From: Gemmatimonas sp.
GTDB lineage: Bacteria; Gemmatimonadota; Gemmatimonadetes; Gemmatimonadales; Gemmatimonadaceae
Length of the DNA stretch: 64,000 nt
Assembly (NCBI GenBank): GCA_031414535.1
Contig: JANNVQ010000054.1
Location: 32,001 to 96,000 of the forward strand
Reading direction: 5' to 3'
Position 1 is the stretch's first letter, and every line of letters starts with the position of its first letter. A program made the translations under genes and the position numbers. Of the stretch, positions 1-64,000 are shown in pieces. The notes beneath the pieces were generated by a model that was given only the letters and a program-made list of their open reading frames with translations, was not told the DNA's origin and ran no database searches.

Positions 1-2769
1 GCGCGCGGGCGCGGCGAGCACATACTGCAGGCCAGCGGAATCCGTCGCGGCGCGATAGCCGAGCCGCACGGCAGCGGCGCCCACTTCTTGCTCACTGCCA
101 GTCGTGACCTCATCGCTCTCCGCCAGCGTCGCCATCACGCTCGGGGGCAAGAGCCGGCCGACGGGAGCCAAAGCATCCAGCAAGGGATCACTCGTGGCGA
201 GGAGCAAACCCTGTGCATAGAGGAACAGCGGCGTCTCGAACCGCGCCGAAGCTTGAGCCAAAGTCACGTCCTGCGCGGCCACGGCGCGCAGGGTCTCACG
301 CACCAAGAGATCGCGCGACTGTCGGTCGTCTGCGTTCAGGCGACGGAACGACCAAAGGCCAAAGAGTAGCGAAGGCACGAGGAAGGCCACGAATAGCGCG
401 GCGGAGAGCCGCGCTCGGTAGCTGCCCAACAGTTCGCGGCGCCGCTGCCGCCACCAGCGAGGCAACGCACCCTCGGCGGCGACGATGAGCAACCAGATGC
501 TACCGAGCACCGCCAGATCCACTAGGACGAGCAGCACCCCGCGCGTCACCAGCGCACCAAACGATCGCAGGTCCACAACGGCGTGCAAGCGCCGTGAAAG
601 TCCAGCGCTGCTCGGCAGTTCCCAGTCCCCATGCAACTCGTTCCCGTTTCGCGTCCAGCGACCGCGGCCCGACGCGTTAGCGCTCCCGACTTCTGGGGCG
701 GCATCGCCAATGCGCAAGGCATACGGTGGCTCCGGCGCAGGGGGAGGCGTGAAGCCCAGTAAGGCGCCGAAAGGATCTTGCGCGACGAGACGTGAGCGCG
801 GTGCCACCACGATGGTGGTAGCCGATCCGTCGGCGTGCGGGAGCGCAAGGATGACGTGCAGTCCTGGATTGCCCTGCGTCTCGGTGAGGATTGGCGTCAG
901 GCGTCGCTGCGCCTCTGCGGCAATGAGATTCACGCCCGGCGTGACGCCAGCGGCGCGACCCACCGTCAGTTCCGCGATCAAAGATCCGTCCGCATCCCAA
1001 GTCGCCATCTCGGTGGGATACTCAGCGCGTGCGAGCTCGGTGCGTGCGAGCTGCGCGAGCAGCTCGACGCGGCTCCGGGCCGCGCGGCTCGGGTCCAGAG
1101 ATTCGGCAAAGCGGTCAAGCAATACCGCGCGATCCCGATCGGGGCGCTCGAGTCCCTGCACGTCACGCACGGCGAGGTCCACGCGCTCGCGCACGGCAGA
1201 GAACCAGGTGAGCGTGGTGGCGCCGAACGCCGCCACCAGCGCCACGGGCACCACGATGGCCCGAGCGCGCCGCGTGATGGCGAGCGCAGCAATGGCTGCG
1301 GCCCAGAGCACGGTATATGCCTGAGGGAATCGTCCCGGGGCCTCGAGCAGCAGGGGCGCGAGGAAAGCCGCCACCATCGCGAGGGCTGGCGCGCTCCAGA
1401 GTGGAAGTCCGCGATCGCCGCCCAGTGCACTCTGACCCGCCGTCACCCCGAGAAGCAGCACAGTGACCGAAGCAAGAAACAGCGTCACCTGCCACGAGAG
1501 CCACAGGTCCACGGGCACCCCGACCGCTGGGACCTGCACGCCGCCGGCAAGCTCACGAAGCAGGAAGGGCCCTAAGCCCGCGATGATAATGACGGCGAAC
1601 GCACCTTGCGTCCGCGAGAGAAAACGTGGACGCGCTCGGCGTAGCGTCAGCAGCGCCAGAAGCATCAAGGCCGCGGTGAGGGCCAATGCCGCCGCGTTGG
1701 CCGTGTAGCGGCCACCAGCCGTCACGAGGTAGAACGTCGGGTCAAACACCGTGCTCAGGTTAGAGAACACGCTGAGCGGTAACAGCGTCGGCAACGCCAA
1801 ACCCGCGGCGATGGCGAGCACCCGAGGCCGATGTCCGAGGTCTCGCCGCCACGCCAAGGCGAGCAAGGCCAAGAGCATGAGAAAGAGCGAGGCACCAAGC
1901 CAGGGCAAGCTTCGCTCCCAGGCTGATGCGATGAGGTTTTCGACCGTCGGTGTGTTGGCGCGCGCCGCCAGGATGGGCAGACTGTCCACGGCGAGCAGCA
2001 CCGCGTCGGACACGCTCGTGACCGCGTCCGGGGACGCATACACGAAACCGTCCACGCCCGTCTCGCGAGCCACGCGGTCCGCGACGGTATGGGTCAGGGC
2101 ATCAGCGGGGGGTTCGGCGTGAATGACGCTCGTTGCGACGGCAAGGAGCGGCCCGCGTTCGGCAATCGCGTAGGCCACCAAATAGAATGGCGTGCCAATC
2201 ATCCCAGTCCGCGATGGCAGGGAATCGAGGGCAATCAATAGACGGCCACTCCAAGCTTCGGGTCGCCCACCACGCGCCACGATGACGGCCCGCTCGCCTC
2301 CTGGAGGCACAAGATTCGCGAGGGTCGCAAAGGCCACACCCGGCTCCGTAGGCGTAGCCGAGGCCGCCAAGGCAGCCGCCGCGATACGTATCAACGCTTG
2401 GCCTTCGGCCCGCACTTCCACGGCCAACGCGGCCGATGCCTCGCGCGCGAGGGCCTCTCGAATGGCGGGCCCTCGACGCTCCAAAGCCGCCACAGCACGG
2501 TGGTATTGGATGGCCGTGAATGCGAAAACGGCGGCGGCGAGCGTGAATACGAGCCTCCGCAGGAAAGCCACCCGGCGGTCCCTGAAGACCACGATCGCCA
2601 ATACGGCGAGGCCCAGCGCCAGCACCAGCGCGAGGATTCCCGAAGGCGCGCGGAGCCAAAGCGCAGCGGCTACGGTGAACGCGGCCGCACCCCAGAGCCA
2701 GAGCTCGCCTCCGGCTCTGGCTCCCAACCGAGGTTTCGCAATGACCGGTGTTTGGGCCGTCGAGTCCAC
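1..2769 (-). CDS. Large multi-pass membrane protein, probably the N-terminal part of a sensor histidine kinase (runs off left edge)
   Basis: Not in the ORF track. Manual translation from GTG at 2769 gives MDSTAQTPVIAKPRLG... with many hydrophobic helices and ends ...SYRARLSAALFVAFLVP...VLAAPAR at base 1. Antisense shadow ORFs keep one phase throughout. The kinase core is not in the window. Confidence 0.6.
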   Translation of the reverse strand, partial: MDSTAQTPVIAKPRLGARAGGELWLWGAAAFTVAAALWLRAPSGILALVLALGLAVLAIVVFRDRRVAFLRRLVFTLAAAVFAFTAIQYHRAVAALERRGPAIREALAREASAALAVEVRAEGQALIRIAAAALAASATPTEPGVAFATLANLVPPGGERAVIVARGGRPEAWSGRLLIALDSLPSRTGMIGTPFYLVAYAIAERGPLLAVATSVIHAEPPADALTHTVADRVARETGVDGFVYASPDAVTSVSDAVLLAVDSLPILAARANTPTVENLIASAWERSLPWLGASLFLMLLALLALAWRRDLGHRPRVLAIAAGLALPTLLPLSVFSNLSTVFDPTFYLVTAGGRYTANAAALALTAALMLLALLTLRRARPRFLSRTQGAFAVIIIAGLGPFLLRELAGGVQVPAVGVPVDLWLSWQVTLFLASVTVLLLGVTAGQSALGGDRGLPLWSAPALAMVAAFLAPLLLEAPGRFPQAYTVLWAAAIAALAITRRARAIVVPVALVAAFGATTLTWFSAVRERVDLAVRDVQGLERPDRDRAVLLDRFAESLDPSRAARSRVELLAQLARTELARAEYPTEMATWDADGSLIAELTVGRAAGVTPGVNLIAAEAQRRLTPILTETQGNPGLHVILALPHADGSATTIVVAPRSRLVAQDPFGALLGFTPPPAPEPPYALRIGDAAPEVGSANASGRGRWTRNGNELHGDWELPSSAGLSRRLHAVVDLRSFGALVTRGVLLVLVDLAVLGSIWLLIVAAEGALPRWWRQRRRELLGSYRARLSAALFVAFLVPSLLFGLWSFRRLNADDRQSRDLLVRETLRAVAAQDVTLAQASARFETPLFLYAQGLLLATSDPLLDALAPVGRLLPPSVMATLAESDEVTTGSEQEVGAAAVRLGYRAATDSAGLQYVLAAPAR

Positions 2770-2823
2770 GCGGGAGTATACCCGAGAGTCGGGCGTCCAA
2801 GACAGGGCGACTAGATTCCCTGT

Positions 2824-3522
2824 GTGCCGCTACTCCGACTCCTCCTGCTGCTCGCCGTCGTAACGCCTACCCTACCGGCACAGGTGACAATCCTCGACGA
2901 GGGCACCTTTTCGCGTTCCGTGAACGGGACGCGAGTGGGCCGTGAGGATTTCAGCATCCGTGCGGCTCGGTCCACGCCGGGCGCAGTGTTCGTTGCACAG
3001 GCGAACGTCCTCGAAGGCGAACAGCGCCGAACAGTAGTCCTCAATGCCGACTCACTGGGTGGTCCCGTCCGCTTCCAACTGGAGTCCCGCGAGGCCAATA
3101 CGGTGGTCGGTAGCGTGGTTGGAGAACGTCAGCGTTCTCTCTGGTCAGGACGTATTCTCACCCAGAGACGGGAATCCGCGCGCGAGCTTCCCCTTCCTGC
3201 TGACGTGTTCATCGCGGAAGCGGGGGTCGTACATGCGCTGTGGTTCGTGTTGCGGTTTGGGCAGGATCGAGACGTGGTGCTTTTCGCGCCCAGCGGCCCC
3301 TCCCAAGACACGGTCCGCATCAGCAAGGGGAGTACAGACAGCGTGACGGTGGCCGGCCGGGTGCTCGAGGCCGTGCGCTGGACCCTCCACGATGCAGGTG
3401 ATGGCAGGTTGCTTTGGGAGATTTGGCTGGACGCGGCGGGACGGATTCTGCGGGCTCGACATCCGGCCACGGGGCTGGAGGCCCTCCGCGACGATCCACC
3501 GTCTGAAACCACCAGCCGGTAG
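2824..3522 (+). CDS. Exported hypothetical protein
   Basis: Signal peptide MPLLRLLLLLAVVTPTLPAQ; beta-rich mature part; TAGATT 6 nt before GTG. Confidence 0.7.
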   Translation: MPLLRLLLLLAVVTPTLPAQVTILDEGTFSRSVNGTRVGREDFSIRAARSTPGAVFVAQANVLEGEQRRTVVLNADSLGGPVRFQLESREANTVVGSVVGERQRSLWSGRILTQRRESARELPLPADVFIAEAGVVHALWFVLRFGQDRDVVLFAPSGPSQDTVRISKGSTDSVTVAGRVLEAVRWTLHDAGDGRLLWEIWLDAAGRILRARHPATGLEALRDDPPSETTSR

Positions 3523-3573
3523 GGCGCGTACACTGGGCAGAGTCCCTCTTTAATTACGACCAGGAAATCCTCG

Positions 3574-4932
3574 ATGCGTCCGTTTGTATCTCTAATGCTG
3601 GTGCTGGTGGCGGCACTGAACGTCGGGGCGCAGGCCGCGCCGACGAGTACGCTGACCCTCGACCAAGCCCTCGAGATCGCCGCGAAGAACAATCCGGCCT
3701 ATCAGCAGGCTCTCCTCGGTCGGAATCGCGCGCAAGCGCAGGTTCGAGCCGCCTACGGCACCTTGCTGCCAAGTGCAGACGCATCCGGAAGCCTCGGGTT
3801 TCGTGAAGGCCGTCCACAGAACTTCGGCGGCTTGTCCTTCGGCGCGAGTTCGGACATCGTCTCGTCCAACTGGAATCTCTCAGCCAACTCGCGGCTCTCC
3901 TGGAACACGTTCAACCAGATCCGCCGCGCCAATGCCTCACTGGACGCCGCTGATGCGGACGTGGCAGCGGCTCAGTTCCAGCTCAGCGCCCAAGTACAGC
4001 AGCAGTTCCTGCTCGCGCTCCAAACGCAGGCGCGCGCGGATTTTCAAGACACGCTCGTTGTCCAGCAGCGCCTCCAACTCGAACTCACGCAGGCCCGCGC
4101 TGGCGTGGGCTCGCTGACCTCGCTTGATGTGAAGCGCGCTGAGGTGGGACTCGGCCAGCAAGAAGTCGCCGCACTGCGTGCCCGTAACACTGCGGACGTT
4201 GCCAAGCTGCAGTTGTACCAGCAGCTCGGCGTGACCATGCCGGAGCGCGTGAGTCTCACCGCCAACCTGACGATGGCGCCGGTCACGATGACCGTGACCG
4301 ACCTCCTCGAGACGGCCCGCCGCGTCAATCCGGCGCTCAAGGCCGTGAATGCCCGCGCCGAGGCGGCGCAGGCCAACGTCAACGCCGCTCGCGGCGAGTA
4401 CACGCCCACCCTGAGCTTCAGCGCGAATGTCTCGGCCTTCACGCAGAAGCAATTGGATTTCGACACCACTGGGCTGCCCCCGGCCCAGCAGGCGCAAATC
4501 CTTGCATCCAACGCGCGCTATCCGTTCGACTTCACGCGCAATCCTTACAATCTCTCAATGGGGCTTTCGATCCCGTTGTTTGACGGCTTCGGTCGCGAGA
4601 CTCGCCTCCAAGAAGCCAACGCGTTCCGCGAAGACGCCCGTTACAGCATTCGGCGTCAGGAGCTTCAGCTCACGGCCGACGTCACGTCGGCCTTTGTGAC
4701 GCTACAGGCTGCGTTCCGCGCCGCTGAACTCCAGCAGCGCACCGCCGTCACCGCACGGGAGGCATTGCAGCTGGCCGAGGAGCGTTACCGCGTTGGAGCT
4801 TCAACCTTCGTGGACCTTACGACGGCGCGCAGTGAGTTTGAGCGCGCCGAGACGGACCGCATTGATGCCGTATATGAATTCCACCGGGCGTTCGCGGCGT
4901 TGGAGAACGCCGTCGGCCGCTCGCTTCGCTGA
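3574..4932 (+). CDS. TolC-family outer membrane efflux protein
   Basis: Signal peptide; LTLDQALEIAAKNNP; two OEP-like halves; ERYRVGASTFVDL; precedes MFP and ABC genes. Confidence 0.92.
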   Translation: MRPFVSLMLVLVAALNVGAQAAPTSTLTLDQALEIAAKNNPAYQQALLGRNRAQAQVRAAYGTLLPSADASGSLGFREGRPQNFGGLSFGASSDIVSSNWNLSANSRLSWNTFNQIRRANASLDAADADVAAAQFQLSAQVQQQFLLALQTQARADFQDTLVVQQRLQLELTQARAGVGSLTSLDVKRAEVGLGQQEVAALRARNTADVAKLQLYQQLGVTMPERVSLTANLTMAPVTMTVTDLLETARRVNPALKAVNARAEAAQANVNAARGEYTPTLSFSANVSAFTQKQLDFDTTGLPPAQQAQILASNARYPFDFTRNPYNLSMGLSIPLFDGFGRETRLQEANAFREDARYSIRRQELQLTADVTSAFVTLQAAFRAAELQQRTAVTAREALQLAEERYRVGASTFVDLTTARSEFERAETDRIDAVYEFHRAFAALENAVGRSLR

Positions 4933-4946
4933 GGTTTGAGCTCGTC

Positions 4947-6221
4947 ATGACTAAGAAGACCAAGATTGGAATCGCCATCGTCGTCGTCGTTGCCATCGGC
5001 GCCGTGGTGGCTTCCGCTGCGGCCAAAGGCAAGAACAAAGGCGCGATGGTGCGCATCGAGGCCGTGGAGGCGCGCGACCTCGTCGCCTCGGTGACGGCTT
5101 CGGGACAGGTGCTCCCCACGCGAAAGGCGGATCTCTCCGCCGACATCACCGGACGCATCACGCGCATCTCCGTGAAGGAAGGCGATGAAGTTCGCGAGGG
5201 GCAGTTCCTCCTCCAGATTGACCCGCAGCAGTTCTCCGCGCAGGTGCAGCGCGCCGAGGCCTCGTTGGCCAACGCCCGCGCCGGCCTGGCACAGTCGCGC
5301 GCGAACCTCTTGCAGGCCCAGCGCAATTACGAGCGGCAGCAGGAGATTCGGAAGACCAACGAGGCGCTCGTCTCCGCCGCAGAACTTGAGCAGTTAGAAA
5401 CGCAGTTCGAAGTAAACCAAGCGCTCCAGACGGCCGCACAGGAGAACGTGAAGCAGGCCGAGGCCTCGCTCACGGACGCACGTTGGCAGCTCTCGCGGAC
5501 GACGATTTACGCGCCCATGACCGGCCGCGTGACGCGCTTGAACGTGGAAGTCGGCGAAACGGCCATCATGGGCACCATGAATCGCGACCAGGCCATCTTG
5601 CTCACGATCTCGGACATGTCTGTGCTCGAGACCAAGGTGAAGGTGGACGAGACTGACGTTTCGCGCATTAGCCTCGGCGACTCGGCCGTCGTGCAAATCG
5701 ACGCCTTCCCTGATACGACCTTCATCGGTCGCGTCGTGGAGATTTCGAACAGCTCGGTGCGCGGCGCGACGGCCAGCACCACCGACCAAGCGATTGACTA
5801 CGAAGTGACCGTCCGCATCCTCAACGCGCCGCCCGAGACTCGCCCGGACTTCTCGTCCACGGCCAAGATTGTCACGGACTCGCGCGCGCAAGTTCTCTCG
5901 ATTCCGATCATCGCGCTGACCGTCCGTGAAAACGAAGCCTTGGCGACCAATGACGCCGCGCCCAACGCGGCGCAGAGCACCACGCCTCAGGTGGGCAAGC
6001 GCGACGTCGAAGGTGTGTTCGTCGTCGGCGCTGACAATAAGGTCACCTTCCGCCCCGTGCGGGTCGGCATCGCCGGTGAGAAGCACTTTGAAGTCCTCGA
6101 GGGGCTTGAGGCCGGCACCCGCATTGTTGCAGGTACCTATCAGGCCATCCGCGAGTTGAAGGATGGGCAGGTCATCCGTGAGCAGCCAGCCGCCACCGCG
6201 ACAGAAACCAAGACCCCGTAA
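4947..6221 (+). CDS. Periplasmic adaptor (MacA/HlyD-family membrane fusion protein)
   Basis: N-terminal TM; lipoyl halves ITGRITRISVKEGDEV and IYAPMTGRV; coiled coil; VDETDV. Confidence 0.93.
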   Translation: MTKKTKIGIAIVVVVAIGAVVASAAAKGKNKGAMVRIEAVEARDLVASVTASGQVLPTRKADLSADITGRITRISVKEGDEVREGQFLLQIDPQQFSAQVQRAEASLANARAGLAQSRANLLQAQRNYERQQEIRKTNEALVSAAELEQLETQFEVNQALQTAAQENVKQAEASLTDARWQLSRTTIYAPMTGRVTRLNVEVGETAIMGTMNRDQAILLTISDMSVLETKVKVDETDVSRISLGDSAVVQIDAFPDTTFIGRVVEISNSSVRGATASTTDQAIDYEVTVRILNAPPETRPDFSSTAKIVTDSRAQVLSIPIIALTVRENEALATNDAAPNAAQSTTPQVGKRDVEGVFVVGADNKVTFRPVRVGIAGEKHFEVLEGLEAGTRIVAGTYQAIRELKDGQVIREQPAATATETKTP

Positions 6222-6230
6222 GGAGCCAGC

Positions 6231-7034
6231 GTGACCACCGAGAACGAGTACGAAGCACCACTGAGCACGACGGCCGAACGAAAGGCGGTCGTGACCTCGG
6301 CCGGCGACGCCCCTGGCAAGGAATGGGTCATCGTCACGCGCGGGTTGAAGCGCGAGTACGACATGGGCGGCGAAATCGTCCGCGCGCTTCGCGGCGTGGA
6401 TCTCGCCGTGAAACGCAATGAATACGTGGCAATCATGGGCCCCTCAGGTTCGGGCAAGTCCACGTTCATGAACATTGTCGGCTGCCTAGATACGCCGAAT
6501 GAGGGCGAGTACTGGCTCAACGGCCAGCTCGTCTCGACGATGAAAGACGATGAACTCGCTCGCGTGCGCAACAAGGAGATTGGCTTCGTCTTCCAGACGT
6601 TTAACCTCCTGCCCCGCGCCTCGGCCTTGCACAACGTGGAACTGCCCTTGGTGTACGCCGGCGTTTCCGCCAGTGAGCGCAAAGAGCGCGCGATGGACGC
6701 GCTGACCAAGGTGCAGTTGGGCGAGCGCGTGCATCACCGGCCAAACGAACTCTCCGGCGGTCAGCGCCAGCGCGTGGCCATCGCCCGTGCCCTCGTAAAC
6801 CGTCCCTCCATCCTGCTCGCCGACGAACCGACCGGCAACCTGGATTCCACAACCTCTGAAGAAATCATGCGCGTATTCGAGAACCTCGCGGACACGGGCC
6901 AGACGGTCATCATGGTGACGCACGAGCCAGACATCGCCGCACACGCGCGGCGCGTGGTCGTGCTGCGTGACGGCCAGATCGCCAGCGACGAGCGTCGCGC
7001 GGCGTTCACTGAGAAGCTCGGCATCACGCTCTAA
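6231..7034 (+). CDS. ABC transporter ATP-binding protein (MacB/LolD type)
   Basis: Walker A GPSGSGKS, signature [24 protein letters not shown]. Confidence 0.96.
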
Positions 7035-7052
7035 GCACAGCAGAACACCTCC

Positions 7053-8297
7053 GTGCCCATCTTCGAGGCGGTGCGTCTCGCCCTCAATACCATCCGCGTG
7101 CAGAAGCTGAAGAGTTTCTTCACGCTGGCCGGTGTCTGCATCGGCGTGATGTTCCTCATCACGGTGGTCAGCATCATCGAGGGCATGGGCCGGTATATGA
7201 AGGAGGATTTGGTCGGCAAGCTCATTGCTGTGAATTCCTTTGAGTTGCGCCGCGCGCCGAACATCAATCTCGGCGACGTAGACCAGGCGGAGTGGGACTC
7301 GTGGCGTCGCCGTCCGCGACTGTACGTCTCGGATTTGTTGCCAGTGGTGGAGGCGCTGCCCGAAGGCACGCGCTGGGCCCAGGAATCGGAGAGCAACGTC
7401 ACGGCCGTCACGCGCTTTGCGCGGCCTCGCCAGACCAATGCCATTGGCATTGACGGCGACTGGTTCGCCATCAAGAAACTGGCGTTGCAGGATGGTCGAG
7501 AGTTCACCGCGCTGGAACTCTCGCAGGGTGAGAACGTGGTCATTATCGGGCCGGATATGGTTGACCGCGCCTTTCCAGGCCTCGATCCAATCGGCCGAGA
7601 GATTCGCATCGGTAGCACGCCCTACCGCGTGATTGGCGTGACGGAGTCACGTGGATCGGCGTTCGGCATCTCGTTTGACAACTTTGTCATCGCGCCGTGG
7701 CGCTCGCCGATTCGCAAGCTTTTGAATCCCGCCTCGCAGATGATTGACGCGGTCGTGATCCAGGCGGACAACCAAGCCGTGCTGATGGAGGCGCAGGAGC
7801 GGGTCCGCGCCGTCATGCGCACGCGCCACGGGCTGCGGCCGAGTGAGACGGATGACTTCGCCATGCAGACTTCAGAGAGTGCTCTCGAGTTCTGGAACAA
7901 GATCGAAGGCTACTTGGTGATTGCCGGAGTGGCCTTGCCCGCGATTGGACTCGTCGTCGGCGCGATTGTCATCATGAACATCATGCTCGTCGCGGTTGCG
8001 GAGCGTACACGAGAGATTGGCATTCGTAAGGCGCTCGGTGCGAAGCGCCGAGACATCCTGGCGCAGTTCCTCGTGGAGTCGGCGACGCTGAGCACCCTTG
8101 GTGCGCTGATGGGCATCGCGCTGGGCATCGGGCTCGCGGAGGCCATCGCGGCGGTCACGCCGCTGCCGGCAAGTGTCGCGCCCTGGTCCATCGTCGTCGG
8201 CGTTGCCGTCGGCATGGGCGTCGGTATCGTGTCTGGCGTGTATCCGGCGAGCCGCGCATCGCGCCTCGATCCCGTCGTCGCACTGCGTCAGGAGTAG
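7053..8297 (+). CDS. MacB/FtsX-type ABC permease (type A, pair 1)
   Basis: KLKSFFTL, periplasmic domain, IMNIMLVAVAERTREIGIRKALGA, ends LRQE. Confidence 0.93.
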   Translation: MPIFEAVRLALNTIRVQKLKSFFTLAGVCIGVMFLITVVSIIEGMGRYMKEDLVGKLIAVNSFELRRAPNINLGDVDQAEWDSWRRRPRLYVSDLLPVVEALPEGTRWAQESESNVTAVTRFARPRQTNAIGIDGDWFAIKKLALQDGREFTALELSQGENVVIIGPDMVDRAFPGLDPIGREIRIGSTPYRVIGVTESRGSAFGISFDNFVIAPWRSPIRKLLNPASQMIDAVVIQADNQAVLMEAQERVRAVMRTRHGLRPSETDDFAMQTSESALEFWNKIEGYLVIAGVALPAIGLVVGAIVIMNIMLVAVAERTREIGIRKALGAKRRDILAQFLVESATLSTLGALMGIALGIGLAEAIAAVTPLPASVAPWSIVVGVAVGMGVGIVSGVYPASRASRLDPVVALRQE

Positions 8298-8300
8298 CCC

Positions 8301-9554
8301 GTGAGCCTCAGCGCCCGGATCTACAACATTACGGAAGGCGTGCGCATCGCCGTCGAGAGCATCGTCGGCAACAAGGTGCGGGCGGGCCTGACCATTCTCG
8401 GTGTCGCTGTGGGTGTGTTCGTCGTGGTTGTGATCTCGGCGGCGGTGCACGGCATCAACATGAGCGTAGCTAAGGACTTCGAATCCACGGGACCGACAAC
8501 CTTTTTCGTGTCGCGCTATCCCATCAGCTTCGAGGCCTGCGACGGTACGGAAGACACCTGCGCGTGGCTGCGGAACCCGTCCATCACGTGGGACGAGGTG
8601 AACCGCGTGTCCACGCTTGAGAACGCGGCGGCTGTGGGCGTTCGCATGGATTGGAGCGGCGCGTTCAAGTATCGCGATCAACTGCTGCCCTCGGCATCGA
8701 TTGAAGCCTACACAGCCAACTGGAGCCTCTTCGGCGCTCCGGAGATGCAGCCGGGGGGCCGCGTGTTCACCGATCAGGAGTTCCGCTCGGCGGCGCGCGT
8801 GGTCGTCCTCAACACGACGGCCGCCGAACGCTTGTTTGGCGACAGCGATCCGCTCGACAAGACGATGACGGTGAACGGCATCCCGTTCCAGGTTATCGGC
8901 ATCTACAAGGACAACGCGTCGTTCCTCGCTGGCGGCGATCGCCCCAAGGGCGTGATGCCGGTGACGACGTTGCAGCGCGCCCTCAACGTGCGACGCAGCG
9001 ATATGGGACTTGTGATTAAGCCACGAGCGGGAGTGGAGCGCGACCTGATGGTGGACGAGGTGACGGCCACCCTTCGTGGTATGCGCGGCCAGCGCCCAAC
9101 CGAGGAGTCGAGCTTCGCCATCATCACGCAGGACAAGCTCATGGAGACCTACGACAAGATCTTCGGCATGTTCTTTCTCGTGATGATTGCGCTGTCCGCC
9201 GTGGGCTTGATTGTGGGCGGGGTGGGCGTGGTCGCCATCATGATGATCTCCGTGACCGAGCGTACCCGTGAGATCGGGGTACGAAAGGCCCTTGGCGCGA
9301 CGCGCCTGACAATCCTCTGGCAGTTCTTGATTGAAGCGGTCACCCTCACCGGCATCGGGGCCGTCATTGGCCTCGGCGGCGGCTGGTTGGTGGCTTTCCT
9401 GATTCGGACCGGCACGAGCATTGAGGCGAGCATCCCGCCGGGTGCGGTGGTGGCATCGCTGTTGGCCAGTGCGGTCACTGGCGTATTGTTCGGTATGATT
9501 CCCGCGGCGCGCGCCGCCAAGTTGGATCCAGTGGAAGCCCTTCGACACGAGTGA
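8301..9554 (+). CDS. MacB/FtsX-type ABC permease (type B, pair 1)
   Basis: NKVRAGLTILG, VGGVGVVAIMMISVTERTREIG, ends LRHE. Confidence 0.93.
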   Translation: MSLSARIYNITEGVRIAVESIVGNKVRAGLTILGVAVGVFVVVVISAAVHGINMSVAKDFESTGPTTFFVSRYPISFEACDGTEDTCAWLRNPSITWDEVNRVSTLENAAAVGVRMDWSGAFKYRDQLLPSASIEAYTANWSLFGAPEMQPGGRVFTDQEFRSAARVVVLNTTAAERLFGDSDPLDKTMTVNGIPFQVIGIYKDNASFLAGGDRPKGVMPVTTLQRALNVRRSDMGLVIKPRAGVERDLMVDEVTATLRGMRGQRPTEESSFAIITQDKLMETYDKIFGMFFLVMIALSAVGLIVGGVGVVAIMMISVTERTREIGVRKALGATRLTILWQFLIEAVTLTGIGAVIGLGGGWLVAFLIRTGTSIEASIPPGAVVASLLASAVTGVLFGMIPAARAAKLDPVEALRHE

Positions 9555-9557
9555 CAC

Positions 9558-10796
9558 ATGCCGCTGATTGAAGCGGTTCGGTTAGCGCTGCAGCAGATCA
9601 GGGTGCAGAAGCTGAAAAGCTTCTTCACCCTGATTGGCGTGATGATCGGCGTCATGTTCCTGATTGCCGTCGTCTCGATTGTCGAAGGGATGAGCGATTA
9701 CGTTGAGAACGATTTCGCCGCTAAGATCATTGGCATCAACACCTTCGACTTCCGGCGATTCCCCAACTTCACGCCAAACGAAGATGATGATGAGTGGCGC
9801 GCATACCTGCGCCGACCACGCATCTTCCAGCCCGACGCCGATGTCGTCGCCGAGGCCTTGGGCTCGCAGTTCCGCGTGGCCCGCGTGAACGAGACGTTCA
9901 TGAACGCCTCCGCGCCGGGCTCACGGCCGCAGTCGGTACAGGCCATCGCCACGGACGAGAGCTACTTCGAGATCAAGCGCTTCGCCATCACGTCAGGCCG
10001 CGCCTTTAATTCGCAGGATGTCGCTTCCGGCAGCAAAGTGGTCGTCATCGGCGACGAGATCGCGAAGTACTATTGGCCGAACCTCGATCCGGTGGGCCGC
10101 GAACTGCGACTGGGCGGCCATGTCTATCAGGTGGTCGGCTTGATTGAGCCGCAGGGCTCGGTGTTTGGGTTCTCGATGGACCGCATGGTCATCGCGCCCT
10201 TCAGCGCGCCGCTGTCCCGCACAATCCGACCGCGCGGCGACATCGGGCGCATTACCGTCCAGGCGAGCAACCGTGAGATTCTCGACGACGGGATGGAAGT
10301 CTCGCGCGAAGCCCTGCGTGGGTTCCGGCGCCTCGGCCCCGGTGAGAAGGACGACTTTGCGCTCGAGACCTCCGATGCCGCGCTCAGCTTCTTCGATGAG
10401 TTGAAGGGCAAGTTGATCCTCTTCGGTACAGCACTTCCGGCCATCGGCCTCGTCGTCGGCGCGATGGTGATTATGAACATCATGCTGGTGGCGGTCTCTG
10501 AGCGCACACGTGAGATCGGCGTACGCAAAGCGTTGGGTGCACGGCGCAAGGACATCATCGCGCAGTTCTTGGTGGAGGCCGCCACGCTCTCGGTAATCGG
10601 CGCCGCTATCGGGGCCTTGCTGGGGATTGGTATTGCGCAGCTCATCGCAGCCGTCACTCCGCTGCCGGCCTCCGTGGCACCGTGGTCGCTGGTAGCCGCG
10701 CTCGTGGTTGGCGCGGGCGTGGGCATCGTCGCCGGCATTTATCCGGCGAGCCGAGCATCACGGCTGGATCCCATCGCCGCGCTGCGGCAGGAATAG
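9558..10796 (+). CDS. MacB/FtsX-type ABC permease (type A, pair 2)
   Basis: Close paralog of 7053..8297; ends LRQE. Confidence 0.93.
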   Translation: MPLIEAVRLALQQIRVQKLKSFFTLIGVMIGVMFLIAVVSIVEGMSDYVENDFAAKIIGINTFDFRRFPNFTPNEDDDEWRAYLRRPRIFQPDADVVAEALGSQFRVARVNETFMNASAPGSRPQSVQAIATDESYFEIKRFAITSGRAFNSQDVASGSKVVVIGDEIAKYYWPNLDPVGRELRLGGHVYQVVGLIEPQGSVFGFSMDRMVIAPFSAPLSRTIRPRGDIGRITVQASNREILDDGMEVSREALRGFRRLGPGEKDDFALETSDAALSFFDELKGKLILFGTALPAIGLVVGAMVIMNIMLVAVSERTREIGVRKALGARRKDIIAQFLVEAATLSVIGAAIGALLGIGIAQLIAAVTPLPASVAPWSLVAALVVGAGVGIVAGIYPASRASRLDPIAALRQE

Positions 10797-10799
10797 GGC

Positions 10800-12062
10800 A
10801 TGCGCATCTGGGATCGCTTCGCGATGACCTTCGAGGGCATGCTCATGGCCCTCGAGTCACTCCGCGCCAACAAAGTCCGAGCGGCACTGACGATTTCTGG
10901 CGTGGCCATCGGCGTGTTCGTGGTGGTGGCTATGGGCGCCACAGTGCACGGCATCCGGCAATCGTTTCAATCAGATATGGACGAGTTCGGCACGAGCACC
11001 TTCCAGGTGCGACGCCGCAACCCCGGCTTCAATAATTGCAATCCGACGCAAGACTGTCCTGACCGCCGCAATCCCGGTGTATCGCTGGCGGAGTGGCGGA
11101 CGATTCGTGAGCTGCCAGAAGTGGAAAGCGCCATGGCCTGGCTGATGGGCGGCGGCACGGCGACGTATCGCGACCGGATCGTGAAGAACGTGGGCTACGA
11201 TGCGCAGAGCACGGAGTGGATCCGCACCGACCAAGCCGACATCTTCCCGGGTCGTACCTTTACCGAGAGCGAGCACGACGCCGCGGCGTTGGTGACCTTG
11301 GTGAACCAGAAGCTTGCGACCGATTTGTTCGGCGACTCCGACCCCATCGGGAAGGAGATTGATCTCAACGGCACGCGCTTTCAGGTGATTGGCGTATATC
11401 AGACGAAGGCCGGCTTCCTGAAGTCGTTGGACGGTCGCGGTCCAGACACGCCGCGCATGGTTCTCCCAATGATGACGGCATACCGACGCCTCGATGTCTG
11501 GCGTCTGTCCATGATGCTGATGGTGAAACCGGGCGATGGCGTCACTCGCGACGCGGCGATGGACGCGGTAACCGCCACCCTGCGCGGCATGCGCGGCCTG
11601 CGGCCAAGTCAGATTAACTCGTTCTACTTGGTGGGGCAGGACAAGATGATGGAGACCTTCAACTCGCTCTTCGGCGCGATTTTTATGGTTGGCATCGGAT
11701 TGTCTGCCGTCGGCCTCCTCGTCGGTGGGGTGGGCGTGGTGGCCATTATGATGATCTCGGTGACCGAGCGTACGCGTGAGATTGGTGTGCGAAAGGCGCT
11801 GGGCGCAACGCGCGGCACCATTCTCTGGCAGTTCTTGGTGGAGGCGGCGACCCTTACCACGCTGGGTGCCTTGATTGGGTTGATGTTGGGAGGACTGTTA
11901 GCCTGGATCATCCGCGCGAACTCGTCCATTCCCGCGTCCATCCCCCTCGGCGCAATCGTCTCCTCGCTGGTTGGCGCGGCGCTCACCGGCGTAGTGTTTG
12001 GCATGTTACCGGCCACCCGCGCCTCCAAACTGGACCCTGTTGAGGCCCTGCGGCACGAGTAG
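10800..12062 (+). CDS. MacB/FtsX-type ABC permease (type B, pair 2)
   Basis: Close paralog of 8301..9554; ends LRHE. Confidence 0.93.
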   Translation: MRIWDRFAMTFEGMLMALESLRANKVRAALTISGVAIGVFVVVAMGATVHGIRQSFQSDMDEFGTSTFQVRRRNPGFNNCNPTQDCPDRRNPGVSLAEWRTIRELPEVESAMAWLMGGGTATYRDRIVKNVGYDAQSTEWIRTDQADIFPGRTFTESEHDAAALVTLVNQKLATDLFGDSDPIGKEIDLNGTRFQVIGVYQTKAGFLKSLDGRGPDTPRMVLPMMTAYRRLDVWRLSMMLMVKPGDGVTRDAAMDAVTATLRGMRGLRPSQINSFYLVGQDKMMETFNSLFGAIFMVGIGLSAVGLLVGGVGVVAIMMISVTERTREIGVRKALGATRGTILWQFLVEAATLTTLGALIGLMLGGLLAWIIRANSSIPASIPLGAIVSSLVGAALTGVVFGMLPATRASKLDPVEALRHE

Positions 12063-12082
12063 TCGTGACCTCTTTAGACGAG

Positions 12083-12117
12083 ATGGGCGCGGCCTTGGGT
12101 CGCGCCCATTTAGTTTT
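12083..12117 (+). terminator. Putative intrinsic terminator between permease pairs 2 and 3
   Basis: atgggcgcggcc-ttg-ggtcgcgcccat hairpin followed by ttagtttt. Confidence 0.5.
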
Positions 12118-12122
12118 CGTAG

Positions 12123-13367
12123 ATGATGCGCCACCGTGACGTCCTTGGAATCGCCATTGCGCAGATCCGCGGCAATCCGCTCCGGACTTTCTTCACGCTG
12201 CTAGGCATCATCGTCTCCGTCGCCTTTTTGATTGCGGTGGTGGCCATCATCCAAGGGATGAATGCCTACGTGAAGGAGAACATCGCGGACGCGATGATTG
12301 GCGCGAACTCCTTCCAAGTGCGCCGCACGCCGATTCAACTCGGCACCTTCAACGACGATCAGTGGGCGCGGGTGCAGAAGCGCCCGCGCATCACGTCGCG
12401 CGATGCCGACGTTGTACGCGCGGCCATTCCCGAAGCGGACGCCATCTCCCTGCAGTCCGGATGGCCGACCCCAAACACCGACGTCGTGTGGCGCAGTCGG
12501 ACGATTGGCTCCGTGATGGTCTTTGGCATCACGGCCCCGTATCAGATTGTGCAGGACTACAAGCCGATGTTCGGGCGGGCATTGTCAGACCTCGACGTCC
12601 AGCGACGCCTTCCCTCTGTCGTACTTGGGGCGGAGGTCGCGGAAAAGCTCTTTGAAGCGGTGGACCCCATCGGCCAAGAAGTGAAGCTGGCGGGCGAGCG
12701 CTTCACGGTGATTGGCGTGAATGAGGCCAAGGGGCGTGTGCTTGGGCAATCGTTTGACAACTACGCACTCATTCCCATCTCGCGGTTCGAGATGCTCTAC
12801 GGACGTCGCCTCACTAATACGGTTTCGGTGAAGGTCCCAGAAGGCGGAGATGTTGCGGCACTGATGCAGCGCGCCGAAGAGGCGATGCGTTTGGCGCATG
12901 GGCTGCGCCCGAGCGAGGAGAATGACTTCTCCATCGAGACCTCGGATGCGCTGGTGAGCTTCTGGAAAGATCTCACGCGCATTCTGTTCGCAGTGGTACC
13001 GGCCGTGGTGGCAATCGGCATCGTCGTCGGCGGCATCGTGATCATGAACATCATGCTGATGGCCGTCAACGAGCGGACGCGTGAGATTGGGATTCGAAAG
13101 GCGGTAGGCGCGCGCGCCCGCGACATCGAACGGCAGTTTCTCGCGGAGACGGTGGCACTGTCGGCGCTCGGCGGCTTGCTAGGCGTGATGGCCGGATGGG
13201 CGTTCGCGTTCATCGTCTCCGTGGTGAGCCCGTTACCAGCCAGGATTACTTGGTGGTCGGTGCTCGTGGCGTTGGCACTCGGCGCGGGCGTTGGCGTGAT
13301 CTTCGGCGTGTACCCTGCCCGCCGCGCTGCGCGGCTGGATCCCGTGGCCGCGATGCGGCAGGAATAG
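12123..13367 (+). CDS. MacB/FtsX-type ABC permease (type A, pair 3)
   Basis: NPLRTFFTL, VIMNIMLMAVNERTREIG, ends MRQE. Confidence 0.93.
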   Translation: MMRHRDVLGIAIAQIRGNPLRTFFTLLGIIVSVAFLIAVVAIIQGMNAYVKENIADAMIGANSFQVRRTPIQLGTFNDDQWARVQKRPRITSRDADVVRAAIPEADAISLQSGWPTPNTDVVWRSRTIGSVMVFGITAPYQIVQDYKPMFGRALSDLDVQRRLPSVVLGAEVAEKLFEAVDPIGQEVKLAGERFTVIGVNEAKGRVLGQSFDNYALIPISRFEMLYGRRLTNTVSVKVPEGGDVAALMQRAEEAMRLAHGLRPSEENDFSIETSDALVSFWKDLTRILFAVVPAVVAIGIVVGGIVIMNIMLMAVNERTREIGIRKAVGARARDIERQFLAETVALSALGGLLGVMAGWAFAFIVSVVSPLPARITWWSVLVALALGAGVGVIFGVYPARRAARLDPVAAMRQE

Positions 13368-13370
13368 CGC

Positions 13371-14624
13371 ATGCGCATCTTGGTGCTGCTCGATCAGTAC
13401 AAGGAGAACGTCGGCATCGCCATGGATACGATGCGCGTGGCCAAGCTCCGCTCAGCCCTCACCATTCTCGGCGTGGTGATTGGTGTGGCGACCGTGATGA
13501 CGATGGCTTCGCTGGTGGAGGGGCTGCGTTCACAGATCATCGCGTCGGTGGAGGTCGCGGGACCGACCACCTTCTATGTGCTTAAGGCGTACTCCAGCAC
13601 GCCGGTGAACCCCGACAACCCGCCGGCCTACATCCGTATTCGCCCCGACCTCACGAGCGACGAGGCCGATCGCATCAAGCGGCTCCCCGAAGTTGCGTAC
13701 GCGGGCATCTGGGGACAGACCCTCACACGGCTGTCCTACGGCGCGGAGCGCTCGCAGCCCACGGCGATCTTCGGCGCGGACGACGGGTTCACGCTCGTTC
13801 AAGGCGGCGAGCTTACCGAAGGCCGTTGGTTCACGCGCAATGAAGTGGCGAGCGGGGCGTCAGTGGTTGTGCTTGATGACGCGAAGGCGCGTCGGCTCTT
13901 TGGGCGAGAGTCCATCGTGGGCAAGACGATGCAGGTCGGTGGTCGTCCGATGGAGGTGATTGGTTTGTACCAACCGCCCGAGAACATCTTTGCACCACCA
14001 GGCGCCGAGACCGGGGCCATCATTCCGTTCAAACTATTGGAGGCGCAGTTTCGCTTCGACAAGACGAATGCGCTGTGGATTCCCGTGGTGCCGCGCGAGG
14101 GAGTGAGCGTCGCGGATGCGCAGGAGGCAGTGACGATTGCGATGCGCGAGTCGCGTCGTCTGCGTCCGTCGCAGCGCAACAGTTTTGATCTGGTGACGGC
14201 CGATCAGATTCTGGAAGTATTCAATCAACTGACCGGCGTCTTCTTCGTGGTGATGCTAGTGCTGGCGTCGGTGGCGCTGCTCGTGGGCGGCATCGGTGTG
14301 ATGGCAATCATGATGGTGTCCGTGACCGATCGCACGCGCGAGATTGGCATCCGTAAGGCGCTGGGCGCCACACGGGGCGATATCGCGGCGCAGTTCTTGA
14401 TTGAAGCCGCGACGCTCACGGGCATCGGCGGCATCGTGGGCATCATCGTCGGGCTCGGTGCAGGCGCGTTGGTGACGAAGCTGCTTGGCATCGAGGCGTC
14501 GCCTCCGCTCGCACTGACCTTGATTGCGGTGGTGGTGTCGGTCGGCATCGGCGTGGTTTTCGGTGTATTGCCCGCTCGCCGTGCCGCTCGGCTGGACCCC
14601 ATCGAAGCGCTCAGATACGAGTAA
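13371..14624 (+). CDS. MacB/FtsX-type ABC permease (type B, pair 3)
   Basis: KLRSALTILG, VGGIGVMAIMMVSVTDRTREIG, ends LRYE. Confidence 0.93.
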   Translation: MRILVLLDQYKENVGIAMDTMRVAKLRSALTILGVVIGVATVMTMASLVEGLRSQIIASVEVAGPTTFYVLKAYSSTPVNPDNPPAYIRIRPDLTSDEADRIKRLPEVAYAGIWGQTLTRLSYGAERSQPTAIFGADDGFTLVQGGELTEGRWFTRNEVASGASVVVLDDAKARRLFGRESIVGKTMQVGGRPMEVIGLYQPPENIFAPPGAETGAIIPFKLLEAQFRFDKTNALWIPVVPREGVSVADAQEAVTIAMRESRRLRPSQRNSFDLVTADQILEVFNQLTGVFFVVMLVLASVALLVGGIGVMAIMMVSVTDRTREIGIRKALGATRGDIAAQFLIEAATLTGIGGIVGIIVGLGAGALVTKLLGIEASPPLALTLIAVVVSVGIGVVFGVLPARRAARLDPIEALRYE

Positions 14625-14629
14625 GGCGG

Positions 14630-14755
14630 GTCACCACGAAGGCACGAAGGGAGCCGAGACAACCTCACGGCCCCGCGACCCCTGAAAGCAGCAATATTTA
14701 TGAGGAACTGCGGGGCTTCAGGCGTACTGAGCGCCCTTCGTGCCTTCGTGGTGAC
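14630..14755. repeat. MITE/REP-like element with perfect 22-bp terminal inverted repeat
   Basis: gtcaccacgaaggcacgaaggg (14630-14651) and cccttcgtgccttcgtggtgac (14734-14755); related copy at 47764-47887. Confidence 0.8.
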
Positions 14756-14813
14756 GCCGTTTAGGTTATCTTTAGGGCTCGCAAGAACCTTGCTTCACTT
14801 TCAGTAGATTATT

Positions 14814-16337
14814 TTGACTTCGTTTGCATCTCTCGGGCTCGCCCCGTCGCTCGTCCGCGCCACCGTAGATCTTGGTTGGACCGTTCCGACGCAGATCCAG
14901 CTCGACGCCATCCCCCACGCGCGTGATGGCAAGGACGTCCTCGCCTGCGCAATGACCGGCAGCGGCAAGACCGGCGCCTTCCTACTTCCACTGCTTCACC
15001 GCCTCTCGCAGCACCAGACGCGGGCAACGCGCGCGTTGGTGCTCACACCCACGCGTGAGCTCGCCGCGCAGGTGCACTCCGACCTCGTGAACCTCGCCAA
15101 GCACAGCGGCATCAAGGGTGCCGCCGTGTTCGGTGGCGTTGGCATGGGCCCGCAGGAGTCGGCGTTCCGCAACAAGGTGGATGTGGTCATCGCGACGCCC
15201 GGCCGCTTGCTCGATCACATGGGCCAAGGCGGCAAGTACGTGGACTTCAGCAAGCTCGAAGTCCTCATCCTCGACGAAGCGGACCGCATGCTCGACATGG
15301 GCTTCCTGCCCGCCATCAAGCAGGTGCTCCGGCAGATCCCGTCAAAGCGTCAGACGCTGTTCTTCAGCGCCACATTGCCAGCGCCGATTGTTGAGCTCTC
15401 AAAGCAGATGCTTCACGAGCCGGTGCGCTTGAACGTGGAGCGCGTGTCCAAGCCTGCCGCGAAGATTGAGCAGGCCGTGTGGGCCGTGAAGGAAACGCTC
15501 AAGGCGGATCTCTTCATCGCGCTGCTCCGGGCGAACGTCGTTGGCAACGTGATCTGCTTCACGCGCACCAAACATCGTTCGAATCGCCTCGCGGACATCC
15601 TCACGAAGGCTGGCGTGCCCAATGCCCGCATCCACGGCAATCGGTCGCAGGCACAGCGTACGGAAGCCCTCGCGCACTTTAAGGATGGAAAGATTCGCGT
15701 GCTCGTCGCCACGGACATCGTGGCCCGTGGCATTGACGTTGAGGCGCTCGAGCATGTCGTGAACTTTGATGTGCCGCACATGCCTGAGGATTACATCCAT
15801 CGCGTGGGCCGCACAGCGCGCGCTGATGCCTCGGGCGAAGCGTTCACGCTGGTCTCGCCGGAAGAAGAGGCAGATCTGCGCAGCATCGAGAAAGCGATTG
15901 CACGCAAGTTGCCGCGGCGCACACTCGAAGGCTTCAACTACGGCCACGTTCCTGTTGAGCGCTTTGAGGTACCAATCGCCGAACGCATCGCGGCGATTCG
16001 CGCGCGGAAGGCCGAAGAGCGCGCACGCGCGAAGGCCAAGCTTGAGCGGAAGAATTCGCATGGGGGCGGTGGAGCGCGGAAGAGCACCGAGCCTGCAGGA
16101 CGGAAGACGTCTGAGCACGCGGGACGGAAGGCGGAAGACGGAAGGAGTGCATCGTCCGGCTCTGGCGCCGCTGGGGCTGGCTCTGGGCCGAGTTCTGGCC
16201 CGCGACGCCGACGGGGTGGTGGTGGCGGACGCCCAGGCGGCCCTTCGAGTGGCGGCGGACGGCCGAGCGGCAACAAGCCCAGCGGCAACAAGCCCAGCGG
16301 CAGTAAACCCAGCGGTCCGTACCGCGGCCCGCGCTGA
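14814..16337 (+). CDS. rhlE: DEAD-box RNA helicase (RhlE-like) with Gly/Arg-rich disordered tail
   Basis: Q motif, AMTGSGKT, PTRELA, DEAD, SAT, ARGIDV, HRVGRTAR. Confidence 0.9.
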   Translation: MTSFASLGLAPSLVRATVDLGWTVPTQIQLDAIPHARDGKDVLACAMTGSGKTGAFLLPLLHRLSQHQTRATRALVLTPTRELAAQVHSDLVNLAKHSGIKGAAVFGGVGMGPQESAFRNKVDVVIATPGRLLDHMGQGGKYVDFSKLEVLILDEADRMLDMGFLPAIKQVLRQIPSKRQTLFFSATLPAPIVELSKQMLHEPVRLNVERVSKPAAKIEQAVWAVKETLKADLFIALLRANVVGNVICFTRTKHRSNRLADILTKAGVPNARIHGNRSQAQRTEALAHFKDGKIRVLVATDIVARGIDVEALEHVVNFDVPHMPEDYIHRVGRTARADASGEAFTLVSPEEEADLRSIEKAIARKLPRRTLEGFNYGHVPVERFEVPIAERIAAIRARKAEERARAKAKLERKNSHGGGGARKSTEPAGRKTSEHAGRKAEDGRSASSGSGAAGAGSGPSSGPRRRRGGGGGRPGGPSSGGGRPSGNKPSGNKPSGSKPSGPYRGPR

Positions 16338-16343
16338 ACAAAC

Positions 16344-16378
16344 AAAGGGGAGTGAGACATCGAGTCTCGCTCCCCTTT
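16344..16378. terminator. Probable bidirectional intrinsic terminator
   Basis: aaaggggagtgagac-atcga-gtctcgctccccttt between convergent genes. Confidence 0.75.
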
Positions 16379-16399
16379 CGTCTTCCGTCTTTCGTCCAG

Positions 16400-18064
16400 C
16401 TACTGCCTGCAGCGCGCCATCGGGTCCGGCTTGGGCACGCTTAGACGCGGCCGATTCGCCCGATTGCCCAATTCCGTGGCCACATCGAATACCAAGTTCG
16501 CGACACGCCCCATCTTCTCGTAATCGATGTACTGCGGTTCATCCGTGACTTGATGGTAGTCCGGGTGCAGTCCGGTGTGAAAAAATGTCACGGGCACGCC
16601 ATAGCGCGCATACATCGCGTGATCTGAGCGGCAGTAAATGTTCTCAGGATGTCCATCGGCATCGAAGGCGTAGTCAAAGCGGAACGGCATCGGCTGCTTC
16701 GCGTTGATGGCCTCCACCACATCGCCAAGCTCGCGTGAGAGCCGGCGTGATCCCACAAGTTGGATGTAGCGCGGACCGCCGCCGGCGATGTCCTGCGCGC
16801 CACCGCGGCCCACCATGTCAAGGTTGAGCTGTGCGACAATCGAGTCTATCGGCACGGTGGGCTCGCGTGAGTACAGCTCCGCGCCCAGCAAGCCGATTTC
16901 TTCTGCGACGTGCCACACAAAGAGCACGGAGCGCTTGGGCTTGGTGCTGGACGTTGCGAACGCCTCCGCAATCTCGAGCAGCGTGACCGTGCCCGACCCA
17001 TCATCATCGGCGCCATTCTTGATTGAATCCGTGCGAGCTGGCCGGAGCGCGCGCAGGGAATCCATGTTGACCCGCACCGCAGCCAGCTGGGCGGGCGTCG
17101 GGCGCCGCGCGCCAGTTTCACGCGCGATGCGGTCGCGGGCCTGGTTGAACGCGCGCAGCGAGTCGTGGTCGAGGCCGCGCGCGAGCAAGGGATCGTGATC
17201 TGTGTGCGCCCCCAGCGCAACGTATTGTCCACGAAGCGCGGGGTCGCTGCCCGGCAGCACCGCCACAACGTTGCGCGCAGGAGCACGCGATACGTCATAG
17301 CGAAGACTCATCGTAGCCTCGCTTCCCGCTTGGGCGAGCAAGGCCTCAATCATCGCACGAGATGCGATCAAGGTCGGAGGGAGCACGGGGCCACTGAGTT
17401 CCAGCCCCTGCGCAAGCGTTGCCGCCGAGAGCTGCGCGCGCGCCGGTGCGGCGAGTTGTTCCCACGCGGGCACCACCACGGCAGCGGCTTCGGCAAAGCG
17501 AGTGCCCCGCCCCACCGCGAGAAAGCGCTGATCAAGTTGTAGAAGTCGGTCATTCGGACGGAGCACAACGATCTTGCCGCGCGCTTCATCCGCCGTAATC
17601 CACGTGGACGAGTCACCGTGGGTCCCGCCAATGACGATGGAGGCACGGTCGGTGGGGCGCGGCTGAGCACCGCGCGCTAACATCGGGGCGAAGTCCGTGC
17701 CTATCGCAAAGCTGCGTCCGGCAAGCGTCACCGAGGAGCCCGCTGCAAAACCGCGCAGCGACATCGGAAGCTCTTGGAAGTAGCTGCCGTTGACGCCTGC
17801 GGGTCGTAGACCAAGGCGCCTTGCCTCATCCGCGATGTACTGGGTGACCTTGAGATGTCCCTCAGAGCCTGTGGGCCGCCCCCCCATCGAGTCGTCGGCG
17901 ATCCTGTAGAGCCGCGTCATCAGGTCTGGTACGGAAATGGGGCCGCTGGTTGGACTCGGCGGCAGTTTTAGTGGTAAGGCATTCCCCTGCGCCAACAGGC
18001 CTAGGGGCAGAAATGACAACGCCACCAGCGCAATGCGCGGGCTAGCGAGGCGGGTTCTCGGCAC
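16400..18064 (-). CDS. M28 family metallopeptidase, exported
   Basis: GAHTDH, NGADDDGSG, AEEIGLLG, LNLDMVGR, RSDH, DYHQVTD. GTG start at 18064 chosen from an upstream GGAG. Confidence 0.88.
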   Translation of the reverse strand: MPRTRLASPRIALVALSFLPLGLLAQGNALPLKLPPSPTSGPISVPDLMTRLYRIADDSMGGRPTGSEGHLKVTQYIADEARRLGLRPAGVNGSYFQELPMSLRGFAAGSSVTLAGRSFAIGTDFAPMLARGAQPRPTDRASIVIGGTHGDSSTWITADEARGKIVVLRPNDRLLQLDQRFLAVGRGTRFAEAAAVVVPAWEQLAAPARAQLSAATLAQGLELSGPVLPPTLIASRAMIEALLAQAGSEATMSLRYDVSRAPARNVVAVLPGSDPALRGQYVALGAHTDHDPLLARGLDHDSLRAFNQARDRIARETGARRPTPAQLAAVRVNMDSLRALRPARTDSIKNGADDDGSGTVTLLEIAEAFATSSTKPKRSVLFVWHVAEEIGLLGAELYSREPTVPIDSIVAQLNLDMVGRGGAQDIAGGGPRYIQLVGSRRLSRELGDVVEAINAKQPMPFRFDYAFDADGHPENIYCRSDHAMYARYGVPVTFFHTGLHPDYHQVTDEPQYIDYEKMGRVANLVFDVATELGNRANRPRLSVPKPDPMARCRQ

Positions 18065-18181
18065 TTCATTCTCCGGGTGGGGGCCCGACAACTTCGTGTT
18101 CAATATTAACGTGGCAGGCTCTTGGTACGTTTATGGGGTAGTGAGAGCAATGGTCTCTCGGTTTCTCTCTTGGAGGCAGTG

Positions 18182-18586
18182 ATGCGGAAAATGCGTGCAG
18201 TAATGGTTCTGGCGGCAGTGATGACTTCAGCAGTGGCGGCGCCGCTTTCGGCGCAGAGCCAGGGCGGCGGACGACAGGGTGGAATGGGCGACCCAGCCGC
18301 GATGCAGGCACGTCAGAACGAGCGCCTGTTTGAGGGCATCACGCTGTCTGCTGAGCAGAAGACACAGGTTGATTCGATACAAACGGCGGCACGCGCATCG
18401 CAGCAGGCCGCAATGCAGGCGGGCGGCATGCGTGATCCAGAAGCACGTCAGCGCATGATGGCGCAGCGCCAAGCTACGATGGCGGCGGTTCGCGCGGTGC
18501 TCACGGCAGAGCAACAGACGAAGTTCGACAGCAACGTGGCCAACATGCCGGCGATGGGTGCCGGTGGGCGCCCACCGCGGCGCTAG
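18182..18586 (+). CDS. Exported helical protein, Spy/CpxP (LTxxQ)-like
   Basis: Signal peptide; LSAEQKTQV and VLTAEQQTKF motifs; GGAGG before start. Confidence 0.7.
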   Translation: MRKMRAVMVLAAVMTSAVAAPLSAQSQGGGRQGGMGDPAAMQARQNERLFEGITLSAEQKTQVDSIQTAARASQQAAMQAGGMRDPEARQRMMAQRQATMAAVRAVLTAEQQTKFDSNVANMPAMGAGGRPPRR

Positions 18587-19161
18587 GGCCGCGGGTCGCT
18601 CCGTAGTATAGAGTGCAGTTCCAGATCACGAGGGACGCCGTCGCGCCAGACCACTTGGCGCAGGCGTCCCTCGTACTGCATCCCCAGATGACTCATCACA
18701 GCGCCCGAGGCCGGATTCTCCACGTAATGATGCGCGTCCATCCGATGTAAGCCGAGCACATCAAACGCATACGCGAGCGCGGCACGCGAAGCTTCCGTGG
18801 CGATGCCTTTGCCCCACTCGGCCCTCGCCACCCAGTAGGCGAGCTCGCCGCGGTGATGTACCCGATTGAGGGAGAAACCCACGCCACCGACGAGTCGCCC
18901 GTCACCGCGCAAAGTCACGGCCCACGCAATCCCAGTGCCGCTTTCGTGCCGAACTGCCTGTTCGGCTATGAACTCTGCGGCGCGTTCCGACGGGTAGGGA
19001 TGCGGCACATTGAGCGTACCTTCCGCGACGTCCTTGATGCTGAGTTCGCGAACCACATCCCCCGCATCACGCAAGGCGTAGGGGCGCAGCATCAGCCGCC
19101 GCGTCTCAAGGACGGGCTGGGGCGGAAGCGGGGGAAGATGCGGGGCGGAATTAGGGTGCAC
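18583..19161 (-). CDS. GNAT N-acetyltransferase (RimJ/RimL family)
   Basis: LETRRLMLRP, ELAYWV, WGKGIATEA, ENPASGAVMSHLGM; start uncertain. Confidence 0.85.
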   Translation of the reverse strand: MHPNSAPHLPPLPPQPVLETRRLMLRPYALRDAGDVVRELSIKDVAEGTLNVPHPYPSERAAEFIAEQAVRHESGTGIAWAVTLRGDGRLVGGVGFSLNRVHHRGELAYWVARAEWGKGIATEASRAALAYAFDVLGLHRMDAHHYVENPASGAVMSHLGMQYEGRLRQVVWRDGVPRDLELHSILRSDPRP

Positions 19162-19265
19162 GGCGTGATGTACGAGGGTGTCTGACAAGTATGCGCAATT
19201 CACGGATACAAGACGACTCTCGACGTGCACTTTCGGTGGCTGGCGTGGGGGGCCAGATTGGTGGG

Positions 19266-19988
19266 ATGACCGCCCCCGTGGATGTCCTCGCCATTGCCGC
19301 GCACCGCGACGATGTAGAACTGACCTGCGGCGGGGCTCTGATCAAGCACGGGTGGCGAGGCCACCGCACCGCCATCATTGACCTCACCGCCGGCGAGATG
19401 GGTACGCGGGGATCCGCCGAGCTGCGCGGAAAGGAAGCCGCCGCCGCCGCCGACGTGATGGGTGTGGCCGTGCGAGAGAACCTCGGACTTCCCGATGCGG
19501 GCATCGTCAACACGCCGGACACGAGAACCTTGCTTGCGAAGCGCATCCGCGAGCTCAAGCCGCGCGTGGTGATTGCACCGGCGCCGCGTGGCCGGCATCC
19601 CGACCATCGCGTGGCTGCCCAACTCATTCGCGATGCCTGCTTCTTGGCTGGTCTGACCAAACTCGATGCCGCCAGCGCCCCGCATCGCCCGCTGAAGGTG
19701 TTGCACGCCATCACGTACCGCGAGGATCACGTAAAGCCGACCTTCGTGATGGACATCTCGGCGGAGTTCGAGACCAAGCTCGATGCCATCAAGTGCTATG
19801 GCTCGCAGTTTGACGGTGCCAGCTGGGCCGGTGAGGTGTACCCTAACGGAGAGCCGCTTTACGATTTAGTGCGGCATCAAGCGGCACACTACGGCTCACT
19901 CATTCGCTGCCGATACGGCGAACCTTTCTTCACCTTCGAAACAATGCGCGCGGACGATCTTCTCGCGCTTGAGGTCTCCACATTTTGA
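19266..19988 (+). CDS. bshB1: Bacillithiol-biosynthesis-type deacetylase (PIG-L family)
   Basis: DVLAIAAHRDDVELTCGG, DLTAGEMGTRG, RHPDH. Confidence 0.82.
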   Translation: MTAPVDVLAIAAHRDDVELTCGGALIKHGWRGHRTAIIDLTAGEMGTRGSAELRGKEAAAAADVMGVAVRENLGLPDAGIVNTPDTRTLLAKRIRELKPRVVIAPAPRGRHPDHRVAAQLIRDACFLAGLTKLDAASAPHRPLKVLHAITYREDHVKPTFVMDISAEFETKLDAIKCYGSQFDGASWAGEVYPNGEPLYDLVRHQAAHYGSLIRCRYGEPFFTFETMRADDLLALEVSTF

Positions 19989-20728
19989 GCGCATCCGAGA
20001 TTTCGTACCCAACATATCTTGAGCTCGAAACGCTACTCAAGTTGCAGAAACCACAAAGTACGCCCGAGCATCCCGATGAACTGATCTTCATCGTTGTGCA
20101 TCAGGCGAGTGAGCTTTGGTTCAAGGTGCTCCTCCATGAGTTCGATCAACTCATCGCGCGGCTCGAAGAGTTTGACCCCGTCGGTTCGCTGACGTCCATG
20201 CAGCGCATCAACACGCTAGTGGAATTGGTGTCGCACGAGCTGAGCGCGCTCGATACCCTGCCTCCGCAACGCTTCGCGCAGTTTCGCGGCTACCTTGGTA
20301 GCTCCAGCGGATCACAGAGTGCCCAGTTCCGTGCCATCGAAGCCACCAGCGGTTTGCGGGAAGCACATTTCATGGCCGCGCTCAAAGAGCACGGCGACAT
20401 CCCTGCCGTGGTCCAGCGCGCGTTAGCGCGGCCCACCTTGCAGGAGCTCTACCTCAAGATGCTGGAGCAACACGGCATCACGCTTGACGAGGTGTACACG
20501 GATACCAAGCACGCCATGCTACACATGCTCGCCGAGTCATTCTTGGCGTACGAGCAGGGGTTTGGCCGCTGGCGATTTCTACACGTGCAAATGGTGGAGC
20601 GCATCATCGGTCCGGATACCGGCGGCACGGGCGGCACGTTGGGTTCGAAGTACCTCATGAAGACCATGGGGCAGCGCTTTTTTCCGGCGCTCTGGGCCGT
20701 GCGTGCGCGGCTGTACGGACGCGGGTAA
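19985..20728 (+). CDS. kynA: Tryptophan 2,3-dioxygenase
   Basis: DELIFIVVHQASELW, SSGSQSAQFR, WRFLHVQMVERIIG, GTGGT. Confidence 0.9.
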   Translation: MSASEISYPTYLELETLLKLQKPQSTPEHPDELIFIVVHQASELWFKVLLHEFDQLIARLEEFDPVGSLTSMQRINTLVELVSHELSALDTLPPQRFAQFRGYLGSSSGSQSAQFRAIEATSGLREAHFMAALKEHGDIPAVVQRALARPTLQELYLKMLEQHGITLDEVYTDTKHAMLHMLAESFLAYEQGFGRWRFLHVQMVERIIGPDTGGTGGTLGSKYLMKTMGQRFFPALWAVRARLYGRG

Positions 20729-20731
20729 GAC

Positions 20732-21382
20732 GTGAGCGCGTCGGAGCCACTGGACCCCGCTTCACTGATTGACATCTCCATTCCATTTAGCGAGCGCACG
20801 CCGCCCTGGCCCGGTGATACGCCGTGGAGTTGTGGTTGGGCGTGGAGCATGGCCGATGGTGCGAGCGTGAATGTGTCCAAGTGGGTGACAAGTCCACACG
20901 TGGGGACGCATGCGGATGCGCCGCTGCACGTGATGCGTGACGGATTGGGTGCTGACGCGCTACCACTCGCGCCTTTTGTTGGGCCAGCTCTCGTTGTCGA
21001 CGTGCGCGGTGTGCGCGGTGCGATTTCGTTGGCGCAGCTCAAAACCGGCGGATGGAAGCCTGGCACGGCGCGCCTGCTACTCCACACGGGGCAGACGACT
21101 GCAGGCGGAGTATTCCCCGCAGCCTGGCCCGCGCTCGCCGACGACACCGCTGCGGCGCTCGTGGCAGAGGGTCTCATCCTGCTTGGTGTTGACGCACCCA
21201 GCGTAGACGAGCGCGAAAGCAAGACGCTCAGTGTGCACAACGTTCTATTTGGCGCACGCTGTTACCTGCTCGAGAATCTCGATTTGCGCGAGGTCGAGCG
21301 TGGCGAGTACCAGCTCCTTGCTCCGCCGCTCAAGGTTGGCGGTGGGGACGCGGCGCCGGTACGGGCGTTCCTCCGGCGCTGA
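20732..21382 (+). CDS. kynB: Kynurenine formamidase (cyclase family)
   Basis: PWPGDTP, HVGTHADAPLH, GVDAPSVD, LENL; follows TDO. Confidence 0.85.
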   Translation: MSASEPLDPASLIDISIPFSERTPPWPGDTPWSCGWAWSMADGASVNVSKWVTSPHVGTHADAPLHVMRDGLGADALPLAPFVGPALVVDVRGVRGAISLAQLKTGGWKPGTARLLLHTGQTTAGGVFPAAWPALADDTAAALVAEGLILLGVDAPSVDERESKTLSVHNVLFGARCYLLENLDLREVERGEYQLLAPPLKVGGGDAAPVRAFLRR

Positions 21383-21401
21383 GGCAGTCGCGTTAAAAGC
21401 G

Positions 21402-21920
21402 TTAGCGGGTCGGCAAGCGCAGCCCATCGAGAAAAAACGCGGCCAGCTCGGCCCGGCCGCCCAAGCCGCTCTTGGTGTACACCTCCACCGCGTGCTGGCG
21501 CACCGTCCGTTCACTGCGCCCGGTTACGGCCGCGATTTGCTTATGGCCCAGTCCTTTAAGAATGTGGACTGCCACCTCGCGCTCGGTCGGCGTCAACATC
21601 CAGGCCGTGAACTGCTCGTCAATCGCATGCCCGAGGCCCAGCAGCGACACCTCCGCCTTGGCTTTCCACTCCGCGGCTGCGGCATGTTGCACCGCCAATT
21701 CAGCGCGGGTGTCCTCCAAATCGTCCGCGGAGCGCCGCCAACCGAGAGAGAGGTAGATGGCGGCGCCCAAGCTGAGGGAGACGAGGCTGAGCTCCAGCAG
21801 CACGTGAGCGCTTAACCAAGTATCCGGAGAGTCCAAAACAAGATCCGTGACCCCCATTCCCGCAAACGCGATGAGAATGAGAATCACTACGGGTCCGGCA
21901 ACTGTCTCTTTCGGCCTCAT
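21402..21920 (-). CDS. Membrane-anchored LuxR-type HTH regulator
   Basis: Two N-terminal TM helices; LTPTEREVAVHILKGLGHKQIA...SERTVRQH. Confidence 0.85.
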   Translation of the reverse strand: MRPKETVAGPVVILILIAFAGMGVTDLVLDSPDTWLSAHVLLELSLVSLSLGAAIYLSLGWRRSADDLEDTRAELAVQHAAAAEWKAKAEVSLLGLGHAIDEQFTAWMLTPTEREVAVHILKGLGHKQIAAVTGRSERTVRQHAVEVYTKSGLGGRAELAAFFLDGLRLPTR

Positions 21921-22019
21921 GCCGACAAATGTCGGATAGCCCGCAGGCCGAGGAAAGGGCAACCTGCATCCAGCCGAAGGCACCGGGCCGTCGATTTGCA
22001 CCCTGACGTCGGAGACTTT

Positions 22020-22544
22020 ATGCAGAATCTGCTCACAGGCATTAGCTCACTCCCCCTGCACCCGCTGGTGGTGCACTTCCCGGTGGTGTTCGCCGTGCTG
22101 GCCCCCGCTTTTGCCTTCGGGGCTCTGGTCGCCATCAAGCGCGGCACTCGCCCGCTTGTGGCATGGGGTATGACCGCCGTCCTCGTCGCAGCCCTTAGCG
22201 GCAGTAGCTTTCTCGCCCTCGAGACGGGCGAGGATCAGGAAGAAGCTGTCGAAAACATCGTTCCAGGCTCGGCACTCGACACCCACGAGGACGCGGCGAA
22301 CCGGTTCTTCAGCTTCTCGCTGGTGCTCGTGGGCATCACGGCAGCGGGCTTCCTGCCGCGCCGCGCGGGGACGGCCGCACGCCTCGTCGCTACGGCTGGC
22401 ACGCTGGTGATGGTCGTGGCTGGCTACCAGGTGGGCCACAGCGGCGGTTCATTGGTGTACGAACACAACGCAGCCTCTGCGTACACCAGAGCCTCGGACG
22501 GCAGAAACACGGTGACCGCGGCTCCCGAAGACGACGTAAACTGA
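22020..22544 (+). CDS. DUF2231-like membrane protein
   Basis: PLHPLVVHFP, four TM helices, GHSGGSLVY. Confidence 0.75.
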   Translation: MQNLLTGISSLPLHPLVVHFPVVFAVLAPAFAFGALVAIKRGTRPLVAWGMTAVLVAALSGSSFLALETGEDQEEAVENIVPGSALDTHEDAANRFFSFSLVLVGITAAGFLPRRAGTAARLVATAGTLVMVVAGYQVGHSGGSLVYEHNAASAYTRASDGRNTVTAAPEDDVN

Positions 22545-22631
22545 GGATATTGAGGGGCGCGCCACGGCAATGTGGCGCGCCTAGATCTTCTCTATTCAGG
22601 ACGCGTTATGCTGGCACGAAATGGTGGAGTA

Positions 22632-23714
22632 ATGTGGCGGCCCTTGATGGTGATTGCAGCGATGGCTCTGGGAGCCTGCGAATCGAGTGCGTCGAGTGCC
22701 GAGCTGCCCGGCGGGCGCGTGCGTCGCCTCGAAGCAGGTGACTCGCTCCCAAACCTCGCGCGCCCCGCCGGATTCGCAGGCACCCTGCCCTGCGATGGCT
22801 GCGAGGGCGTTGAAGCCTGGCTCGTACTGAATCCCGACGGCTCGTATCGTCTGCGCGAGCGCAAGCTCGAGGGCAATGCCACGGCCTCCGTATCGCTCGG
22901 CCGCTGGCACATCAGTCGCGACACGGTTCCGGTTGTCTCATTGTTCGCGAGCGACTCCACCCCGCGCCGCCTCGCCCTCACCGGAGCGCTCACGCTGCGC
23001 GCACTGGCGGCAGACGGCTCGGCAATCGAAAGCGAGTCGCCCCTCGAGCTCGTACGCGTCTCGATGCCCAGCGACTTGAACGCACCGGCAAGATTTCGCG
23101 GTGAGTTTCGCTACCTCGCCGACGCCGCCACGCTCGTCTCGTGCAACGGTGGGATCCAGTTCCCCGTGGTCGGGGACTCCGCTTTCCTCAGTCTTCAGCG
23201 CGCGCATCGCGAGCAACTCCTGGGTACGGGAGCGGCCATTCTCGTGGATGTGGTAGGGCGCCTGCAGATGCGTCCGGGCACGGAGACGGGCGACACACTC
23301 GAAACCTTGGTAGTGGAGTCATTCACCGTCGTCGAGCGTAAGCAGGCCTGCAATGCGACTGCCGTGCACGCGGTCGCAGCGATTGGTGACTGGAATCTCA
23401 GTGCACTCGATGGAGTGAAGCTCCCGGAACTCACACGCGAACGTCAGCCCACGCTGCGGTTTGTGCTCAGCGAGCCCTCGATGGCCGGCAACGCTGGTTG
23501 CAACCGCTTCACGGGCCGCGCGATACTCCGCGGTTTGACGCTCGTGCCGCAACCGGTGGGCCTCACAAAAATGATGTGCGATGGCGCGGACGTGATGCAA
23601 CGGGAGTCCCGCTATGCGCAGGTGCTCAGTGCGGGCGGCTGGTTCCGCCTCGAAGCCGGCGACCTCGTGCTCTCGCGCGGCGGCACGGATGTGGCGAGGT
23701 TCTACCGCAGGTAG
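22632..23714 (+). CDS. Lipoprotein with NlpE-like N- and C-terminal domains plus META domain
   Basis: Lipobox ALGAC; GTLPCDGCEG; FRYLADAATLVSC; GNAGCNRF...TKMMC; start uncertain. Confidence 0.8.
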   Translation: MWRPLMVIAAMALGACESSASSAELPGGRVRRLEAGDSLPNLARPAGFAGTLPCDGCEGVEAWLVLNPDGSYRLRERKLEGNATASVSLGRWHISRDTVPVVSLFASDSTPRRLALTGALTLRALAADGSAIESESPLELVRVSMPSDLNAPARFRGEFRYLADAATLVSCNGGIQFPVVGDSAFLSLQRAHREQLLGTGAAILVDVVGRLQMRPGTETGDTLETLVVESFTVVERKQACNATAVHAVAAIGDWNLSALDGVKLPELTRERQPTLRFVLSEPSMAGNAGCNRFTGRAILRGLTLVPQPVGLTKMMCDGADVMQRESRYAQVLSAGGWFRLEAGDLVLSRGGTDVARFYRR

Positions 23715-23732
23715 TTCCCACTCGGAGGCAGG

Positions 23733-24278
23733 ATGCAGAGCAAGGCTAAGACCGTCGCGGAGTATCTAAAGTCCATTCCAGCGGAGCGGCGCGACTCCAT
23801 GGAGCGCGTCATGGCCGTCGTGCGCGCCAACGCCGACCCTTTGCTCGTGGAAGGGATGCAGTACGGCATGATTGGCTGGTACGTACCGCACGCGGTCTTT
23901 GGGCCAGGCTACCACTGCGACCCCAAACAGGCCCTGCCCTACGCCTGCCTCGCCTCGCAGAAGAATCACATGTCGCTGTACCTGATGACGGCATACGCCG
24001 AGGGTAGCAAAGGCGAAGTGTGGCTGAAGCACGCGTGGCCGAAGACCGCGAAGAAGCTCGATATGGGAAAGAGCTGCATTCGCTTCAAGCACGCGGACGA
24101 CTTAGCGCTTGATGTCGTGGGCGAAGCGATTCGCCGAGTGTCGGTGGCGGATCATCTCGCGTGGTACGCGGAGCTAGATCCGCGGAACCGGAAGAAGCCG
24201 GCGACAAAGAAGGCCGCCGCGAAGAAGCCCGCCGCTAAGAAGGCCACCGCGAAGAAACCCGCCGCGAAGAAGAAGTAG
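23733..24278 (+). CDS. DUF1801 domain protein with Lys/Ala-rich tail
   Basis: TVAEYL, EGMQYGMIGW, LASQKNHMSLY, DMGKSCIRFK; KKPAAKK repeats. Confidence 0.85.
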   Translation: MQSKAKTVAEYLKSIPAERRDSMERVMAVVRANADPLLVEGMQYGMIGWYVPHAVFGPGYHCDPKQALPYACLASQKNHMSLYLMTAYAEGSKGEVWLKHAWPKTAKKLDMGKSCIRFKHADDLALDVVGEAIRRVSVADHLAWYAELDPRNRKKPATKKAAAKKPAAKKATAKKPAAKKK

Positions 24279-24287
24279 CGGGTCTCG

Positions 24288-24878
24288 CTACACGCCGAGC
24301 TGTTCGAGATCCGGCACGCAGGGCACGGACTTCCCCTTGATCTTTGGTGGCGCGAGCAGCTTCGCGTGATGCCGTGTGTGCGCGTTCAGCAGTACGAGCG
24401 TTTGATACGCATTGAGCGCACCGAGGTACGCGTGCGTCAATCGCACACTGGGGCTGCGCTCCGTCGCGTCACGCAACGCCGCAAGCATTGCCGTAGCGGC
24501 CGCTTGGACGCGCGCCGTCAACGCGTCGCGTGTGGCGCCGTGCGCCGCTGCCATATCTGGCCGCACTTCGCGGGGAGCAGGTACGCCCTTGGGGAAGCGA
24601 CCGGTGAGCCTCATCAGCGGAAGCATGACCACGCGGCTTAGCCAGCTGACGAGCGCCGAACGGCGCAACTGCATACCCGGACCACCCCGTAGCGCATCGA
24701 CGCCAAGCAAATAACTCTGCTCGATGTGAAGCACCATCTGGGCGGGCGACCACCGGCCATCACCCAAGGGCGCGCGCCACTTCTCGTCGGGCACGAGGGA
24801 CGCGGCCACGAGAAACGCCGCCACGCTTTCCGCGTGCTCGCGCTCCGCATCAATCCACTTTGATGAGCGTCGTTGCAT
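24288..24878 (-). CDS. DinB-family protein
   Basis: GRWSPAQMVLHI and HTRHH motifs. Confidence 0.75.
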   Translation of the reverse strand: MQRRSSKWIDAEREHAESVAAFLVAASLVPDEKWRAPLGDGRWSPAQMVLHIEQSYLLGVDALRGGPGMQLRRSALVSWLSRVVMLPLMRLTGRFPKGVPAPREVRPDMAAAHGATRDALTARVQAAATAMLAALRDATERSPSVRLTHAYLGALNAYQTLVLLNAHTRHHAKLLAPPKIKGKSVPCVPDLEQLGV

Positions 24879-24952
24879 AGGACGTGAACACCTCAGAATG
24901 CGACTGCGTTCCGCTCCACCACTCAATACGTCACGGCGTCGTGACCCGGAAG

Positions 24953-25657
24953 TTAGGCGTCCGGACCTTGCGGAGCGACCTCAAACCGAAAGAGCTGTTC
25001 GGCGAGCTGACGCACCGGCCGCTGCCCCACCTTGGCGGGACGGAATCGCATTCCCGGCATCGCCTCGCGCACGGCGCGGTCAAACTCCGGAGCCGTCGCT
25101 TCTACGGTCATCACACTGGCCATATCCACACGACCCGTGGAGTCCACCACGAAACGCACAATCACGTAGCCCTCGACGCCTCGGGTCTCCAGTGCCGCGG
25201 GATACACCGGCGCCGCAGACGAAGGATCGCGTTCAGCGGCCGAATCCACTTCCACTATTTGATAGGCGTTCGCGAGCAGCGCGTTCATAGCGGCAATTTC
25301 CGCGTCGGCGTCCATCGCCGAGCCTGTGGCGACAGCTCCGGTTTGCACCGCGGCGCTTCGCTTACCGGCGCGACGCTCGCCGAAGTCTCCGGGCTTGTCG
25401 CCGAGGCTGGTGCCGCCGTCACCGACCTGGGCCGCATAACCCGCAACCTTCTGCGACGGTGCAGGGCTGGTCACTGGAGGGACGAGGAAGCGCAGGCCTT
25501 CGGGGAGCTCGCCGAAGGCCTCCCAGGCCACCGTCCCCACCGCAGAACCCACGACGATGGCGCCAATGATTAATCCGTGGGCGCCTGCGCTGACAAGCGC
25601 GGCCAGAGGCTCCGGGCGCGCCGTTTGAGTTGAAAGCAGCTTGAGTCGACGAGACAT
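24953..25657 (-). CDS. TonB-family energy transducer
   Basis: N-terminal SxxxH TM; PVYP...GVEGYVIVRFVVDSTGRV...FRPAKVG. Confidence 0.85.
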   Translation of the reverse strand: MSRRLKLLSTQTARPEPLAALVSAGAHGLIIGAIVVGSAVGTVAWEAFGELPEGLRFLVPPVTSPAPSQKVAGYAAQVGDGGTSLGDKPGDFGERRAGKRSAAVQTGAVATGSAMDADAEIAAMNALLANAYQIVEVDSAAERDPSSAAPVYPAALETRGVEGYVIVRFVVDSTGRVDMASVMTVEATAPEFDRAVREAMPGMRFRPAKVGQRPVRQLAEQLFRFEVAPQGPDA

Positions 25658-25835
25658 CGTGTTCCCCCGAGGGCAGCGTACCGCCTCTCCTTACAAGAAT
25701 ACTACCCTACGAGGGCGAACCGAGCGCAACTGGGGATAGACCGCCCCTCAGGTGGCCCGGACGCCCACTCACCGCTCGCGAGCGGCTCGTCCCACCGAGC
25801 GCGACAGGTCACACGCTCGGTGGCAAGCTTGGACC

Positions 25836-26609
25836 ATGCGCCCATACCATGTCCTACTTCCGCTCGTCGCTGTGGGTTTCTCTGCTTGCCTTGGACTCGT
25901 CGCGCCCAAGCCCGAGGTACCGCGACTCACCGGAAATCTACGGGTGTTGTTTGTTGGCAACTCCCATTCCTATGAGCAGGACCTCTCTGGCCTCGTGCAG
26001 CTGGTAGCCAGGCAAGCAGGCAATACGGAACTGCTGACCGCTCGCGTGGCCTTCGCAAACTATGCGCTCGAAGACCATGCGTACGAGGGCACGGCCCAAA
26101 AGGCACTGGAGGGCTCGCAGTGGGAGTACGTCGTGATGCAGCAGGGGCCGTCGTCGCTCGCCTCGAGCCACTCGCATTTGAGCTATTGGTCACAGTGGTG
26201 GCATCCGCGCATCACGGCGGCACAGGCGATGCCGGTGCTCTACCAAATCTGGCCAAGCGCGGGGAGACGGGGCGATGCTGCGAATGCGCTTCTGTCTTAC
26301 TCGAATGCGGCGGCGCTGGTCGGCGGCTTGCTCGCGCCGGCTGGAGACGCGTTCACCGCGGCGCTCGAGGCGGACGGCGATATTGGCGTCTATGCATGGG
26401 ATGGGATGCACGCGTCGAGGCGCGGCGCATATCTGGCCGCGCTGGTGATTGTCGGCCGCATTCTCGACGTTGACGTGAGAACGCTACCGCCAGTGATCCC
26501 AGGGTCATCCGAACCAGAAGCCATCGTGCGAGCGCTGCAGCAAGCGGCGGCCACCGCACTCGCGCGCAATCCCGCACGGCCAGGCGTTCCGCTGGAGACC
26601 AGGCGATGA
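25836..26609 (+). CDS. SGNH/GDSL-hydrolase-like lipoprotein
   Basis: FSAC lipobox-like; VLFVGNS; VVMQQ; DGMH. Confidence 0.72.
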   Translation: MRPYHVLLPLVAVGFSACLGLVAPKPEVPRLTGNLRVLFVGNSHSYEQDLSGLVQLVARQAGNTELLTARVAFANYALEDHAYEGTAQKALEGSQWEYVVMQQGPSSLASSHSHLSYWSQWWHPRITAAQAMPVLYQIWPSAGRRGDAANALLSYSNAAALVGGLLAPAGDAFTAALEADGDIGVYAWDGMHASRRGAYLAALVIVGRILDVDVRTLPPVIPGSSEPEAIVRALQQAAATALARNPARPGVPLETRR

Positions 26610-27898
26610 AGCGCGCACTCGCAGTGCTGGTATTTGCGATTGGTGGGGTGGCGGCCGGACGCTGGAACCCCGCGGAGCAAGCGCAGCTGGGGCGCGACGC
26701 GTGGCAACGTGCCATTGCACTGCTACGCGCCGGCGATTCCACTCGAGCACTCGCCCAACTGCGCCGCGCGCACGAGGCCTGGCCCGCGCAGCCCGCATAC
26801 AGCGAGGCCCTCGTGCGCCTCGCGGCCCGCTTGGGCGATGCCCGCGTAACTACCGGAACGCTGCAACTGCTCGCCCTGCAAGGGCTAGGTGCGGCGGCGG
26901 CGGCAGACAGCGTCGTCACGGCGCTCGCCGCGGAACACCCCGCCCTCGCGGCTTCTCGTCGGCACGTGCTTCAATCCGGCACGGGTCCCGACCGCTCCGC
27001 GACGCAGGTCGTCAGCACGGATACGCTCTTCTTCCCTGAGGGCCTGAGCGTCGATCCTCGGGACGGGACGCTATTCGTCAGTAGCCTACGCCATCGCAAC
27101 GTATGGGTGATTCCAGCGACCGGCGCTGCACGCTGGTTGCTGCCAGTTGAGGTGGCTGGCCGCGGTGCGGTCTTCGGCGTGAAGCTCGCAGCGGACGGCA
27201 GTACCGTGTGGCTTGCACTTGCACCAACTCCACACATGGGCGCGAGCGTGGCGGACTCGTCGGTGGCGGCCGAGCTGTGGCAGGTGGATCGCGCGTCTGC
27301 CGCGGTCATTCTCCGCGTACCGCTTGGCGATGGCACAGGCGTGCCCGGGGAGCTGGCCCTTGGTACCGATGGCTCCGTGCTCGTCAGTGATGCCGTGCTC
27401 GGGCGGCTGTATCGCTTACGCGCTGGCGCAACGGCGTTGGACGTGATCGAGAGTCCGCTCCTGCGCTCACCGCAGGGCATCGCAGTGCTCCCCGATGGAC
27501 ACAGCGCCATCGTCGCCGACTGGAGTCACGGTCTACTTCGGTGGGATCTCGCGACGGATGAGATCAGCGCGTTGGAAGCGCCGAGTACGATGGCGTTACT
27601 CGGCCTTGACGGTCTGCTGATGGTGAACGGCGCGCTCATCGCCGTGCAGAATGGTGTGAATCCGATGCGCGTGGTACGCGTGCGCCTAGACGCCGATGCG
27701 CGACGCGTGCTTGCCGTGGAGACGCTGGATCGGCCGGCGGAGAACGCGGGCGAGTTCACCGTGATTGCAGCACTCGGACGCGACATCCTCTACGTGGCGT
27801 CGAGTAGTTGGCCGTTCTGGAACGAGCGCGCGCAGCGAATCCCCACGAGCGGCGCACTCCCGCCAGTCACACTCCGTCGCTTCAGGTTGCCGGAATGA
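26606..27898 (+). CDS. Exported beta-propeller protein (SMP-30/gluconolactonase-like)
   Basis: FFPEGL, SPQGI, GLDGL, AVQNG repeats after a helical N-terminus. Confidence 0.7.
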   Translation: MKRALAVLVFAIGGVAAGRWNPAEQAQLGRDAWQRAIALLRAGDSTRALAQLRRAHEAWPAQPAYSEALVRLAARLGDARVTTGTLQLLALQGLGAAAAADSVVTALAAEHPALAASRRHVLQSGTGPDRSATQVVSTDTLFFPEGLSVDPRDGTLFVSSLRHRNVWVIPATGAARWLLPVEVAGRGAVFGVKLAADGSTVWLALAPTPHMGASVADSSVAAELWQVDRASAAVILRVPLGDGTGVPGELALGTDGSVLVSDAVLGRLYRLRAGATALDVIESPLLRSPQGIAVLPDGHSAIVADWSHGLLRWDLATDEISALEAPSTMALLGLDGLLMVNGALIAVQNGVNPMRVVRVRLDADARRVLAVETLDRPAENAGEFTVIAALGRDILYVASSSWPFWNERAQRIPTSGALPPVTLRRFRLPE

Positions 27899-28970
27899 AC
27901 ACCACAGCATCCATGCCGCCCACCTCGCGTGGCCGCAACGTGAGCGTAGCGGTAGGGCCGTAGAGACGCTCCAATCGCGAACGCAGATTCTTCACCGCCA
28001 TTCCCGCACCCGTGCGCGTGGCGGGCTGCTCGGACGGCGTCCCATCGGGACCATCGTCGCGCACTATGAGGCTGAGGCCGCCATTCTGCGCCCGCGCAAT
28101 GATGCGCACCACGCCTGGACGGCGCCGCTGCCCCATGGCATGCCGTAGTGCGTTTTCCACCAAGGGCTGTAGCGCGAATGCGGGCACCATCCGAGACGAG
28201 AGCCCGGCATCAATTTCCCATTCGACGCTAAGTCGATCGGCGAAGCGCACCTGTTCGATCTCTAAGTAGCGGGCCGTGAGTTCTACTTCCTGCGCCAGCG
28301 TGGTCTCTTGCGCGTCACCCGACGTGAGCGTGGCACGCAGCAGCTCAGAGATGCGTACCAACATCTCTCGCGCCTGCGTGGGATCGCGGCCAATAAGCGT
28401 GACCACAGCGTTCAGCGCGTTGAACAAAAAGTGCGGATTTACCTGCGCGCGCAGGGCTTGGAGACTTGCTTGGGCCACATCTTCGCGCAGGCGCGCCGCG
28501 ACCACTGCTTGTTCCTGCCAGCGGTCGTGCCAGCGCATGGACGCATGCGCGCCGACCACCGCCCAGTACACAACCATCAGGAGATCACCGTACTGGCGAA
28601 TCCCAATGACAATCATGCTCTCGAGGCCACGCGCTTCGTTCATGCCGAAGCCAACCGTCACGCCCCAGATGACAAGAATCTGTAGAGCAATGACGAGCGG
28701 AGACAGCAACGCGTGCGCCGCCAACGCGCGCAGCACGGAGCCGCGCTCCAGCGGCACGCGATCGCCGACCACCACTATGAGTTGGGACCAAAGCGCCCAA
28801 GGCAGCCAGATGAGCAGCTGGGCAGCGAGGACCTCAACGAAGGTGAGATCAGGATTCAGTCGCGAGGGCACGAGACGCAGGCCCAGCGTGGCCACCGCTG
28901 CGGGCAACAACCAGAACCCAACCAAGAGCAGGCGCAGAAAACGTGGCTGCGGCCTCTCGGTGGCGGTCAC
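27882..28970 (-). CDS. LytS/YehU-type sensor histidine kinase
   Basis: TM helices; LRAQVNPHFLFNALN; LQPLVENA; GTG overlaps the upstream stop. Confidence 0.9.
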   Translation of the reverse strand: MTATERPQPRFLRLLLVGFWLLPAAVATLGLRLVPSRLNPDLTFVEVLAAQLLIWLPWALWSQLIVVVGDRVPLERGSVLRALAAHALLSPLVIALQILVIWGVTVGFGMNEARGLESMIVIGIRQYGDLLMVVYWAVVGAHASMRWHDRWQEQAVVAARLREDVAQASLQALRAQVNPHFLFNALNAVVTLIGRDPTQAREMLVRISELLRATLTSGDAQETTLAQEVELTARYLEIEQVRFADRLSVEWEIDAGLSSRMVPAFALQPLVENALRHAMGQRRRPGVVRIIARAQNGGLSLIVRDDGPDGTPSEQPATRTGAGMAVKNLRSRLERLYGPTATLTLRPREVGGMDAVVFIPAT

Positions 28971-29758
28971 TACTTTCCTTCCAAGCGCGCCTGCACCGCC
29001 TCGCGGCGCGTGCGGGAGACCCGCAGCTTGGTGCCGTCTTTGAGAATCAGTACCTGATCCCCGGCAAACCACGGTTGCAGCTCCTTGATTTGATCGATCG
29101 CGACAATCACGCGGCGATGTACGCGCACGAAGCGCGCCGGATCTAGCCGTGATTCAAGATTGCTCAGCGTCTCGCGTAGCGTGTGCTTCCCAGCACTCGA
29201 GAACAAATCCACATAATTGCCCTCCGACTGCATCCAGCGCACGTCCTTCAGCGCCAGCGGATACGTCCGCTCCCCATCGCGCACGAGCACACGTTCCGCG
29301 AAGGCCGCCGGGCTGGACTCCACCGGAGCGCCATCACCGCTGACGGCGGCGAGTAAGGCGCCGAGGCGTCTGGCTTCTGCCGCAATGGACGCGTGTGCAT
29401 GGGCCCGGACGAGGCGTTGCCAACTGGTAGCGAAGCGTGCGTCGTCGAACGGCTTGAGCAGATAGTCCACGGCCGCTGCATCGAACGCTTCCAGCGCGTG
29501 CGTATCGTACGCGGTCACGAAAACGGTCGCGGGCATCGCCGAGGGGCCAATGGCACTCAGGACCGCGAATCCGTCTCGGCCTGGCATCTGGATGTCGAGA
29601 AAGACGCCTTGCGGGGCCCACTGGCGGATGGCCTCCACGGCCGCGTCGCCATCGCCCACTTCCTTGATGGCGGCCGCTGGGGCGAGCTGACGAACCAGCT
29701 CACGCACGCGTTCACGAGCCAAGGGCTCGTCGTCGGCAATCAGGATGCGATCAATCAC
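28970..29758 (-). CDS. LytTR-family response regulator
   Basis: ADDEPLAR, FLDIQMP, DYLLKP, FVRVHR. Confidence 0.92.
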   Translation of the reverse strand: MIDRILIADDEPLARERVRELVRQLAPAAAIKEVGDGDAAVEAIRQWAPQGVFLDIQMPGRDGFAVLSAIGPSAMPATVFVTAYDTHALEAFDAAAVDYLLKPFDDARFATSWQRLVRAHAHASIAAEARRLGALLAAVSGDGAPVESSPAAFAERVLVRDGERTYPLALKDVRWMQSEGNYVDLFSSAGKHTLRETLSNLESRLDPARFVRVHRRVIVAIDQIKELQPWFAGDQVLILKDGTKLRVSRTRREAVQARLEGK

Positions 29759-29850
29759 GGGGAGAATGTAGCGTTTTACGAGGCTTCGAGCCGCGCATGG
29801 CCGGGACGAGCCGTTCGTATTTGGGGACCAACGGTTCGCTAACTTTCGGG

Positions 29851-31137
29851 ATGCCCGAATCTCCATCGCAATACCAAGTGGTAGTCATCGGCGCCGGTGC
29901 GGCGGGCACGATGGCAGCCATCTTCGCTGCGAGCGCGGGAGCAGGCACGCTGTTGATTGAAGGCACCAAGGATGGTGGCCGCAAGATCCTCATCAGTGGT
30001 GGCGGGCGCTGCAACGTGCTGCCGCTTGAACTCGACGAGTCCCGATTTGTCACCGACTCGTCGCCCAACACGCTGAGGCGCATTCTCCGCTCTTGGCCGC
30101 TCGCCGAGCAGCGGCGCTTCTTTGAGGAGGACGTGGGCATCCCGCTCTCCGAGGAGCCTGAGCTCAAAAAGGTGTTTCCCACGTCACACCGCGCGCGCGA
30201 TGTGCGCGATGGCTTGCTCACACTCGCCCGCGAGCGCGGCGCGAAGATTCGCTTTGAGACGCGCGTGACCGGCCTCACGCCCATCGAAGGGCGCTGGCGC
30301 ATCGAGCTCAGCAACGGGCTGCCTATTGAAGCCGATACCGTAATTTTGGCTACCGGCGGACTCTCGGTGCCCAACACCGGAAGCGACGGCGTTGGCTTGG
30401 AGATTGCGCGCACGCTCGGGCACACGATGCACGACACCTATGCGGCGCTCACACCACTCACCGACGGCAGCGCGCATTTCTCATCATTGGCCGGCATCTC
30501 GCTCCCGGTCACACTGACGGCCCGCGGCGCGGACCGTCGGGCGAGCCACCACGGTGGCTTCCTCTTCACGCATCAGGGTTACAGCGGTCCTGCCGCGCTG
30601 AATGTGTCGCACGTCGCGGTACGGACGCGGCAGGAGAACGCTCCGCGCGCTACCGTGCAGGTGCAGTGGACCCCACTCGGCGAAGCAGATTGGGAAACTG
30701 CCCTCAAGCCTCAAGGCACACGCACCGTACTCGCCGCGGTGCGCGCACACATGCCAGACCGACTCGCCCTGCACCTTTTGGGAGATGCCAACGTCGACTC
30801 GGCGCGCCTGCTCTCGGAGCTTCGTCGCGACGAACGCATCCGGTTGATTGATACGCTCGTACGTGGCGCCCTGCCGTGGACAGGCGACGAAGGCTACAAG
30901 AAGGCCGAAGTCATGGGCGGCGGCGTGTCGCTCGCAGACATTGACTCGCGGACGATGGAGAGCCGCAAGCATCCGGGGCTTTACCTCTGCGGCGAGATCC
31001 TCGACGCCTTTGGACCCATCGGTGGTTACAACTTCTTTTGGTCTTGGGCCACCGGACGTGCTGCGGGGGCTGCGGCAGCTGGCGCCGCGACGGCAGGCCC
31101 AGTGGCGGCTCGCACCGACGAGCCCGGTAAGCGATAG
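29851..31137 (+). CDS. HI0933/BaiN-family flavoprotein
   Basis: GAGAAG, GRKILISGGGRCN, LATGG, LFTHQGYSGP, GEILDAFGPIGGYN. Confidence 0.9.
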   Translation: MPESPSQYQVVVIGAGAAGTMAAIFAASAGAGTLLIEGTKDGGRKILISGGGRCNVLPLELDESRFVTDSSPNTLRRILRSWPLAEQRRFFEEDVGIPLSEEPELKKVFPTSHRARDVRDGLLTLARERGAKIRFETRVTGLTPIEGRWRIELSNGLPIEADTVILATGGLSVPNTGSDGVGLEIARTLGHTMHDTYAALTPLTDGSAHFSSLAGISLPVTLTARGADRRASHHGGFLFTHQGYSGPAALNVSHVAVRTRQENAPRATVQVQWTPLGEADWETALKPQGTRTVLAAVRAHMPDRLALHLLGDANVDSARLLSELRRDERIRLIDTLVRGALPWTGDEGYKKAEVMGGGVSLADIDSRTMESRKHPGLYLCGEILDAFGPIGGYNFFWSWATGRAAGAAAAGAATAGPVAARTDEPGKR

Positions 31138-31640
31138 ATCGACACTACCGTTTCGTCGAAATCGAGACGCTTGGCGCCGTTGGGCAGCGAATGCGCGCGC
31201 TGATGCTCGCACACGAGAATGGCGGAGAAGCGCTTCTCGAACCAAGCGTTAATCACGTGGTCGAGCATCTTGCTGCCGTAGGGCGGGTCTACGAATACCA
31301 GATCGTAGGATCCTTCATCGAGCGCGGCAGCAAAGGGAATGGCGTCTTTCTTAAAGACGCGCGTACGCTCCTTCATCCGCAGGGCCGCGATGTTCGCTTT
31401 CAGCGCATGCAGGCTGGCCGGTCGCGTCTCCACGAAATCGCAGCGCTTGGCGCCGCGCGAGAGCGCTTCGAGACCCAATGCCCCTGTGCCGGCAAACAAA
31501 TCGAGACAGCTCGCGCCGTCCAAATCCCGCGCCAGATTGTCCAAGGTTCCCGCGCGGACGTGCTCCGCCGTGGGCCGCACTCGAAAATCGGCCGGAGACG
31601 TGAGGTCCCGCCCTTTGAACTTTCCACCGACAATGCGCAT
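31026..31640 (-). CDS. rsmD: 16S rRNA m2G966 methyltransferase
   Basis: MRIVGG, RPT, LDLFAGTGALGLEALSRGA, DPPY. Confidence 0.9.
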   Translation of the reverse strand: MRIVGGKFKGRDLTSPADFRVRPTAEHVRAGTLDNLARDLDGASCLDLFAGTGALGLEALSRGAKRCDFVETRPASLHALKANIAALRMKERTRVFKKDAIPFAAALDEGSYDLVFVDPPYGSKMLDHVINAWFEKRFSAILVCEHQRAHSLPNGAKRLDFDETVVSIYRLPGSSVRAATGPAVAAPAAAAPAARPVAQDQKKL

Positions 31641-31642
31641 CC

Positions 31643-32083
31643 ATGAGAATACACTCCGTTGCCCTCTTCGCGCTCCTGCTCGGCGCCGCGGCTTTGGTAT
31701 GGCTCACGCTGGCCCTACGACGCTGGTGGAAGGCCCGCCTTCTACATACGCGCATGGACACCGCCTCCCAGGGCGAAGCGCGCGCTGAGGCTTGGCTGGA
31801 GGCCCAAGGCTACCGCATCCTCGAGCGGCAGGTCAGCCGTCGCTGCCAGATGCACATCAATGGGCGGGTGGCTGAGTTCGACGTGAGGGCCGACCTGCTC
31901 GTGCAGATGGGCCAGGAGAGCGTGGTGGTCGAGGTCAAAACCGGGGAAGCCGCCGACCCCCGCCTGCCTGCCACGAGGCGTCAGCTCCGCGAGTATTGCG
32001 AGGTCTTTGGGGTGGACCAGATCTACCTCTTCGACGCCAACGTCAGCCGCCTCCACAAGGTGGAGTTTTCCGCCACCGAGTAG
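31643..32083 (+). CDS. Membrane-anchored PD-(D/E)XK nuclease-fold protein (YraN-like)
   Basis: N-terminal TM; GEARAEAWLEAQGYRIL; RADLL...VEVKTG. Confidence 0.65.
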   Translation: MRIHSVALFALLLGAAALVWLTLALRRWWKARLLHTRMDTASQGEARAEAWLEAQGYRILERQVSRRCQMHINGRVAEFDVRADLLVQMGQESVVVEVKTGEAADPRLPATRRQLREYCEVFGVDQIYLFDANVSRLHKVEFSATE

Positions 32084-32108
32084 GCTAAAAGCCGATATAT
32101 TTCAGGTC

Positions 32109-33278
32109 GTGCCCCCCAAGTCGCCCATCTACCTCGACCACGCTGCCACCACCCCGGTTCGCCCGGAGGTGATGGAGGCGATGATTCCCTTTTTCGGTCC
32201 GCGGTTCGGGAATCCGTCGTCCACGCATCGTTGGGGTCGTGAAGCGCGCGCCGCGCTGGATGAAGCCCGCGAACGCGTGGCCCGCTGCTTCAACGCGGCG
32301 CCGGACGAGATATGCTTCACTTCCGGTGGCACCGAAGGCGACAACCTCGCCGTGCTCGGCGGCTGGCGCATTCTCAAGGAGCAGGGCAAGAAGGCCGTTG
32401 TCACGAGCCCGATTGAACACAAAGCCGTGTTGCAGGCCGTGCACCAGGCCGCCAAGGAAGGCGCTGAGGAGCGCATGCTCTCCGTCCAGCGCAACGGCAT
32501 GGTGGATATGACCGACGCGCGCTCAAAGATCACGAGCGGCGACACGGCCCTCGTCTCCGTCATGTGGGTCAACAACGAGACGGGCGTCATTCAGCCTATT
32601 GAAGCGCTCGCGGCCTTGACCAAGGCGGCTGGCGCGGTCTTCCACACGGATGCCGTGCAGGCCTTTGGCAAAGTCGAAGTGAACGCCAAGACTGTGCCAT
32701 TTGATTTTGTGGCTCTGAGCGGTCACAAGCTTGGTGCGCCCAAAGGAATCGGCGCATTCTTCATTCGCCGCGGCACGCCGCTGGAGCCGCTGTTCTTTGG
32801 CGGCACGCAGGATCGCGGCCGTCGGCCTGGCACCGAGAACGTCGCAGCAGCTGTTGGGCTCGCCCGAGCGATGGAGCTCGCGCTCGAGGAACGTGAATCG
32901 CACTGGACCATGCTTGCGGCCATGCGGGATCAGCTCGAGGCGCGGCTTCTGGAGCGCATCCCTGACGCGGTGATTCACGGCCGTGACGCGAAGCGTGCGC
33001 CGCACGTGCTGAATATCTCCGTGCCGGGAACGGACTCGGAATCAATGCTCATGGCGCTCGACCTGCAGGGCGTCGCGGCGTCGAGTGGGTCGGCCTGTCA
33101 GAGTGGAAGCGTGGCGCCTTCGCACGTGCTGGCCGCGATGGGCGTGCGCGCGGACATCGCGAATGCCGCGATTCGGATGTCGTTCGGTGCGCTGAGTACG
33201 CCGGACGATGTGGACCGCGTGGCGGAGCTGTTCCCGGCCTTGATTGCCAAGGCGCGCGGGTTGAGCGGGGTCGCGTGA
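32109..33278 (+). CDS. iscS: Cysteine desulfurase (IscS/NifS family)
   Basis: YLDHAATTP, GNPSS, FTSGGTE, HTDAVQ, SGHK, SSGSACQSG. Confidence 0.92.
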   Translation: MPPKSPIYLDHAATTPVRPEVMEAMIPFFGPRFGNPSSTHRWGREARAALDEARERVARCFNAAPDEICFTSGGTEGDNLAVLGGWRILKEQGKKAVVTSPIEHKAVLQAVHQAAKEGAEERMLSVQRNGMVDMTDARSKITSGDTALVSVMWVNNETGVIQPIEALAALTKAAGAVFHTDAVQAFGKVEVNAKTVPFDFVALSGHKLGAPKGIGAFFIRRGTPLEPLFFGGTQDRGRRPGTENVAAAVGLARAMELALEERESHWTMLAAMRDQLEARLLERIPDAVIHGRDAKRAPHVLNISVPGTDSESMLMALDLQGVAASSGSACQSGSVAPSHVLAAMGVRADIANAAIRMSFGALSTPDDVDRVAELFPALIAKARGLSGVA

Positions 33279-33288
33279 CGTCACACTA

Positions 33289-33317
33289 TTGACAACGACG
33301 AAACTGTACCTTAGCCT
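33289..33317 (+). promoter_or_regulatory. Sigma70-type promoter for the rtcB leader
   Basis: TTGACA (33289-94), 17 nt, TAGCCT (33312-17). Confidence 0.75.
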
Positions 33318-33420
33318 TCCCTTCGCTTGGGAGTCGCGTCCCGCACGAACGGTTGTCCCCTGTGGACTTCCTGCCGTCACTGACGCGACTCCTTTTTCTT
33401 TGCCCCTCAGGTATCCGACC

Positions 33421-33570
33421 ATGACTGTCCAACGCCAATTCCGCCGCGCAGCTCTCGCGAGCCCGATGATTGACATCATCGGACGCTTGGACGCGCGCGC
33501 GTTTGCGCCAGTCAATCTCACTCCGAAGACCAACACCGCAGGCGACAGAGGAATCCGCGAGCAGACCTAA
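33421..33570 (+). CDS. Putative leader peptide (49 aa) of an rtcB attenuator
   Basis: MTVQRQFRRAALASPMIDIIGRLDARAFAPVNLTPKTNTAGDRGIREQT*, preceded by caggt; lies between promoter and terminator. Confidence 0.5.
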   Translation: MTVQRQFRRAALASPMIDIIGRLDARAFAPVNLTPKTNTAGDRGIREQT

Positions 33571-33600
33571 TGCTCAAGGCCCTCTTGGGTTAGCACCACC

Positions 33601-33640
33601 ACCCCGCCTGCGCTTCCCGAGCCAGGCGGGGTTTCTGTTT
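33601..33640 (+). terminator. Intrinsic terminator (attenuator) upstream of rtcB
   Basis: ccccgcctg (33602-10) / caggcgggg (33623-31) stem followed by tttctgttt. Confidence 0.75.
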
Positions 33641-33819
33641 CCTGGCAATACAAGACGGCGTTGCGGATCTCCTCGCAGCGAATGAACGGGTGAAAGGCAC
33701 GCGACTCCCAACACTCGGCTCATTCACCACAGCGTCGGCAACTCCCTCGGGGCGCTCGCGGCGCGCTCGGCCTCGCCTCGAGGGAGAGGCATTCACATTT
33801 CTGAAGTGAGCAGTGACCA

Positions 33820-35031
33820 ATGAAAATCTTTGGACAGCACGACGAAAAGACCCTGATCCAGTTCGAATCCGTGCGCGAACGTGCAGTGGACGCCGCCCTC
33901 ATGGCCGACGGTCACGTGGGCTATGTCATGCCGATTGGTGGCGTGGCGGCGTATCGCAACCAGGTATCGGTGGTGGGCGTCGGCTTCGACATCGCCTGCG
34001 GAAACGCCGCGATTCGCACAGACCTCACGCTGCAGTCGCTGGGTGGCACGGCGGAAGCGCAGCACGTGGCCCTGCTTTCGTTCGCCGACGAGATTGCGGA
34101 TGTGGTGAGCTTCGGCGTCGGCCGGAAGAATCGCGCCGACGATGCGCCCGTGGACCATGAGCTCTTTGCTGCGAGCGAGTGGGATGCGGTCCCAGCGTCG
34201 CACCGCGAGGCGCTGCGGAACAAGGCGCGTATCCAGCTCGGCACCGTGGGAAGCGGCAACCACTATGTGGACGTGTTCGAGGACGAAACCGGTCACCTCT
34301 GGGTCGGCGTGCACTTCGGCAGCCGTGGCTTTGGGCACACCGTGGCCTCAGGGTTCCTCGCGCTCAGCCAGGGCGAGGCCTGGGATACCCGCGTGCGGGA
34401 GATCGAAGTGCTTTTGGATCTCGCCGAGCCCACGGGACACGACTACTGGCACCTGATGTCTCTCGCCGGCCGCTACGCTTACGCGGGCCGTGAGTGGGTG
34501 GCTCGGAAAGTGGTCAGCATCATCGGCGGCACGGAACTGGAGCTCGTACATAACCATCACAACTTCGCGTGGAAGGAAGAACACCACGGCGAGGAACTCG
34601 TGGTGATTCGGAAGGGTGCCACGCCGGCCTTTCCGGGGCAGCTGGGCTTCATTGGCGGATCGATGGGCGATGACGCCGTGATTGTGCGCGGTACCGCAAG
34701 CACCGCCTCGCAGGTGCAAGAGACTCAGCGCGACGCGCTCTACTCCACCGTCCATGGTGCGGGCCGTGTAATGTCACGCACGCGGGCTGCCGGTGGCCGC
34801 AAGGGCAAGCAGCGATTTCGGGGCGAGATTTCCGAAGGCATGATGGAGAAGTGGGTGCGGGAGAAGGGCGTGATCCTCCGTGGCGGCGGTGTGGACGAGA
34901 GTCCGCATGTGTACCGCCGGCTCCCGGACGTACTCGCCGCGCAGGGCGAGACGGTAGAAGTCCTGCACACCCTGCGGCCGCTGGTGGTCGTGATGGCGGG
35001 CGCCAACGAGTTTGACCCGTACAAGGACTGA
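33820..35031 (+). CDS. rtcB: RtcB-family RNA ligase
   Basis: ADGHVGYVMPIG, GFDIACG, GSGNHY, HFGSRG, HNHHN, RKGATP, HGAGR, DESPHVYR. Confidence 0.93.
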   Translation: MKIFGQHDEKTLIQFESVRERAVDAALMADGHVGYVMPIGGVAAYRNQVSVVGVGFDIACGNAAIRTDLTLQSLGGTAEAQHVALLSFADEIADVVSFGVGRKNRADDAPVDHELFAASEWDAVPASHREALRNKARIQLGTVGSGNHYVDVFEDETGHLWVGVHFGSRGFGHTVASGFLALSQGEAWDTRVREIEVLLDLAEPTGHDYWHLMSLAGRYAYAGREWVARKVVSIIGGTELELVHNHHNFAWKEEHHGEELVVIRKGATPAFPGQLGFIGGSMGDDAVIVRGTASTASQVQETQRDALYSTVHGAGRVMSRTRAAGGRKGKQRFRGEISEGMMEKWVREKGVILRGGGVDESPHVYRRLPDVLAAQGETVEVLHTLRPLVVVMAGANEFDPYKD

Positions 35032-35052
35032 CTCGCTCGGTATATTCCATCT

Positions 35053-36168
35053 GTGTCCTCACCGGCCAAGAACACCCGCCCCCGAGTCCTCGCCGCCATG
35101 TCTGGCGGCGTGGACTCTTCGGTTGCCGCCGCACTCCTTGTGCGGGAAGGCTACGACGTCGTGGGCGTCACCATGAAGCTGTTCAAGGATGGCGGCGACC
35201 TTCCCGACCGCCCCTGCTGTTCGCTCGATTCCGTGAACGATGCGCGGCGCGTCTGCGAGTCCTTGGGCATTCCGCACTACGTGTTGAATCTCCAGGACGC
35301 GTTCGGTCGCGACGTCGTCAGTGATTTCGTGGCGGAGTATGCGGCAGGTCGCACGCCCATTCCTTGCGTGCGCTGCAACACCTTCACCAAGTTCCGAGAC
35401 CTGCTCGCCAAGGCCGACGCCATTGATGCGCCGTGGATTGCTACAGGCCATTACGCGCGCGTGGCCGACGGCCGTCTGCAGCGCGGCGTGGATGACAACA
35501 AAGACCAGACATACTTCCTCTGGGGCATCGAGCGTGAGGTACTCTCGCGCATGATTCTGCCCGTGGGCGGTCTGACCAAGCCGGAAACACGTGCCGTTGC
35601 TCGCGAACTCGGCCTCCTCACTGCCGAGAAGCCCGAGAGCCACGAGATTTGCTTTGTCCCCGATGGTGATTATGTGAAGGTCCTCGAGCGCGAACTCCCG
35701 CCTGATGCGCCTGCGCTTACGCCTGGACCCATTGTCACGATGGATGGGACAGTGGTCGGCACGCACGAAGGTTTCGCGCGCTTCACCATTGGCCAGCGCC
35801 GTCGGCTGCCCGGTGGCTCGAGCGAGCCAATGTTCGTGGTCGCCTTGCGCCCCGAAGATCGGGCCGTGGTGATTGGGCCGCGGGAGGCCCTGCTCGGACG
35901 CGGCCTCGTCGCCAACGAGGCGAACTGGCTCGTGGACCGCATCCCCGACGAGGGCAGCACGGTGCTGGTCCGCATTCGTCATCGCGCGACACCGGTGGCG
36001 GCCACGCTTCTGCTTGCAACGCCTGAGCGATTCGAAGTCCTGTTGCACGAACCCGCGTACGCGATCGCACCTGGCCAGAGCGTTGTGCTCTATGATGCCG
36101 ATGCGATTGTACTCGGCGGCGGCATCATCAGCGCCAGCCGTCGGGTATTGCCGGTTCGCGCGGCCTGA
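35053..36168 (+). CDS. mnmA: tRNA 2-thiouridylase
   Basis: AMSGGVDSSV, TPIPCVRCN, ATGHYA, KDQTYFL, ESHEICF, FTIGQR, APGQ. Confidence 0.95.
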   Translation: MSSPAKNTRPRVLAAMSGGVDSSVAAALLVREGYDVVGVTMKLFKDGGDLPDRPCCSLDSVNDARRVCESLGIPHYVLNLQDAFGRDVVSDFVAEYAAGRTPIPCVRCNTFTKFRDLLAKADAIDAPWIATGHYARVADGRLQRGVDDNKDQTYFLWGIEREVLSRMILPVGGLTKPETRAVARELGLLTAEKPESHEICFVPDGDYVKVLERELPPDAPALTPGPIVTMDGTVVGTHEGFARFTIGQRRRLPGGSSEPMFVVALRPEDRAVVIGPREALLGRGLVANEANWLVDRIPDEGSTVLVRIRHRATPVAATLLLATPERFEVLLHEPAYAIAPGQSVVLYDADAIVLGGGIISASRRVLPVRAA

Positions 36169-36324
36169 CCGTCTCACCGAGCTGGCCGACGCCGAGCTTG
36201 CCGAAGTACTCAAGCGAATCCGCCCGCCCCGCTAAGCTCTAACCCCACACAGGGGAACGCGATCACACTGGCCGCGATTCTTAGCCAGAGTCTACCTTAA
36301 AAAACATCTCGCTCAGGAGTTCCG

Positions 36325-36747
36325 ATGATCATTCGTAAGTCTTCCGCCAAGTGGGCCGGCGAACTCAAGACCGGCACCGGCCATGTCCGACTCGGCAGCG
36401 GCGCCTTCGAAGGCAAGTATTCGTTTACGACGCGATTTGAGGGCGCGCCAGGCACGAATCCCGAAGAGTTGCTCGCCGCCGCTCACGCCGGCTGCTACTC
36501 AATGGCCTTCAACCTGATGATGTCCATGGCCGGCTTCACCGCCGAGTACGTAGACACCACGGTCGAGGTGCAGATGGATAAGGTGGGCCCGGGCATGGGC
36601 ATCATCGGTGCGAGAATTATCACCGCAGCCAAGGTGCCGGGCATCACAGCGGAGAAGTTCCAAGAGATTGCCGAGAACGCCAAGCAGAACTGCATCATCT
36701 CCAAGGCATTGAATGTGCCGATGACGCTGGACGCGACGCTGGCCTAA
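36325..36747 (+). CDS. osmC: OsmC-family peroxiredoxin
   Basis: GTNPEELLAAAHAGC, AKQNCIISKAL. Confidence 0.92.
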   Translation: MIIRKSSAKWAGELKTGTGHVRLGSGAFEGKYSFTTRFEGAPGTNPEELLAAAHAGCYSMAFNLMMSMAGFTAEYVDTTVEVQMDKVGPGMGIIGARIITAAKVPGITAEKFQEIAENAKQNCIISKALNVPMTLDATLA

Positions 36748-36879
36748 GCGCGGTTCAGGGCGCAGAATAACTCGCAAAGCGACTTACCCTCGCCACGCAT
36801 CGAATTCTGCGCCATACTTTCCCCACCCCTACCTTGGCCCTCCCTCCTCTCCCACCCGGCTCCGCCGATGGAGATCACG

Positions 36880-37440
36880 ATGTCCAACAGCATTCGCACC
36901 GCGCTCGCCGCCGTGGGCTTCGTCCTCGCTGCCGCCGAGCTCCACGCTCAGGCCGCCGCCACAATCCCCGAAGCGGACCGCCCTCGCTACATCCGCGTGT
37001 ACGCAAAGGACTACGCGTTCGACGCCCCCGCGACCTCGTTTGCAGGCGTCGCCACTATTCACCTGATTAATCAGGGCTCGGACCTCCATCACCTGACGGT
37101 TCAGGAACTGCCTGAGGGGCGTACGGTGCGAGAGTACTTGGATGCGGTGCAACGCACGGGGCTTCCGCCGGCGTGGAGCAAGAGCATCGGGCAAACGGCC
37201 ATGATCCCAAACGGAGGCGAGGCCTTCATTGCATTCCGCATGCCTCCTGGTCGCTATGTGCTCTCCTGCGTCATTCCCGCCGCCGACGGCCGTTCGCACG
37301 TGGCCAAAGGGATGTATCAGTTGATCACCGCGACACGAGCGCCCGCGCCGGCAGCAACGCCTCGCACCGCGCCGGCCCCTAACTCGCCCGCCGCGGCCCG
37401 TCCCACAGCCACGCCGCGCCCAGCGACACCGCGGCCCTAG
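36880..37440 (+). CDS. Exported cupredoxin-like protein
   Basis: Signal peptide; H-x motif LHHL; PGRYVLSCVIP...HVAKGM (C/H/M ligand pattern); Pro/Ala tail. Confidence 0.65.
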   Translation: MSNSIRTALAAVGFVLAAAELHAQAAATIPEADRPRYIRVYAKDYAFDAPATSFAGVATIHLINQGSDLHHLTVQELPEGRTVREYLDAVQRTGLPPAWSKSIGQTAMIPNGGEAFIAFRMPPGRYVLSCVIPAADGRSHVAKGMYQLITATRAPAPAATPRTAPAPNSPAAARPTATPRPATPRP

Positions 37441-37478
37441 CCCTCGAGTGTTGGCGTGCTTGCGCTGACCTCCGGCAA

Positions 37479-38153
37479 ATGAGATTCCTCAGCTGGATTT
37501 ATGACGCACTTGCCGTCATTGGGGCATCGGCTATTGGGCTGTTGATTGTTGCCGTCGCTGCGGACTTTGCTCAGCAGTGGTATTGGAGAACATTCCGCGA
37601 AGATCGAGGCGCTTCAGTTTCGGTCGCGCAGACTACGCCAGCAGCGACACGATCTGCTCGGACTTCATCAGCGGTGAGCCCACCTGCGGCAACCGCACCC
37701 GTGGCGACTCCCGTGGAGTCAACTCCACCCGCGGCGACTCCCGTTGCGACGAAGCCCGAGCTTCCGCCGTCTTCTGGGGTGCCGTGGGGACTGGAGGTCG
37801 CAGAACCAAACGGGCGCATTCTGTCCCCAGATCTCCGGCTGAGAATCACCGTGGAGGGACGTACGCAACCGGGTTCCAGCAACGCTTGGGTCGAGACTCA
37901 CTCCCGGAATCTCTACCTGCTCGTTTCGCAGGACTCCACTTTGCTTTCGCGACCGCCGCGCGGCACACGGTGGGCCCTGCGGCTCACTGGCAATCGTAGT
38001 ACTGGCATTCTCACGTATAGGCGAGCAGACGGTGAACGGTTTGCGTACGTTCGTTTGTGTCGCTTCCCGGATGATCACAACCGTTACGTGACGACGCTGC
38101 CGAGCATCTCGGCGGATTCCGCACGCATCGAGCGGAGAGTACAGTGCCACTAG
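37479..38153 (+). CDS. Hypothetical membrane-anchored protein
   Basis: N-terminal TM, Pro/Ala/Thr linker, globular C-terminus; overlaps the next gene. Confidence 0.55.
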   Translation: MRFLSWIYDALAVIGASAIGLLIVAVAADFAQQWYWRTFREDRGASVSVAQTTPAATRSARTSSAVSPPAATAPVATPVESTPPAATPVATKPELPPSSGVPWGLEVAEPNGRILSPDLRLRITVEGRTQPGSSNAWVETHSRNLYLLVSQDSTLLSRPPRGTRWALRLTGNRSTGILTYRRADGERFAYVRLCRFPDDHNRYVTTLPSISADSARIERRVQCH

Positions 38154-38563
38154 CCAAGTTCATCGCCGCCCTGGTCGGCTTGTTGGTCGTGCTCAGTATG
38201 ATCGTGCGCCCCGCTCCGAACACACGCGAGAAGATTTATTTCGCCGCGATGAAGGGAGACCTGCGCAATCTGATCACCGCCCAAGAAGCGTTCTTCTCTG
38301 ACAGCGCGCGCTATGCAATCTCGCTCCAAGAGCTTGGTGACTCCACCCGCTTCTGGACAACGCCGGGAGTGACGGTGTCCATCACAGAAGCCACCGACCG
38401 CCTTTTTAGGGCGCGCGCGCGGCATTCCGATCTCACCCCGCCTGGTGGATGCGAAATCGCCGCTGGCTTTGAGAAGGAGATGGGAGACATTCCCGACAAC
38501 GGAGAGCCCATCTGCAAACCCGATCGGAAGCGGAGAAGCTGGATCTTCGTCTGGGAGCTGTGA
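38144..38563 (+). CDS. Type IV pilin-like protein without prepilin motif
   Basis: TM then NTREKIYFAAMKGDLRNLITAQEAFFSD; two C-terminal Cys. Confidence 0.65.
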   Translation: MPLAKFIAALVGLLVVLSMIVRPAPNTREKIYFAAMKGDLRNLITAQEAFFSDSARYAISLQELGDSTRFWTTPGVTVSITEATDRLFRARARHSDLTPPGGCEIAAGFEKEMGDIPDNGEPICKPDRKRRSWIFVWEL

Positions 38564-38593
38564 CTTGTTGAGCACACTCATCCCAGTGCTATA

Positions 38594-39007
38594 ATGCCAG
38601 TCGCCAAATTCCTCTTCGCCATTGTAGGCGCACTCTTCATTGCGGCGCTGCTCATCAAGCCCGCCCACCAATCTCCAAAGCTGGGATCGGCTTACGCGTC
38701 AATGAAAGCCGATCTGCGGAATCTCGTATTGGCGCAGGACGCTTTCCATGAAGACAGCGCCCGTTACGCCAGCTCACAGCGAGAACTCAGCGACGCACGA
38801 TACCAGACGTCATCCGGCGTATCCGTCGAGATCACCTCGGGCAGCGACAGTGCGTGGGCGGCCATTGCGACGAACAGCATCGATCCGAAGTACCGCTGCC
38901 GCATCGCGGTGTCTATCGCCCACAGCGAGGAGCCCCTAGTGAACGATTCGGAGCCCATCTGCCATCCCGAGTTTCGATCTGGAGGCTGGCGCTGGGTCTG
39001 GCAGTAG
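38594..39007 (+). CDS. Type IV pilin-like protein without prepilin motif (paralog)
   Basis: AYASMKADLRNLVLAQDAFHEDSARYA; two C-terminal Cys. Confidence 0.65.
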   Translation: MPVAKFLFAIVGALFIAALLIKPAHQSPKLGSAYASMKADLRNLVLAQDAFHEDSARYASSQRELSDARYQTSSGVSVEITSGSDSAWAAIATNSIDPKYRCRIAVSIAHSEEPLVNDSEPICHPEFRSGGWRWVWQ

Positions 39008-39052
39008 CGGTTCAACATGTGCCGGAGCGGCCGGACACAGGATGCGCAGACC

Positions 39053-40186
39053 CTAGTACTCCAACCCCGCCGCCTTCGCGAATTGCTCCATGAGCTTTCG
39101 CTGCTCGGCGCTCAACTGTTCCGGCACCGCCACCTGAATCTCTACGATCAGATCACCACGGTGCTCATCCTTGGCGATGCCCTGCCCTCGCACACGAAAG
39201 CGCTTGCCGCTCGGCGTCCCCGCAGGGAGCGTGAGCGTCACCGTCTTCTCGTCGAGCGTCTGCACGCTCACCTTGGAGCCCAGCGTGGCCTGCGCGATGT
39301 TGACGCGCGCGCGCGCAATCACATCGAGGCCGTCGCGCTCGTAGTCGGCATCATCCTTCACTTGAAAAGTGATGGTGATGTCCCCGTTGGGACCGCCGCG
39401 CATGCCGCGACCGCCCTGACCCTTGAGGCGAATCTTGCCACCGCTTTCCGTGCCGCCTGGCACAGAGATCAACACTTTCTTGGACGTGCGCGAGGCACCC
39501 GCACCGTTGCACGAGGCGCACTTTTCGGTTGGCACAGTGCCCTTGCCCACGCACATCGGGCAGGGACGATTCACCGCGAAGCCACCCTGCCCGAACGAAA
39601 TCTCCCCTCGACCGCTGCACTCGGGGCAGGTCTGTAGCTTCGCTCCCTTGGCCGCACCGCTGCCGCCACAGGTGCCGCACTCTTCGTTGAGTTCAAGCGT
39701 GATGGGCACCTTGCCACCGAGCGCCGCCACGCGAAACGGAACCTCCAAGGTAGTCTCGACGCTTTGGCCCTGTTCTGGACCACTCGGCCGTTGTTGACGG
39801 CCGCCACCAAAGATTGAGCCAAAGAGATCGCCTAGTCCGCCGAGCCCGCCCACATCAAACTCGTCCATCCGCGGGCCGCCCGCCGAGGAACCCGCATTGG
39901 CCGGACGCGCTCCACCGGGCCGTGCGCCACCTGGGCGTGGGCCACGCGACACGAATGGATCAAATGCGCCCAGACGACGCATCTCGTCGTACTGCTTTCG
40001 CTTCTCGGCGTCACCGAGGACATTGTGCGCTTCAGAAATTTCTTTGAAGCGCTCAGCGGCCTTGGGGTCGCCCGAATTTGAGTCCGGGTGATACTGCTTG
40101 GCCAAACGACGATACTGCTTCTTGATCTCGTCTGGTGTGGCCGACGCGCTCACGCCGAGCACGGCGTAGAAGTCTTTCTGCGCCAT
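39053..40186 (-). CDS. dnaJ: Chaperone DnaJ
   Basis: J domain with HPD, G/F region, four CxxCxGxG motifs. Confidence 0.95.
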   Translation of the reverse strand: MAQKDFYAVLGVSASATPDEIKKQYRRLAKQYHPDSNSGDPKAAERFKEISEAHNVLGDAEKRKQYDEMRRLGAFDPFVSRGPRPGGARPGGARPANAGSSAGGPRMDEFDVGGLGGLGDLFGSIFGGGRQQRPSGPEQGQSVETTLEVPFRVAALGGKVPITLELNEECGTCGGSGAAKGAKLQTCPECSGRGEISFGQGGFAVNRPCPMCVGKGTVPTEKCASCNGAGASRTSKKVLISVPGGTESGGKIRLKGQGGRGMRGGPNGDITITFQVKDDADYERDGLDVIARARVNIAQATLGSKVSVQTLDEKTVTLTLPAGTPSGKRFRVRGQGIAKDEHRGDLIVEIQVAVPEQLSAEQRKLMEQFAKAAGLEY

Positions 40187-40758
40187 CACCCGTTCCACTG
40201 CTTCACGACGACGCGCGCCGGACGAAGCAGTGTGCCATTGAGGACGTATCCCACCTGATACACAACGGCCACGTGATGATCCTCGTCCGCGTTCGCAGCG
40301 GGCGCTGTGGTGATGGCTTCGTGCAAGGCAGGATCGAAGACTGCGCCCGTTGGGTCTACGACCTCGAGACCGTGGCCGGCGAGCGACTTCAGCAGCTTCT
40401 TCTCCACCATCGTGAGCCCATCGAGCACTTGGCTTAGATCCGTGCCGTCGGGCGTCATATGCACCACGCGGCCGAGGTCATCGAGCGTCTCGAGCAGCCC
40501 CTTCATCACCGCACCCATGCCCATCTTCTCGGCATCCTGCCGGTCGCGCACGCTGCGCTTGCGGAAGTTGTCGTACTCGGCGGCGAGGCGCAGATACTTG
40601 TCTTGCTGCTCGGAGAGGGCGCGCTGCACCTCGGCGAGGGCGTCACGGGAATCCACAGCCCCCGCCCCGAGATCGGCGGAAGTCGCGGCAGTCCCTGAGC
40701 CGTCGGCGGCCGAATCGTCCGCGGGAGTATCTAGATTGGGAGTTCGTGGGTCAGTCAT
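40186..40758 (-). CDS. grpE: Nucleotide exchange factor GrpE
   Basis: LRLAAEYDNFRKR, FDPALHEA, GYVLNGTLLRPARVVV. Confidence 0.95.
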   Translation of the reverse strand: MTDPRTPNLDTPADDSAADGSGTAATSADLGAGAVDSRDALAEVQRALSEQQDKYLRLAAEYDNFRKRSVRDRQDAEKMGMGAVMKGLLETLDDLGRVVHMTPDGTDLSQVLDGLTMVEKKLLKSLAGHGLEVVDPTGAVFDPALHEAITTAPAANADEDHHVAVVYQVGYVLNGTLLRPARVVVKQWNG

Positions 40759-40789
40759 AGGGGTAAGTTCGCCGTTTCCCACATACATG

Positions 40790-40806
40790 GGCAACGGGCG
40801 TGCCAG
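40790..40806 (-). promoter_or_regulatory. Sigma54 (-24/-12) promoter motif upstream of grpE-dnaJ
   Basis: Minus strand CTGGCACGCCCGTTGCC matches TGGCAC-N5-TTGC about 32 nt before the grpE ATG. Confidence 0.65.
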
Positions 40807-40925
40807 CCAGATGCGCCGGAACTGCAGGGTGGCGCGGGGTTACTGGCCCCTACGGCAGGGAGCGGCGGACGTTTCGGCGCGGCGCGAGTAGGCGCGCCAG
40901 CCCGACGCCGTGGCGTCGCGGGCGC

Positions 40926-41483
40926 TCAGTCGAGGACCAACGCAAACAGCGCGGCGACGTCCAACCCAAGCGGCGCGATGGCTTCCGCTGGCTGCCACTC
41001 GAGTGTGTCCGAGACGACTTCCGGACGATCTTGCCCGGGTGTCCAGCGCTCGATCAATCGCGCATCCAGATCCACGATCCAGTACTCGCGCACGCCCGCT
41101 CGCTGATAGAACTTCCTCTTCAAGACGCGATCGTAGCGAGCGGTTGACGGTGAGAGCACCTCCACGGCGAGCAACAGCGTGCCGATGTCCGACCACGTAC
41201 GCAGTCGGGAGCCATCGCGAGATACGGCGACGAAGATATCCGGCTGCACGAGTGAGCCCGCTTTAAGCTCCACATCGGCGGGAGAGTGGATGACCTCGCC
41301 GACCCCGACTTGCTTCACGAAGGTCCGGATTAGATGCTGGAGCTCGGACAGCATCCGCTGGTGCAGCAGGCGCGGAGCCGGCGTCACGAGCAGCTCCCCG
41401 TCAATGCACTCGTAGCGCTTTCCGTCCTCAGGCAGCGCGCGGACTTCGGCCGCCGTCCAATACTGCGATTCAAGGGCTGGCAT
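40926..41483 (-). CDS. Uma2/DUF820-family endonuclease-fold protein
   Basis: RYECIDGELLVTPAP, VQPDI, AVEVLSPST, YQRAGVREYWIVD. Confidence 0.88.
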   Translation of the reverse strand: MPALESQYWTAAEVRALPEDGKRYECIDGELLVTPAPRLLHQRMLSELQHLIRTFVKQVGVGEVIHSPADVELKAGSLVQPDIFVAVSRDGSRLRTWSDIGTLLLAVEVLSPSTARYDRVLKRKFYQRAGVREYWIVDLDARLIERWTPGQDRPEVVSDTLEWQPAEAIAPLGLDVAALFALVLD

Positions 41484-41583
41484 GGCCATACCATACGCTC
41501 GGCGAAGGACAAAAGTAAATAGGGCACGGCGCATCCTACTCGCCTGCCCCAGTATTACCATCGCCACGGCATTGCGTCTTTAA

Positions 41584-42840
41584 TCAGCGTTGTTCGAGCG
41601 CCTTCCGCACCATGTTGATTGCCGCCTGCGCCGAGCGCTGGCGAATCTCGTGACGATCGCCCACACTAGTCGTTCGGAAGGAGCGCACGACGCCTCGTAC
41701 ATCCACTGCGCAGCAGTACGTGCCAACTGGCTTCTCTGGCGTACCACCGCCAGGCCCAGCAATGCCGGTGATACTCACGCCGACGTCCACGCCGAACTTC
41801 GCTCGCACGCCAGCAGCCATCTCGCGCGCCGTCTCCTCACTCACCGCACCGTGCGCGAGCAAGGTTGATTCCTGCACACCGAGCTCGCGCACCTTTACGG
41901 CGTTGGCGTAGGCAATGGTGCCACCATCCACCACATCGCTCGATCCGGCGATGGCCGTGAGCCGCATACCAAGCATGCCGCCGGTGCAGGATTCCGCCAC
42001 CGCGATCTTCATCCCGCTCGCACGCAGCGCCTTCAAGACCAAATCCGCGAGGTCGTCTTCCTCGCTTCCGTAGATCCACGGCGCGAGCTTCGTGCGGATC
42101 GCAGCCTCTGCGTTCGCGAGAAGTTCAATCGCCCGCGCCTCTGGTTCATCCCACACACTCAGCCGCAGGTCTACGCCTTCCCATCCGGGCAGATACGCGA
42201 GCCGCGTGCCGTGCGGATCCTTCGCCAGTTCGCCCAGCTCGTCCGCGAGCTTCGATTCCGCAATCCCCGTCGTCCGTAGCGTGCGCGAACGCACCACAAG
42301 CGCCGCAGCGTCGCCACGCTTTGCCACGAGCTTCGGAATCAGCTGCTCGCGCGACATCCCGCGAAACTCACGCGGCACGCCGGGCAGCATCGCACACCAA
42401 CGCCCGCGTTCATCTTCCAGCCAGATGCCGGGTGCGGAGCCATGATCGTTGCGAATGATCTCGCAGCCCTCGGGAATGATGGCCTGCTGATGATTCGCCG
42501 CCGGGAGCTCTCCTGGCCAGCCGCGTTTCTTCCAACGCGCCTTCAAGTCCTCAATGATTCCTTCGTCGAGGCGCATGCTGCGGCCAAAAATTGCGGCAAT
42601 GCTTGGCTTGGTAAGATCATCTGCAGTCGGACCGAGGCCGCCGCTTGTAATCACGGCACCGGTGCGGTCCAAGGCTTCACGCACCGCCTCGGCAATTTCC
42701 TCTGGCCCATCGCCCACGGTCGCCCGACGCACCACGCGAATGCCATGCGCCGCAGCCTCGCGCGCGAAGAAGGCGCTGTTGGTATCAATGGTGTAGCCGA
42801 GCAAGAGCTCGGTACCGATGCTGACGAGTTCTACGTCCAT
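41584..42840 (-). CDS. cinA: Competence/damage-inducible protein CinA (MoCF + PncC domains)
   Basis: IGTELLLG, GGLGPTADDLT, AESCTGG, SITGIAGPGGG. Confidence 0.92.
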   Translation of the reverse strand: MDVELVSIGTELLLGYTIDTNSAFFAREAAAHGIRVVRRATVGDGPEEIAEAVREALDRTGAVITSGGLGPTADDLTKPSIAAIFGRSMRLDEGIIEDLKARWKKRGWPGELPAANHQQAIIPEGCEIIRNDHGSAPGIWLEDERGRWCAMLPGVPREFRGMSREQLIPKLVAKRGDAAALVVRSRTLRTTGIAESKLADELGELAKDPHGTRLAYLPGWEGVDLRLSVWDEPEARAIELLANAEAAIRTKLAPWIYGSEEDDLADLVLKALRASGMKIAVAESCTGGMLGMRLTAIAGSSDVVDGGTIAYANAVKVRELGVQESTLLAHGAVSEETAREMAAGVRAKFGVDVGVSITGIAGPGGGTPEKPVGTYCCAVDVRGVVRSFRTTSVGDRHEIRQRSAQAAINMVRKALEQR

Positions 42841-42847
42841 CCTCGCC

Positions 42848-43531
42848 TCAGGCGCGCGCGGAGAAAACGCGGCGATGCCGGATGAGATAGTCGCCGAGTG
42901 AGATGAGCGTGAGAGCAAGCGCTAACAGCATCGACAGGGCCCCGATGGTGCCCAGCACGCGTGACCAGACATCGGCCGAAGGATTCCCCCACCACGTCTG
43001 CCGCTCAATCATTAGCTTCACCGCGAACCACAGATAGGACGCACCCATCCAGGTGTACTGAGACCCGGCCTTCCATTTGCCCAGCTTCTGCGCCGCGATG
43101 ACGACGCCGCGCTTTTGCGCAAAACTCCGGAACCAGGTCATGAATGCCTCTCGGCCCACGATGGGCAGCAGCACCCACCAAGGGAAGAACACTGGACCCA
43201 TCCCGAACGTGATGAAGGGGTACATCGCCTTTTCGGCGACGTCCGGGAGCAGCGTCAGCACAGGATCTTGAGGCGGCGCCTGCAGGAGGAACATTGGTAC
43301 GAAGCAGCCCGCAAGCAGCAGTTTGTCGGCCAGCGGGTCGAGAATCTTCCCGAGGTCCGTAATCAGGCCGCGCGCGCGCGCAATCTTGCCATCAATGTGA
43401 TCGGAAATTGCCGTGATTAAATACAGCGCGAAGGCAAAGAAGCGCACGCCCACCGACTCCGTGAACGGCAGGAGTGCGAGAAAAGGCGCGGCGACGATTC
43501 GGGCCGCGGAAATCAGATTCGGAAGATTCAC
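42848..43531 (-). CDS. pgsA: CDP-alcohol phosphatidyltransferase (PgsA-like)
   Basis: MNLPNLIS, DHIDGKIARARGLITDLGKILDPLADK. Confidence 0.85.
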   Translation of the reverse strand: MNLPNLISAARIVAAPFLALLPFTESVGVRFFAFALYLITAISDHIDGKIARARGLITDLGKILDPLADKLLLAGCFVPMFLLQAPPQDPVLTLLPDVAEKAMYPFITFGMGPVFFPWWVLLPIVGREAFMTWFRSFAQKRGVVIAAQKLGKWKAGSQYTWMGASYLWFAVKLMIERQTWWGNPSADVWSRVLGTIGALSMLLALALTLISLGDYLIRHRRVFSARA

Positions 43532-43546
43532 CTAATCCGCCGCCGC

Positions 43547-44224
43547 TTACGCGAGCGTCTTCAGGACGAGCTTGGAGACCGCCTTGAGCGTATCGAAGAC
43601 GCCGTCGCCAGTGACGGCCACTGCCTCGAAGAAATGCGCGCGCTCTACCCACACGCCATCCACGTTCTGCTCGACGATGTTCTCCCCGGGGCGGAACTGA
43701 TTCGGCGTGATCTTATGGCGCTCCGGCTCCATGACCTCCCAGCCGGGATTTAGCGTGCTCTGCAATTCCTCGAGCGACGAGGCATTAGGCAAGTCACGCT
43801 TATTGTACTGGATGATGAAGGGCATCTTCGTGAGGTCATAGCCGTACTCCGCCATGTTGTCGTACAAGTTCTGCATGGCTTCGAGATTGGCTTCCATGCG
43901 CTCAACCTGCGAATCGGCGACGAAGACGATGCCGTCCACGCCCTTGAGGATGAGCTTGCGCGAGGCGTTGTAGTACACCTGGCCCGGCACGGTGTAGAGA
44001 TGGAACCGGGTCTTGAAGCCGCGGATGGTACCAAGGTCCACGGGCAGGAAGTCAAAGAACAGCGTGCGCTCGGTCTCCGTGGCCAGCGAGATGAGCTTGC
44101 CACGCGTGTCGGGCTTCACCTTCCCGTACACGTGCTCGAGGTTGGTCGTCTTGCCGCCGAGGCCGGGGCCGTAGTAGACGATTTTGCAGTTGATCTCGCG
44201 CGAGGCGTAGTTAATCATCGACAT
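43547..44224 (-). CDS. mglA: MglA-family small GTPase
   Basis: [39 protein letters not shown]. Confidence 0.93.
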
Positions 44225-44235
44225 GGCTGTTCTCC

Positions 44236-44721
44236 TTATCCGAACAGTTGATCGATTTCATCGTCAGCGCCGGCGAGAAGGCCGGGCTGCGGCGTGCCAG
44301 TCTTGCCACGCTGGAACACTTCGTGGAACAGCTTGGTCAGTTCAATCACGGTGTCCTTAATCTTCAGGCGGACGAGTCCGAGCGTCGTGCGATTGTCGAA
44401 CAGCGCCACGAGAATCACGCGCCGCGCGATATCCGCGAGGTACATCGATTCCTTTTCGCCCTGGTGGAACAGCGAATTGAAGTCCGTCTCACCAATCAGC
44501 TGCGCGAGCTGATCGTTGGCGGAGAAGTCCGCCGCGGTGAGCGTGGCGAACGCCGTGGGATCGAAGTTCGGCTGCTCGCCAACCGTCGCGACCAACTGGC
44601 CTGAACGGTCTACGAGCAACGCGCAGCGCGCGTTGGTTTCGCCCAAGAACTTCTGGAGCGCCTTAGTTATGGCGCCGAAGTCCTCTTCGGTAAATGACCA
44701 GCTAGCGGACCCTACTGCCAT
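44236..44721 (-). CDS. mglB: MglB roadblock/LC7 protein (MglA GAP)
   Basis: [43 protein letters not shown]; upstream of mglA. Confidence 0.9.
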
Positions 44722-44730
44722 CGTCCCGTC

Positions 44731-45000
44731 CTATGCGAGGGCGTTCTCGAAGCGTGTGAGCAGGCGCCGAGCTCGGCGCTGCAATACCGGATTTTGCTCC
44801 CAACCAAGATACTCGCGCAACAGCATCACTGACTGCACCGAGGGCTGACCGCTGAGCCACCCCAGCGCCGCCATCCGGCGCAAAGGTTTGGAGCTGTACA
44901 GCGCCCGCTGATGCCGTTCCTGTTCCCGCGTCCACCAAGCGTACCCCGCAGCCGCCCCGGCCACGAGCCCAACAACAAACGCCACGCGGGACCGGCTCAC
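44731..45000 (-). CDS. Small membrane-anchored hypothetical protein
   Basis: N-terminal TM; start overlaps the recR stop. Confidence 0.65.
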   Translation of the reverse strand: MSRSRVAFVVGLVAGAAAGYAWWTREQERHQRALYSSKPLRRMAALGWLSGQPSVQSVMLLREYLGWEQNPVLQRRARRLLTRFENALA

Positions 45001-45584
45001 ATGGCCCGCCGAGCCGCCAGGGCTTGCACGATTGTGACGCCATCGGCGTACTCGAGGTCCCCGCCAATCGGAAGCCCGCGGGCCAACCGGGAGACCGTCA
45101 CCCCCGCCCCCCGCAACTGCTCCTGAAGATACAACGCGGTCGCCTCACCTTCGAGCTTTGGGTTGGTGGCAATGATGACTTCTGTGACCGCCTCCTCTGT
45201 GACGCGCCGCACCAACGCGCCGACGGAGAGGTCGTCCGGGCCAATGCCGTCCAACGGCGCGAGCCGCCCACCCAATACGTGATATAACCCGCGATATTCG
45301 CCCGTGCGCTCGATGGACGGGATATCCGAGGCCTCCTCCACCACACAAATCAGACTCCGATCGCGGCGCGGGTCCGCACAGAACGAACAGGGCGAGGCCT
45401 CGGTGAGATTCCCGCATTCCGTGCAGGGCTTCACCTTCTCGATCAGGGCAATCAAGGCCGACGCTAGGCGGCGGCTCTGGTCGCCAGGTTGGCGCAGCAG
45501 GTGGTAGGTAAGTCGCATCGCCGACTTCCGCCCGATGGTCGGAAGCCGAGAGAGTTCGGTCACGAGATCGTCGATGGCCGACAC
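44997..45584 (-). CDS. recR: Recombination protein RecR
   Basis: LPTIGRKSA, C4 zinc finger, YHVLGG, LEGEATALY, GGDLEYAD. Confidence 0.96.
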   Translation of the reverse strand: MSAIDDLVTELSRLPTIGRKSAMRLTYHLLRQPGDQSRRLASALIALIEKVKPCTECGNLTEASPCSFCADPRRDRSLICVVEEASDIPSIERTGEYRGLYHVLGGRLAPLDGIGPDDLSVGALVRRVTEEAVTEVIIATNPKLEGEATALYLQEQLRGAGVTVSRLARGLPIGGDLEYADGVTIVQALAARRAM

Positions 45585-45591
45585 TGGCGTC

Positions 45592-45927
45592 TCAGAACGG
45601 GAGCTTAAACGGCAGGTTTCCCAGCCCCGGAATCCCGAGGCCGCCAGCCACGGCCTTCATCTCTTCTTCCGCCAGCTCTCGGCCCTTTCGCTGCGCCTCC
45701 TGAATAGCCACCGCGAGCAGGTCCTCGAGCATCTCCACGTCGGCGGGGTTCGCCACGGACGGATCAATGGAGACGCGCTTCACTGCCCCCTTTCCGTCGG
45801 CTTCCACCTTCACCATGCCACCGCCGGCAGCGCCGATGACCGTGGCCTTGGCGAGCTTATCCTGAACGTCCTGCATCTTGGCCGTCATCTGCTGGGCCTG
45901 CTGCATCATCTTCAAGAAGTCAGTCAT
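45592..45927 (-). CDS. ybaB: YbaB/EbfC nucleoid-associated protein
   Basis: QAQQM, GGGMVKV, LEDLL; between dnaX and recR. Confidence 0.93.
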   Translation of the reverse strand: MTDFLKMMQQAQQMTAKMQDVQDKLAKATVIGAAGGGMVKVEADGKGAVKRVSIDPSVANPADVEMLEDLLAVAIQEAQRKGRELAEEEMKAVAGGLGIPGLGNLPFKLPF

Positions 45928-45930
45928 GAT

Positions 45931-47661
45931 TTAGTCGAGCAGTTCGAGGTCGAGCGCATCCACGGCCGCATCGAGCAGCTTGCTCTGCTTGCGGAGCATC
46001 TGCATGCGATCCGCTTTCACCGCCGTCTCGTTGAGACGACGCGGTGCCGCCTTTTCTCCGGGAGCGGCCTGCACGTTCAAGCGCGCCACGCTCTCGAAGC
46101 GCTTGCGAATGCTGGCAAGAATCGCCGCTTCTTGTTGCTCGATGAGGTCCGCCTGCGCGGCAACGTCCACCGTGAGCGTCACCACACCAGCCGCCGTCAC
46201 GGCCGTTGGTGTCGCGTGGCCAAGCGCCGCACCAAGTAGCGCGCGCCCGTCGCGGACGATGCCGTCCACGATGGATTCCCAGTACTCCACTAGGCGGTTG
46301 ATCTCGAGAGGCTGCAGCGCACTCTTGGCCGGCGCCGCGTCGGCCACGAGCGCCGCGGCCTGCGCGGGGGCGGGGCGTTCGCGCACAACGGGCGGTGGGG
46401 CCGCTGGTGACTGCGTGGGCGGCGCGAGGCGCGCGGAAGGGGCGACGTCGCGTACCACCGGCGGCGGCGCCGCACGGACCGGCTCGCGAGTAGCAGCAGG
46501 CGCGGGCGCCGCAGCGCCGCCCGACGAGGCCGCGCCACCGCGCAACAACTCTTCGATAGAAATCGTGCGGTCCAGCAGGGCGCACCGCACCAACAGCGTC
46601 TCAAACAGCATCTGTTGCTGCCCCGAGCGCTTCATGTGCGGTTCAATCTCCACGAGCAACGAGAGCATGCGGAGCAAGTCGCCAGCCGCAAAGTGTGCCG
46701 CGCGCTTGGGCAGCTCCTCACGCAAACGCTCGGACACTTCTGGTAGCTGACCGCCCAGCACCACCGCGAGCTGCGCGCGCAGGACTTCCGCGAACTCAGT
46801 GAGGAGCACGGTGAAGTCCACGCCGTGATCAGCCAGCCGGGCCACGGTCCCGAACACGTCGCCGGCGCGCCGCTCGACGATAAGGTCGAGCATGGCGAGA
46901 TGCTCATCTTCGGGGACGAGCCCCAGAGCATCACGCACGCGCTGCGCGGTCACGCCGCCTTCGCCAAGCGACAGGACTTGGTCGGTGAGCGAGAGCGCAT
47001 CGCGCATGGAACCGTCGGCCGCGCGCGCGAGCATGCCAAGCGCGTCACCTTCGGCGGCGATGCCTTCCTGCTCGAGCACGTTAGAGAGGCGCAGCTTCAC
47101 ATCGGCAGGGCCAATGCGCTTTAAGTCGAAGCGCTGCACGCGCGAAAGAACCGGCGCAGCCATCTGCTGAATCTTCTGCGGCTCGGTGGTCGCGAAGACA
47201 AACACCACGCGTGGCGGCGGCTCCTCGAGAATCTTGAGCAACGCGTTCCAGGCCTCACGCGTGAGCATGTGCGCCTCGTCAATGATGTAGACCTTGTAGC
47301 GGTCTTCACCGGAGGGCGCGTACATAGCCCGCTCACGCAGGTCGCGGGCGTCGTCTACGCCGCGATTGGACGCGGCGTCAATCTCCACCACGTCGAGTGA
47401 GGCGCCACCGCCCCACACGCGAGTGCAGGAAGGGCATTCCCCGCAGGGTTCCCGGTCGGCGCGGCGATTCTCGCAGTTGAGCGCCATGGCCAGCACACGG
47501 GCCAGCGTCGTCTTGCCCGTACCACGAGGCCCGCAGAACAAGTACGCGTGGGCAATGCGGTCAGAAAGAATCGCGTTGCGTAGCGTGTTTGCCACGTGCG
47601 ACTGCACGGCCACATCGGCGAACTTCCGGGGGCGGTACTTCCGCGCGAGGGCAAGCGACAT
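45931..47661 (-). CDS. dnaX: DNA polymerase III subunit gamma/tau
   Basis: LARKYRP, GPRGTGKTT, EIDAASN, DEAHML, LLKILEEPP. Confidence 0.96.
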   Translation of the reverse strand: MSLALARKYRPRKFADVAVQSHVANTLRNAILSDRIAHAYLFCGPRGTGKTTLARVLAMALNCENRRADREPCGECPSCTRVWGGGASLDVVEIDAASNRGVDDARDLRERAMYAPSGEDRYKVYIIDEAHMLTREAWNALLKILEEPPPRVVFVFATTEPQKIQQMAAPVLSRVQRFDLKRIGPADVKLRLSNVLEQEGIAAEGDALGMLARAADGSMRDALSLTDQVLSLGEGGVTAQRVRDALGLVPEDEHLAMLDLIVERRAGDVFGTVARLADHGVDFTVLLTEFAEVLRAQLAVVLGGQLPEVSERLREELPKRAAHFAAGDLLRMLSLLVEIEPHMKRSGQQQMLFETLLVRCALLDRTISIEELLRGGAASSGGAAAPAPAATREPVRAAPPPVVRDVAPSARLAPPTQSPAAPPPVVRERPAPAQAAALVADAAPAKSALQPLEINRLVEYWESIVDGIVRDGRALLGAALGHATPTAVTAAGVVTLTVDVAAQADLIEQQEAAILASIRKRFESVARLNVQAAPGEKAAPRRLNETAVKADRMQMLRKQSKLLDAAVDALDLELLD

Positions 47662-47716
47662 AAGCCGTGAATTTAGCCGTTGGGACGCGGTTCCGCACCC
47701 ACGGTTTTACTGCTTT

Positions 47717-47945
47717 TTCACCACGGAGGCACCGAGGCTCGGAGACTTCAACGGCGGAACCGCTTCACCACGACAGTACGAAGGGAGCCGCGATGATCTC
47801 TCGGTCCCGCAGCGCCTAAAGAGACAATGCTTTTTGGGGTCGCCAGACCGAAAGTCTGCACTGAATCCTTCGTGCCTTCGTGGTGAACGCAGTTGCTGTT
47901 GCCGTCTGCACTTGTAGTCTCCGTGTCTCCGTGCCTCCGTGTGAA
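47717..47945. repeat. Nested pair of MITE/REP-like inverted-repeat elements
   Basis: Outer arms 47717-47747 and 47917-47945 (cacggaggc/cacggagac units); inner arms 47764-47784 and 47867-47887, related to 14630-14755. Confidence 0.75.
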
Positions 47946-47964
47946 TCGCCGTTCAAGACGGCAC

Positions 47965-48013
47965 AAAAAAACTCGCGCGAGGAGCAAGCCAAATGGCTGC
48001 TCTCTCGCGCGAG
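47965..48013 (-). terminator. Intrinsic terminator after the SRP RNA
   Basis: Long hairpin ctcgcgcga...tcgcgcgag followed on the minus strand by a T7 run. Confidence 0.7.
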
Positions 48014-48114
48014 TGTTCCAGGTCTGGCGAGGCGACGACGACGTCACGTACCGTTGCTGCCTTTCGGCCCTGGCGGGGTTGGCGGGTTGAAGCCCCTCGG
48101 GACCTGGAACACCC
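48011..48114 (-). ncRNA. ffs: Signal recognition particle RNA (4.5S)
   Basis: Minus strand CCAGGGCCGAAAGGCAGCAACGG (helix-8 motif, GNRA loop) closed by GTGTTCCAGGTC/GACCTGGAACAC; usual position upstream of dnaX. Confidence 0.9.
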
Positions 48115-48176
48115 GTAATGTACCCGCAGTAGAGCCGGCAAACAATCGGGATGAGTACCGATCTATGCCCCAGAGC

Positions 48177-48192
48177 CCACCCAAGCGGGTGG
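48177..48192. promoter_or_regulatory. Palindromic operator-like site
   Basis: ccaccc-aagc-gggtgg upstream of the PRK-like gene; resembles NarL/LuxR-family inverted repeats. Confidence 0.35.
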
Positions 48193-48365
48193 CCTACACC
48201 AATCCATTCTCTCCCACCCCGACAGGCGTTCTTCGCGCCGCACCCCGAGGGCATTTTTTCCTCATCCGTGACGGCGATGGCTTGCCGGATCCGGCACGGC
48301 TGCGCGACGGCGGACGCGGGGGGCGTCCGTCCGTCCGCGCCCCACTCCCGGGAGAGGTCCACCCA

Positions 48366-49238
48366 ATGTCGCACCGCGCCTCGCGCCCCGCGCTCTGCGC
48401 CCTCGTGGGCGCTGCGGGAGCCGGCAAAAGCACGCTCTGCCAAGGTCTCGCCGATCTGTTCGGAGGCGAAGCCGTGACGACGCTCGCGCTCGACGATTAC
48501 ATCGCGCATGAGCACGACGCCGGCATCCGCCGCGGCGTCTCGCCGCTCGCAGCGGATGCTTCGCACCTGGATCTCATGGCGCAGCACCTTCGCCTGCTCC
48601 GCCAGGGAGAGACGGTCTTCAAGCCCGTGTACGACCGGTCGAGCGGACGCTTTGCCGACCCCGAGTTCCTTCGGCCCAAGCGCACCGTACTCGCGCACGG
48701 CATGCACGGACTCGATACGCCCGAACTTCGCGCCCTCTGGGACGTGTCACTCTTCGTGGCCTCGGGCCGTGAGGACGCCGACAGCGCCCGCTTCATTGCT
48801 CCGCAACGCGAGAAAGCCGATGCCTCACTCAGCGTGCGGGCCACCTCTGATGGCAGGGATTGGGACGCCGAGTTCCGCATCGCGCATCCCGTGCCACTCC
48901 CAGCGCTCGATGAACTGCAGCACGACCCTGTGGCCACGCCCTATCTGCGCATCGAGCGTGCCTCCGGCGGGGCCTATGTCATTGAGATGAGTGGGCGCGT
49001 GGACGACGTCTCACGCACGCATATGGAAGCGCGGCTGCTCTCGGCCCTGCCGGATGCGCCACCGCGCCGTCAACTGAAGCTCGGCGTCATTCCGGACGCC
49101 CCAGCAAGTGATCGCCGCTCAAATCTTCTTGCCCTCACGCAGTTGATTGTCGGCCACTACTTCGTGCAGAAGGGGCGCTTGCTTCAGACCCCTACGCTCG
49201 AGGCGGCCCGCTCCGCCCACCCGGCCCCTGGTGCCTGA
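48366..49238 (+). CDS. Phosphoribulokinase/uridine-kinase-like protein, divergent
   Basis: GAAGAGKST, LDDY, LDLMAQHLRLLRQGETVFKPVYD, FIAPQREKAD, LALTQLIV; GAGAGG before ATG. Confidence 0.7.
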   Translation: MSHRASRPALCALVGAAGAGKSTLCQGLADLFGGEAVTTLALDDYIAHEHDAGIRRGVSPLAADASHLDLMAQHLRLLRQGETVFKPVYDRSSGRFADPEFLRPKRTVLAHGMHGLDTPELRALWDVSLFVASGREDADSARFIAPQREKADASLSVRATSDGRDWDAEFRIAHPVPLPALDELQHDPVATPYLRIERASGGAYVIEMSGRVDDVSRTHMEARLLSALPDAPPRRQLKLGVIPDAPASDRRSNLLALTQLIVGHYFVQKGRLLQTPTLEAARSAHPAPGA

Positions 49239-49839
49239 GCGCAGCCTCGGTCCGGTTCTTCACGCCCAGCTTCTGGTACAGATGCTGCACGTGGAACTTC
49301 ACGGTGTTCTCGGAGAGAGCGAGCCGCGAGGCGATCTGCACGTTGGTGAGTCCTTCCGCCAACAGCGCCCAGACTTCGCGTTCGCGCGCCGTCAGATCCA
49401 TGATGCCGCCGCGAGTGCCTCGCGCCTCTAGCCAACGTCTGGCCGCCTGGGGGAACACCAGCTGTCCGTCTACCACCTGACGAATCGCCGAGAGGGTCTG
49501 CTGAGGCGATGCGGTCTTGAGCGCCAAGCCCTCGGCGCCGGATTCCAGCACGGAGCGAATCGTCTCGCCATCGTGGTAGGCGGTGAGCACCAGCACGCGA
49601 GGCGCATCGGCCATTGAGCGAAGCTCGCCCATGATGTCCGTGGCACGCATACCGCCGAGTTCGTAGTCGAGCACCACGACTTCGGGCGTGTGTTTCTTCA
49701 CGAGGCCAAGCACCTGAGTGCCGTCCGTGGTAGCGGCGACGACCTGCATGTCGCCCTCGTTGTCGACGAGCGCGCGCAGGCCCTCGAGGACGATGCCATG
49801 ATCGTCAGCTAAGACGATGCGAATCTCTCGGTCGTTCAC
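49192..49839 (-). CDS. NarL/LuxR-family response regulator
   Basis: ADDHGIVLEGL, VVVLD, LTAREREV...LSENTVKFH. Confidence 0.92.
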   Translation of the reverse strand: MNDREIRIVLADDHGIVLEGLRALVDNEGDMQVVAATTDGTQVLGLVKKHTPEVVVLDYELGGMRATDIMGELRSMADAPRVLVLTAYHDGETIRSVLESGAEGLALKTASPQQTLSAIRQVVDGQLVFPQAARRWLEARGTRGGIMDLTAREREVWALLAEGLTNVQIASRLALSENTVKFHVQHLYQKLGVKNRTEAALRHQGPGGRSGPPRA

Positions 49840-50522
49840 GCTTCCACCGGAACAGAGATGGTGAGCACGGTGCCCTGCCCTGGCTCGGAATCGATTGTCA
49901 GCCGGCCGCCCAGCATCGCGAGGCGATCCTGAATGCCTCGCAGACCGAAGTGTCCGCCTTCGACACCAACATCAGCCTCGCTTGCGAGCACCGTGGGTGA
50001 ATCGAATCCGCGTCCGTTGTCCGTCACCGTCATTCGAATCTCATCTCCGTGGCGTTCTACCGTGACCGTCTGGCGCGTCGCGCCGGCGTGACGATGCCCA
50101 TTCGCGAGCGCCTCCTGCAAGATACGATACAACGCAATCTTCACGGGCAGCGAGCAGTCACCGAGTGATTCGTCGAGCGAACACTCGACGGGCTGATCCG
50201 TCATCGCCTCGTGCTGCACCGCGAGCCCTTCGAGAATGGCTCCCAGCGAGCGACGCTCGAATCCTGGTGGCCTGAACACGCCGATGAGCGTGCGAATCTC
50301 GCCCAGCGCGCGTTCGAGCAGCGCCGCGGCTTGGGCGGAGCGACGGGCGGCCTCGGGAAGATACGAGAGATCCCGCTGCAACAACTGCAGGTGCGACACG
50401 GCCGCAAAGATGTCCTGCACCGGCCCATCGTGCATATCGAGCACGATGCGCTGCAGTTCGCGTTCGCCCGCTGCGAGCAGGCGCCGCGAAGCCTCGCCTG
50501 CCGCGCGGGTGTCCTCAGTCAT
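49836..50522 (-). CDS. NarX-class histidine kinase core (HisKA_3 + HATPase) with no sensor domain
   Basis: RIVLDMHDGPVQ, RILQEALAN, DNGRGF, HFGLRG; ATG overlaps the upstream TGA. Confidence 0.85.
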   Translation of the reverse strand: MTEDTRAAGEASRRLLAAGERELQRIVLDMHDGPVQDIFAAVSHLQLLQRDLSYLPEAARRSAQAAALLERALGEIRTLIGVFRPPGFERRSLGAILEGLAVQHEAMTDQPVECSLDESLGDCSLPVKIALYRILQEALANGHRHAGATRQTVTVERHGDEIRMTVTDNGRGFDSPTVLASEADVGVEGGHFGLRGIQDRLAMLGGRLTIDSEPGQGTVLTISVPVEA

Positions 50523-50911
50523 CAGATTCCGAGCCAGATGGTCATGGCCGCCGCCGCGTACCACATCCAGCCAACGTGGCGGCCGCGGGCCATAAACAGC
50601 GAGAGGGCGGCCAGCGCGGCCAGCACCGCCGCGAGCAGCGTCGTCGTGCTGGTCCACGCGCTGCCGAAGGCCTCGGCGTCGAAGGCGGCCAAGAGCAGGA
50701 CCAGCGCATAGCCCACAAGGGCAATGGTCACGCTGTGCCAAGCCAGCCGCACCGCCTGCCGCGTGGTCGGGTCATCCGCCGCGCGCCGTGATGTCCCGCT
50801 GTCGGACGGATGCCGAAACAAACGGGGGAGAATCACCTTTTCGCCTGTCAGCGCATGCGCCATGGCCGAACCCAGTAGCAGCACACAAGCGGTCATCAAC
50901 CACGCGTTCAT
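50522..50911 (-). CDS. Small four-TM membrane protein
   Basis: Four hydrophobic segments; start and stop overlap the flanking genes. Confidence 0.7.
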   Translation of the reverse strand: MNAWLMTACVLLLGSAMAHALTGEKVILPRLFRHPSDSGTSRRAADDPTTRQAVRLAWHSVTIALVGYALVLLLAAFDAEAFGSAWTSTTTLLAAVLAALAALSLFMARGRHVGWMWYAAAAMTIWLGI

Positions 50912-51921
50912 TGGAGAAGCTCCTGAAGGCGAGCGACGGCCGTGGCGCAGGCGGCATCGTCAACGTCCAGATGCAGGACCGCACGGACCCGTGTCGCACT
51001 CCAAGGACTGACGAGCACCCCGGCCTCTCGGGCACGCGCTGTTACCGTGACCGCGTCGAGCCGCGACGGCAAATCCACCATCACGATGTTGCTGTCCGGC
51101 TTCACCACGCTAAGGTCAGCGATCGTCGCGAGGCCGGCGGCGAGTTGCTTCGCACGCCGATGGTCCTCGTGTAGCCGAGGCAAATTGTGTTCGAGGCCGT
51201 GGAGCGCCGCTGCGGCGAGGATGCCGGATTGCCGCATGCCGCCACCGAAGCGCTTTCGCGTTTCCCAGGCCTTGGCCATCACCTTTTCGTCGCCAACGAG
51301 CACGGCACCGACTGGCGCGCCAAGACCCTTGGAGAACGAAAGCATCACGGAATCGGCGCAGGCCGCGAAGTCAGCGAGCGCCGTACCCGTGGCCACGTGG
51401 GCATTCCACAGGCGCGCGCCATCGAGGTGCAGCGGAAGCCCAGCGTCGGAGGCCACGCGCCGAATCTCCTGCAGCTTGGCCAATGGCGTCACCATTCCGC
51501 CGGCACCGTTGTGCGTATTCTCGGCGCATACGAGCGATGCGCGCGGCGCGTGTGGCGATGCAGGGCGCAGCATGGCACGCAGGGCATCGGGCTCCAGCAC
51601 CGGCGCACCCCGCACCAAGCGCGGTTGTAAGCCAATGAGTCCGGCCGTGCCAGCGAGTTCCCAGTTCACGATATGCGAGTCTTCGTGGCAATACACCTCG
51701 GTGCCACGCTCACCGAGCAGCCAGAGGGCCGCTTGATTGGCCATGGTGCCCGTCGGGAAAAACAGCCCACGCGCCTTTCCCAGCATGCGGGCCACGGTCT
51801 CCTCGAGGCGCCGCACCGTTGGGTCACCGTCGAGGACATCATCGCCAACCTCGGCGTCGGCCATGGCGCGGCGCATTGCGAGGCTTGGACGCGTGACGGT
51901 GTCGGAGCGGAGGTCGATCAT
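50908..51921 (-). CDS. ltaE: Low-specificity L-threonine aldolase
   Basis: IDLRSDTVTRP, PTGTMANQ, ENTHN, HLDGARLWNA, SKGLGAPVG. Confidence 0.93.
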   Translation of the reverse strand: MIDLRSDTVTRPSLAMRRAMADAEVGDDVLDGDPTVRRLEETVARMLGKARGLFFPTGTMANQAALWLLGERGTEVYCHEDSHIVNWELAGTAGLIGLQPRLVRGAPVLEPDALRAMLRPASPHAPRASLVCAENTHNGAGGMVTPLAKLQEIRRVASDAGLPLHLDGARLWNAHVATGTALADFAACADSVMLSFSKGLGAPVGAVLVGDEKVMAKAWETRKRFGGGMRQSGILAAAALHGLEHNLPRLHEDHRRAKQLAAGLATIADLSVVKPDSNIVMVDLPSRLDAVTVTARAREAGVLVSPWSATRVRAVLHLDVDDAACATAVARLQELLQ

Positions 51922-51930
51922 GGGTTTGGA

Positions 51931-51967
51931 GACGGAAGACGGAAGACGGATGACGGAAGACGGAAGA
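51931..51967. repeat. Heptamer tandem repeat (gacggaa)x5
   Basis: gacggaa gacggaa gacggat gacggaa gacggaa, 9 nt upstream of the ltaE start. Confidence 0.9.
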
Positions 51968-51993
51968 AACCAGCCGCCGACGGCGCGGCAAAA

Positions 51994-52851
51994 CTACGCG
52001 GCAGACTTCGCAGCGAGTTCGAGCTCTTCCTTCGTACCAGCGGCAACCTGAGCGCCTAGCACGAAAATCAACGCCGCGTAGTAGGACCAGAAGACTACTA
52101 CGATGATGGCGCCGAGTGTGCCGGAGTACACCGACGTGGGCGGAAAATTGGCCATGAAAATGCCAAAGAGCCAACGCGCGAGATCGAACATCAGCGCGGC
52201 TGTCACGCCACCGGCAATGGTGGGAACCCACTCTGTCTTCTTCTTAGGCAGCCAGCGATACAGCGAACCAAAGATCGCGACGACCACAGCGAAGGCAATG
52301 AGGCGACCAAGGAGCAATTCTAGGCCGCTGAGCACTCCTTCACGCGCGCCAAGATCCGTCAGGGCCTGACCGATGCGACCGCTGGAGATGGTCAGGAAGG
52401 ACTGCAGACCCACCCAGACCACCGTCAAGGCGACGGTGAGCACCGAGAGCGTGATATCCCAAGCGATGCCAAGGAACACCGTGCGGTCGCGCTCATGCGC
52501 GAACACGGTCTTCATCACGCTGCGCAGGGACCCGAAGAGACGCACCGAGAACCACAGAAAGCCGAGGGTTCCGCCGATACCGAACACGGCGCGCGTGCGC
52601 TCGACGTCCGCGAGCACCGGGTCGAGCATGGAACCCTCCACGCCCATCACATGCGGCAGCACACGCTCCATCACGCCCTGCACGGTGTTGGTAGCGGCGA
52701 CGGGTGATTGGTCCAGCAGGTAGCCGAGTGCCGCAGACAGCATGAGCACAAACGGAACACCGGCGAGGAGGATACTGAAGGCCACCCCGCCGGCAAGAAA
52801 TCCTACGTTGACATTGACGATGTCGCGCCAGACGCGGCGCACAACGCCCAC
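51994..52851 (-). CDS. YihY/BrkB-family membrane protein
   Basis: FLAGGVAF, SLYRWLP, YSGTLGAIIV, FVLGAQV. Confidence 0.88.
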   Translation of the reverse strand: MGVVRRVWRDIVNVNVGFLAGGVAFSILLAGVPFVLMLSAALGYLLDQSPVAATNTVQGVMERVLPHVMGVEGSMLDPVLADVERTRAVFGIGGTLGFLWFSVRLFGSLRSVMKTVFAHERDRTVFLGIAWDITLSVLTVALTVVWVGLQSFLTISSGRIGQALTDLGAREGVLSGLELLLGRLIAFAVVVAIFGSLYRWLPKKKTEWVPTIAGGVTAALMFDLARWLFGIFMANFPPTSVYSGTLGAIIVVVFWSYYAALIFVLGAQVAAGTKEELELAAKSAA

Positions 52852-52862
52852 TGCGAGGCTAA

Positions 52863-53192
52863 TCAGACGCCGTCATCCTCATGATCGGTACTCGCCTCGC
52901 GATGCCGGGCGAGGCGACCCTCAAGCGCCGACCGTGCATCCTTCACGGCGCTGCGGCCCTGTTGCTTGAGATCGTCCACCACCTCGCCGCTCTGGTCCAC
53001 GATATCGCGGGCCTTCCGCTTCAGGCGCCGGGCACCGCGGCGCAAATCGGCGCGTGTCTCTTCCCCCGACTGAGGGGCGAAGAGGAGCGCCACGCCAGCA
53101 CCGATTGCCGCGCCGAGGAGAAACATGGCGACGCCCGTACCGGCACCGCCGCCGCGTCGTTCGATGACGACAGACTCATCACGATCAGACAT
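52863..53192 (-). CDS. YtxH-domain protein
   Basis: FLLGAAIGAGVALLFAPQSGEETR. Confidence 0.88.
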   Translation of the reverse strand: MSDRDESVVIERRGGGAGTGVAMFLLGAAIGAGVALLFAPQSGEETRADLRRGARRLKRKARDIVDQSGEVVDDLKQQGRSAVKDARSALEGRLARHREASTDHEDDGV

Positions 53193-53222
53193 CTCGCCTC
53201 CTTAAGAATCGGGACCAACACT

Positions 53223-54101
53223 TTAGTTCTCGACGAGTACCAAGAAGCGCGAGGTGCGCCAGAAGGCCGTCGGGTTCGCGATGCGGATGGTTCCCTTGAA
53301 CTTGCCGTCAGTGGGCGCAGCGTCCAGCCCCGTGAGGTCATTAGGGGAAACAATGCGGTAGGTCTTGTTGGCATTCGGTAGGGTGAGCTCCACCATCTGC
53401 CGGCGATCACCAGCCGTGAACTCTTCGGCGTTGAGCGTGCGTGAGATTACCGTGGTGCGCCCAATCCCGAGCATGCCGCCGCGACGCTCGATGACGCCGC
53501 GACGCAGCAAGTCCTCCTGCGTGCCAGACACCCAGTACACGGTGTTCTGCTCCACCACCAGCGCGTCCTTATCGGCGCGGAGCGCCTGGCCCTCGACGGC
53601 GAGCTGCGTGTTCTGCTCGCGCAACTCCCGATTCTGTGCCGTGAGCGCCGTGACCTGCTCCACAAGGCCAGCAATCTCCTGCTTCTGCTGGTCCACGAGC
53701 GACTGGAAGGCCGCGACGGTCGAATCGAAGCGCGACGTAAGCGCCTCATTGCCAGCCGTGAGAGCCGCGATGCGGCGACGACTCTGCGCCATCCGGTCCT
53801 CGGCCGTCTTCACGCGGGCGGTCAGTTCCTGCACCCGCGCCAGGAGCTGCGTTCGGGCTTCGGTGGGCGAGAGTTGCTCCATCTCGCCGTCGCGCGCCTG
53901 CACGGGCTGGCCGGTCCGCACCTTGTCAATCTCGCCGTTCACGTCCGAAATGAACCGCTGCGTGGAGACCACTTCGGTGAGCAGGGAATCCTTCTCTGCC
54001 GAAAGCGCAGCCGCTTGGGCTAACTGGCGATCGTACTCCGACTTGGAAACGCAGGCCGACGCGACAACCGCGACGGCCAGCAGCATCAGTGTTTTGCGCA
54101 T
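53223..54101 (-). CDS. Coiled-coil lipoprotein, hypothetical
   Basis: MRKTLMLLAVAVVASAC lipobox; long coiled coil; C-terminal NPTAFWRTSRFLV. Confidence 0.75.
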   Translation of the reverse strand: MRKTLMLLAVAVVASACVSKSEYDRQLAQAAALSAEKDSLLTEVVSTQRFISDVNGEIDKVRTGQPVQARDGEMEQLSPTEARTQLLARVQELTARVKTAEDRMAQSRRRIAALTAGNEALTSRFDSTVAAFQSLVDQQKQEIAGLVEQVTALTAQNRELREQNTQLAVEGQALRADKDALVVEQNTVYWVSGTQEDLLRRGVIERRGGMLGIGRTTVISRTLNAEEFTAGDRRQMVELTLPNANKTYRIVSPNDLTGLDAAPTDGKFKGTIRIANPTAFWRTSRFLVLVEN

Positions 54102-54138
54102 CGTGCATATCCTGTGTGGGGGAGTAATGCTCGCGGGC

Positions 54139-55557
54139 CTATTCGCCCGCGTCTGGATCGTCTGGCGCTGCCTCGACGGCAGGGCCAGCCCCGGGGGCAG
54201 GTCGCTCAATAGCCGGTCCTTTGACATACCTACGCACCCCCTCCGCTGTTCCACCCACGGCAAGCTTTTCAAACAAAAAGGTGAACTTTTCATCGTACGC
54301 TAATGCCAGCGTCTGCTTCACATCGGCGCTCAAGTCCCAGAGCTTCCGCTTGAACGGACCGAGCGCCTTCTTGCGGGTCTTGTAGAAGAACTGTTCGTCC
54401 GTGTCGCCGGCCTTCCGCTCCTCCGCCGCATTCACGCGGAGCCACGCATACATCTCCTCGCGCAAAGCCGTCGGGAGATGATCGTAGAGCATGTTTTGGA
54501 AGCCCGTGGCGAGATGGATCTCCGCCGTCTCGGTCCGCGGGAAGTGGAAGAAGGCGTCATCGGGAAGCGTGGATGCGCCGTGCTGCACCGCGCCGCTCAA
54601 GCCGTACTTCTTGCGCGCCACACGCGAGAGATCCTCAAGCGTCTGAAAGTCCAAGGCCACGTCTGCGATGGAGCCGTCGGCGAGCACCACACCACCGTGC
54701 GAGGTCCCAGATTGTACGGAAATCTTGCTCAACCCCACCATGCCCTTGGACTTGGCCGCGAGCGTGCGGTTATAGCCGTCCATGAACGCCTCAAGCTCGG
54801 GCACGGTGGAATTCTCCGTGCCCACTTCGCCAATCTCGCCGCCGAGCGAGATGGTCACACCGTTGGGCTCCAGCGAGCGAACGTACTGAGTGAGCTCCAC
54901 CGCCGTCTCGAAGTTGAGGCGCTGCTGCTCATCGAGCGTGGGGTGCGCCAACTCCACGAGCGTGGACGTGTCAATGTCGATGTTGTAGAACCCGGCGGAG
55001 ATGGCCTCGAGCGCGAGCTGCTTCACCGCGCCGACCTCCGCCTTGGGGTCCACCTTGTACTTCTTGGCGTTGACCTGAAAGTGGTCGCCCTGAATGAACA
55101 CTGGACCGCGGTGTCCTTCGCGGAGCGCGGCGGCAACCATCACGGCCACGTATTCCGATGGGCGCTGCTCGGTGTAGGCAATCTCGGAGCGTGCGATCTC
55201 GAGGATGAACGCGCCACCCTTGAGCTTGGCAGCCGTGCGGAAAATTGAGCGTGCGGTGTCGTACGAGGCACCGCGAATGTTCATCGCTGGCACGGTCACT
55301 GGCGGCACATCGCCGCGGCCGCGGGCCATATAGAAGTCTTGAATGGACGCCGAGAACGTACCCACAGCGCGCCCGCACTCGGAGATGGCCCAACGGGCCC
55401 AGTCCTGCTCGTCGCTGTCACCGAACACAGCGAGACGCACGAGCGCGTCCATCACCGGGCCGGCGAGCGCGGCCTCATCCTCGAGAGCGAGCTTGCCGTC
55501 GCGAATCGAAGCGGCAGGCCCAAGGGCGGATAGGACGGAAGGCGGCGCGGATGTCAT
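54139..55557 (-). CDS. fba: Class II fructose-bisphosphate aldolase
   Basis: QGDH, GGEIGEVG, GTSHGG, VQHGAS metal-binding motifs. Confidence 0.85.
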   Translation of the reverse strand: MTSAPPSVLSALGPAASIRDGKLALEDEAALAGPVMDALVRLAVFGDSDEQDWARWAISECGRAVGTFSASIQDFYMARGRGDVPPVTVPAMNIRGASYDTARSIFRTAAKLKGGAFILEIARSEIAYTEQRPSEYVAVMVAAALREGHRGPVFIQGDHFQVNAKKYKVDPKAEVGAVKQLALEAISAGFYNIDIDTSTLVELAHPTLDEQQRLNFETAVELTQYVRSLEPNGVTISLGGEIGEVGTENSTVPELEAFMDGYNRTLAAKSKGMVGLSKISVQSGTSHGGVVLADGSIADVALDFQTLEDLSRVARKKYGLSGAVQHGASTLPDDAFFHFPRTETAEIHLATGFQNMLYDHLPTALREEMYAWLRVNAAEERKAGDTDEQFFYKTRKKALGPFKRKLWDLSADVKQTLALAYDEKFTFLFEKLAVGGTAEGVRRYVKGPAIERPAPGAGPAVEAAPDDPDAGE

Positions 55558-55723
55558 TGCGGATTGGAAAATGGGAGCGGCGGCTCCAAGTGGAGTGCGA
55601 GGCTGGCGGTAGCAGGGTGAAAGTTGCCCGCCGAGTGCCTCGAAGGCAACGCGCCGGCACACCTCGTGCATTGGTGACCGATACCGTATGCTACGGACAG
55701 CAGGTTCCCCCCGGCATGCTTAA

Positions 55724-58700
55724 ATGACCCCACACGGCAGTCCGCAGTCCCGAGGTGGCGTTGGCCCGCGCGGCTGGTGGCGCGACGTCGCGCTGGTCAT
55801 GGTGATTGCGTTCGTTGCGGAGCGCATCCTGCACGAGGCAGTTGGTGCCGTCAACTTGCCAAGCGGGCTCAGTGGGTGGGCGGACGCGCTCGCCCTCGTA
55901 CTCATTCTTGGACCGTTGCTCAGCTGGATTCTCCATCGGCGCGCATTGGAAGCCAAGCTTGCGGTGCGCCATGGGTCGCTGGAAACATTGCCGCGCAGTC
56001 CACATCGCTCGGTGCGCATCGCTGTCTTGGCATCGCTTGCGGTTCTAGTGTCGATGTCCCTGCTAGCATTGGCGTTAGAACGGGGGTCCCTGCGCAGCGC
56101 GGGTGCCGCCGCGGAATTGGTCAACGAAGCGGGGCGGCAACGGTATCTGAGCCAAGTGATTGCGCGGCTGGCGCCCCTCTCCGTCACGGACGCCTCGGCG
56201 CAGCTGGCACTGCGGGAGGCCATTGAGAGGTTCTCCCGCGCCGTCGCGACCTCGGATTCTCTGCGGGCCGAGTGGTTAGGCGCCCCGGCGGTATCGGACT
56301 ACTCCGCGGAGGCCAGCCGTGCCCGCGCAGCCTTCATCGCACTGATGGCGGCGCCGCCTCGCGATGCCACGGAGGCCCAGGCGCTTGCGGCTGCAGCCGA
56401 CCGATTTCTCGGGCCGCAAGATCGGTACGTCGCGCGCATCGGGGCCCTGACGCGCGGCGAATTGGAACACTTGGGCGAGGCGCAGGGTCGGTTTGCGTGG
56501 GCCATCCTCGTGCTCTTCATCGGCATCGCCTTGGTGGTGGTGGAACCCGCGGTGCGACTCCTGGAGCGCCAGCACCGGGCCAACGGCGCCATGGGCCGCG
56601 AGTATGAACGGCTCGCCCTGGTTGCCCAGCGCACCAGTAATGCCGTCGTGATGACCAGTCCCGCGCGTCAAATCACCTGGGTGAACGCGGCGTTCACCGA
56701 GTTGACGGGATTCTCGCTCGACGAGGCGCAGGGCAAAAGTCCAGGGACCTTGCTGCAAGGGCCTGGCACCGACCCCGCGACGATTGCCCAAGTGCGCGAG
56801 GCGCTGGATGCCGAGCGCTCGGTGCGTACCGTGCTGCTCAACTATGCCAAGGACGGAACGCAGTATTGGCTCGACATGAGCATCGAACCGCTGCGGGACG
56901 CGTCGGGCACTTTGACGGGCTTCATGTCCGTGGAGTCGGATGTCACGCGGCTCATTGAAACGCAGCAGGCGCTGGAGCGCGAGCGCGCGGAGTTGCACCG
57001 CCTCGCCGCCCAAGCGGAGGAGGCGCAGCGCGTCGCGCGCATCGGGAACTGGGAGTACGATCTCGAAACGGGCAGCGTGGATTGGTCCTTGGGCATCCAC
57101 CTGCTCTTCGGGCGGGACCCGGCACTTGGCCCGCCAACCTTTGAGGAGATGCTGGCGGGTTACGCGCCGCAAGGCGCCGACGAACTCCGCGCGGCGATTG
57201 CCACGACGGCGGCAAGTGGCGAGCCGTACTCACTGATTCTTCGCACCGCGTCCAGCAATCCAGACGTGCGTTTTGTTCGCGGCATTGGTCATGTGCGTCG
57301 TGGACCGGAGGGGCGCGCCACTGCGCTCTATGGCACGGTGGCCGACCTGACGGCTCCGGTCGAGCTCCAGGCGCAGTTGGAGACAGCGCGGCGGAGCGCG
57401 GAGGCGGCGAGCCTCAGCAAGAGCGAGTTTCTGGCGAACATGAGTCACGAGATCCGCACGCCCCTGACCGTGATCATGGGCTTTGCCGATGTCCTCCGCG
57501 ACCGCGCCTTGCTCTCGCCCGACGGCGCCGCGCAACTCGAAACCATCGCGACAATCCAACGGGCGGGCGAACACCTCATCCGTGTCATTAACGACATTCT
57601 CGACATCTCCAAGATTGAAGCCGGTCGGATGGAAGTCGAGCGGGTGGATACCGACGTGTCGGCGCTATTTCGCGACGTGGAAAGCCTGATCAGGCCGCGC
57701 GCGCTCGGGAAAGGCATTGACCTCACCCTTGCCGTCTTAACGCCACTGCCGGCGCAGATACTCACCGACCCCACTCGCTTGCGTCAGATTCTGATGAACC
57801 TCGTCGGGAACGCCGTGAAGTTCACCGAGACGGGCGGCGTCACCCTCGACGTCTCGGTCGTGGGGAGTGATGCGGCGCGCCTCTTCGTGGTCGGCGTGGA
57901 AGACAGCGGCATCGGCATGACCCCGGAACAGGCGAGCGCGCTGTTTGTTCCCTTCTCGCAGGCCGATACATCGGTCACGCGGCGATTTGGCGGCACCGGG
58001 CTGGGCCTAACCATCTCACGGCGCCTCGCCGCGCTGATGGGTGGCACCGTGGAACTGGTGCGAAGCGCACCCGGACGTGGCTCTCGGTTCGAACTTCGAC
58101 TTCCCCTCCAGCCGGGGGAGGACGGGGGAGAAATCTCGGAGTTCAGTTCTGCGGTGAGTCAGTCGCTGAGCGCGGCGATTGCGCTCGATGCATTGGCGGG
58201 GCGCCGCGTGCTGCTCGCCGAGGATGGCCCCGACAATCAAGTGCTGATCTCGCTCCTGCTCGAATCGGTTGGGGCGACGGTCGTGCTGGCGGCGAACGGG
58301 CGCATTGCATTGGACATCGCGTCGCAGACGGAGCCGCCGGGAGCGGCCTTTGACCTCGTCCTCACCGACATGCAGATGCCGGAGATGGATGGCTACACCT
58401 TAGCGCGGCAACTTCGGGCCCGCGGCAGCGATGTCCCCATCATCGCGTTGACGGCAAACGCCATGGCTGAGGACCGGGCGCGTTGCCTCGACGCGGGGTG
58501 CTCCGATTACGCTACCAAACCGATTGATCGCGCGGTGCTCGTGCAGACCTGTGCGCGCTGGGCGACCACGCACGCCAGAGGACAGCTTGAGCATCGGCTG
58601 CCGCAAAAGATGGTCAGCGCGCACGCGGGACACCGACTGCTCGGAAAACTGTCGCGCGACTTCGCCGAGGCGCTTCCCGCGCGCGTGCGCACGATTACCG

Positions 58701-58903
58701 AGCGTCTTTCCTCCAACGATGCCGCCGCCGCACAAAGCCTCGCCCACCAACTACGCGGCGCCGGGGGAAGCTTTGGATTCCCGCTCATCAGCACCGTCGC
58801 CGGCGCACTTGAGGACGCGCTCATCGCGGGCGATGGCGCAGCCGCCGCTCGTGCGGTAAGTGACCTCGCCGCGCTCGCCGAAGCTGCCGAACGCGGACTC
58901 TGA
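55724..58903 (+). CDS. Hybrid sensor kinase (TM, NarX/PilJ-like sensor, 2 PAS, HisKA, HATPase, REC, HPt)
   Basis: VNEAGRQRYLSQ; FLANMSHEIRTP; NLVGNAVKFT; GGTGLGL; DMQMPEMDG; AHQLRGAGG. Confidence 0.92.
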   Translation: MTPHGSPQSRGGVGPRGWWRDVALVMVIAFVAERILHEAVGAVNLPSGLSGWADALALVLILGPLLSWILHRRALEAKLAVRHGSLETLPRSPHRSVRIAVLASLAVLVSMSLLALALERGSLRSAGAAAELVNEAGRQRYLSQVIARLAPLSVTDASAQLALREAIERFSRAVATSDSLRAEWLGAPAVSDYSAEASRARAAFIALMAAPPRDATEAQALAAAADRFLGPQDRYVARIGALTRGELEHLGEAQGRFAWAILVLFIGIALVVVEPAVRLLERQHRANGAMGREYERLALVAQRTSNAVVMTSPARQITWVNAAFTELTGFSLDEAQGKSPGTLLQGPGTDPATIAQVREALDAERSVRTVLLNYAKDGTQYWLDMSIEPLRDASGTLTGFMSVESDVTRLIETQQALERERAELHRLAAQAEEAQRVARIGNWEYDLETGSVDWSLGIHLLFGRDPALGPPTFEEMLAGYAPQGADELRAAIATTAASGEPYSLILRTASSNPDVRFVRGIGHVRRGPEGRATALYGTVADLTAPVELQAQLETARRSAEAASLSKSEFLANMSHEIRTPLTVIMGFADVLRDRALLSPDGAAQLETIATIQRAGEHLIRVINDILDISKIEAGRMEVERVDTDVSALFRDVESLIRPRALGKGIDLTLAVLTPLPAQILTDPTRLRQILMNLVGNAVKFTETGGVTLDVSVVGSDAARLFVVGVEDSGIGMTPEQASALFVPFSQADTSVTRRFGGTGLGLTISRRLAALMGGTVELVRSAPGRGSRFELRLPLQPGEDGGEISEFSSAVSQSLSAAIALDALAGRRVLLAEDGPDNQVLISLLLESVGATVVLAANGRIALDIASQTEPPGAAFDLVLTDMQMPEMDGYTLARQLRARGSDVPIIALTANAMAEDRARCLDAGCSDYATKPIDRAVLVQTCARWATTHARGQLEHRLPQKMVSAHAGHRLLGKLSRDFAEALPARVRTITERLSSNDAAAAQSLAHQLRGAGGSFGFPLISTVAGALEDALIAGDGAAAARAVSDLAALAEAAERGL

Positions 58904-58914
58904 AATCGGTTGCG

Positions 58915-60297
58915 CTACAACAACCAGCGTGGATCGGCCGACGGCAACGAATCCCACACGGGCTGCATTGACTGCCAATCAGGATGTCCAAACTGGTAGT
59001 ACGTGAGCTGCTTACCCAGCTCCACGCCGGGCTGGTCGAGCGCATCGATGCCGTACAGCTGGCCGGCGTAAATGGTGGCGAGTTCGAAGAACATGAACAG
59101 GCCCCCGAGATGCCAGGCGTCCACCTGCGAGACGCGCAACGTCATCGACGCACGCCCGCCCCGCGCCAGCGCTCCTGCCGTCGCTCGGCACTCTGCGCGG
59201 AGCAACTCCCCAAACGTGCGGCCCTTCAAGTAGGCGAGTTCCGCGGGCGCACCATCACCGAAGGGAATCACCAGATCGTCGGGGTGTGACGCCACGTCGA
59301 TAAAGGTCACCGTCTTGTCGAGCGGTCCTTCCATGAACAACTGCACCTGCGCGTGCTGGTCGGTGGCGCCAACGGCGGCGATGGGCGTCGGTCCCACGTG
59401 CTCACCATCGGGACGGCGCTTGCCCAGCGACTCCGCCCAGAGCTGCACGAACCACGGCGCAAGGTCGCGTAGCGCATCGCTGTACGGCATGAGGACCTGC
59501 GTCCCCTGTCCGGCCACGCGATGCGCGCGCCACTGCAGCGCGGCGAACGCGAGCGCAGGATCTTCGCGCATAGAGGCGCCAGCGCAACGATCTCGCATAG
59601 CGGCGGCACCGGCCACCAGCGCCTCCACATCAACGCCGAGCAAGGCCGAGGGCAAAGTGCCAACCGGACTCAGTACGCTGAAGCGCCCGCCCACATTGGC
59701 TGGCACCTCGAACGCGGGCACGCCTTCGCTTTCGGCCACGCGGCGCAGCGCGCCCTTGCTGGGATCCGTGATGAACGCGATGTGCTCGCGCGCCGGCAGG
59801 CCGGCCTGCCGCAGTCGCTCGCGCACCAACAAGTACTGCGCCATGGTCTCGGCGGTGCTACCCGACTTAGAGATGACCAAAAAGCGCGTGCGCGCGAGGT
59901 TCACGAAATCGAGCAGTCCTGCTACGCTGCGCGGATCCACATTGTCGAGCACATGCAGGCGCGGACGCCCGTCGCGCTGCTCGGGGCTGCGTGCATTCCA
60001 GTCGCGTGGCAGCAGCGCGGTGCGCAGGCAGGTCGCGCCGAGCGCGGAGCCGCCGATACCGAGGACCACGACGTCATCAATGCCACGCCGCACGGTCGCG
60101 GCCCAATCCTGCACGCGCGCCCGCTCGGACGCATGCGCCTCGAGTTCGCGAAAGCCGAGCACCCCGCGCGCGGCCTGCTCGCGCGCGCCAGCCACCGCTG
60201 AGACAAGCGTTGGAGCGAGTGCGTCGAGTTCCGCAGCATCGGGTCCCGAGGGCACCGCCGAACGCAGCATTCCGCTCACATCCAAATGAATCGTCAA
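58915..60297 (-). CDS. pgi: Glucose-6-phosphate isomerase
   Basis: GIGGSALG, SKSGSTAET, VGGRFSV, QLWAESLGK, DQH, DQPGVELGK. Confidence 0.93.
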   Translation of the reverse strand: MTIHLDVSGMLRSAVPSGPDAAELDALAPTLVSAVAGAREQAARGVLGFRELEAHASERARVQDWAATVRRGIDDVVVLGIGGSALGATCLRTALLPRDWNARSPEQRDGRPRLHVLDNVDPRSVAGLLDFVNLARTRFLVISKSGSTAETMAQYLLVRERLRQAGLPAREHIAFITDPSKGALRRVAESEGVPAFEVPANVGGRFSVLSPVGTLPSALLGVDVEALVAGAAAMRDRCAGASMREDPALAFAALQWRAHRVAGQGTQVLMPYSDALRDLAPWFVQLWAESLGKRRPDGEHVGPTPIAAVGATDQHAQVQLFMEGPLDKTVTFIDVASHPDDLVIPFGDGAPAELAYLKGRTFGELLRAECRATAGALARGGRASMTLRVSQVDAWHLGGLFMFFELATIYAGQLYGIDALDQPGVELGKQLTYYQFGHPDWQSMQPVWDSLPSADPRWLL

Positions 60298-61073
60298 CTG
60301 GAAATCTCCACAGTAAGTCCGTCGTACGCAGGCATGACGCCCGCAGGCAGCGCCGCTTCGAGCGCGGCATGCGCCGTCTCATGCGTGAGGTGAGTGAGGT
60401 AGGTGCGTTTGGCGCCCACACGCGCGGCGGCCTCCACGGCCTCGCCCAAGGAGAGGTGCGTGGGATGCGAGGTCCGGAACAGGGCATTGAGCACGAGCAC
60501 GTCTGCACCACGAAGCTGCGCCACGGCCGCGTCAGTGAGCTCCTTGGCGTCCGTAACGTACGCCAGCGGTCCGATGCGATAGCCGAAGACGCGAATACGG
60601 CCGTGCGGAAGCTCCACGGGCACCACGTCCAAATGGCCGATGCGGGTGCTGATGCCGGGCTCCATGACGTAGGCAAACCCCTCGGGCTTCGTGGTGCCCG
60701 GTAGCGGCTTCATGGCGGAGTCGAAAATGTACGGGAAGCGCCTCGCGAGGGACTCGAGCGTCTCGCGCGGCCCGTACATGGGCAGGGCACCATCCCGACG
60801 CACGGAGATGGCCCGCACGTCATCAATACCGTGCGTATGGTCGGCGTGTTCGTGTGTGAACAGCACCGCGTCCACGCGATCCACACCCGCAGCAATCAGC
60901 TGCAGGCGCAGTTCCGGTGGCGTATCAATCAGCAAGCGCAGGCCGGCGTCTTCCACCACGGCACCAACACGCGTGCGCTTGTCGCGCGGATCCTCGGACC
61001 GACAGACCGCGCACCCGCACCCAATCTGCGGCACGCCAAAGCTCGTGCCGGTGCCGAGGAAGGTCAGCCTCAC
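60294..61073 (-). CDS. MBL-fold metallo-hydrolase (PhnP-like)
   Basis: FLGTGTSFGVP, CGCAVC, THEHADHTHGIDD, THLTH. Confidence 0.9.
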   Translation of the reverse strand: MRLTFLGTGTSFGVPQIGCGCAVCRSEDPRDKRTRVGAVVEDAGLRLLIDTPPELRLQLIAAGVDRVDAVLFTHEHADHTHGIDDVRAISVRRDGALPMYGPRETLESLARRFPYIFDSAMKPLPGTTKPEGFAYVMEPGISTRIGHLDVVPVELPHGRIRVFGYRIGPLAYVTDAKELTDAAVAQLRGADVLVLNALFRTSHPTHLSLGEAVEAAARVGAKRTYLTHLTHETAHAALEAALPAGVMPAYDGLTVEISS

Positions 61074-62497
61074 ACCGTCTCTACCTTCAGCTGGTTGGTG
61101 GTGCCGGGCACGTCAAACGGGACACCGGCCGTGATGACAATCCTCTCCCCCGCCTGCGCCAGCTTGTGCTTGAGGAGCAGGTCTCGCGCCAAGCCTGCCA
61201 TCTGATCGTAGGTGTCGCAGTGTGGCACCAAGAACGGCGTGACGCCCCACGTGAGCGCCAGCTGATTGTAGGTGCGCACATTGTCCGTGAGCACCACGAT
61301 GTTCACGTTGGGACGCCGAGCCGCCACGACGCGGGCGCTAAAACCGCTCTTGGTGAAGACCACAACGGTATGCGCCCCGAGCAGTCGGACGGCGGTGACG
61401 CTCGCCGAAGCGATTGTCTCCTCGACGGTCGCCTCACCAGGCTGCAGACGGTCGAGCCCGAGACCGCGCGCCACGGGCGCCGCCTCGGCGGCCGTCGCAA
61501 TGCGTCGCATGGCCTGCACCGCCAGCACGGGGTGCAGGCCGGCGGCGGTTTCGGCCGAGAGCATCACGGCATCAGTGCCATCGAGAATCGCGTTCGCGAC
61601 GTCGCTGGCCTCGGCGCGCGTGGGACGCGGATTCTGAATCATGGACTCGAGCATCTGCGTGGCCGTGATCACCGGGCGGCCGTAACGATTGGCGAGCGAG
61701 ATGATACGCTTTTGTTGCAGCGGCACTTGCTCGAACGGCAGTTCGACACCGAGATCACCGCGCGCCACCATCACGGCATCGGACACCTTGAGGATGCCCT
61801 CGATGCGCTCGAGTGCAGAGTCCTTCTCAATCTTGGCGACGACTAGCATGCCTTTGGGCAGCAGGGCCTTCAGCTCAAGAATGTCCTCTGGCCGACGCAC
61901 GAAGCTCAGCGCGAGGTAGTCAATATCCTGCTCGATCGCGAAGAGAATGTCCGCGCGATCCTTCTCGGTGAGCGACGGCGCAGAGACATCAATGCCCGGG
62001 AGGTTCATCCCCTTGTTGCTCTTGAGCAGTCCGCCGTAGCGCACCGTGGCGTGGACACGCGGGCCTTCAACCTTCGTCACCTCAAGGGAGATGAGCCCAT
62101 CGTCCACGAGAATGTTTCCACCCACATGCACGTCGGTGGAGAGGTCATCGTAGGTGACTGGGATCTCGCCCTCGGCGGCCGTGTCCTCGTGGACGAGCAC
62201 GACGGTGTCCCCAACCGCGAGTGTGAGGGCTTCGGCGAGTACACCAATGCGAATACGCGGGCCCTGCAGGTCGCCGAGGATGGCCACGGGCCGGCCCATG
62301 TCCTCGGCGATGGCACGGATGTTCTGCACCGTGCGCGCATGCATCTCGTGCGCGCCGTGCGAGAAGTTGAGCCGTGCGACATTCACCCCGGCGAGGATCA
62401 GCTGCCGGATGACATCAGGTGATGACGACGAGGGGCCAATCGTGGCGACGATCTTGGTGACGCCGGTGTTCTGCCAAGCGGTGGAGGAATTGTTCAC
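61070..62497 (-). CDS. pyk: Pyruvate kinase
   Basis: TKIVATIGP, RLNFSHG, DLQGPRIR, AKIE, ARGDLGVE, ATQMLESM. Confidence 0.96.
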   Translation of the reverse strand: MNNSSTAWQNTGVTKIVATIGPSSSSPDVIRQLILAGVNVARLNFSHGAHEMHARTVQNIRAIAEDMGRPVAILGDLQGPRIRIGVLAEALTLAVGDTVVLVHEDTAAEGEIPVTYDDLSTDVHVGGNILVDDGLISLEVTKVEGPRVHATVRYGGLLKSNKGMNLPGIDVSAPSLTEKDRADILFAIEQDIDYLALSFVRRPEDILELKALLPKGMLVVAKIEKDSALERIEGILKVSDAVMVARGDLGVELPFEQVPLQQKRIISLANRYGRPVITATQMLESMIQNPRPTRAEASDVANAILDGTDAVMLSAETAAGLHPVLAVQAMRRIATAAEAAPVARGLGLDRLQPGEATVEETIASASVTAVRLLGAHTVVVFTKSGFSARVVAARRPNVNIVVLTDNVRTYNQLALTWGVTPFLVPHCDTYDQMAGLARDLLLKHKLAQAGERIVITAGVPFDVPGTTNQLKVETV

Positions 62498-62501
62498 AGG
62501 T

Positions 62502-63647
62502 TCAGCGGCCGGCGCCGACCGCGTGCCCGAGGGCCGCCGTCTTTTGCTCGATGCCAGCAATGAGGGAGTCGAACGACTTCTGGAATGACGTGAGACCTTC
62601 GGCGAGCAACTTGTCGGTCACGGCATCGAGCGTGATGCCGTGCTGTTCGAGTTCCGCAAGGACGGCATCCGCGGCGGCCAGATCGCGGTCCACGGCGCGC
62701 ACGGTCACACCGTGGTCACGATAGGCTTCGAGCGTATTGGGCGGCATCGTGTTGACCGTGTCGGGACCGATGAGCCCCTCCACATAGATCGTGTCGCGAT
62801 ACGACGGATTTTTGGTGCTGGTGCTCGCCCAGAGCGGGCGTTGCAGCTGAGCGCCCTTTGCGGCCAGCGCACTCCAGCGCGTGCCGCTGAACTTCTCGCG
62901 GAACAGGCGGTAGGCGCGCTTCGCATTGGCGATTGCCGCTTTGCCCTGCAGATGCGTGGCCACCTCGGCGCTGATTGTGCCGGCCTTCGCCAGCGCGTCG
63001 AGCTGGGCGTCAATCGCGGAGTCCACGCGGCTGACAAAGAACGAGGCCACGCTGGCCACATGATTGAGCGGCTGGCCCGCGGCTGCGCGACGCTCGAGTC
63101 CGGAGATGAACGCCTCAATCACGCGCTCGTGCGCCGCCACGGCGAAAAGCAGCGTGACGTTCACGTTGAGCCCGTCGGCAATCAACTGCTCAAGGGCAAT
63201 ACAGCCCTCTTCTGTGCCAGGCACCTTGATCATCACATTCGGGCGGTCCACCGTCTGCCAGAGGCGATGCGCTTCGGCGACGGTCGCCGCAGCGTCATGC
63301 GCGGCACCAGGCGACACCTCAATGGACACATAGCCATCGAGCATCTTCGTGGCGTCGTAGACCGGGCGAAAAATGTCGCAAGCCGTGCGCACATCATCCG
63401 TCTCCACGAGCTCAAACAGCTGCCAGGCGGTCTTCCCGGCTGCCGCGGACTTTAGCTGGGCGTCATAAGCCGAACCCGAGGCAAGCGCCTTCTCGAAAAT
63501 GGTTGGGTTGGACGTGATGCCGGTGAGGGCTTCGTCTCGAATGCGGCGGGAGAGGGTATCGCCCTGCAGAAGCGAACGGTCAATGAAGTCGAGCCAAATG
63601 GACTGGCCAGCGGCGTTGAGTGCGTGCAATGGTGTGGAGGCGGACAT
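62502..63647 (-). CDS. tal: Transaldolase
   Basis: GQSIWLD, TSNPTIF, NVMIKVP, ASFFVSRVD, RPLWASTSTKNP. Confidence 0.95.
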   Translation of the reverse strand: MSASTPLHALNAAGQSIWLDFIDRSLLQGDTLSRRIRDEALTGITSNPTIFEKALASGSAYDAQLKSAAAGKTAWQLFELVETDDVRTACDIFRPVYDATKMLDGYVSIEVSPGAAHDAAATVAEAHRLWQTVDRPNVMIKVPGTEEGCIALEQLIADGLNVNVTLLFAVAAHERVIEAFISGLERRAAAGQPLNHVASVASFFVSRVDSAIDAQLDALAKAGTISAEVATHLQGKAAIANAKRAYRLFREKFSGTRWSALAAKGAQLQRPLWASTSTKNPSYRDTIYVEGLIGPDTVNTMPPNTLEAYRDHGVTVRAVDRDLAAADAVLAELEQHGITLDAVTDKLLAEGLTSFQKSFDSLIAGIEQKTAALGHAVGAGR

Positions 63648-63759
63648 CGGCGTAGGGCAAGAGTGACGGGGGCGAGCCGACAATTTACCATTCCGTAGCG
63701 CCCAATGCGTCAAAGCGGCACCTTTCTTTTTCGCCCTCCCCGCCCCCGTTCCCGATTCC

Positions 63760-64000
63760 GTGGATCTGAACGAACCGCTGACCGGCCCTACAGGCACCAC
63801 CCGAGCCGCCTGGTGGCGACGATTGTCGCTGACGGCGCAGTTGGCGTCCATTGGCGTGATGGTCGCCATGGCGTGGTTCCTCACCGCGCGCCTCGCCTCC
63901 GAAGTGCAACGGGAAGAGACGAGGCAGATGGGCGAGCGTTTGGACCGTCTGCACTTAGCAGAAGTCGCGACGGTGCGTCTTCAGTCCTCGCTCAACGCCA
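63760..64000 (+). CDS. Partial membrane protein, possibly a sensor N-terminus (runs off right edge)
   Basis: Open frame from GTG: MDLNEPLTG...WWRRLSLTAQLASIGVMVAMAWFLTARL... with one TM helix. Confidence 0.5.
   Translation, partial: MDLNEPLTGPTGTTRAAWWRRLSLTAQLASIGVMVAMAWFLTARLASEVQREETRQMGERLDRLHLAEVATVRLQSSLNA

Follow-up and report, generated by a model that had tools for sequence, protein, structure and literature searches.

How RNA repair is induced in bacteria that lack the regulator RtcR is a question raised by the rtcB locus of a Gemmatimonas sp. (assembly GCA_031414535.1, contig JANNVQ010000054.1), which we analysed within a 64,000-nucleotide stretch of DNA referred to here as the window. 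Gemmatimonadota are abundant in soil, and little is known of how their genes are regulated. The leader lies between a cysteine desulfurase gene (32007-33278) and rtcB, and mnmA (35053-36168) follows rtcB after a gap of 21 nt and may be co-transcribed with it. The RtcB protein scores below the NCBIfam equivalog cut-offs, has a strong Pfam match (Table 1), and contains the metal-binding and guanylylation motifs DxACG, GNHY, HxGSRG, HNHH, and HGAGR, which are catalytic; rtcB is present in a single copy in this genome. A sequence-only reading of the region had proposed that rtcB is controlled by a ribosome-sensing attenuator, without RtcR or sigma54. The latter part is supported, as the RtcR domain (PF06956) was found neither in this genome (98% complete) nor in the other carrier genomes searched (0/5, own included), and sigma54-like sequences with one mismatch occur three times in 4.2 kb (1.1 expected) and nowhere in the leader. 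With no RtcR found in 5/5 carrier genomes and a sigma70-type promoter, an RtcR/sigma54-controlled rtc operon was rejected. Rfam searches of 32000-37000 and six further loci gave no credible match in the leader, returning sub-threshold chance matches only, and neither a T-box nor any other curated Rfam covariance model was matched; no tRNA or tmRNA was found within the window.

The proposed attenuator was built upon a promoter, a leader ORF (uORF), a terminator (T2), a complementarity between the uORF and T2, and an 8-bp hairpin, all five of which are present (Table 1), and the first four of which are kept in 4/4 same-genus rtcB loci examined. The T2 stem spans 33601-33633 and is followed by a U-rich tail, with its CCCC beginning 31 nt past the uORF stop, and CGCAGGCG at 33537-44 is indeed complementary to 33605-12. 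Both exceed chance, since T2 folds with -25.9 kcal/mol (z -5.3), is called as terminator-like, and is conserved with compensating arms, and the antiterminator fold has a z of -3.9 at this locus. The promoter was not called by a consensus scan because its -10 box matches at 3/6 positions, and its assignment rests on conservation; the transcription start is predicted near 33325. The hairpin CCGATGAT/ATCATCGG at 33463-82 is present but is not conserved in four same-genus relatives. The segment that contains it (33455-33490) resembles a CCGAUG/CAUCGG helix found in the upstream terminator (T1) of most other loci and absent from T1 here, and is possibly a degenerate duplicate or a chance similarity. 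Three conserved elements had been overlooked, A/A' plus a U-tract (33329-33401), a loop hairpin A'' (33680-33725), and hairpin H5 (33742-33786). In a repeat search, the 5' motif GGGAGTCGCGTC is complementary to 33382-33392, which the U-tract follows, and also to 33696-33711. The attenuator interpretation is supported yet incomplete, in that it missed a second tier (T1 upstream and the antisense loop A'' downstream), and the element heads a regulon rather than rtcB alone.

Table 1. Features of the rtcB leader and coding region, numbered by position in the window.
Feature	Position	Strand	Basis
Sigma70-type promoter, TTGACA-17-TAGCCT (TTGACA 33289-94, TAGCCT 33312-17)	33289..33317	+	Sequence
Element A (GGGAGUCGCGUCCC), 5' arm of T1	33329..33342	+	Invariant in 5/5 same-genus loci found via RtcB protein
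A' (3' arm of the terminator-like hairpin T1, 33329-33401) with U-tract	33382..33401	+	Fold, variation pattern
uORF, ATG 33421 to TAA 33570, 49 codons	33421..33570	+	
8-bp hairpin CCGATGAT/ATCATCGG inside uORF, locus-specific	33463..33482	+	Absent from four relatives
Predicted antiterminator, CGCAGGCG paired to T2 5' arm	33537..33612	+	Fold, frame bias, covariation
Intrinsic terminator T2	33601..33640	+	Fold, terminator-like call, compensating arms
A'' hairpin, bulged stalk displaying ACGCGACUCCC (33699-33709), complement of A1-11	33680..33725	+	
Hairpin H5, recurring interior motif GCGGUG...CUC(A/G)CC	33742..33786	+	Kept in 5/5 aligned same-genus loci
rtcB, RNA ligase, 403 aa, frame intact	33820..35031	+	Pfam PF01139, E 8.8e-61

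We examined the conservation of these parts using the RtcB protein as a query against 61 related genomes, which identified four loci in the same genus. Each of them retains the promoter, A, A' with its U-tract, T2, A'', H5, and a uORF that is open but encodes another peptide. None of these leader elements is present at five remoter RtcB loci (65-71% identity). Records titled Gemmatimonadota or Gemmatimonadaceae bear the same leader. A TTGAC-N18/19-TANNNT promoter sits 5-13 nt 5' of element A in 67/301 genomes of the family, with no matches to a reversed-pattern control, and the same combination matched at least 120 metagenome stretches; the loci are related, and these and the following counts overstate independence. 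With two mismatches the pattern is found in 30/251 genomes of the phylum, some of them by chance. It matched 0/101 genomes of another phylum (that of G682), no viral contig matched the A..A' pattern, and the leader was found in 0/5 single genomes reached through a contig scan with a bare 16-mer, whose matches are mostly chance. Most genomes carry one A site only. In two same-genus relatives a different gene lies 5' of the leader and most of the genus is without this rtcB, so the leader and rtcB may together form a mobile cassette. A loose pattern for H5 matched 21 loci, of which roughly 14 were judged on inspection to be genuine look-alikes, and H5 with the GCGGUG...CUC(A/G)CC interior recurs 3' of A'' or between tRNAs (L002, L003, L004, L005, L163, L168, L175, L183, L197, L214, L305, L306, and L375).

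The comparison across relatives bears directly on the ribosome-sensing tier. In 126/137 loci an ATG ORF at least 25 codons long terminates 20-45 nt ahead of T2 (shuffled sequences: mean 12.2, maximum 25), and the distance from stop to T2 is 9-43 nt in 62 loci, mostly 27-43 nt. The uORF peptide is not conserved and has no Pfam or NCBIfam match; the open frame and its end point are conserved. At the home locus CGCAGGCG is in frame, 10 codons 5' of the uORF stop, and among 61 loci with an anchored T2 (L210 was left out as mis-parsed) GCAGG occupies frames 0, 1, and 2 in 35, 1, and 9 loci respectively, mostly exactly ten codons before the stop, figures which relatedness inflates. The antiterminator covaries with the T2 arm, with 8/11 columns reached by 0-33 of 2000 shuffles and with changes that include GC/AU and AU/GC, although one of the eight columns is mostly unpaired and relatedness again inflates the result. 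Cognate duplexes of antiterminator and arm are better than non-cognate ones in 48/62 loci, and better than those with a 5' control window in 58/62. The T2 arm pairs with the end of the uORF in the minimum free energy structure of 102/131 loci (39.6 when shuffled), and an inner helix spanning the uORF stop is predicted in 126/131 (73.7 when shuffled). At the home locus the antiterminator folds as a long hairpin with such an inner helix, and the uORF stop codon lies in its apex loop.

Folding with a 30-nt ribosome footprint placed at sampled codons predicts that a ribosome at codons 37-43 abolishes the antiterminator and one at codon 46 halves it, whereas a ribosome at earlier codons or at the stop codon itself leaves the 8-bp antiterminator helix intact. 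In equilibrium folding the complete T2 always beats the antiterminator. Because T2 wins at equilibrium and a stop-codon ribosome spares the helix, the switch at this tier must be kinetic, and the case for it is a kinetic and steric one. The uORF stop is TAG in 85/131 loci and the final residue is proline in 44/131; termination at a proline followed by a stop is slow, and could park the ribosome on the antiterminator apex. A motif resembling R-V-S-E-M-R is common to 12/131 uORFs, a leader subtype that heads genes for an unnamed cargo protein (about 150-200 aa) and DksA/TraR zinc fingers (L318, L327, L312, L087, L371, and L372), and is a possible arrest peptide.

The uORF and T2 also occur without A or A''. 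This combination precedes MATE efflux pump genes in six genomes (L515, L524, L525, L526, L527, and L538, the last with a called uORF of only 12 codons). In G175 it lies before rtcB and in G072 before an unnamed gene that is itself upstream of rtcB, and it appears to be a portable module. Taken together, the conserved open frame with its non-conserved peptide, the fixed distance from stop to terminator, the in-frame antiterminator that covaries with the terminator arm, and the reuse of the module before MATE pumps argue for the ribosome-sensing attenuator upstream of rtcB, and it is very probable that this tier is a sensor of the whiB7 type in which the uORF controls T2. Other rtcB genes of the family (L473, L484, L497, L487, and L491) have unrelated terminator leaders with apparent short ORFs, as judged by eye, which suggests that attenuation before rtcB was invented repeatedly.

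It is not likely that the uORF merely reflects GC-rich DNA, with T2 a plain terminator and no ribosome sensing. The lack of peptide conservation and the richness of GC-rich DNA in open frames would fit such an account, but neither the excess of suitably placed ORFs (126/137 as compared with 12 when shuffled) nor the mostly 27-43 nt spacing nor a frame-locked, covarying antiterminator is expected from it, and we give it very little credence.

Upstream of the uORF, T1 (33329-33401) folds with -33.8 kcal/mol (z -4.8), and its tail contains 4-11 U in 14 nt across loci, U content having entered the site score. Among 120 loci A' deviates from perfect complementarity to A at 157 positions, and as 147 of these are sense-strand G-U changes, the A/A' pairing is one of RNA, on the strand of the leader. 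Element A itself scarcely varies: positions A13-14, which were free in the metagenome pattern (A1-12 being fixed by it), are invariant in 124/124, and a family search allowing one mismatch found A varied at 7/80 sites. The spacer from A to A' has a median of 94 nt, and before A' is synthesised A is predicted to form a GGGA/UCCC hairpin with an exposed GUCGCG hexaloop (averaged over 128 loci, P is 0.83 for the hairpin and 0.88 for an unpaired loop); once T1 RNA is complete, the stem encloses A. A is also partly complementary to tRNA T-arms (8 Watson-Crick pairs of 11 in one locus). A role for A or A'' as a mimic or target of 23S rRNA was rejected, as neither matches within one mismatch at three rRNA loci (23S plus 1.5 kb flanks each). 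T1 RNA was considered and rejected as a Y RNA (YrlA/YrlB), as by inspection A does not contain the GNCGAAN0-1G motif given in an excerpt of PMC4201824, and no TROVE domain is found in this genome.

The A'' hairpin is tied to T1 by several observations. An exact copy of A'', the complement of A1-11, is located downstream of A in 60/67 genomes, and the second copy is inverted in 39/62 loci with enough sequence, direct in 0/62, and upstream in 0/58. It lies on the same transcript as A at a distance of 130-786 nt, with no helical phasing (R 0.05). The apical 7 nt of A'', which include the complement of the A hexaloop, are predicted to be unpaired (P 0.81-0.96, 108 loci). Since RNAalifold gave no consensus structure for the A'' stalk from a 50-sequence, sequence-only MAFFT alignment, an alignment-free flank-swap test was used, in which stalks with their own flanks fold at -37.1 kcal/mol as compared with -26.5 kcal/mol with swapped flanks, and the own flanks are better in 112/123; at the home locus the z of the hairpin is only -1.5. 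All eight T2 leaders without A also lack A'' (8/8). In the 7/67 genomes, from four genera, that keep A and T1 without A'', the T1 stem has a mismatch in 7/8 as compared with 7/112 in A''-bearing loci. The existence of these genomes, which include G388 (T1 only, 99% complete) and G132 (98%), itself counts against an action of A'' on T1. Likewise, no A'' was called within reach at about 20 loci with T1 and T2, at least one of which is a mis-parse.

Support of another kind would come from compensatory change between A and A''. None was found, both being near-invariant, and in G383 and G529 the change in A has no counterpart in A''; the flanking pair A(-1)/A''(+11) is Watson-Crick in 40/108, a level that 14 of 2000 shuffles attain and, the sequences being related, a weak signal. 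Nor did the upstream regions of other rtcB genes, 52 in all and up to 4 kb long with some short, contain a variant A/A'' pair. We thus infer the pairing of A with A'' from complementarity, exposure, and co-occurrence, and not from covariation. T1-only leaders precede Hen1 in four genomes (G180, G307, G285, and G255), each with a separate A''-bearing locus, and metagenome contigs show more T1-only leaders ahead of genes for Hen1, rtcB, or RelA-like proteins. Against this, a T1 leader is missing from four stand-alone Hen1 genes whose genomes bear A''. Because most genomes have a single A site, control of other operons in trans is a minority case.

The sequences, their conservation and covariation patterns, the co-occurrence of the elements, and the cargo genes are directly established, and the following model is placed upon them. 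The nascent 5' end would form a small hairpin displaying GUCGCG, and where this is unbound it would be displaced by A' some 30-130 nt later, such that T1 terminates most transcripts and holds basal transcription low. Transcripts that pass T1 would stop at T2 while the uORF is well translated, as a ribosome on the last 15 or so uORF codons would cover the antiterminator and melt the stop-codon helix, allowing T2 to form. With a slow, stalled, or absent ribosome, the antiterminator would capture the T2 5' arm and the polymerase would proceed into A'' and rtcB. The ACGCGAC loop of the read-through RNA would then make a kissing contact with nascent A in trans, zip up along it, and block T1, both at its own operon and at T1-only operons (Hen1-Pnkp), to give an amplified and extended response. 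The net effect would be an RNA-only positive feedback with A'' in the role of the mycobacterial WhiB7 protein. The trans step at the upstream tier, in which A'' binds nascent A and opens T1, is put forward tentatively, with the chances slightly against it, and the same holds for the two-tier leader as a whole, ribosome sensing by uORF and T2 combined with opening of T1 by A'' in trans, for which we see somewhat under an even chance. That A'' antiterminates T1 at its own and at unlinked operons, and that a Gemmatimonadota regulon of RNA repair and translation rescue is thereby run by a positive-feedback switch made of RNA with no protein regulator, is a marginally more doubtful proposition.

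The principal alternative accepts the ribosome-sensing tier as proposed and has A'' pair with A only in cis after read-through, to close a long loop for processing, stabilisation, or shut-off, with T1 as a leaky terminator or pause. A'' invariably shares its transcript with A, from which it is 130-786 nt downstream, and the A:A'' duplex (-27.2 kcal/mol) is as stable as A:A' (-26.1 kcal/mol), similarly so in duplex and whole-leader folds, such that pairing in cis would compete; the weak covariation at the flanking pair is at the level of the locus, and most genomes have one A site. Pairing confined to cis should, however, allow compensatory changes, none of which are seen, and it leaves unaccounted for that A is kept, exactly or almost so, in T1-only Hen1 leaders with a diverged inner sequence, and why T1 is weaker where A'' is missing. 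We regard this account as unlikely, though well short of negligible. A protein antiterminator acting in the manner of ANTAR or BglG proteins could instead bind the invariant A hairpin and open T1, with A'' masking the site as an antagonist. The 4-bp stem and hexaloop of A overlap a terminator arm, and A is near-invariant even in genomes without A'', and a protein would explain G388 and G132; against this, A is changed in 2/7 of the A''-less genomes, no protein gene was found that is common to all leaders, and ANTAR (PF03861) is absent from this genome and from 2/4 other carriers (present in 2/5 overall). An ANTAR-responsive leader was rejected on account of the missing PF03861, and a protein antiterminator of some kind appears decidedly unlikely. 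No regulator protein common to the leaders emerged: among 121 downstream ORFs Pfam gave no match to WhiB, and profiles of three recurring unnamed cargo proteins showed two to be absent from this genome and the third to have four uncharacterised matches outside the rtcB operon.

The direction or the sign of the interaction could also be the opposite, with a short T1 RNA acting on the read-through mRNA at A'' (as for IsrK) or A'' promoting termination (as for phage P4 CI), to give negative feedback. Both precedents are of one transcript acting on itself in trans (as described in an excerpt of PMC4825925), and tRNAs immediately 3' of A'' could free it through RNase P cleavage, comparable to CI RNA processing. 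But A is buried in the stem of finished T1 RNA, and binding of A'' to A removes the sole terminator stem of T1-only leaders and so predicts read-through and not termination; we consider such schemes very unlikely. The least credible proposal for this tier makes A an operator in DNA, bound at the start site by a TrcR-like repressor, with A'' an auxiliary operator for DNA looping. The location of A just 3' of the -10 box and its palindromic ends would suit an operator, and cyanobacterial TrcR controls a similar set (rtcB, an HNH nuclease, and a tRNA operon; excerpt of PMC10272220), but the strand-specific G-U variation, the strict orientation (39 against 0), the lack of 10.5-bp phasing, and the display of A'' in a covarying RNA stalk all speak against it. 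DNA looping was rejected in view of the sense-strand G-U changes, the inverted-only copies, and the absence of helical phasing, and we hold the operator proposal to be highly improbable.

Genes downstream of the leader encode RtcB, Ro60/TROVE, Hen1-Pnkp, HNH nucleases, EF-Ts, a RelA/SpoT domain, a DEAD helicase, a baeRF10 release-factor domain, and DksA/TraR zinc fingers, together with tRNA arrays, and some leader-headed genes are unrelated or unnamed. Hen1 is present in 18/301 genomes, of which 14/18 carry A (the Hen1 and RtcB tallies include G354, flagged as unpublished). EF-Ts-family genes are located 3' of A'' in several loci (L366, L196, L199, L201, L216, L363, and L365). Arrays of tRNAs (up to nine Rfam tRNA matches, L207) and tRNA-like RNAs of 122-126 nt are found under the leader before Ro60 (L177, L207, L156, L164, L305, and L005), and the latter are probably YrlA-type Y RNAs; Ro60/TROVE was not found in the Gemmatimonas genome studied here. 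An unnamed protein of about 105 aa is often encoded directly 5' of rtcB (L373:1011-1325 and 34 further loci); it has no Pfam or NCBIfam family, its Atlas neighbours are Gemmatimonadota hypotheticals, it is not present in the home genome, and it is a candidate RtcB partner.

The leader, as read from its sequence, is real, conserved, and more elaborate than first described, and its two tiers relate differently to known systems. The ribosome-sensor tier is a known type of mechanism newly applied to RNA repair, and the T1/A'' tier matches nothing in Rfam or in the literature searched. That literature yielded no paper on this leader, nor on any natural RNA acting in trans to relieve an intrinsic terminator within a positive-feedback loop; an entry in a motif catalogue may exist. 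If the T1/A'' tier operates as proposed, it would provide a natural counterpart of engineered small transcription-activating RNAs (STARs) that has its own amplifier, and over 100 natural variants from which to derive design rules. Should it not, the three-part RNA motif, hitherto unlisted, still marks a regulon of translation stress and flags unnamed cargo proteins as candidate repair factors.

The closest parallel is whiB7/wblC of mycobacteria, where a long uORF is combined with a Rho-independent terminator that forms under efficient translation and an antiterminator that forms under translation stress, with ensuing positive feedback (as presented in an excerpt of 10.1101/2023.06.02.543512). 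The two share a uORF just before an intrinsic terminator and an antiterminator inside the uORF that is exclusive with the terminator. According to the same excerpt, the WhiB7 protein acts at promoters, whereas no regulator gene follows here, and the present leader differs also in having a second terminator 5' of the uORF, a complementary RNA loop 3' of T2, and RNA-repair cargo. The whiB7 regulon proper is not matched, as the first genes encode RtcB, Ro60, EF-Ts, Hen1, DksA-like or unnamed proteins, and no WhiB. The bmrCD and mef/msr attenuators are, to our knowledge, single-tiered, with no 5' terminator with an antisense loop. They are alike in placing a leader ORF and a terminator before a drug-related gene (excerpts of PMC4191407 and PMC4335068), as the T2 module is here before MATE pumps.

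For the upstream tier the comparison is with STARs, in which transcription continues because an RNA supplied in trans has paired with the terminator's 5' arm, within an estimated window of about 1 s and at estimated micromolar trigger levels (excerpt of PMC9071393). A'' similarly offers a single-stranded segment complementary to a terminator 5' arm (60/67 genomes, apical loop unpaired), and the median 94-nt A-A' spacer and loop-loop geometry would ease these demands. Unlike the STARs of that excerpt, which are synthetic and separately expressed, the candidate activator A'' is natural, located within the regulated transcript, displayed in a loop, and would be made only after T2 read-through. 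Phage P4 CI RNA and Gifsy-1 IsrK are alike in that a leader RNA uses short complementary sites to act in trans on transcripts from its own locus, but as outlined in the excerpt of PMC4825925 they act by termination and by translation activation respectively, whereas antitermination is predicted here, coupled to a ribosome sensor and in chromosomal stress operons.

In cargo, the nearest relatives are the RtcR/sigma54 operon of E. coli and Salmonella and the TrcR regulon of Anabaena, which combine RtcB, Ro60 with tRNA-like RNAs, tRNA arrays, an HNH nuclease, and induction by translation damage (as far as excerpts of PMC7790460 and PMC10272220 describe them). Those systems rely on protein regulators acting on DNA, unlike the leader described here, where RtcR was not found in 5/5 carriers and the promoter is of the sigma70 type. 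TrcR in Anabaena is one answer to how RNA repair is induced in bacteria without RtcR, and the rtcB leader would be a third, with the ribosome itself as the sensor.
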